Positions 1-33,444 of a DNA stretch of 33,444 bases are shown here, one piece after another. The number at the start of each line of letters is the position of its first letter. Position 1 is the first letter of the stretch. The DNA lies in assembly GCA_002339755.1 (NCBI GenBank), contig DDKT01000081.1:1-33444 (forward strand), given 5' to 3'. Below the pieces are notes generated by a model that had not been told where the DNA came from, searched no databases, and saw only the letters and a program-made list of their open reading frames with translations. The stretch comes from Patescibacteria group bacterium UBA2591. GTDB lineage: Bacteria > Patescibacteriota > Patescibacteriia > UBA2591. Made by a program: the position numbers and the translations under genes.

Positions 1-17
1 TTTTTCGACTTTATTAG

Positions 18-37
18 ACTTTACTTTACTTTACTTT
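18..37. repeat. Pentanucleotide microsatellite (ACTTT)x4
   Basis: Read directly: actttactttactttacttt, four perfect tandem units. Confidence 0.8.
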
Positions 38-56
38 AAATTTCAATTTTTAGTTA

Positions 57-124
57 CCTTTTAGATGATTTAACCGATATCTTTTCAGTTACATTTAGAT
101 GATTTAATACGCCATATCTTGCCA
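57..124 (+). repeat. 34-nt tandem duplication containing the core TTAGATGATTTAA; the second unit resembles the 3' end of the Rrf2 gene
   Basis: Unit 1 is cttttagatgatttaaccgatatctttt and unit 2 is catttagatgatttaatacgccatatcttgcc. The 15-mer TTAGATGATTTAATA (95-109) is identical to 2186-2200 inside the Rrf2 CDS. Both copies are followed by TTGCCAAA. Confidence 0.7.
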
Positions 125-183
125 AAGAAAACAACCTCTGAAATAATAAAAGCGTTACCCATGTCCTCATCCAGTGCATACCC

Positions 184-212
184 TTGACAAAATTGATGCA
201 ATGTGCTATATT
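184..212 (+). promoter_or_regulatory. Sigma70-type promoter of the MYG1-like gene
   Basis: TTGACA (184-189), 17-nt spacer ending in TGC (extended -10), then TATATT (207-212). This lies ~55 nt upstream of the ATG at 269. Confidence 0.65.
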
Positions 213-268
213 TTAAATAGCAACGGGAGATAGTCTCCGGTTGAAATCTACTATACAGGAGGTGCGAA

Positions 269-1318
269 ATGGTACGACTTGTGATAAGAGTAGTAGATGA
301 AACTGAAACGGTTTTCTTTAATACCCATGAGGGTCCCCATCTGGATGAGATAGTCGCCAAATGGCTTATTGAGAAATTCGGGAATAAAGAGTTTCTCGAT
401 AAGTACGTTCCAAATAGAATTTTAGAAATAGGAATTGGCGGTGGTGTTTTTGATGAACACCCCGTTAACAGTGAGCGCAAAGAGGGTGAGTGTGCTGCAA
501 CCCTGGTAGCAAAGGCTCTTGGGGTAGATGATAACCCAGCACTTGAGAACATTCTTAAGTTTGTGATCACTCATGACCTTAAGGGCGGAGCTCAACCTTT
601 CGATCTCGACTACTTGGTAAAGTTGCTTCATCAGCAGTTCCCAAACGATCCCGAAAAGGTAATTGAGTGGGCAATGGTAGGCCTCGAGGCAAAATACCAA
701 GAGCAGCTTCAGTTCTTTACTGCTACGAAGCAGGAATTTGAACGGGCTGCCGAAATCGAGGAGGTGGAAGGACCGGGTGGGCAAACACTCAAGATGGTGA
801 CTGTTGTTTCCGACGATGAACAGATGAGTAAGTTTGCTCGTTCTTCTTTCGGCGGACGCGCGGCCATTATTATCCAGAAGCAATCGTTGGGGAATGTCCA
901 AATCTATACTAATAAGCGGTACGGACTGACCCTCTACGACGTTACCCAGATGATTCGTCTTGCTGAACAGCGGGCGAAAGGGCAAGTCGTGACAACCGAC
1001 TGGAAGACGCTCAGTTCTGAAGGTAAGGTTGAAGGCGCTAAGGAGTGGTTCTTCCATCAAACTGGCCAGATGCTCCTGAATGGAAGCTTGACCGCTCCAG
1101 ATGTTCCACCCACCCGACTATCTCTTGGGCAAATTAAAGAGATAGTTCGGATTGGAGTTAATCCTCAAGCCTTCGAACAATCGCGATCGCAATGGTGTCG
1201 AAGCGGGAACTGTACCTCTACGCGTAATCAGTGTCCCTGGTACCCATGGGGGCTTCATCGCTGCCGGGCAATCCGGTATAAGATGAGGAACCCAAACCAC
1301 TTTCTCAATTCGCACTAA
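269..1318 (+). CDS. MYG1/UPF0160-like (DHH-superfamily) metal-dependent phosphoesterase, distant, with a Cys-rich C-terminal tail
   Basis: AGGAGG lies 7 nt before the ATG. The 349-aa ORF is ~48% GC against ~30% in the rest of the window. The motif order THEGPHLDE ... GIGGGVFDEH ... WFFHQTGQMLLNGS parallels MYG1 THxGxFHxDE ... GG..D..DHH ... FVHxSGFIGG. The last 40 aa carry CX4CX7CX9C. Confidence 0.55.
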   Translation: MVRLVIRVVDETETVFFNTHEGPHLDEIVAKWLIEKFGNKEFLDKYVPNRILEIGIGGGVFDEHPVNSERKEGECAATLVAKALGVDDNPALENILKFVITHDLKGGAQPFDLDYLVKLLHQQFPNDPEKVIEWAMVGLEAKYQEQLQFFTATKQEFERAAEIEEVEGPGGQTLKMVTVVSDDEQMSKFARSSFGGRAAIIIQKQSLGNVQIYTNKRYGLTLYDVTQMIRLAEQRAKGQVVTTDWKTLSSEGKVEGAKEWFFHQTGQMLLNGSLTAPDVPPTRLSLGQIKEIVRIGVNPQAFEQSRSQWCRSGNCTSTRNQCPWYPWGLHRCRAIRYKMRNPNHFLNSH

Positions 1319-1343
1319 CGTGCGAGAAGAGAAGTGTCACTAC

Positions 1344-1384
1344 AAAAGAAGGGTGAGATTCGCCTTCCCTTCTTTTTGTTTTTT
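1344..1384 (+). terminator. Rho-independent terminator
   Basis: Perfect 10-bp stem aaaagaaggg / cccttctttt with a 13-nt loop, followed by tgtttttt, 26 nt after the stop codon. Confidence 0.8.
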
Positions 1385-1476
1385 AAAGCTGTCAAGGCTA
1401 TTTAGAAATTTCATACCTACGAGCCAAATAGAAATTTCATACCTGGCAGAATTGATGGTTTTTAACCTCGACCTTT
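1381..1476 (+). repeat. Module copy M2 (~95 nt): 5' box CTGTCAAGG, two exact 16-nt iterons, and a degenerate -35-like TGGCAG-ATTGATG
   Basis: TAGAAATTTCATACCT is exact at 1403-1418 and 1429-1444 (26-nt spacing). By hand alignment the block is ~80% identical to 17826-17920. Confidence 0.8.
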
Positions 1477-1745
1477 AAAATTTGAATTTTTTAGAAAATT
1501 GATCAAAAAATCTAGGTTTTTAGAAAATCAACTAAAAAGTGAAGCTCCAGGAAGCCCGTAGACAAACGTTTTAAGCCTGAGATGATGTCTGCATACCTGT
1601 TTTATCCAAAAAATTGAAATAATTTTTCAAAGGTCGAAATCATTATTAACATCATTAACAATCAAATAATTTTTTCCTAACCTTATCTTAACTTTGTCAA
1701 AAAGTTGTTGGATTATGGGAGTCACTGCAATATAAGTATAAATGC

Positions 1746-1775
1746 TTGACATCTCTGTTTAGTATCTGATATACT
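1746..1775 (+). promoter_or_regulatory. Sigma70-type promoter of the Rrf2-cysK-nifS-iscU-mnmA-thiI operon
   Basis: TTGACA (1746-1751), 18-nt spacer, TATACT (1770-1775). Confidence 0.65.
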
Positions 1776-1800
1776 AAAACCGACTGATATAGTCGGTTTT
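1776..1800. promoter_or_regulatory. IscR type-1-like operator palindrome
   Basis: AAAACCGACTgatatAGTCGGTTTT has perfect 10-bp arms. It matches the GACT-N5-AGTC core and the YY/RR flanks of the E. coli IscR type-1 consensus ATASYYGACTRWWWYAGTCRRSTAT. It lies between the -10 box and the ATG at 1802. Confidence 0.6.
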
Positions 1801-1801
1801 T

Positions 1802-2245
1802 ATGTTAAAGATTTCTACAAAATCTCAATACGGCTTAAGAGCAATGGTTTGTCTGGCGAAATCTAAAGACAAAATTTGTTCTCTTAGGTCAATTTCTGAA
1901 AAAGAAGATATTCCTTTTGATTATTTGGAGAAAATAATCTCAAGACTAGAGAAAGCAAACTTAGTAAAAGCTAAAAAGGGTATCCAGGGAGGATATTTTT
2001 TGGCTCAAAAGTCAACAGAAATTAAAGTAGGTAAAATAATAAGAGTTTTAGAAGGAAAAATGAGTTTAGTTAAATGTATTGGAGAAAAAGAAAAACATCT
2101 TTGTCCGAGAGAGAAAAGATGTGTAACTAAAAATTTTTGGGAAAAAATTCAGGACACTTTAAATACTGCTCTAGATTCTTTAACCTTAGATGATTTAATA
2201 TTGCCAAAAAATATATTGGAAACCCGATATAAAACTAAAAAATAA
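1802..2245 (+). CDS. Rrf2-family transcriptional regulator, IscR-like (putative Fe-S cluster ligating)
   Basis: The N-terminal wHTH MLKISTKSQYGLRAMVCLAK is typical of Rrf2. Three Cys occur as CX8CX5C (VKCIGEKEKHLCPREKRC) where IscR/NsrR bind their cluster. It is the first gene before nifS-iscU. Confidence 0.9.
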   Translation: MLKISTKSQYGLRAMVCLAKSKDKICSLRSISEKEDIPFDYLEKIISRLEKANLVKAKKGIQGGYFLAQKSTEIKVGKIIRVLEGKMSLVKCIGEKEKHLCPREKRCVTKNFWEKIQDTLNTALDSLTLDDLILPKNILETRYKTKK

Positions 2246-2250
2246 ATAAT

Positions 2251-3165
2251 ATGTCTAAAATTACTCAAAATATCACAGATTTAATAGGAAACACCCCCCT
2301 CATTAAGATAAATAAATTAACAAAAGAAAATGAGGCAATGATTTATGCTAAGCTCGAATGGTTTAATGTTGGTGGCTCGGTAAAAGACAGAATGGCAAAG
2401 TATTTAATAGAATATGCTGAAGCAACAGGAAAATTAACAAAAGATAAAGTCATCCTAGAAGCAACTTCAGGAAATACCGGAATTGCTTTGGCCATGATAG
2501 CTGCGGCAAAGGGGTACAAAACTTTAATTGTCATGCCAGAATCTGTAACAGTAGAAAGAAGAAAAATAATAAAGATTTATGGAGCAGAATTAATTCTTAC
2601 AGGAAGTAAAAAGGGGACAGGAGGCGCTATAGAGTTCAAGCAAAAATTATTTAAAGAAAATCCAGAGAAATACGTTGATTTAGATCAATTTAAAAACCCA
2701 GCGAACATCCTTGCTCATTATCAAACCACTGGCAAAGAAATTCTTGAACAAACAAAGGGGAAAGTAGATATGATTATAGTTGGGTTAGGAACAGCTGGAA
2801 CAGGCGTGGGAATTTCAATGCGGACTAAAGAATACAATCCGGCAATAAAAATAATAGGCGTTATTCCAAAATTAGGTACTTGCATTCAGGGGTTAAGAAA
2901 TCCAAAAGAGCCATGCCCAACTCAACTTTTTAGAGAAGAATGGTTTGATGAGGTTATAGAAATAAACGAGAAAGAAAAAGAAAAAACTTTTGAAACTATT
3001 AGAGAAATGGCAAGAAAAGAAGGATTGTTAATAGGGATGAGCACTGGAGCAATAATGTATATTGCTTTAAAAAAAGCGAAAGAATTGGGCAAAGGCAAAA
3101 CAATAGTTGCCATCCTGCCAGACTCAGGAGAAAGATACTTAAGCACAGAACTCTTTTCAGATTAA
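2251..3165 (+). CDS. cysK: Cysteine synthase family PLP enzyme (O-acetylserine sulfhydrylase-like)
   Basis: Motifs seen: GNTPL, the PLP-lysine motif GGSVKDR, TSGNTGIALA, and the glycine loop GLGTAGTG. Length is 304 aa. Confidence 0.85.
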   Translation: MSKITQNITDLIGNTPLIKINKLTKENEAMIYAKLEWFNVGGSVKDRMAKYLIEYAEATGKLTKDKVILEATSGNTGIALAMIAAAKGYKTLIVMPESVTVERRKIIKIYGAELILTGSKKGTGGAIEFKQKLFKENPEKYVDLDQFKNPANILAHYQTTGKEILEQTKGKVDMIIVGLGTAGTGVGISMRTKEYNPAIKIIGVIPKLGTCIQGLRNPKEPCPTQLFREEWFDEVIEINEKEKEKTFETIREMARKEGLLIGMSTGAIMYIALKKAKELGKGKTIVAILPDSGERYLSTELFSD

Positions 3166-3192
3166 AAATTGAAAATGAAATAACTAATAAAT

Positions 3193-4356
3193 ATGAAAAA
3201 GAAAATCTATTTAGATTACGCAGCCACCACTCCTATTGATCCACGAGTACTCAAAATAATGTCACCTTACTTTTCTGAGAAATTCGGAAACACAATGTCA
3301 CTCCATAGCCTTGGTCAAGAAGCTAAACAGGCTTTAGAGAAAAGTAGAGAAACGATTGCCAACTTAATTGCCGCTAAATCTGATGAAATAATTTTCACAA
3401 GTTCAGCCACTGAAAGTAACAATTTAGCCCTAAAAGGTATTGCCTTTGCTAACCAGGATAAGAAAAATCATATTATTATTTCCTCAATTGAACATCCTTG
3501 TATTATGGAAAGTGCTAAATGGTTGGAAACAAAAGGATTTGAAATAACCAGATTGCCAGTTGATAAATATGGTTTAGTTGATCCTGAAAATGTCGAAAAA
3601 GCAATTAAACCAGAAACAATTTTAGTTTCTGTAATTCATGCTTCAAATGAGATTGGAACAATTCAACCAATTGAAAAAATAGGAAAAATTTGCAAGAAAA
3701 AAAAAGTTTACTTCCATACTGATGCTGCTCAAAGTTTTGGAAAAATTCCCCTTGATGTAAATAAAATGAAGATAGATTTATTAACTACTTCTTCTCATAA
3801 AATGTATGGGCCAAAAGGAGCAGCTTGTTTATTTGTTAGAAAAGAAGTAAAAATCGAACCCATTTTACATGGCGGTAGCCATGAAAAAGGATTAAGGTCT
3901 TCGACAATAAATATTCCGGCAATCATTGGCTTTGCCGAGGCTTGCAAAATCTCTCAAAAAGAAATGAAAACAGAAAATGAAAGATTGACGAAATTGAGAG
4001 ACAAATTAATCAAAAAAATTTTAAAAACCATCCCTAATTCTTATTTAAATGGCCATTCTAAAAAAAGATTGTCCAATAACGCTAATTTTTGGTTTGAGTT
4101 TGTAGAAGGTGAATCAATAGTTATCCAGCTTGATTTATTAGGAATAGCCGCTTCCACTGGTTCAGCCTGTTCTTCAGCAAAATTAGAACCTTCTCATGTC
4201 CTTCTGGCAATTGGCTTAAAGCCTCAGCAAGCCCATGGTTCTCTAAGATTAAGCTTAGGTCGTTGGACAAAAGAAAAGGAAATCGACCATCTTTTAGAGG
4301 TCTTACCAAAAGTAATCAAAAAACTAAGAGAAATTTCGCCTTTCAAAAAGAATTAA
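3193..4356 (+). CDS. nifS: Cysteine desulfurase, NifS-type (class V aminotransferase)
   Basis: Motifs seen: IYLDYAATTP, the PLP lysine SSHKMYGPKG, and the catalytic Cys loop STGSACSS. At 387 aa it lacks the long IscS C-terminal tail. Confidence 0.9.
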   Translation: MKKKIYLDYAATTPIDPRVLKIMSPYFSEKFGNTMSLHSLGQEAKQALEKSRETIANLIAAKSDEIIFTSSATESNNLALKGIAFANQDKKNHIIISSIEHPCIMESAKWLETKGFEITRLPVDKYGLVDPENVEKAIKPETILVSVIHASNEIGTIQPIEKIGKICKKKKVYFHTDAAQSFGKIPLDVNKMKIDLLTTSSHKMYGPKGAACLFVRKEVKIEPILHGGSHEKGLRSSTINIPAIIGFAEACKISQKEMKTENERLTKLRDKLIKKILKTIPNSYLNGHSKKRLSNNANFWFEFVEGESIVIQLDLLGIAASTGSACSSAKLEPSHVLLAIGLKPQQAHGSLRLSLGRWTKEKEIDHLLEVLPKVIKKLREISPFKKN

Positions 4357-4370
4357 ATAAAGTTAGAAAT

Positions 4371-4907
4371 ATGAAACAAATTGGACTTTATACTAAAAAA
4401 GTTATTGAACATTTCCAAAAACCACATAATATGGGAAAAATTAAAAATCCTGATGCAGTTGGCCAGGCTGGGAATATTATTTGTGGTGATACAATGCAAC
4501 TTTATATTAAAGTTAAAAAAAATAAACAAGGCAGAGAAATAATTAAAGACGCCTCTTTCGAGACGCTGGGCTGTGTAGCAGCTATAGCCACGAGTAGCGT
4601 GATTACTGATTTAATAAAAGGGAAAGCCTTAGAAAAAGCTTTAGAATTTGACAAAGCAGAAATTGTAAAAGAATTGGACGGGTTGCCTCCTGTAAAAGTT
4701 CATTGTTCAGTTTTAGCAGTTGATGCCCTTTATGAGGCAATTTATGATTATTTCAAAAAGAAAAAGAAAAAAATTCCAGAAAAGTTATCAAAAATTCATC
4801 AAAGAATCAAAAAAGAAAAGAAAGAAATTAAAAAAAGATATAAAGAATGGGAAAAAAATGAAGAAGAAATGTATAAAAAAATAATAAATGAAAAAACCAA
4901 AAAATAA
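4371..4907 (+). CDS. iscU: Fe-S cluster scaffold IscU/NifU N-terminal domain, with a ~50-aa Lys/Glu-rich C-terminal extension
   Basis: Three scaffold cysteines are present: NIICGDTM, TLGCVAAIA and KVHCSVLA. The ATG at 4371 (MKQIGLYTKKVIEHF) is preferred because the upstream part of ORF 4263 overlaps the nifS 3' end. The tail reads KKKKKKIPEKLSKIHQRIKKEKKEIKKRYKEW. Confidence 0.85.
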   Translation: MKQIGLYTKKVIEHFQKPHNMGKIKNPDAVGQAGNIICGDTMQLYIKVKKNKQGREIIKDASFETLGCVAAIATSSVITDLIKGKALEKALEFDKAEIVKELDGLPPVKVHCSVLAVDALYEAIYDYFKKKKKKIPEKLSKIHQRIKKEKKEIKKRYKEWEKNEEEMYKKIINEKTKK

Positions 4908-5976
4908 AAAAGTAATCTGCGCAATGTCAGGAGGGGTAGATAGTTCAGTAGTAGCAACCCTATTAAAAAAAGCTGGATTTGATATTGTTGGGATTTTTAT
5001 GAAGTTTTGGACAATGTCCAAAAAAAATGATTTGATTGGTGAGCGGAATAAATGTTGCATTCCTGAGGCTGAGGATAGAGCAAGAGAGGTAGCAAAGATT
5101 TTAAATATCCCATTTTATGTTTTTAATTTTGAAAAGGAATTCAAAAAAAAGGTTATTGATTATTTTTTAACTGAATACAAAGTAGGCAAAACTCCAAATC
5201 CTTGTGTAGTTTGCAATAAAAAAATAAAATTTGGACTTCTATTAAAGAAAGCTTTAACTCTAGGAGCTGATTTTTTGGCTACTGGACATTATGCTCGTCT
5301 TCAAAAAAGAGCAGATGGAATCCATCTTTTAAGAGGGAAAGATAAAAAGAAAGATCAGTCTTATTTTCTCTGGCAACTTAATCAAAAGCAATTAAAACAT
5401 ATTTTATTTCCGCTTGGAAATTATAATAAGATTCAGGTCAGAAATTTAGCAAAAAAGTTTAATTTACCAGTTTTGGATATTCCAGAATCAATGGAAGTCT
5501 GTTTTATTAAAACCACTGTTAATGACTTTTTGGCTCAATATATTAAACCAAAACCAGGTCCGATTTTAACTATCGAAGGTAAAAAAATTGGCCAACATCA
5601 AGGCCTACCATTTTATACTATTGGTCAAAGAAAAAGGATCGAACTTTCAGGAGGTCCTTTTTATGTGGTGGCTAAAAATTTAAAAGAAAATACTTTAATT
5701 GTCACTCACTTTTTAAATATTAAAAGTCTTTATAAAAAAAGTTTAATTGCCCAAAATGTCAATTGGATCTCTAATAAAGAACCTAAATTACCTTTAAAAA
5801 TAAAAGCTCAAATTAGATACGGCCACAGAATTGTTTCAGCTACAGTAACTAAAAAACTAAAAGCTGAAAACTTTGAACTAACTTTTACCAAACCCCAACG
5901 AGCCATCACCCCTGGTCAGTCAGTAGTCTTTTATCAGAACCAAGAACTTTTGGCTGGAGGAATAATTGCATCGTAA
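4888..5976 (+). CDS. mnmA: tRNA 2-thiouridine(34) synthase
   Basis: PP-loop CAMSGGVDSSV, NPCVVCN, ATGHYAR. Length is 362 aa. The start overlaps the iscU 3' end by 20 nt. Confidence 0.9.
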   Translation: MKKPKNKKVICAMSGGVDSSVVATLLKKAGFDIVGIFMKFWTMSKKNDLIGERNKCCIPEAEDRAREVAKILNIPFYVFNFEKEFKKKVIDYFLTEYKVGKTPNPCVVCNKKIKFGLLLKKALTLGADFLATGHYARLQKRADGIHLLRGKDKKKDQSYFLWQLNQKQLKHILFPLGNYNKIQVRNLAKKFNLPVLDIPESMEVCFIKTTVNDFLAQYIKPKPGPILTIEGKKIGQHQGLPFYTIGQRKRIELSGGPFYVVAKNLKENTLIVTHFLNIKSLYKKSLIAQNVNWISNKEPKLPLKIKAQIRYGHRIVSATVTKKLKAENFELTFTKPQRAITPGQSVVFYQNQELLAGGIIAS

Positions 5977-5980
5977 ACTT

Positions 5981-7135
5981 ATGAAAAAGATACCAAAAAG
6001 AGGAATATTAATTGCCTTGGGAGAACTTTTTTTAAAATCAGAAAGAGTAAGAGAAATCTTTGAAAGAACCCTGATTAAAAATATTTCTTTTTTCCTTAAG
6101 AAGGAAAATTTGAATTTTCGGATTTACCGATTAAGAACAAGAATATTTGTTGAAGTTAACCAAAGCAGAAAAGCTCTAACTGTTTTAAAGAATATCTTTG
6201 GGATTTCTTGGCTGGCAGATAGTTTCTTTTTTGAAAAAACAACAATAAAAGAATTTTCTACTTTCTTGGCTAAAAATTACCAAAATTGGATTAAAGAGGA
6301 AGAAACCTTTGCTATTAGATTAAAAAAAGAAGGAATAAAAGAAAATAGAGAAGAAATTATTGATGAAATCACTAAAATGATTAAAAGAAAAGTTAATCTT
6401 TCAAGCCCCAAAAAAGAAATTTTTGTTGAGATTAGAAAAAACAATTGGTTTTTGTATTTCAAAAAAATAAAGAGTCAAGGAGGATTACCAGTTGGAACTA
6501 GCGGAAAGGTTCTCTCTTTTATCTCAGGAGGTATTGATTCTTCAGTAGCTGCTTTTTTGATTACTAAAAGAGGAGCAGAGAGTGTCTGGTTACATTTCCA
6601 TAGTTTTCCTTTGGTTTCTAAAGCAAGTATTGAGAAGATAAAAGAATTAGCGAAAGTTTTTTTAAATTATCAACCCCATCTTAAAATCTATTTGATTCCT
6701 TTTCAAACAGCTCAAATAGAAATTAAAATAAAAACACCTACCAAATACAGAATTTTACTTTATCGAAGATTAATGTTTAAAATTGCTGAAAAAATTGCTA
6801 AAAAAGAAAACTGTCCAGCTTTAGTGACTGGAGAGAGCTTAGCCCAGGTAAGTTCTCAAACTTTACCAAATTTAAACATTATTGAAAAAGGGATTAAACT
6901 TTCAATTTTAAGACCATTGATCGGAATAGATAAAGAAGAAATAATTAATTTAGCAAAAAAAATTAAAACCTTTCAAATTTCAATAAAACACCAAGAGGAT
7001 TGCTGTACTTTATTTGCTCCTAAACATCAAACAGCAGAAGGTAATTTAAAAACAATAAAAGAATTAGAAAAGAAATTAAAAATTAAGAAGATAATTCAAG
7101 AAATTCTTGAAAAAGTTGAAATTGTAAAGTATTAA
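5981..7135 (+). CDS. thiI: tRNA 4-thiouridine synthase ThiI (THUMP plus PP-loop, no rhodanese domain)
   Basis: PP-loop FISGGIDSSVAAF and LVTGESLAQVSSQT. The N-terminal ~170 aa are THUMP-like. The ATG at 5981 is preferred over the TTG at 5966, which overlaps mnmA. Confidence 0.8.
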   Translation: MKKIPKRGILIALGELFLKSERVREIFERTLIKNISFFLKKENLNFRIYRLRTRIFVEVNQSRKALTVLKNIFGISWLADSFFFEKTTIKEFSTFLAKNYQNWIKEEETFAIRLKKEGIKENREEIIDEITKMIKRKVNLSSPKKEIFVEIRKNNWFLYFKKIKSQGGLPVGTSGKVLSFISGGIDSSVAAFLITKRGAESVWLHFHSFPLVSKASIEKIKELAKVFLNYQPHLKIYLIPFQTAQIEIKIKTPTKYRILLYRRLMFKIAEKIAKKENCPALVTGESLAQVSSQTLPNLNIIEKGIKLSILRPLIGIDKEEIINLAKKIKTFQISIKHQEDCCTLFAPKHQTAEGNLKTIKELEKKLKIKKIIQEILEKVEIVKY

Positions 7136-7291
7136 TATTAAAATATTAATGAGAAGGCTGTTGTTTTATATTTTTTAAATAATCACTATTCTTTTGCCAT
7201 CTTTTGTCGTCTCATATAAAAACCAAGTCCTCTCTGTTGATTTAAATGAACTTCACTTCAGATATTAAAACTAAGCGACAAAGAGTTTTAA

Positions 7292-9531
<2,240 letters not shown>

Positions 9532-9688
9532 AATAAACAATGTTAAAAATTTAAGAAATTGAAATGAATAAACCAAACTTAAAAATTGTTTTGAAATGTT
9601 TTATTGCTACCGTTCTTTCTCCAATTAGCAACCCCTCTTTTTAGGTGCCAATATATGTCTTTTATAAAAGACAATATTTTGATAAAAT

Positions 9689-9717
9689 TTGACTTTTTTA
9701 GAAGACAAAAGTAAAGT
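9689..9717 (+). promoter_or_regulatory. Candidate promoter inside the ligA insertion
   Basis: TTGACT (9689-9694), 17-nt spacer, TAAAGT (9712-9717). It could drive the ATPase remnant and the ligA C-fragment. Confidence 0.35.
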
Positions 9718-9759
9718 GTAAATGCATAGAGAATCTTTCAAAAAAAAGAAAACTTTTAA

Positions 9760-9903
9760 TTTTTAATTAAAGAATTTCAGACCGAGAAACTTCTCTGGAC
9801 ACTTAAAAGAGGGCTAGAAATTCCTCTTTTCTTAAAGAAGGTGATTGCTGTTTATGGACAAAGAAGAAGTGGTAAAAGTTTTTATTCTTACACTTTAACT
9901 TAA
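9760..9903 (+). pseudogene. Truncated 5' fragment of a P-loop ATPase (AAA_14 / archaeal-ATPase-like GxRRxGKS Walker A)
   Basis: In-frame translation reads ...EKLLWTLKRGLEIPLFLKKVIAVYGQRRSGKSFYSYTLT followed by a stop. The Walker A context xxVIAVYGQRRSGKS is typical of that family's N-terminus. It has no start codon, and a stop follows 10 codons after the P-loop. Confidence 0.45.
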
Positions 9904-9909
9904 TAATAC

Positions 9910-10338
9910 ATGCCAACTATTGATCCTTCAAAAATAATCCAAATTCTACAAGATTTAACCCTTGAAGAGTTAAAAAAAACCAAAGGAATAGGAGAGAAAG
10001 TGGGGGAAAGCATCTACCAGTGGTTTCGCGACAAGAAGAATTTAAAGTTATTATACGATTTAGAAAAAGCAGGAATAAAGATAGAAATAGAAAAACCTAA
10101 AAGTCAAAAATTATTAAGTGGCAAAACTTTTGTCCTTACTGGAACCTTGGAATCTATGAGTAGGGAAGAAGCCAAGAAAAAAATTAGAGATTTAGGAGGT
10201 AATGTTTCTTCTTCGGTAAGTAAAAAAATAGATTTTGTAGTCCTTGGTAAAGACCCTGGTTCTAAATATGACAAAGCAAAAAAATTAGGAGTGAAAATAA
10301 TAAAAGAAGAAGAATTTCTGGAAATGCTAAAAGAATAA
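9910..10338 (+). CDS. ligA: NAD-dependent DNA ligase, C-terminal fragment (last HhH plus BRCT)
   Basis: LEELKKTKGIGEKVGESIYQWF is the terminal HhH. The BRCT domain is GKTFVLTGTLESMSREEAKKKIRDLGGNVSSSVSKKIDFVVLG. Its reading frame differs from that of the N-fragment. Confidence 0.85.
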   Translation: MPTIDPSKIIQILQDLTLEELKKTKGIGEKVGESIYQWFRDKKNLKLLYDLEKAGIKIEIEKPKSQKLLSGKTFVLTGTLESMSREEAKKKIRDLGGNVSSSVSKKIDFVVLGKDPGSKYDKAKKLGVKIIKEEEFLEMLKE

Positions 10339-10348
10339 ATCAAAAAAT

Positions 10349-11350
10349 ATGAATACTTCAAATAGCTATCATTTATCTGATTGGCCAATTATTGGTCATA
10401 AAAATGTTGTTAAATTTCTAAAAAAGAGTATAATTAATAATAAATTAGCTCATGCCTATTTATTTTGTGGCTTAGAACATTTGGGCAAGAAAACAGTAGC
10501 TGAACATTTTGCTGTCTCTTTGTTTAATTCCATTAATGTATCCCCGGTCATAAATATCCATGATTTAGAAAAACATCCTGATTTTTACAGAATTAAGAAA
10601 AAAGAAAATAAAAAAAATATCAGCATTGAACAAATTCGAAAATTAAGAGAAAGCCTTAGTCTTCATTCCTTTATTGGTTCTTATAAAATAGCCCTTATCG
10701 AAGAAGCTCAACTTTTGACTGAGGAAGCAAACAATGCTTTACTTAAGACTTTAGAAGAGCCAACCAGAGAAACCATAATTGTTTTATTAGCTACTAATCT
10801 TGACACTTTACCTAAAACCATTGTTTCTCGTTGCCAAGTAATCAGATTTTTGCCAGTATCCAAAAAGGAAATATTAAAATTTTTGACTTTTCAAAAAAAG
10901 ATATCAGACAATGATCGCAATCTAATAATCCCTCTTTCTCAAGGTCGGCCAGGGATAGTTATTAATTTTTTAAAGCACCCAGCTAAATTAACGGAATATC
11001 AAGAAAAGGTCCAAAAGTTTATAGAAATTTTAAAAAACAACTTCCAAAAAAGATGGCAAATCATCAATCAATTAATGCCGCAAGAAGTCAAATTTTTAGA
11101 ATCTCAGGAAGGTTTTCAAGACCTTCTCTCTATTTGGAACTCAGTGATTAGAGATCTTTTATTAATTAAAAATCATCTTTCTTCTTTGACAATTAATATA
11201 TTTTTTAAAGAAGAACTGGAAAGGCTGGAAGAAAGATATCCTTTGGCAAAACTCAAAGAAATTTTCGAAGAAATCGATCAAACAAAAAAATACCTCAGTT
11301 GGAATGTTAATCCTAAATTAGCAATGGAGAATTTAGTATTAAAATTTTAA
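10349..11350 (+). CDS. holB: DNA polymerase III delta' subunit
   Basis: Motifs seen: LAHAYLFCGLEHLGKKT, EEAQLLTEEANNALLKTLEEP, and SRCQVIRF. Length is 333 aa. Confidence 0.8.
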   Translation: MNTSNSYHLSDWPIIGHKNVVKFLKKSIINNKLAHAYLFCGLEHLGKKTVAEHFAVSLFNSINVSPVINIHDLEKHPDFYRIKKKENKKNISIEQIRKLRESLSLHSFIGSYKIALIEEAQLLTEEANNALLKTLEEPTRETIIVLLATNLDTLPKTIVSRCQVIRFLPVSKKEILKFLTFQKKISDNDRNLIIPLSQGRPGIVINFLKHPAKLTEYQEKVQKFIEILKNNFQKRWQIINQLMPQEVKFLESQEGFQDLLSIWNSVIRDLLLIKNHLSSLTINIFFKEELERLEERYPLAKLKEIFEEIDQTKKYLSWNVNPKLAMENLVLKF

Positions 11351-11450
11351 TGCTATCCATTGCCCTAAAAAAATCTATAAATCCGTTGTTTTAATAACTT
11401 CTAAATTTCTCTATTTAGTGAAAAGGGTTAAGAGAAATCAAATAAATAAT

Positions 11451-12533
11451 ATGACTTTAAATATTTTTAAAAAAATATTTCTTCTTTCTTTAATTTTTCT
11501 CTTAGTCCCTTTTTTGACCGGTTGTGTTAATGTTCAAATCGGGAGTCAAGACGGAGGTGTTTTTAGATCTTCTGATAAAGGTGAAACTTGGCAACAAATA
11601 GTTTTTGCAGAAAGGATAAAAAAGAAAAAAATAAAAACTATTTCTCATGTTAATGTTACACAAATGGTTTTTAATCCTCTTGATTCAAGGATTATTTATT
11701 TAGCCACTAGAGAAAACGGGGCTTTTTTTAGTGAAAATAAAGGAGAAAAATGGAATCCTCTTTTAGCTATAAGAGGAGAGATTAAAGCTATTGCTCCAGA
11801 TCCTGAAAGTAAAAATATTATCTATCTAACTACCGGACAAAAAATTCTTAAAACCACTAATCAGGGTAAAGAATGGTACCAAATTTATTTAGAAACTAAA
11901 CCAGGACATTTTATTACTTGTTTAGCTATAGATCCTTTAAATCCAAATAAAATTTATGCTGGAATTTCTGATGGCCGTTTAATCAGAAGTTTTGACGCTG
12001 GAAAAAGCTGGAAAATAATTCACGATTTTCAAACTCATATAAAGCAGATCTTGATTAATAAAAAAAATCCTCAGATTATTTATCTAGCAACCACCAATAG
12101 CGGGGTTTTCAGAACCACTGACTCAGGACAAAATTGGCAAGAAATAACTGAAAACCTTGAAGCAAATTATCCTGGGATAAAGAATTTTAAAATAGCTATT
12201 TTAGACCAAACTAAAACTGATGCTCTGATGATCGCTACTCAACACGGTCTTTTAAAGACCAATGACGGTGGCCGAAATTGGCAACCCCTTAAACTTCTTA
12301 CCCAACCAGGAGCTATTACTATTTATTCCTTAGCTTTAAATCCTAAAAATTCTCAAGAGATTTATTATGGTACTGCTCGAGCTTTGTACAAAAGCACAGA
12401 CGGTGGCTTAACATGGATCACTAAATCTTTACCAACTAAAAGAGTAGCTTTCTGTCTACTTGTCGATCCTTATGATCCAGAGATTGTCTTTTTAGGAGCA
12501 ACGAAGATAAAGAATCAGCAAAATTCAAGATAA
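11451..12533 (+). CDS. Lipoprotein with BNR/Asp-box repeats (beta-propeller, Ycf48/sortilin-like)
   Basis: A signal peptide and lipobox (FLTGC) are present. There are seven SxDxGxxW-type Asp boxes: SSDKGETW, SENKGEKW, TTNQGKEW, SFDAGKSW, TTDSGQNW, TNDGGRNW and STDGGLTW. An upstream GTG at 11418 is an alternative start. Confidence 0.8.
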   Translation: MTLNIFKKIFLLSLIFLLVPFLTGCVNVQIGSQDGGVFRSSDKGETWQQIVFAERIKKKKIKTISHVNVTQMVFNPLDSRIIYLATRENGAFFSENKGEKWNPLLAIRGEIKAIAPDPESKNIIYLTTGQKILKTTNQGKEWYQIYLETKPGHFITCLAIDPLNPNKIYAGISDGRLIRSFDAGKSWKIIHDFQTHIKQILINKKNPQIIYLATTNSGVFRTTDSGQNWQEITENLEANYPGIKNFKIAILDQTKTDALMIATQHGLLKTNDGGRNWQPLKLLTQPGAITIYSLALNPKNSQEIYYGTARALYKSTDGGLTWITKSLPTKRVAFCLLVDPYDPEIVFLGATKIKNQQNSR

Positions 12534-12584
12534 TGTCTTTATGTTGTTTTCAAAATCTCTCATAAATATAATCAAGATAAAATT

Positions 12585-14930
12585 ATGTCTACTATTTATG
12601 ATAAAATTATCAGATTAACTTTTTTAGGAGTACTTTTTTTAGTCCCTCTCTTTATTTGGCGAGGGGTTTATGATGTTTTTAGCTTAGATAAAATTACTTT
12701 ATTAAGACTTTTAACCTTAGCTATTTTAGGGACTTGGCTGCTTAAAAAATTTACAATTTCAAATTTTAAATTAGACAATTTAGGTTTTATATTCAAATCT
12801 TTTTTTAAAAATAATCCTTTAGCTCTACCAGTCTTAATTTTTTTTATTATCAGTACTTTGGCTACCATTTTTTCAGTCAGTTCTTGGATCAGTCTTTTGG
12901 GATTTTATAAAAGATATGAAGGCTTAACTACTCTTTTTATTTATCTCGTTTTATTTTTTACCGCGATTAATCTTGCTCAAAAAAAAGCATTTCAAGAAAA
13001 AATAATTTGGACTGTTGTTTGGGCAATTTTTTTTGTTTCTTTGTATGGCTTGGCGCAACATTTCAATTTAGATCCTTTTAAATGGAAAGCTGAATTTACT
13101 TTAACCCAAATTTTTTCTACTCTTGGTAATCCTAATTTTTTTGGCGCTTATTTAGCTATGACTTTTCCTTTAGGTTTATATTTGTTTTTAAAAATTAAAA
13201 AAGGAGAAAAAGTAGATCATTCTTCTCTTTCTCGTCAAGAAAGAAGGAAATTAGAAAGAGAATTAAGAAAGAAAAAAGGGCAACCAAGAGAAAAAAGAAT
13301 TGCTCTTTTGTTTTTGGGAGTAGTCCTAGCTTTGGTTTACGCTTGTCTTTTAATTACTCTAAATAGAGGGGGGATGCTAGCCCTTCTTGGAGCGTTGATA
13401 ATTTTTGTTATTATCGCTGGCTGGAAAATTATTTGGCAGAATAAAAAAAGATTAATTATTTTAGGTCTGATTTTTATTTTAATTACACTCTGGAGAGTTC
13501 CTGAGTTAAAAAGAAGATTTGGTAATATTTTAAAAATTTCTAAAGCAGAAATTATTTTAATAAAAGAAGCAAAAGCTCAAGAGGAAAAAAAAGATGAAGC
13601 CAGAACCATAGAATTTTTAGGTTCGGTTAGTGAAAGATTTTATATCTGGAGTAAAGTCAAAGAAATTATTAAAGACTACCCCTGGACTGGAGTTGGATTA
13701 GATACCTTAGCTTTGGTTTATTGGCCTTACGAAGATCCAGAAGACCACTGGAGTCATCGTTCTTTAGTTGATCGAGCTCATAACGACTTTTTAGATGTAG
13801 CTGTAACTCGAGGCATTTTTGGTTTTATTGTTTATTTATGGATTTTGGGAACTATTTTTTGGCTTGGTTGGAAAATATATAAAAAACAAAAATCTCCTGA
13901 ATTTCTCACAAATATAGAAAAAACTTATTCAGAAAAAATTTTCACAGCTGCTATCTTGGCAGGGATTGCTGCTTACCTGATCCAAAATCAATTCTCCTTT
14001 GGCGTTTCTACTTATTCTTCTTTATTTTGGATATTTATGGGTTTATTAATTGTAAATTATCAAAATTATTACCCTCAACAACTTAAAACAGAGCAACTAA
14101 TTTCTCCAGAGGATCTTAAAATAAAAAAATCTAAGTCCTTGATTATAATTTGTAAATCATTATCTATAATTAGTTTATTGATCGTCTCTTTTTTGGTCAT
14201 CGGAACTGTTCGTCTTTTTGTAGCTGATATTTATTATAAACAGGGTCAAGTCTCCCAAGTAAAGAAAGAAGTAGATCGCGCTATTGCTATGCATAAAAAA
14301 GCAACTTACCTTAATCCAAAAGAACCGTTCTATCAAGAAGGCGTTTCTCTTTCTACTTATGCAAAAGTCGAAAAAGTCGAAAATCAAGAAAAGATTACGT
14401 GGCTTAAAAAAACTATCGAGGAAACAGAAAAAGCTATAAAATTAAACCCAGCTAATGGCTTCTTTTATAATACTATGGGAGTTTGTCATAGTAGTTTAGC
14501 TAGGACAGGAGATAATCGAAAAGAAAACGAAGAAAAAGCGATTCTGTATTATAAAAAAGCAATTGCTTTAACTCCAAAATTAGGTGAAGCTTATAATAAT
14601 TTAAGTTTGATATTAATAGAAAGAGAGAAATTAGACGAAGCTAATGATTATCTCATTAAAGTTTTAAAAATTAGTAGAGGAAAACATGGGGCAGAAACTT
14701 CCTATAAACTCGGTCAAAAATTTCTTGACCAAGGTCAAGCAGAAAGAACATTAGATCTTTTCCAAGAAATAATTAAATGGAAGCCCGAAAACGTTGATGC
14801 TTTAAGAAATTTAGCAGTTGCTTACTCTAAAGTAGGGCAAAACGAAAAAGCAAAAGAGACTTTTGAGAAAATTTTAGAAATTGATCCTCAAAATAGTTAC
14901 GCCAAGGAAGCTTTAAAAATTGTCAAATAA
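12585..14930 (+). CDS. O-antigen ligase/polymerase-like (Wzy_C) polytopic membrane protein fused to C-terminal TPR repeats
   Basis: There are at least 10 hydrophobic helices. A periplasmic-loop motif around RAHNDFLDVAVTRG resembles Wzy_C. The last ~230 aa are TPR-like (AYNNLSLILIEREKLDEA..., ALRNLAVAYSKVGQNEKA...). Confidence 0.7.
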   Translation: MSTIYDKIIRLTFLGVLFLVPLFIWRGVYDVFSLDKITLLRLLTLAILGTWLLKKFTISNFKLDNLGFIFKSFFKNNPLALPVLIFFIISTLATIFSVSSWISLLGFYKRYEGLTTLFIYLVLFFTAINLAQKKAFQEKIIWTVVWAIFFVSLYGLAQHFNLDPFKWKAEFTLTQIFSTLGNPNFFGAYLAMTFPLGLYLFLKIKKGEKVDHSSLSRQERRKLERELRKKKGQPREKRIALLFLGVVLALVYACLLITLNRGGMLALLGALIIFVIIAGWKIIWQNKKRLIILGLIFILITLWRVPELKRRFGNILKISKAEIILIKEAKAQEEKKDEARTIEFLGSVSERFYIWSKVKEIIKDYPWTGVGLDTLALVYWPYEDPEDHWSHRSLVDRAHNDFLDVAVTRGIFGFIVYLWILGTIFWLGWKIYKKQKSPEFLTNIEKTYSEKIFTAAILAGIAAYLIQNQFSFGVSTYSSLFWIFMGLLIVNYQNYYPQQLKTEQLISPEDLKIKKSKSLIIICKSLSIISLLIVSFLVIGTVRLFVADIYYKQGQVSQVKKEVDRAIAMHKKATYLNPKEPFYQEGVSLSTYAKVEKVENQEKITWLKKTIEETEKAIKLNPANGFFYNTMGVCHSSLARTGDNRKENEEKAILYYKKAIALTPKLGEAYNNLSLILIEREKLDEANDYLIKVLKISRGKHGAETSYKLGQKFLDQGQAERTLDLFQEIIKWKPENVDALRNLAVAYSKVGQNEKAKETFEKILEIDPQNSYAKEALKIVK

Positions 14931-14994
14931 AGCAAGAGCTAACTAACTTAAAATTTGGCAAATCTTATTTAATCTCATTTCTAAAAAGTTCTTC

Positions 14995-15336
14995 ATGACT
15001 TACCGAATCAAAAGAATTAATGAACTCATTAAAAGAGAATTAGGAAAGATTCTTCTTAAAGAATTAGACTTTCAAAAGAACTGTTTGGTAACAATTACTA
15101 AAGTAGACACTTCTTCTGATCTTTGTTGGACTGAGGTCTGGGTAAGTATTTTTCCGCCGAAAACTAAAAAGAAAAATTTTGAAAAATTAGAAAGATCCAT
15201 CGGTCATCTTCAATTTTTACTAAACAAAAAGCTTTTTCTTAAGCCTTTGCCCCGAATTAGGCTTCGGTTAGATAATGTAGAAGAAGAGATAAAAGAATTG
15301 GAAAATCTACTTGACAAAGAAGAAAAGGAAATGTAA
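14995..15336 (+). CDS. rbfA: Ribosome-binding factor A
   Basis: The 113-aa protein starts RIKRINELIKRELGKILLKEL, and LPRIRLRLDN is typical of RbfA. Confidence 0.85.
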   Translation: MTYRIKRINELIKRELGKILLKELDFQKNCLVTITKVDTSSDLCWTEVWVSIFPPKTKKKNFEKLERSIGHLQFLLNKKLFLKPLPRIRLRLDNVEEEIKELENLLDKEEKEM

Positions 15337-15484
15337 TCTATAAATTGATAATAAAATTGATAATAAAGAACATGAATTTCCCCTTGTTCAACTTCGGTCA
15401 AGCAATGTCTTTATTGAAATTTTAGCAGCCTTTTGTATTTTAAACAAAATAATTTCTTCTTCTTTTTTAAATTTTTCAAACATT

Positions 15485-16060
15485 ATGAATCTCATCCCCA
15501 CAGTTATTGAAAAAACAACCTATGGTGAAAGGGCTTATGATATCTATTCCAGGCTTCTTAAGGAAAGGATTATTTTTTTAGGTGATGACATTGATGACAA
15601 CATAGCTAATTCAATTATTGCCCAATTGCTTTTTTTAGAAAGTCAAGATCCTAAAAAAGATATCAAGCTTTATATTAATAGTAGAGGTGGTATAGTTACT
15701 GCTGGCCTGGCTATTTATGACACAATGCAGTATATAAAACCAGATGTTAGTACTATATGTGTAGGTATGGCTGGTTCAATGGGAGCAGTACTTTTAGCTG
15801 CTGGAGCCAAAGGTAAGCGCTTTGCTCTTCCTAATTCTGAGATTCTTCTTCACCAAGTGATGGGTGGAGCTACTGGTCAAGCAATTGATATTAAAATCCA
15901 AGCGGAAAGAATTCTAAAAATCAGAGATAGGATTAATCAGATTTTAGTTAAACATACTGGTCAATCTCTGAAAAAAATCGAAAAGGATACTGACCGCGAT
16001 TATTTTCTAAGCGCTGAAGAGGCTAAAAATTACGGAATCATAGATAAGATTATTAAGTAA
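15485..16060 (+). CDS. clpP: ATP-dependent Clp protease proteolytic subunit
   Basis: Motifs seen: [19 protein letters not shown], the catalytic Ser in [11 protein letters not shown], and LHQ. Length is 191 aa. Confidence 0.95.
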
Positions 16061-16203
16061 AAGTTCTTAATCTAGTAAAATTGAATCTTCTTTGCCCTAA
16101 ATTCAAGTCCGGATTGTGTTATTCAAGTCCTATTTGTTTATTAAATCTTGAAATTTAAATCTGTTAGATTTTATGTCCTTTATTTTAAAAGGGAGTAGTG
16201 ATA

Positions 16204-16452
16204 ATGACAAAAAGAGAGGAGGTGATTGATAGTGGCAAAAAGAGTTCCAAAAAAAAGAGAAGTTTTAAGCTTTCTAGCGAAGGAGATGATACTTTTTGGA
16301 CGACTTTTGCACTCAATGCACCAAAGCAAAGGCGGGGTATCATCTCGATAAATCTCACTCTTCGTCAGAAACAAATGCTCAACAAGGAATTAATGCGAGA
16401 AGAATGGATGAAGAAGAATCGACAGAAATTCTTCAAAAAGTTCTCTCTTTAA
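16204..16452 (+). CDS. Small, highly basic hypothetical protein (speculatively ribbon-helix-helix-like)
   Basis: AAGGGAG lies 9 nt before the ATG at 16204. The 82-aa ORF is followed by a perfect terminator. GC is ~40%. The segment RRGIISINLTLRQKQMLNKEL has a beta-strand-then-helix pattern. Coding status is uncertain because an overlapping alternative-frame ORF exists. Confidence 0.4.
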   Translation: MTKREEVIDSGKKSSKKKRSFKLSSEGDDTFWTTFALNAPKQRRGIISINLTLRQKQMLNKELMREEWMKKNRQKFFKKFSL

Positions 16453-16465
16453 AAGAGAAGACTGG

Positions 16466-16510
16466 AGTGAATCGAAATTAGGATAAATCGAAATCGATTC
16501 ACTTTTTTTT
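16466..16510 (+). terminator. Rho-independent terminator
   Basis: Perfect 10-bp stem agtgaatcga / tcgattcact with an 18-nt loop, followed by a T8 run. Confidence 0.8.
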
Positions 16511-16556
16511 AAAAAATCTAAATTTAATTAACCATACTATTTTTCTTATATTTCGA

Positions 16557-16612
16557 ATAGATCTGCCAAAGCTATTTAGAAATGTCATATGACTACTACA
16601 CATATGAAGGCA
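16557..16612 (+). repeat. Module copy M3 (5' box CTGCCAAAG plus first iteron)
   Basis: atctgccaaagctatttagaaatgtcatatga matches M2 at 25 of 32 positions, including the exact 13-mer gctatttagaaat. It is followed at the same ~53-nt distance by a consensus -35 box. Confidence 0.65.
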
Positions 16613-16616
16613 CTCT

Positions 16617-16645
16617 TTGACAAATTTGAAACGATATGTTATTTT
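16617..16645 (+). promoter_or_regulatory. Sigma70-type promoter of the LVIVD gene, followed by a ~185-nt leader
   Basis: TTGACA (16617-16622), 17-nt spacer ending in TGT (extended -10), then TATTTT (16640-16645). The -35 context TTGACAAATTTGAAACGATATG resembles TTGACAAAATTGATGCAATGTG at 184. Confidence 0.6.
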
Positions 16646-16834
16646 GAACTTGATATTTAGGGAGGAAGCAAGAGGAGTAGAAAAAAATTCTTTCTAAAGT
16701 ACTCTAAAGCTCTCTTCCTAAATATTTTCATAAAATAAAAGCCGTACGAAGGGAGGTGAAAAATTAGACTTTAAACAAAAACAGAAAAAAAATAAATTCT
16801 TTCTTAATAAAGTATAAAAGGGGGTTGATAAAAA

Positions 16835-17722
16835 ATGGAAAGAAGGGGAAAACTCTATGCTTATGTTGCAAATGGGCGTGGTCTTGGGATAATAGATGTC
16901 TCTAATCCAAGCTCTCCAAAAGAGGTAAGTTATTATGAGACAAAGGGTGAGGCACGTGGTGTTTATGTTTTGGGTAACTGTGCTTATGTTGCAGATGGGC
17001 GTAGTCTTGGGATAATAGATGTCTCTAATCCAACCTCTCCAAAAGTGAAAGGTTATCGGAAGACGCGAGGGTACGCAGAGGGTGTCTATGTTCTAAATAA
17101 CTATGCTTATGTTGCAAATGGACGTGGTCTTGAGATAATAGATGTCTCTAATCCAACTTCTCCAAAAGAGGTAAGTTATTATGAAACAAGAAGTCAGGCT
17201 TGGTCACGTAGTGTTTATGCTCTGAATAACTATGCTTATATTGCAGATGGGCGTGGTCTTGGGATAATAGATGTCTCTAATCCAACCTCTCCAAAAGAGA
17301 AAGGTCGTTATGAGACATCGGGTTATGCATGGAGGGTTTATGTTTTGCGTGACTATGCTTATGTTGTAAATGAACGTAGTCTTGGGATAATAGATGTCTC
17401 TAATCCAACCTCTCCAAAAGAGGTAAGTTATTATGAGACAAAGGGTGAGGCACGTGGTGTTTATGTTTTGGGTAACTGTGCTTATGTTGCAGATGGGCGT
17501 AGTCTTGGGATAATAGATGTTTCTAATCCAACCTCTCCAAAAGTGAAAGGTTATCGGAAGACGCGAGGGTACGCAGAGGGTGTCTATGTTCTAAATAACT
17601 ATGCTTATGTTGCAAATGGACGTAGTCTTGGGATAATAGATGTCTCTAATCCAAGCTCTCCAAAAGTAAAAGGTTATTGTAAGACACCGGGTTGGGCAAA
17701 AGGTGTTTATGTTTTAAATTAA
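16835..17722 (+). CDS. LVIVD-repeat beta-propeller protein (seven ~41-aa repeats), no signal peptide
   Basis: The unit YAYVA(N/D)GR(G/S)LGIIDVSNP(T/S)SPKE... occurs seven times (LVIVD-type). AAAGGGGG lies before the ATG. GC is ~41%. Confidence 0.75.
   Translation: MERRGKLYAYVANGRGLGIIDVSNPSSPKEVSYYETKGEARGVYVLGNCAYVADGRSLGIIDVSNPTSPKVKGYRKTRGYAEGVYVLNNYAYVANGRGLEIIDVSNPTSPKEVSYYETRSQAWSRSVYALNNYAYIADGRGLGIIDVSNPTSPKEKGRYETSGYAWRVYVLRDYAYVVNERSLGIIDVSNPTSPKEVSYYETKGEARGVYVLGNCAYVADGRSLGIIDVSNPTSPKVKGYRKTRGYAEGVYVLNNYAYVANGRSLGIIDVSNPSSPKVKGYCKTPGWAKGVYVLN
16921..17125 (+). repeat. Copy 1 of a 205-nt near-identical internal duplication in the LVIVD gene
   Basis: 16921-17125 versus 17419-17623 (offset 498 nt, or four repeat units) differ at a single position (gtCtct / gtTtct) by direct comparison. 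Confidence 0.85.
17419..17623 (+). repeat. Copy 2 of the 205-nt internal duplication in the LVIVD gene
   Basis: See copy 1. Confidence 0.85.
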
Positions 17723-17730
17723 TCGTTTAA

Positions 17731-17777
17731 AATCCAAGCGTTTCAATTGCTTCAATCTTGGAGCGCTTGGATTTTTT
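17731..17777 (+). terminator. Rho-independent terminator
   Basis: Perfect 10-bp stem aatccaagcg / cgcttggatt running into a T-run (attttttat), 9 nt after the stop. Confidence 0.8.
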
Positions 17778-17825
17778 ATAAAATTTAAAGTCTCCATAGG
17801 GAGATTTTAATGGGAATAATTTCTA

Positions 17826-17920
17826 TTTTAAAAACTTGTCAAGATTATTTAAAAATTTTACCCTTACGAGCTAAATAGAAATTTTATACCTAGCAAGATT
17901 GATAGTTTCTAATCTCGGTC
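17826..17920 (+). repeat. Module copy M4 (~95 nt), homologous to 1381-1476
   Basis: The copy reads ttttaaaaacttgtcaagattatttaaaaattttacccttacgagctaaatagaaattttatacctagcaagattgatagtttctaatctcggtctt. It has the same box order and the same 26-nt iteron spacing as M2. Confidence 0.8.
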
Positions 17921-18036
17921 TTGCTAATTCTTTTTGGGGCATAATAATAATTAGTTCATTTATCATAGATTTTCCTAAGATTAAGGTTTTTTAAAATTCG
18001 ACCTTTCTTAAGAAGATTATGACACACATTTCTTCA

Positions 18037-18080
18037 AAGTATGAAATTTTTAAATGACCCAATTATGAAATTATCATATG
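18037..18080 (-). repeat. Two inverted (minus-strand) iteron copies
   Basis: gtatgaaattt (18039-18049) is the exact reverse complement of the iteron core aaatttcatac. A second, degenerate copy ttatgaaattatc lies at 18063-18075, giving 24-nt spacing. Confidence 0.55.
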
Positions 18081-18393
18081 GCTATGGCACATTTTTATAG
18101 ATCTTGTTTAAAATTGACTTTTGTGATAGGATAAGAATAGTTTCAAATAAACAATAAATTTTATCTATTTTAGTATAACTTTTGGCTAAATACCATTAAA
18201 AATTAATATTTGGTATTTATTTTCTACTTTTTCGCTAATTTTAAGCTAATCTAGGACTATTAAAAATAAATATTTTAGTTATTTTAAAGCCATTTAATTC
18301 AAGAAAGCTTTATTTATCACATTTTATCAACAGCCTACCTTTGATATTAGCGAAAATTGCCAAATTATCCAAAATAGTCTATGGGAGGATTAT

Positions 18394-19920
18394 ATGCCAA
18401 ATTTAATATGGATTATTATTCTATTGGTTGGTATTCCAATAGGAATTTTTATTGGTTATTGGTGGAGAAAGAAAATAGTCAGTCACCAACTTGAATCAAT
18501 AGAGGCTAAAGCTAAAAAAATAATTGATGAAGCTAAGGAAAAACAAAAAGAAATTTTATTAATAGGTAAAGAAAGGGCTTTAAAAATTATCGAAGAAGCA
18601 AAGCGACAGGAAGAAGAAAGAAGAAGACAATTAAGTTATTTACAAAGAAGATTGGAAAAAAGGGAATCTCTATTTGATCGGAAGTTATTAGATCTAGAAG
18701 AGCGTCAACAGAAAATTTACGAAAAAACAAATCAAATTAAACAAATTGAACAAGAAATTCAAAAAGTCAAAGAACAAGAGGTAGCTCAATTAGAAAAAAT
18801 TTCAGGCCTTACCAAGATACAAGCAAAAGACATCTTAATGAAATTAACTGAGGAAAAAGTCAAGGACGAACAAGCGGCAAGAATTAGAAAATTAGAAAAA
18901 GAATCGTCTGAGGAATGGGACAAAAAAGCCAAACATCTTTTGTCTTTAGCCCTTGAGAGATGCGCTACTTCCCATACTGCCGAAATAACCAAAACTGTTA
19001 TTCCTTTGCCTTCTGAGGAGATGAAGGGACGAATTATAGGTCGGGAAGGAAGAAATATAAAAGTTATTGAACAATTAACAGGAACAGAAATTATTATTGA
19101 TGATACTCCAGAAATTGTCATTACTTCTTCTTTTTCACCACTTCGTCGTCAGATTGCTAAACGCGCCTTAGAGAAATTGATTTTAGACGGCCGTATTCAG
19201 CCAGCTAGAATTGAAGAAAAAGTCGAGGAAGCTAAAAAAGAACTAAGTTTAGAGATTAAAAAAGCTGGAGAAGAGGCAGCTTATGAGATCGGAATTCCTG
19301 GCTTAGATGCTCAATTAATTCAACTTTTGGGCCGTTTGAAATATCGAACTAGCTATGGTCAAAATGTTTTGCAACATTCTTTGGAAGTGGCTTATCTTTC
19401 TGCTCTTTTGGCTGGTGAATTGGGAGCAGATATAGTTTTATCGAAAAAAGCTGGTTTTTTTCACGATATTGGCAAAGCCGTTGATCAAGAAATGACAGGA
19501 GGGCATCCAGAGGTTGGTACTGAATTAGCTAAAAAATTTCATTTGCCTTCTGAAGTGATTGAGGCTATTTTTACCCACCATCAAGATCATCCGCCTACCC
19601 TAATAGCAGTTATTGTTAAGGTAGCTGATGCTATTTCTGGAGCCAGATTTGGAGCAAGAAAAGATACTTACGAAGATTATCTACATCGACTAGAAGAATT
19701 AGAAAAAATAGCTACTGAGTTTGAAGGTGTGGAGAAAGCTTATGCTATTCAAGCTGGTCGAGAAATTAGAGTTTTTGTTCAACCAGAAGAAATAGATGAT
19801 ACGGCGGCTATAAAACTTGCTCGAGAAATTGCTAATAAAATTGAAAAGGGGTTAAAATATCCAGGTGAAATTAAAGTTAGTGTTATTCGAGAAATGCGAA
19901 CAATTGAGTATGCTCGATAA
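18394..19920 (+). CDS. rny: Ribonuclease Y
   Basis: It has an N-terminal TM helix, a coiled coil, a KH domain (GRIIGREGRNIK) and an HD domain (FFHDIGKA). GGGAGG SD is present. Length is 508 aa. Confidence 0.95.
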   Translation: MPNLIWIIILLVGIPIGIFIGYWWRKKIVSHQLESIEAKAKKIIDEAKEKQKEILLIGKERALKIIEEAKRQEEERRRQLSYLQRRLEKRESLFDRKLLDLEERQQKIYEKTNQIKQIEQEIQKVKEQEVAQLEKISGLTKIQAKDILMKLTEEKVKDEQAARIRKLEKESSEEWDKKAKHLLSLALERCATSHTAEITKTVIPLPSEEMKGRIIGREGRNIKVIEQLTGTEIIIDDTPEIVITSSFSPLRRQIAKRALEKLILDGRIQPARIEEKVEEAKKELSLEIKKAGEEAAYEIGIPGLDAQLIQLLGRLKYRTSYGQNVLQHSLEVAYLSALLAGELGADIVLSKKAGFFHDIGKAVDQEMTGGHPEVGTELAKKFHLPSEVIEAIFTHHQDHPPTLIAVIVKVADAISGARFGARKDTYEDYLHRLEELEKIATEFEGVEKAYAIQAGREIRVFVQPEEIDDTAAIKLAREIANKIEKGLKYPGEIKVSVIREMRTIEYAR

Positions 19921-20041
19921 GAAAGCTGTATTAAAAAGTATTTTAGAGTCATTGAATGATTCAATAAGCTTTATCTCGAAAACCTCTCCCGGGCAAAGCT
20001 TAAGTTTTAAAATTTAGTTTTCGTTTATTAGTCTTTCTATC

Positions 20042-20069
20042 GGATACAAATGAACGTATCCTTTTATTT
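20042..20069 (+). terminator. Weak stem-loop / possible attenuating terminator between rny and the ymdB-like gene
   Basis: 6-bp stem ggatac / gtatcc with an 8-nt loop, followed by ttttattt. Confidence 0.35.
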
Positions 20070-20086
20070 AATAAAAGCTCCAGAAG

Positions 20087-20935
20087 ATGATGAATTTTAA
20101 AATTCTTTTCTTAGGCGATATCGTAGGTAAAATTGGACGCCAAGGAGTTAGTAAAATCTTACCAAAATTAAAGAAAAAGTATAGTCTAAATTTAATAGCA
20201 GCAAATGTAGAAAATTTAGCCCATGGTCAAGGAGCTACGCTTAAAACTTTATTGGAAATTCAGAAAGCAGGTGTTGATTTTTTTACTTCCGGAAATCATA
20301 TTTGGAAAAAAAAAGAAATTATTGAAATTTTTCAAAGAGATAACCTTCCTTTAATAAGACCGGCTAACTATCCTTCTCAAGTACCAGGCAAAGGTTATCA
20401 AATAATAAAAATAAAAGGAAAGAAAATAGCTATTTTAAATTTAATGGGACGAGTCTTTATGAAAGAATCTCTTGATTGTCCTTTTAGATGTTCGGATGAG
20501 ATTTTAAAGATTCTAAAACTAAAAAATGGAAGCAAAAAAGAGAAAAAGTATTTACAAAAGAAAAGTGAAAAAATAGACGCTATTTTAGTTGATTTTCACG
20601 CTGAAGCAAGTTCTGAAAAAGTAGCTTTGGGCTGGTATCTTGATGGCCGAGTTTCAGCAGTTATTGGAACTCATACTCATCTTCCTACAGCTGATGAAAA
20701 AATTTTACCCTTGGGTACAGCTTATGTCTCTGATGCAGGAATGATAGGAGCAAAAGAATCGGTTATAGGAATAGAAAAAGATATTATTATTAAAAAATTT
20801 TTAAACCAAATGCCCTTTACTCACGAGATTCCTAGAAAGGGGATTTGTGCATTCAACTCTGTTCTTATAGAAATTGATACTAGAATCGGAAAAGCGATTA
20901 AGATTGAGAGGGTTGATAGGGAGATAGAAATATAG
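20087..20935 (+). CDS. ymdB: YmdB-like metallophosphoesterase (2',3'-cyclic-nucleotide phosphodiesterase family)
   Basis: Motifs seen: ILFLGDIVGKIGR, NVENLAHG, GNHIW, DFHAEASSEK and GTHTH. It lies immediately downstream of rny, as in Bacillus. Confidence 0.85.
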   Translation: MMNFKILFLGDIVGKIGRQGVSKILPKLKKKYSLNLIAANVENLAHGQGATLKTLLEIQKAGVDFFTSGNHIWKKKEIIEIFQRDNLPLIRPANYPSQVPGKGYQIIKIKGKKIAILNLMGRVFMKESLDCPFRCSDEILKILKLKNGSKKEKKYLQKKSEKIDAILVDFHAEASSEKVALGWYLDGRVSAVIGTHTHLPTADEKILPLGTAYVSDAGMIGAKESVIGIEKDIIIKKFLNQMPFTHEIPRKGICAFNSVLIEIDTRIGKAIKIERVDREIEI

Positions 20936-21010
20936 AACGAAAATCCAAACAGAAATTTTGTATATTTTTATATTCTCTCATATATAATTCCTAAGAAAGG
21001 AGGTGATTAA

Positions 21011-21286
21011 ATGAACAAAGCAGAATTCATCGAAGCTATTGCTCAAAAAACTAACGTTACAAAAGCAGACGCTGAAAGAGCGGTTGATGCTTTTATTGAT
21101 ATTGTTACTTCTACTTTAAAGAGTGGGGGAGAGGTAGTTTTAACAGGTTTTGGTACTTTTTCTGCCAGAACTAGAAAGGGTCGAACAGGAAGAAATCCTC
21201 AAACCGGAGAAAAGGTTGAAATTCCTGCTATGACTTTACCAAAATTCAAAGCTGGTAAAGGACTAAAGGATGCTTTAAAAAAATAG
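21011..21286 (+). CDS. hup: DNA-binding protein HU
   Basis: The 91-aa protein carries MNKAEFIEAIA and GFGTFSARTRKGRTGRNPQTGEKVEIPA. It has a strong SD (AAAGGAGG). Confidence 0.95.
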   Translation: MNKAEFIEAIAQKTNVTKADAERAVDAFIDIVTSTLKSGGEVVLTGFGTFSARTRKGRTGRNPQTGEKVEIPAMTLPKFKAGKGLKDALKK

Positions 21287-21391
21287 ATTATGAATGTTTA
21301 GGTTAAGTATAAGTAGATGATATAAATAGTTGATGAAAGTTGAATAATTTTGATTCAAGATCTGTTTCCCTTTGATTTTAATTTTAAAAAG

Positions 21392-21441
21392 AAAACAAGG
21401 ATTCTCATATTGTTTTTATTGAGAGGGTCCTTGTTTTTTTC
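21392..21441 (+). terminator. Rho-independent terminator after hup
   Basis: aaaacaaggattctc ... gagagggtccttgtttt forms an interrupted stem of ~14 bp, followed by a T7 run. Confidence 0.7.
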
Positions 21442-21674
21442 GAAGTATAACAACTTGTTACTTTTTAATTTAATTCAAAAACCCTAGTAAGTCTGCGTAT
21501 TTCAAGATGTCATAACAAACCATAAAAAATTTCACCCTATAATCCTATTTTGCAATTATGGAATGTTTTTGTTACACTAAAATAGGTTTCTTTATAGGAA
21601 ACTTTAAGATCTAAATCAATATTGTAGGGGCAAGGATTTATCCCTTACTAAAATCTTTAGAAAGAATAAATTTT

Positions 21675-22787
21675 ATGAAAATTGGAATTGACGCGCGGCT
21701 TTACGGCCCTCGAAACAAAGGCATAGGTCGGTATATTCAAAAATTAATTGAATATTTAGAAAAAATCGATCAAAAGAACCAATATGTCATTTTTTTAATT
21801 AAAAAAAATTGGGAAGATTATCAACCCAAGAATCCAAATTTTAAAAAAGTTTTAACTGATTATCGGATTTATAGTCTAAAAGAGCAGATCTTTATGCCCT
21901 TGAAAATTTGGCGGGAGAAGTTAGATATAATCCATTTTCCCCATTTTAATGTACCAATTTGTGTCAAAGATTTCATTGTTACTATCCATGATTTAGCTAC
22001 TACCCGTTTCCCGAATCTAAAAGCAACGACTTTAAATCTCTTTTTATACAAAATAAAACATTTAGCTTATCGGTTAATTATCTGGTTAGTTATAAAAAGA
22101 GCTAAAAAAATAATTACTGTTTCAGGATTTTCTAAAAAAGAAATAATTAAATATTTTAAAATAAAACCAGAAAAAATAATTATAACATACGAAGCTGCAG
22201 ACAAATTCTTAGTCACCAAACAAAGCAAAGTCTATCTTCCCAAACCATACCTTCTTTATATAGGAGCAGCCTATCCTCACAAAAATTTAGAAAACCTGCT
22301 CAAAGCTTTTAAAATATTATTAAATAATCTAAAGTCTTTTGATATTCAGGATTTAAAATTAGTTTTAGTTGGTAAAGAGGATTTTTTTTATCGGAAACTG
22401 AAAAAAAGAACAGAAGAATTATCTCTTAGAGAAAGAACGATTTTTTTAGGCTATCTTGACGATCAAGATTTAGCGCAAGTTTACCAAAATGCTTTTATTT
22501 ATATCTTTCCTTCATATTACGAAGGCTTTGGGCTGCCGGCTTTGGAGGCCTTAAGCCAAGGAGTGCCTGTAGTAGCTTCCAGGGCTGGTTCTCTGCCAGA
22601 AATCTTAGACCAAGCAGCTTTATATTTTAATCCCTATGATATAAAAGATATGGCTCAAGTAATTAGCAAAGTTATTAATGATAAAAATTTACGAGAAGAT
22701 TTAATTAAAAAAGGTTTTGAACAAGTAAAAAAATTTAATTGGCAAAAATGCGCAGAAGAAACATTAAAAGTATATACTACGAGATGA
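21675..22787 (+). CDS. Glycosyltransferase family 4 (GT-B, Glycos_transf_1)
   Basis: Motifs seen: YEGFGLPALEALSQGVPVVAS and LPEI. Length is 370 aa. Confidence 0.85.
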   Translation: MKIGIDARLYGPRNKGIGRYIQKLIEYLEKIDQKNQYVIFLIKKNWEDYQPKNPNFKKVLTDYRIYSLKEQIFMPLKIWREKLDIIHFPHFNVPICVKDFIVTIHDLATTRFPNLKATTLNLFLYKIKHLAYRLIIWLVIKRAKKIITVSGFSKKEIIKYFKIKPEKIIITYEAADKFLVTKQSKVYLPKPYLLYIGAAYPHKNLENLLKAFKILLNNLKSFDIQDLKLVLVGKEDFFYRKLKKRTEELSLRERTIFLGYLDDQDLAQVYQNAFIYIFPSYYEGFGLPALEALSQGVPVVASRAGSLPEILDQAALYFNPYDIKDMAQVISKVINDKNLREDLIKKGFEQVKKFNWQKCAEETLKVYTTR

Positions 22788-22869
22788 ATAATCAAATTTG
22801 GTTGATTTTCCCTCTCATTGACCAAAGCCATCTCAATCTCAACAAAAATCGCCAAGTATATGATACATG

Positions 22870-22897
22870 TCCAACTCTTGAAGTTGGGCATTTTTTA
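22870..22897 (+). terminator. Possible Rho-independent terminator
   Basis: 6-7 bp stem (t)ccaact / agttgg(g) with a 5-nt loop, then gcatttttta. It lies ~85 nt after the GT4 stop. Confidence 0.45.
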
Positions 22898-23100
22898 TTA
22901 ATGAACTTATTAGAAAACGAGCACGGAGGTTATGTTATGTAATGTAAGGCCCCATAAATTACAAAAAGCGATCTTATTATTCTGAATGAGTTTTGTTGCC
23001 TTAAGTCTTGTTTTAACAGAACGAAAAATTTTGATCGTGAAATGGCGAAGGGATTTTTTTAAACAGCTGAGATTCTAATTTATAAATATTTATCTCACCC

Positions 23101-23129
23101 TTGACTTTGTTCTCTAATTTTAATATATT
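23101..23129 (+). promoter_or_regulatory. Sigma70-type promoter of cca
   Basis: TTGACT, 17-nt spacer, TATATT. It lies ~70 nt before the ATG at 23198. Confidence 0.55.
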
Positions 23130-23197
23130 TTAATTAATCAGCGTTTCCAGTTTTCAAGAAAATACAAATTAAATATTATCAAATTAATTTTATCTTT

Positions 23198-24781
23198 ATG
23201 GAAAATCCATCAATTTCTCGAAAAAATGAAAGAGAAACTTTTGAGTTGGAAACAAAGATTGGTTCGCTTATTGAATATTTTAAAACTGAACCAGTTTTTA
23301 ATTTTTTAAAAAGAATTAAAAAAGAATTTCCAGAAAGTGAAATTTATTTAGTGGGAGGAGCGCTTCGGGACTTTTTTCTTAAACGTAAATGTAAAGATTA
23401 TGATTTTATAATCCGCAATATCGAAGCAGAAAAACTTCAAAAATCTTTAACCCATCTAGGGAAAGTCAATTTAGTTGGCCGTGTCTTTGGTGTCTTCAAA
23501 TTTGTCCCAGCTGATCAACAAGAGAGATTTAAAAAGATTGGTTTTGAGCCGTTTGATTTAGCTTTGCCTCGCAGGGAACATGCCTATCTTTCCGGTGGCT
23601 ATCGTGATATAGAAGTACAATCTGATCCGAATTTACCTGTTGAGAAAGACCTTGAACGTCGTGATTTTACTTTCAATGCTATGGCCTTAAGGCTTGATTC
23701 CGAGACTTCAGGTTCCCAAAATTTAATCGATCCTTATCAGGGTTTAAGAGATCTGAAAAACAAATTAATTAAAGCAGTAGGTGATCCTAAGATTCGTTTT
23801 CGAGAAGATTATTCAAGAATGCTTCGCGCTTTACGTCTTGCTTGCGAACTTGGCTTTCGGATTGAAGAAAGAACTTTTGAAGTAATTAAAGAAAATATAG
23901 CTAATCTTAATGAAAAAAAAGACAAGGAATGGATAGTGCCTCGAGAAACAATTGCTAAAGAAATGTTAAAAGCTTTTTATAATAATCCAATTCAAGCTTT
24001 TGACCTTTACGATGAGAGCGGCGCTTTTAAAATTTTAATTCCTGAAATTAATACAATGAAAGGATGTCCCCAGCCTTTAGAATTTCATACTGAAGGCGAT
24101 GTTTTCTTTCATACTCGTTTATCTTTAGAGAAACTTCAATCCAAAGAATATCAAGAAATTTTTGGCTCAGAAAAACCAAGTGTACAATTAATAATGGCTC
24201 TTCTTTTCCATGATATCGGCAAACCAGAAACTTTAAAAACTCCTGAAAAAGATGGTACGGATCGTGTTCGTTTTAATGAGCATAACGAAGTAGGAGCAGA
24301 AATGGCACGAGGAATTATAAAACGACTCAAGCTCGAAAGTCAACCTCAGGGGTCACCCTTTCACCTTGAAGCGGAGAAAATCAGTTGGCTTATTAAAAAC
24401 CATCTTTTACTTTTGCATGGGAACCCAGAAGAAATGCGACCCTCAACTATTGAGAGATATTTTTTTAATCCTTTGAACCCAGGCGGTGAATTGATTCAGC
24501 TATCTTATTGCGATGCTCAGGCTACTGTACCAGAAAATGGTAAGCCAGATATAGAAAATTTCAATGCTATGATGGCACGAATTAAAGAAGTAAGTAAGCT
24601 TTTAGATGAACGCAAAGCTCTTCCCCCTCCATTACTTAATGGCCGCGAAATTATGAAAATTTTAAAGATCGAATCTGGTCCTAAGGTTGGAGAAATCATT
24701 TGTGCCCTAAGAGAAAAACAATTAGAAGGAAAATTAAAAACAAAAGAAGAAGCAATTGAATTCATTAAAAACATTGACTAA
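23198..24781 (+). CDS. cca: tRNA nucleotidyltransferase (CCA-adding enzyme / poly(A) polymerase family) with an HD domain
   Basis: Motifs seen: the class II head YLVGGALRDFFL, RDFTFNAMA, RMLRALR, and the HD domain LFHDIGKP. Length is 527 aa. Confidence 0.8.
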   Translation: MENPSISRKNERETFELETKIGSLIEYFKTEPVFNFLKRIKKEFPESEIYLVGGALRDFFLKRKCKDYDFIIRNIEAEKLQKSLTHLGKVNLVGRVFGVFKFVPADQQERFKKIGFEPFDLALPRREHAYLSGGYRDIEVQSDPNLPVEKDLERRDFTFNAMALRLDSETSGSQNLIDPYQGLRDLKNKLIKAVGDPKIRFREDYSRMLRALRLACELGFRIEERTFEVIKENIANLNEKKDKEWIVPRETIAKEMLKAFYNNPIQAFDLYDESGAFKILIPEINTMKGCPQPLEFHTEGDVFFHTRLSLEKLQSKEYQEIFGSEKPSVQLIMALLFHDIGKPETLKTPEKDGTDRVRFNEHNEVGAEMARGIIKRLKLESQPQGSPFHLEAEKISWLIKNHLLLLHGNPEEMRPSTIERYFFNPLNPGGELIQLSYCDAQATVPENGKPDIENFNAMMARIKEVSKLLDERKALPPPLLNGREIMKILKIESGPKVGEIICALREKQLEGKLKTKEEAIEFIKNID

Positions 24782-27202
24782 ATGCCAAGATCCAAAATTC
24801 AAAATTTTTTTTCAAAAATTAAAGAAGACAAACATTTTGTCTTCACTTTTATTTCACTTTTAAGTGTTTTTTTTATTTTTTTAAATTTCTTTTTCTGGCA
24901 TTCCCCTTGGATGGGGTTTTTATTTTTAACTGTTTATTTGTTTATCAATGCTATTTGGTTAAATAAGATTTTATCAAGGATTATTCCTTCGGATTTTTAT
25001 TATCAATCGCTTTTTGGTTTTTATTTTTTATTAATTTTAATCGCTTTTACTGGCGCTATCTTTGTTGTTTTATGGAAAATCACTCCTTTTATAATGTTTG
25101 GTATATTTTTGGTTTTAACCTCGATTCTTTCTTTCTTAAACAGAAAAAATCTTGAAGATTTTAGAAAAATAAATGGGACACCAAAAGATGCAATAAATCC
25201 AGAGAAAAAAATCAAAATCTTAGAATATCTTAAGCAAAATAAGCAAGGTTATTTATTTTTTTGCTTTTTTATTCTTTTGGTTTTTGGTTTTTGGTTTTTG
25301 TGGAAGGCAAGAACAGGTAGTTATATTCTCCACCCTTGGCAAGTCATTCACCCAATTTATCTTTACCTTTATTTTTTTATTACTTTCATTGTTGTCTTTT
25401 TAATTTTTAAAAAAGGTAAAGAAGCAAATATCGCTGAAGAAAAACTAAAAACTTCTGCTACATTAGAAGATGCCTTAATTAAATCTAAAACAAAATTCAT
25501 TCTTTTAATCATTATTCTGTTTTCTTTTCTTACCCACGCTTATTTGCCTATAGTTTATAAAACTGGTTTTGGCGGAGATCGTTGGCGACATTTAGGAGCA
25601 GAAAAATATCTTCAAGAAGGAAAAGTTTACTCACCAGCTTTATTCGGTCAGGAAATAAAATGGCAAGAATTCGGACCAATAAAAATTCCTAAAGTTTTTG
25701 TTGCAGGCAATAAAACTTCTTACGCTAGCCAATGGGCTTTAACTATTTTTTTATCTTGGGTTTTGGGAATTGATGTATTTTGGATTGATATTTTTCTTCT
25801 TTTTTTTCTTTGGTCAATTTTTATTCCTTTATTTCTATTTAGATTAGCTAAGTTAACCCTTGAGGAACTAAAGCCCGAGAATCAAAAATGGAAAACAGAA
25901 ACCTTTCCTCTCCTTTTAGCGTTTTTGCCTACTCTTTTTTATCCTTTTCAAATCTACGGCTCGATTACTCTTCCTACTAGCTTTGGTTTTTTATCTTTTT
26001 TATTTATATTAATTCTTTATTTTAGTCTTTTGAAGCAGAGAAGAACAAATCAAAATCTAGATAGTAAAAAATCAAAATTATTTTTTCTATCTTGGTTTTT
26101 CTTCTTTATTATCTTATTATATTTTAATTACGCTCTCTACCTTATTCTATTTCTCGGAATTAGTTTAATAATTTTTCTTTTTAAGAAAATCCAGAAAAGA
26201 AAATTACTGCTTCTCATTCTTTTCTTATTATTCATTGCTTATTGTTTTTTTATTCCTTTTTTAGATACTTTTTATAGTTTAACCCGATGGAAAACCGAAA
26301 ACTTTTCCCAACCCTTGCTTTTTTCCGGTTTTTTGAAAGGATTTGCAAAAAAGTTATTAGGATTTGAAAATTTACCCTTATTACCTATTCATATTACGCA
26401 AGGAAATTTTATTTATATGCAAACAGGAGAAAGCTTATCTTCTAGTACTTTACTCTCCTTGATACCCTGGTCAATAATTATTAGTTCCATGATTTGGGCA
26501 TTTATAATTTATGCTCTTTTTGATCTAAAAAAGAGGAAAAGATCAGTTTTAACAATGACTTTGGTTTTATTTCTTTTTATTGCCCTAAGTAATCAATTTA
26601 TTTCTACTTATTTTATGGAAGGAGTGCGCGTTTTGAGTAAACGACTTGATTTATTCATTGCTTTTTTAATGCTTTTCTTTTTAGGATGGGGGACGTATCA
26701 TTTTGTTGTTTCTCCTTCAAAATTCATAACTCATAGAGCAAAAGTTATTTTTATTTGTATATTTTTCGCTCTAGCTTCTGTCTCTACTTATGCTTCTGGT
26801 CCTAAACTAGAGATGGTCACAGAAGATGAATTAAAAGCAGCTCAATACGTTTGGCAAAAGTTAAAAGACAAAGAATTAAAAACTAAGTATTGTGTCTTAG
26901 CTAATACTTGGCCACTTTTAGCTCTAGAAGCTGTTTCAGGTCGAAAAATTATTACTGGCGGCTTTCCAGTTTATCGAGAATATGCTCAACCAGAAAGAGT
27001 TAGACTTTTTAAAGGAATGTCTTATTGGCCTTCAGTTCGTTACATGGAAAAAGCTCTTGAAATCACTAATAGCTCTTCTTGTTATTTTATGACTGAAAGA
27101 CGCTTCTGGACTGAACGGATTCCAGGGATTTTAGAAAAATTAATAGAGATTTTTGGGGAGTACGAAAAGATTGGAGAGGTGTATATATTTTTCTATCATT
27201 AA
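24782..27202 (+). CDS. Large polytopic membrane protein of unknown family with a C-terminal soluble domain (possibly a glycan-assembly enzyme)
   Basis: The 806-aa protein has at least 15 hydrophobic segments and a loop with GFGGDRWRHLG. The last ~150 aa are hydrophilic. It is abutted by cca (ATG 1 nt after the stop) and followed by the flippase. I recognised no family motif. Confidence 0.55.
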   Translation: MPRSKIQNFFSKIKEDKHFVFTFISLLSVFFIFLNFFFWHSPWMGFLFLTVYLFINAIWLNKILSRIIPSDFYYQSLFGFYFLLILIAFTGAIFVVLWKITPFIMFGIFLVLTSILSFLNRKNLEDFRKINGTPKDAINPEKKIKILEYLKQNKQGYLFFCFFILLVFGFWFLWKARTGSYILHPWQVIHPIYLYLYFFITFIVVFLIFKKGKEANIAEEKLKTSATLEDALIKSKTKFILLIIILFSFLTHAYLPIVYKTGFGGDRWRHLGAEKYLQEGKVYSPALFGQEIKWQEFGPIKIPKVFVAGNKTSYASQWALTIFLSWVLGIDVFWIDIFLLFFLWSIFIPLFLFRLAKLTLEELKPENQKWKTETFPLLLAFLPTLFYPFQIYGSITLPTSFGFLSFLFILILYFSLLKQRRTNQNLDSKKSKLFFLSWFFFFIILLYFNYALYLILFLGISLIIFLFKKIQKRKLLLLILFLLFIAYCFFIPFLDTFYSLTRWKTENFSQPLLFSGFLKGFAKKLLGFENLPLLPIHITQGNFIYMQTGESLSSSTLLSLIPWSIIISSMIWAFIIYALFDLKKRKRSVLTMTLVLFLFIALSNQFISTYFMEGVRVLSKRLDLFIAFLMLFFLGWGTYHFVVSPSKFITHRAKVIFICIFFALASVSTYASGPKLEMVTEDELKAAQYVWQKLKDKELKTKYCVLANTWPLLALEAVSGRKIITGGFPVYREYAQPERVRLFKGMSYWPSVRYMEKALEITNSSSCYFMTERRFWTERIPGILEKLIEIFGEYEKIGEVYIFFYH

Positions 27203-27222
27203 TAGCCAAATTTCGCATTTCT

Positions 27223-28722
27223 GTGATTATTTTATCCAACGTTATGGGTGTTACCAAAAACATACTTTATCTTACTTCTTCCTACATCTTTCAAAAGATA
27301 TTAACTTTTATTTATTTTATTTTTTTAGCTCGGCTTCTTGGACCGGAAGATGCAGGAAAATATCTTTTTGCTGTTTCTTTTGCTATGGCTTTTTCTATTT
27401 TGACTGATCTTGGTTTAAATACTACTTTTATCAGAGAAGTAGCTAAAAATAAAGAAAGATTAGAGTTATATTTAGGAAACATCCTAAGTTTAAAGATAAT
27501 CCTGTCTATTTTTACCTTTTTAATTTTAGTTTTATCCATAGGTCTTTTTAATAAACCTCCTTTAATCCAATTTTTGGTTTATTTAGCTGGCATAAGTATT
27601 CTTTTTGATTCTTTTGCTCATTTATTTTATGGCATTTTTCGAGCTTATCAAAATTTAAAATACGAAAGCAAGGGCGTTATTCTTCATCAATCTTTAGTTT
27701 TTGTTTTAGGATTAATAGTCTTATTTCTAAGATTACCTCTCCCTTTTTTGATGCTCACTTTAATTGTTGCTAGTTTCTTCTTCTTCGTCTATCCCTTGAT
27801 TCTTTCCCTTAAAAAACTTAAAATCAAAATACGATTTAATTTAGATAAAAAAATATTTATTCCTCTTCTGATAATTGCCCTTCCCTTTGCTTTAACTGGT
27901 GTTTTTGATCGACTTTATGCCTATTTTGACGCTATTGCTTTGGGAAAATTAGTCGGCGATATTTATGTGGGCTGGTATAAAGTAGCTTATAAATTAACCT
28001 TTGCTTTCCAATTTATTCCTTCTGCTTTTTCCGCAGTTTTGTTTCCTGCTTTTAGTATTTATTATATCTCAAATAGAGAAAGATTAATTAAAATTTTCGA
28101 GAAATCCATTTTTTATTTAATGCTTATTGCAATTCCTTTATTATTTGGTTCTATACTTTTAGCAGAGGAACTTATTTTAAAAATTTATGGACCGGATTAT
28201 TATCCCTCGATTTTGCCTTTCCAAATCTTAATGGTTAATCTTGTTTTTATATTTTTATACTCTCCGGTAGGCGCCTTGTTTAATGCTAGTGGCAGACAAT
28301 TGCAGAATACTTTTAATATCGGAACTGTTACTATAATTAATCTTATTTTAAATTTGGCTTTAATTCCTTCTTGGTTTGCTGTAGGAGCAAGCGTCGCCTC
28401 TTTAATTAGTAATATTATTTTGTTTTCTTTGGGTTATTATTTTAATGCAAAGATTATTAAGTATAATAAGATTTATTTAATAAAAAGTTTTTTTAAAATT
28501 TTCTTTGCTGGCTTATTGATGGGCCTTGCAATTCTTTCTTTTAAAAAAATATTCCCCTTTCTTTTAGTTATTTTTTTGGCTAGTCTAATTTATCTTGGTG
28601 TGGTATATTTAATAGGAGGGATTAAAAGAGAAGATCTCGAAATTTTGAAGAATGTCATAATTAATAGAAAAAAAGAGAAAGAAATGATTAAAACCAATGG
28701 ATTCCAAGAACCAAAAATATAA
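27223..28722 (+). CDS. Polysaccharide biosynthesis protein / Wzx-like flippase (MOP superfamily)
   Basis: ~14 TM helices. The N-terminus IFQKILTFIYFIFLARLLGPEDAGKY and the mid motif GWYKVAYKL are typical of Wzx/MOP. The ATG at 27244 is an alternative to the GTG at 27223. Confidence 0.8.
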   Translation: MIILSNVMGVTKNILYLTSSYIFQKILTFIYFIFLARLLGPEDAGKYLFAVSFAMAFSILTDLGLNTTFIREVAKNKERLELYLGNILSLKIILSIFTFLILVLSIGLFNKPPLIQFLVYLAGISILFDSFAHLFYGIFRAYQNLKYESKGVILHQSLVFVLGLIVLFLRLPLPFLMLTLIVASFFFFVYPLILSLKKLKIKIRFNLDKKIFIPLLIIALPFALTGVFDRLYAYFDAIALGKLVGDIYVGWYKVAYKLTFAFQFIPSAFSAVLFPAFSIYYISNRERLIKIFEKSIFYLMLIAIPLLFGSILLAEELILKIYGPDYYPSILPFQILMVNLVFIFLYSPVGALFNASGRQLQNTFNIGTVTIINLILNLALIPSWFAVGASVASLISNIILFSLGYYFNAKIIKYNKIYLIKSFFKIFFAGLLMGLAILSFKKIFPFLLVIFLASLIYLGVVYLIGGIKREDLEILKNVIINRKKEKEMIKTNGFQEPKI

Positions 28723-28734
28723 CATCTTCTAATA

Positions 28735-29829
28735 ATGTCTTCGAAATTTTTATTTATTACAATTTTTTTATTTTTCTTTCTTCCTTTTTCTAGTCAAGCA
28801 ATTACTGATTTAGAAATTACTCCTGAAGGAATTTGGTTTTCGATGGAAAAATTCTTTGTTGACGATAAGGTAAAAATTTATGCTGTGGTAGAAAACCGTG
28901 GAACAAAAGATATGGTTGGTTTTGTCGTTTTTTTTGAAAATGGAAATCAAATTGGTGAACCTCACTTTATTTCTGCTCGAGCAGGAGGCAAATCAGAAGA
29001 AGTTTGGGTAGAATGGATTCCTCAAAAAAAAGGAACTGCAAACATTCAAGCAAAAATCGTCAGCACCTATCCGCCAGATGAAAATACCAAAAATGATGAA
29101 ACTGATCTGCCTCCACGTTTTATTGATTTAGATACAGATAAAGACGGTATTGGCAATGAAGAGGATCCTGATGATGATAATGATACTCTACCTGATGAAT
29201 GGGAAGAAAAATATGGTCTAGATCCTCTTGATCCAAAAGATGCTAATAAAGATTATGATGGCGATGGAGTCTCTAATAGAGAAGAATATAAATTAGGAAC
29301 AAACCCTAGAAATTCGGATTCTGACGAAGACGGAATTTCTGACAAAGAGGATGAATATCCTTTGAATCCAAAAGAATCAAAAGATACTGATAAAGACAAG
29401 ATAGGAGACGAGGAAGACTCTGATGATGATAATGACGGCCTTTATGATTTTGAAGAAAAAAGATTAGGTACAGATCCTAAAAATAGAGATACTGATAAAG
29501 ATAGGGTAGGTGACAAAGAAGATGCCTTTCCTTTAGATTCCAAAAAATGGGAAAAACCAAAAAAAACTGAAAGGATAGAATTAGAACCAATAAAAAAGGA
29601 AATAATTAGAAAAGAAAAATTTTCAGAAACAGAAGAAATTTATGATGTCTCTTTTCCCAAGATAATCACTCCACCAATAAAAGAAAAACTAGAAGAAACT
29701 TCAGAACTTTCTACTATTCCTTCTTTAATCAAAAAAGAAGGTGATTCTTGGCGTTTTTTGATCTTCCCTCCTATTATACTCTTAAGCAGTATTTTGTCTT
29801 TCTATTTTATTAAAGAATTTTTTGGATAA
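28735..29829 (+). CDS. Secreted and C-terminally anchored protein: CARDB-like domain plus thrombospondin type-3 Ca-binding repeats
   Basis: It has a signal peptide (FLFITIFLFFFLPFSSQA). A CARDB-like beta domain is suggested by YAVVENRGTKD. Repeated DxDxDGxxDxxD motifs occur (DTDKDGIGNEEDPDDDND, DYDGDGVSNREE, DSDEDGISDKED, DTDKDKIGDEEDSDDDNDG, DTDKDRVGDKED). A C-terminal TM helix is present. Confidence 0.7.
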   Translation: MSSKFLFITIFLFFFLPFSSQAITDLEITPEGIWFSMEKFFVDDKVKIYAVVENRGTKDMVGFVVFFENGNQIGEPHFISARAGGKSEEVWVEWIPQKKGTANIQAKIVSTYPPDENTKNDETDLPPRFIDLDTDKDGIGNEEDPDDDNDTLPDEWEEKYGLDPLDPKDANKDYDGDGVSNREEYKLGTNPRNSDSDEDGISDKEDEYPLNPKESKDTDKDKIGDEEDSDDDNDGLYDFEEKRLGTDPKNRDTDKDRVGDKEDAFPLDSKKWEKPKKTERIELEPIKKEIIRKEKFSETEEIYDVSFPKIITPPIKEKLEETSELSTIPSLIKKEGDSWRFLIFPPIILLSSILSFYFIKEFFG

Positions 29830-29970
29830 TAGAGATGAGTGAAAATAAATTACTTTAATTGACTTTTCTTTTGACTTTGAATCAATTTTGAAAGATAGCT
29901 TTTGATCAATTTTAATTTCTTGTTTAATTTTAAAATAAGCATAAGACTTCTTGTAGAATAAAAATTAACT

Positions 29971-32607
29971 ATGGAAAAAGGAGCTGAATTTTATCGAAAA
30001 AAGGAGGAACACCGCAAAGAAATGCGGAAAATTTTACCGCCTGAATTACAATTGGAATTTCCCCAAAAAAGACCAGAAAAAGAAAAATGGTTATTTGAAA
30101 AAAACCTTTTAAAATTAAGAGAATCTCAAAAACCAGAAGATAGACTATTTGTTGAAATTTTAAGGATGAAAATTAAAGAAAGACTTAATAAAAAAATAAC
30201 CCAAAAAGAAAAAAAAGAGATAAATGAATTACAAAAAGAGACAAAAAAAAGCAAAGAAGTAATCGGTTTTGTTTTAGAAGTCAGAATTTTTATTCTCCAA
30301 GGATTGGATGATGAAGACCGGGATATCCGACGCTCAGCCCTTGAACAAATCCAATACTTGTCAGAAGAGGAAAGAAAAAATGCTATTCTCCAAGGATTGA
30401 GTGATAAAAGATGGAATGTCCGATGCTCAGCCCTTGAACAAATCCAATACTTGTCAAAAGAGGAAAGAAAAAATGCTATTCTCCAAGGATTGAGTGATGA
30501 AAACTGGATGATCCGATGCTCAACCTTTAAACAAATCCAATACTTGTCAGAAGAGGAAAGAAAAAATGCTATTCTCCAAGGATTGAGTGATAAAAGATGG
30601 AATGTCCGATGCTCAGCCCTTGAACAAATCCAATACTTGTCAGAAGAGGAAAGAAAAAATGTTATTTTCCAGGGATTGAGTGATGAAAACTGGATGATCC
30701 GATGCTCAGCCCTTGAACAAATTAGATATATTTTAGAAAGTATTGATTCCTCTCAAATCTCAGGGTCATTGAATAAAATTTTAAACCTGATTAAGAAAAT
30801 TAGCCCAGATCATCTTTTTTATTCACAAAAAATCATTTCTTCTCTCTTAAGAAAAGGCCAAGACCTAGGTCAATTCTCTTTAGAATATCTGCCTCAATTT
30901 GAAACAATAAAAAGCTATTCTCAAGAAATAAATCAAAAATTACCGCTTGAAAAGCAGACTGATAACACAGAGACATTCTGGCAAAAACATCAATTAGAAT
31001 TAGCCAAATTACACTCCCTAAGCTTAAACCTATCAACTTCTTGGTTAACTGGATATCTAAAGAATTTCGGTTTTCCTCGATTAGAAAGATTTTTAGAAAA
31101 TATAGTAAAACCATTTCGATCAGAAGTATTAAAAGAGCCTTTAGCCAAAATTAAAGAAATTGAACCAGAGCATTTCATTAGACTAATTGAAATTTCTTTT
31201 GCTTATCAAAGAATGAATTTAGAAGAAAAATTAGAGAAGATTCTTAAAGAAAAGACTAGCCAAGAGATAGAATCTAAAGAATTAATTAAAATTTTAGGCA
31301 GAAATCTCTTAAAAGAATTTGTCCAAAAATTGAAAATTGAAGCTAAGATTAAAGAAAATGCTTTTGATCGCTGGAATTTAGAATACTTACCCAAGTTGTT
31401 TACTGCTGAAGCTCAATATGAGTCAGAATCCAAAGAATTTTTAAAAGTGATAATGAAAACTTCTTTTCAGGAAGAATCGTTTTTACCTTCTCTTTTTGGT
31501 CAAGTTGAGGGTGAATATACTGAAGATGAAAAAGAATATCTAAAAGAAATTAAAGAATACAACCTAAAAGTTAAAAAAGAATTTGAAAAAAATGGTTTAG
31601 ATTTTGAAAACTGGCTTAATTACCGAGAAGAAAAAAAATTTAAAGTTGGCGCATCCCATGATCAGTTAAAAGCAAAAAGGAGACAATTTGAGAATGAATT
31701 AACTTCAGCAATCAAAGAATTACTTGGCTCTTGGCGAGAGAAAAAGGAAGGGATTTTATCTAAAGAGGAAACAAAATTAATTTTTGACAGAGTAATTAAA
31801 GCATACGGCATTCAATTTAAGGAAGAGGGTCTTATTCATCCCCAAAAAGGTAAATTCTCAATTAAAGATATTGGTATTATTCTAAATGATTTTTATTCAG
31901 AAATTGAAAAGATCTTTAATCAAGAAAGAGATAGAACCAAAAAAGAAAACATTGGTACAGCCCTTTCTCATCTCAAAGGCTTAATTGAAGAATTGCCTGA
32001 TTTAGAGAAAGAATTATTAAGAAAGGGCTTTGAGCTGGAAATCAGAATTTGGCAGAGAGAGCCGGGTTATGATATTTTTCAGGGCAATTACACTCGTTGT
32101 TGCGTAGCTGTGGAAAATTTCAATCGGGCAGCAATGCTTGATTATTTAGTTGACACTAATTTACAAGTAGTTGAAATCAGGGATAAAATAGAAGACAAAA
32201 CAATTGCCCAGGCCTGGCTATTTATAGCTGAAGACAGTCAAAATAATTTAAATTTGATTTTAGATAGTGTGGAAATTAACTCAGATTATTCAGGCCTGGA
32301 GCCTCAAATCAAAGAATCCCTTTTTGCTTATCTGAAGGAATATACTAAAGCTTTTAGCCAAGGGAAAATTAAAAGAATCTTACTTGGCGCTTCTTCATAT
32401 AATGATATTGAAACAGAAGACATGAATTCCGTCTCTTTGTCTCAAACTAAATTAGCTGGCTGTCCAAGAGAAACCCAATATTTAGATGCCTTTGGTTCAG
32501 CTTGGGTTGATCCTTCAAAAGAAACCTTAAAATCATTTTTTGTAGTAGCTGAGGATTTAGAAAAGCCGATAGAAAAATCAAAAGGGGGAAGGAAAGATGC
32601 CAATTAA
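29971..32607 (+). CDS. Hypothetical 878-aa protein: N-terminal HEAT (PBS-lyase-type) repeats plus a large uncharacterised C-terminal region
   Basis: Five 31-aa repeats ILQGLSD(K/E)(R/N)W(N/M)(V/I)RCSALEQIQYLSEEERKNA are present. The C-terminal ~200 aa contain WQREPGYDIFQGNYTRCCVAVENF, which I cannot assign to any family. Confidence 0.6.
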   Translation: MEKGAEFYRKKEEHRKEMRKILPPELQLEFPQKRPEKEKWLFEKNLLKLRESQKPEDRLFVEILRMKIKERLNKKITQKEKKEINELQKETKKSKEVIGFVLEVRIFILQGLDDEDRDIRRSALEQIQYLSEEERKNAILQGLSDKRWNVRCSALEQIQYLSKEERKNAILQGLSDENWMIRCSTFKQIQYLSEEERKNAILQGLSDKRWNVRCSALEQIQYLSEEERKNVIFQGLSDENWMIRCSALEQIRYILESIDSSQISGSLNKILNLIKKISPDHLFYSQKIISSLLRKGQDLGQFSLEYLPQFETIKSYSQEINQKLPLEKQTDNTETFWQKHQLELAKLHSLSLNLSTSWLTGYLKNFGFPRLERFLENIVKPFRSEVLKEPLAKIKEIEPEHFIRLIEISFAYQRMNLEEKLEKILKEKTSQEIESKELIKILGRNLLKEFVQKLKIEAKIKENAFDRWNLEYLPKLFTAEAQYESESKEFLKVIMKTSFQEESFLPSLFGQVEGEYTEDEKEYLKEIKEYNLKVKKEFEKNGLDFENWLNYREEKKFKVGASHDQLKAKRRQFENELTSAIKELLGSWREKKEGILSKEETKLIFDRVIKAYGIQFKEEGLIHPQKGKFSIKDIGIILNDFYSEIEKIFNQERDRTKKENIGTALSHLKGLIEELPDLEKELLRKGFELEIRIWQREPGYDIFQGNYTRCCVAVENFNRAAMLDYLVDTNLQVVEIRDKIEDKTIAQAWLFIAEDSQNNLNLILDSVEINSDYSGLEPQIKESLFAYLKEYTKAFSQGKIKRILLGASSYNDIETEDMNSVSLSQTKLAGCPRETQYLDAFGSAWVDPSKETLKSFFVVAEDLEKPIEKSKGGRKDAN
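30292..30725 (+). repeat. Coding tandem repeat (93-nt HEAT unit with 186-nt higher-order period)
   Basis: The unit starting at 30382 (gctattctccaaggattgagtgataaaagatggaatgtccgatgctcagcccttgaacaaatccaatacttgtca...) recurs at 30568, offset 186 nt, and appears identical or nearly identical over about 90 nt by eye. The two flavours alternate: KRWNVRCS and ENWMIRCS. Confidence 0.85.
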
Positions 32608-33111
32608 GGTTGAGGTGATTGCATAAAATTGACAAAAGGAGCCTTGAGATAATTGAGGAAATCGAAGAAGCCTGCTTTCCTGAACAGATGCAGTCAAATA
32701 TTGATGATCTGGGAAAAACTCTAGAAAGCAAAGGGGGGTTCAGATTATTTTGAAAATAAACAGACCGACGAAATCATTGGTTATTTATCCTCAAAATCCC
32801 AAGAAGATGCTTATCAAGAATTAAAAAATTGGGATAAAAATTTTAAACCAAAGGAAGAAACGCTTTACATTGAATCAATTGCCATTAAGCCAGAAGCAAA
32901 GGGACTTAAATCATTTTCTGAGTTGATTAAAGTTTTAAGAATCGAGGCGCAAAGAAGAGGAATCAAAAAATTTAGTTTTCATAGCCGGGTTCAAAGTGGA
33001 CTCAGTCATATTTTACAAAAAAGATATAAAGCAAAATTCTTACGAAGAATTGAAAATTGGCGTAATTTTGAAGAACCATTTGACTATTTGGAAATTGACT
33101 CAGAAGAATAA
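32597..33111 (+). pseudogene. GNAT-family N-acetyltransferase, reading frame broken at least twice
   Basis: It reads in three frames. MPIKVEVIA ends at TAA (32624). The next frame reads KIDKRSLEIIEEIEEACFPEQMQ...ESKGGFRLF and ends at TGA (32751). The third reads ENKQTDEIIGYLSS...LYIESIAIKPEAKG...RRGIKKFSFHSR...YLEIDSEE. Concatenated, these give a GNAT-like order. The breaks lie at A/T/G homopolymer runs. Confidence 0.55.
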
Positions 33112-33444
33112 TAAATGAATATCTTTTCTTTATTCTAATCTTAAAAAAAATCATAGATCTTTGAATTACGAAATGTAAATCTAATAAATAAATTTAGACA
33201 ATACAAAAACACCTTTGGATTAACCAAGTTTATTTATTAGTTAAGCAAATTGTAAAATTTACAAACATTAAGACAAAAACGTATTTGATTTATTGATTTA
33301 TTAATCTAAGAAATTTGATAAGTTAGTAAGCTGTAGATATAGTTAGCAAGATATCCGCTTACTGATCTTGGTAAACTGGTTACTAGACCATAAAACATTT
33401 TTAAACTTCTGAAACTTAATTCAATAAGTATTCTTGTGCCATAA

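Follow-up and report, generated by a model that had tools for sequence, protein, structure and literature searches.

Remnants of an IS1202-family insertion sequence in a patescibacterial contig, and a possible preference of the parent element for promoter -35 hexamers

A module of about 90 nt that recurs along a 33,444-nt contig of a Patescibacteria group bacterium (the window, by which we mean this whole stretch of DNA) is very probably the transposase-binding right end (IRR) of an insertion sequence (IS) of the IS1202 family, formerly the "IS1202 group" of ISNCY, and of the kind that produces long target duplications. The window itself holds only transposase-less, non-autonomous relics of such elements, namely a 253-bp MITE, a solo right end that extends from 1390 to about 1527 and a 28-nt scar, and all three are oriented alike, with their left-end side toward the next rightward promoter. 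IS of the IS1202 type are common in Patescibacteria; the family is known but newly seen in this lineage, and a literature search found no description of a Patescibacteria IS of such kind. The window has a GC content of about 30%, all its long gene-like ORFs are on the plus strand, and the relatives of its RNase Y and ClpP place it in Patescibacteria, near Falkowbacteria.

The two main copies of the module, block 1 (1381-1476) and block 2 (17826-17920), are homologous, as had been proposed in an earlier note on this DNA. A local alignment gave 75 identical columns out of 98, with a score of 54, where 30 shuffles of 31 kb reached 18 at most, and a repeat search of the window (family D5) returned an ungapped identity of 76% over 110 nt. 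The layout that the earlier note had described was recovered as well: a box and two repeats are common to both blocks, the exact 16-mer TAGAAATTTCATACCT occurs twice in the first copy (1403-1418 and 1429-1444) with a spacing of 26 nt, its version in block 2 (17876-17891) carries one mismatch, and both blocks do follow terminator-like hairpins (1350-1366 for block 1, 17748-17765 for block 2). A third copy (16558-16589) agrees with copy 1 at 27 of 32 nt (repeat search, family D14) and corresponds to positions 1-28 of the IRR HMM at 16564-16591; its E-value within the window (0.004) is marginal, and we retain it as a real-looking partial copy. A proposed fourth copy (118-212) and a weaker look-alike (16090-16180) were not recovered at a significant level with any of the three end models (E = 13 or no hit), and we do not regard them as copies.

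The nature of the module became apparent from its context in other genomes. A 19-mer scan of representative genomes yielded 50 loci, about 45 of which were chance single matches in unrelated taxa, and the whole architecture of box and two repeats was found in only four of the scanned loci (L005, L015, L038 and L042). In L038, a 438-aa ORF is enclosed by two copies of the module that face each other at a distance of about 1.5 kb, and the module adjoins the C-terminus of a transposase in L005. A scan of metagenomes added six more full elements (1491-1554 bp) and one 234-bp MITE (L055), and 20 further contigs with a 1554-bp element were obtained by look-up of the transposases P0015 and P0017 (L071-L090). 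Inverted module pairs flank an ISNCY/IS1202-family DDE transposase gene in at least 25 loci, and the gene lies between inverted modules in L038/L056, L053, L054, L058, L059 and L061. The suggestion that the module is a portable recombination unit is therefore borne out, in the sense that it is a transposon end found elsewhere as inverted pairs around a transposase gene. In the other genomes searched with the motif and with models of it, as had been recommended, the copies flank a transposase gene and not, as had been anticipated, cargo.

The intact element measures 1.49-1.56 kb and encodes a single HTH-DDE transposase of about 430-440 aa. This protein scores 390.7 bits against the NCBIfam model NF033594, "ISNCY family transposase" (cutoff 250), presents the N-terminal Pfam domains HTH_32, HTH_29 and HTH_28, and aligns over 95% of its length, with 38% identity, to plasmid genes that bear the annotation "IS1202-like element ISEsa1 family transposase". 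At least 7840 relatives were counted in the protein collection, and those bearing a name are labelled "ISNCY family transposase [Patescibacteria group bacterium]". Its motifs QFDG (residue 149), DDAT (174), YLDR (212) and GRIERANITLQ (257; GRIE-x6-Q) include both features by which the family is recognized, a conserved DD pair located between the first two catalytic D residues and a Q at the seventh position beyond the catalytic E. Of the 120 nearest relatives of the transposase, 82 contain the strict pattern G[RK]IE-x6-Q. The parent IS was placed in its subgroup by duplication length, motifs and annotation.

The ends of the element are equally characteristic. All full copies begin with TGTCG at the left end or TGTCAAG at the right end, their terminal inverted repeats are imperfect and about 55 bp long, and every left and right end contains two direct repeats of 17-19 nt that lie 26 nt apart. 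The left end (IRL), of the form TGTCGTAGCAATATGATAATTTCATAGTTGAGCAATTTAGAAATTTCATACCTTGA..TGCCATAAT, holds the predicted transposase promoter. The motif TGCCATAAT is found at the same position in five of six full-length left ends (L054, L058, L061, L053 and L059); the left end of L056 reads CGCCATAAT, without TG, and the L055 MITE is devoid of the motif. The right end (IRR) is CTGTCAAGGCAATTTAGAAATTTCATAGTACGAGCAAAATAGAAATTTCATACCTGAACC, and no full element has a promoter there. According to published descriptions, members of the IS1202 family are about 1.5 kb in size, have TGT/ACA ends with an additional transposase-binding site near each end and a Q at E+7, form subgroups with target duplications of 5-6, 15-17 or 27-28 bp, and in some known cases carry passenger genes (PMC10132070; bioRxiv 10.1101/2022.12.17.520857). 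Since these descriptions match point by point, the "box" of the earlier note is the 5'-TGT cleavage tip, and its two "iterons" are the inner part of the terminal repeat and an extra internal site that, according to the family literature, would be bound by the transposase. The layout had been thought to correspond to no described element; TGT tips with an extra internal binding site are in fact stated for the IS1202 family (PMC10132070).

Target duplications of 15-16 bp accompany the full elements. They are exact in L056 (15 bp) and L071 (16 bp), and near-exact in L059 (14/15) and in the L055 MITE (13/15). Many metagenome contigs are chimeric across the IS repeat, with flanks that pair between contigs; for instance, the left-flank 15-mer of L081 is identical to the right-flank 15-mer of L088. 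By analogy with TnsB of Tn7 and with ISAjo2, the HTH domains of the transposase would bind the repeated sites at both ends and pair them. Following what is described for the family, cleavage would take place at the TGT...ACA tips, the ends would be joined to target DNA cut with a stagger of 15-16 bp, and MITEs would be mobilised in trans.

Among the window relics, copy 1 is the best preserved. It occupies 1390-1454 on the plus strand, with its TGT tip at 1390-1392, matches positions 1-69 of the IRR model (nhmmer, E = 8.6e-18) and shows 93% identity, over 56-57 nt, with the IRR of the full elements in L053 and L059; the model was built from full IS copies, separately for left and right ends. 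The adjoining plus-strand segment 1455-1527 is a decayed right arm, as judged from its alignment with copy 2, which is common to about 1475, and is a putative remnant of the transposase 3' end and of downstream non-coding DNA. A fainter colinear trace of this arm reaches about 1652, with weak blastn matches to IS positions 57-97, 111-158 and 423-438. About 28 nt just inside the repeat are common to blocks 1 and 2, and this "T(G/A)GCA..ATTGAT" stretch, previously read as -35-like, appears to be a remnant of the transposase 3' end when compared by eye with the right arm of L056. End-model searches found no inverted left-end partner downstream, and copy 1 is for this reason considered a solo, truncated end. 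The string "CACTGCA + 16 nt + TTGACA(1746)" was tried as a left-end relic of copy 1 and rejected as too weak.

Copy 3 (16564-16591, plus strand, by the IRR HMM) retains only the outer 28 nt of the IRR, that is the tip and the first repeat. Going by the letters alone, a left-end tip relic CTACTACA at 16593-16600 may tentatively be placed next to it, 16 nt before the TTGACA at 16617. No similarity to the transposase was detected in the window by tblastn at E <= 1e-3, and what remains of this gene is a 31-aa N-terminal relic, described below, and a faint VNNDF trace.

Copy 2 is one arm of a 253-bp MITE located at 17837-18089. The IRR arm (17837-17919, plus strand) matches the IRR model over 17837-17893 on the plus strand with E = 1.2e-07, and a generic end model with E = 1.9e-13; it is more diverged than copy 1. 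The IRL arm (17920-18089, minus strand) matches IRL positions 2-118 at 18088-17971 (E = 1.5e-18) and contains, from its tip TGCC at 18089, the two repeats, the transposase promoter and the first transposase codons; over 169 nt it is colinear with the corresponding arm of the full L053 element, at 78% identity. This inverted left-end arm (18089-17920) is absent from the earlier note. The right arm was joined to the left by deletion of nearly the whole transposase gene, and the resulting element has, as MITEs do, both IS ends in inverted orientation, a small size and no transposase. A separate MITE of the same design is the 234-bp element of L055.

The deletion also accounts for a 31-aa relic ORF, MINELIIIMPQKELARPRLETINLARYKISI, translated from 17871-17966 on the minus strand and called in L001 and L002. 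It begins MINELIIIMPQKELAR..., which corresponds to the transposase N-terminus, and its segment ELIIIMPQKELAR matches transposase N-termini reading ELIIMTQKELSR; the ORF is a transposase N-terminus fused to right-arm sequence. The extended -10 element TGTCATAAT of the predicted transposase promoter (18016-18024, minus strand), a motif conserved in full left ends, points leftward into the MITE. Nothing indicates continued mobility of the window copies: the left end has a mutated tip (TGCC instead of TGTC), block 2 has diverged and the target duplication is degenerate, with a match of 8/14-15 between the immediate flanks of the MITE and of 9/14 when the flank of copy 3 is taken as partner.

The MITE lies beside the putative promoter of rny, which together with the insertion target spans 18090-18132 on the plus strand and was delimited from the sequence and from the homologous promoter in L063 and L066. 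A spacer of 14 nt (18090-18103) separates the left-end tip from the -35 element TTGTTT (18104-18109), which is followed by a 17-nt spacer and an extended -10 element, TGA-TAGGAT, ending at 18132. In a strain with a 96%-identical RNase Y, a consensus-like IRL, TGTCGTAGCCATATGATAATTTCATAGTTGAGC, occupies the same site, with a spacer of exactly 15 nt to the promoter, and three independent assemblies of this strain break inside the left end at that site, as expected for a multicopy repeat. In L066, with an RNase Y 76% identical, the rny promoter is present without an IS end and represents an empty site. Such a distribution is consistent with an insertion in the lineage of the window that would subsequently have decayed. 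The nearest ClpP homologues (93% and 88% identical) are followed by tRNA-His and different genes, without IS ends. These different genes downstream of clpP indicate that the junction was rearranged in the lineage of the window, and the relatives are not colinear enough to date the events that involved the LVIVD gene or copy 3.

The geometry seen at rny recurs at other insertion sites. About 15 to 19 of 24 distinct left-end flanks read TGTCAAG at positions -21 to -15, after an A-rich tract, and the 15-16-bp duplication sits between this motif and the IS tip. The opposite strand of the motif is TTGACA, with a -10 element 17 nt further on (TATACT in L072, TATAAT in L077, TAGGAT in L071, TAGGCT in L089). 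A left-side gene was called in 15 of the 20 P0015/P0017 loci (L071-L090), a small ORF over the left end being left out of this count, and this gene is always on the TTGACA strand. The TGTCAAG motif is absent from the right-end flanks, and tandem insertions that re-use the same target occur in L072 and L083. The window fits the rule, with the tip at 18089, 14 nt, and then TTGTTT-N17-TAGGAT before rny, in the geometry found at about 20 other sites.

We therefore propose, at even strength for and against, that the patescibacterial long-duplication IS1202 branch is site-directed, its left end being placed one duplication length (15-16 bp) upstream of TTGACA (AAAAWTTTGTCAAG on the IS strand) and its transposase gene always divergent from the promoter, with repeated use of a target leading to tandem arrays; the insertion sites come from few communities, and selection against intragenic insertions could inflate the pattern. 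The targeting determinant may be either a DNA motif mimicking the right-end tip CTGTCAAGG or promoter-bound RNA polymerase. No target is reported for the long-duplication subgroups of IS1202 (PMC10132070), and the present one, if true, would be the first. It would also account for the position of all three window copies, each upstream of a rightward promoter, and for the box look-alikes that occur near promoters. Indeed, these look-alikes probably arise because the tip TGTCAAG is the reverse complement of the -35 hexamer and because the IS inserts beside such hexamers. The earlier note had accepted that its reading would fall if the module proved to be a generic promoter architecture; this was not the outcome, as the module is an IS end.

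The DNA between the two blocks does not resemble a cargo island. The 16 kb encode Rrf2, a PLP-dependent enzyme (the cysteine synthase of the earlier note), tRNA-modification enzymes, DNA ligase, the delta' subunit of DNA polymerase III, RbfA and ClpP, so that the claim of a module bracketing cargo is contradicted by housekeeping content. A composite transposon or island is likewise not what was found: both blocks are of the right-end type, in direct orientation, with housekeeping DNA between them. Blocks 1 and 2 were also considered as att sites or island ends, an option that we rejected in view of their orientation, an identity of 77% and the housekeeping genes that separate them. The relics would instead be intergenic because the IS inserts next to promoters, and not because it carries or regulates the neighbouring GC-richer genes.

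A different view of the module, in which it is a portable promoter/operator or recombination cassette that regulates foreign GC-rich genes, with copies 3 and 4 active and copies 1 and 2 degenerate, is in our opinion very improbable. It draws on the location of copy 3, 53 nt upstream of a consensus promoter (TTGACA-17-TATTTT, 16617-16645), on the GC content of two neighbouring genes, above the background of about 30%, and on the fact that IS left ends do hold a promoter. However, blocks 1 and 2 are of the right-end type, which is promoter-less in all full elements, and this disposes of the promoter/operator role that had been assigned to them; moreover, copy 4 is not detectably related and looks like the tip of another IS, in other genomes the module is found around a transposase gene rather than cargo, and the DNA between the blocks is housekeeping. 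Even more remote is the idea of a structured non-coding RNA gene, or of an iteron-type replication or partition site, which we consider hardly credible. The repeats contain the palindrome GAAATTTC and copy 1 can form a hairpin of -18.2 kcal/mol, but fold z-scores are unremarkable and differ from one copy to the other (-1.78/+0.91 on the plus strand, -2.29/-0.74 on the minus strand), and single-strand folds of the three copies on both strands revealed no consistent structure. The window gave no Rfam match at gathering thresholds and no tRNA or tmRNA with ARAGORN, there is no Rep-like gene among the genes checked, the 16 kb are housekeeping, and the motif is found as inverted pairs around a transposase gene.

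Two further explanations accept the IS ends and attribute an additional role to them. The LVIVD gene could be a passenger in a unit bounded by IS ends, from 16564 to 18089 (about 1526 bp), and mobilised in trans, which we judge unlikely. The tips at 16564 and 18089 are mutually inverted, the span is as long as an intact IS, passenger genes are known in the family, and the outer flanks share ATAGATC in register (9/14 with a 7-nt run, a level reached at 105 of 66,860 window positions); this flank match is nonetheless post hoc and concerns AT-rich DNA. Copy 3 moreover keeps 28 nt only, its second binding site being gone, and the internal right end (copy 2) stays unexplained unless a tandem insertion took place as in L072 and L083. 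No second genome was found with an LVIVD gene between such ends, and LVIVD proteins of related genomes occur elsewhere without IS ends. Co-option of the MITE, 14 nt upstream of the rny -35 element, so that its inward promoter influences rny or gives rise to an RNA antisense to the 3' end of the LVIVD gene, appears quite unlikely to us. The insertion is kept at the same site in the strain with a 96%-identical RNase Y, the extended -10 TGTCATAAT is intact, and a terminator-like hairpin is present on the minus strand (17804-17791). However, common descent would by itself explain the retention in two close strains, the ends are in decay, and the promoter occurs without the element in a more distant relative. 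Simple relics of an IS1202-family IS, of which one is a MITE, thus remain our preferred reading.

Part of what had been called a fourth copy probably has another origin. The plus-strand interval 148-179 has the reverse complement TGCACTGGATGAGGACATGGGTAAC, which begins with a TG tip. By hand count, 27 of the 32 nt of this interval agree with the end of an IS481-type transposase gene in L058, and the encoded tails are alike (KALPMSSSSAYP in the window, KVLPMSSYSTW in L058). The interval thus probably derives from the tip of a second, IS481-like element, a reading that stays at this level since it comes from a single comparison and no more copies of the tip were found among the fetched loci. Should this reading hold, debris of two different IS families would flank the GC-rich first gene; this would fit horizontal acquisition in general, and not a "portable promoter".

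For the window, these results turn an apparent new regulatory module into annotated mobile debris (a MITE, a solo end and a scar) and remove the idea of a 16-kb cargo island. For the annotation of Patescibacteria in general, they point to a very common IS and its MITEs as elements that break assemblies and create spurious small ORFs. The target observation may interest transposon biologists, and a near-obligatory insertion beside -35 hexamers would affect promoter evolution in these tiny genomes.

The parent element resembles the long-duplication members of the IS1202 family (ISTde1, ISCARN53/62/63) in its size (about 1.3-1.75 kb in these members), its single HTH-DDE transposase with a Q seven residues after the E, its TGT...ACA ends, its extra internal transposase-binding site and its target duplication (15-17 bp). 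It differs from the reference members of IS1202, which have repeats of 24-29 bp, by repeats of about 55 bp with two 17-19-bp sites 26 bp apart, and from the long-duplication reference members by its Patescibacteria host, by an apparent preference for TGTCAAG/TTGACA at a fixed distance and by the lack of transposase in the window copies. The window element is similar to other MITEs in having inverted IS ends, no transposase, a length of 253 bp and arms colinear with the parent, whereas its degenerate target duplication and one mutated tip are not typical of such elements. With the TnsB sites of Tn7 ends, the parent IS shares TGT tips and several repeated transposase-binding sites per end, and the family transposase is reported to model on TnsB (PMC10132070); unlike Tn7, it is a single-gene IS, without accessory genes of the TnsA/C/D/E type. 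Finally, the oriented insertion, with the left end one duplication length from a motif and tandem re-insertion, is reminiscent of the ISAjo2/ISAba32 subgroup, in which ISAjo2-type members sit 5 bp from XerC sites (PMC10132070). In that subgroup the duplication is 5-6 bp and the target consists of dif-like XerC/D sites that bind XerC, whereas here the duplication is 15-16 bp and the target a -35-like TTGACA.

At the left end of this lineage of IS1202-family insertion sequences (IS) of Patescibacteria, the heptamer TGTCAAG is found 15–16 bp from the element. The spacing pattern recurs in approximately 15–19 of 24 distinct left-end flanks; it was seen among loci fetched from other genomes and metagenomes (L071–L090 and L053–L061), the locus carrying a 234-bp MITE (L055) and one assembly of the close strain (L063), and the target of the MITE in the window (18090–18132) belongs with them. 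Read on the opposite strand, the heptamer provides a TTGACA with a proper −10 element downstream, and the gene beside the left end, where called, runs divergent from the transposase gene. The TGTCAAG/TTGACA pattern is absent from the right-end flanks of the same lineage, which served as control.

A similar arrangement may exist upstream of the LVIVD gene, where copy 3 (16564–16591) corresponds to the outer 28 nt of the right end. At 16593–16622 of the window, CTACTACA agrees with the left-end tip CTACGACA in 7 of 8 nucleotides and lies 16 nt ahead of the TTGACA in the LVIVD gene's promoter, matching the canonical left-end geometry. Because of this resemblance and this distance, copy 3 may be what is left of an old insertion at the LVIVD promoter: a 37-bp scar combining the tips of a right and a left end. 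In relatives whose ClpP is 88–93% identical, a tRNA-His lies immediately 3′ of clpP (L091, 1389–1460; L093, 1168–1241). No tRNA is present in the whole window, and the tRNA-His position (16061–16834) is taken by an 84-aa basic ORF, the copy-3 scar and the LVIVD gene.

Long in-frame tandem repeats extend across the LVIVD gene (16855–17775), with a period of 123–129 nt and units up to 97% identical; a further such repeat, of four 93-nt units (30291–30755), lies in the ORF at 29971–32607. All three independent assemblies of the close strain (L063, L064 and L065, position 1) break within the left end, 33–34 nt from the tip, and the NCBI MAG (end of L069) breaks elsewhere, 186 nt into the LVIVD gene and inside its tandem repeats.

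A stretch directly upstream of the first gene's promoter (148–179, perhaps 1–179) is probably what remains of the tip of a second IS, of IS481-like type. The window starts inside this remnant, and this repeat may be the reason why the contig stops at that point. The putative MYG1-like gene (269–1318) has a GC content of 43–47%, compared with about 30% across the rest of the window, and its sole Pfam match is a sub-threshold one to ChrB_C (24.6 bits for a cutoff of 25).

The 438-aa transposase of the L038 copy (CAZNTW010000008.1) is 100% identical to that of L056, and an IS copy with this transposase occurs in a MAG labelled Gammaproteobacteria, so that either this bin is contaminated or the IS extends beyond Patescibacteria. 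The copy in this MAG adjoins a 354-aa ORF that resembles MurG and a 465-aa ORF with a C-terminal tail of secretion-related appearance, both candidate assignments.

For the long-duplication IS1202 subgroups, no target has been reported. In this lineage, an L055-type MITE comes immediately after a full IS in L072 (2936–3180), and in L083 (2188–2258) that place is taken by the end of another, related element; in both loci the tandem members have one target duplication in common, which implies that the same site was targeted more than once.
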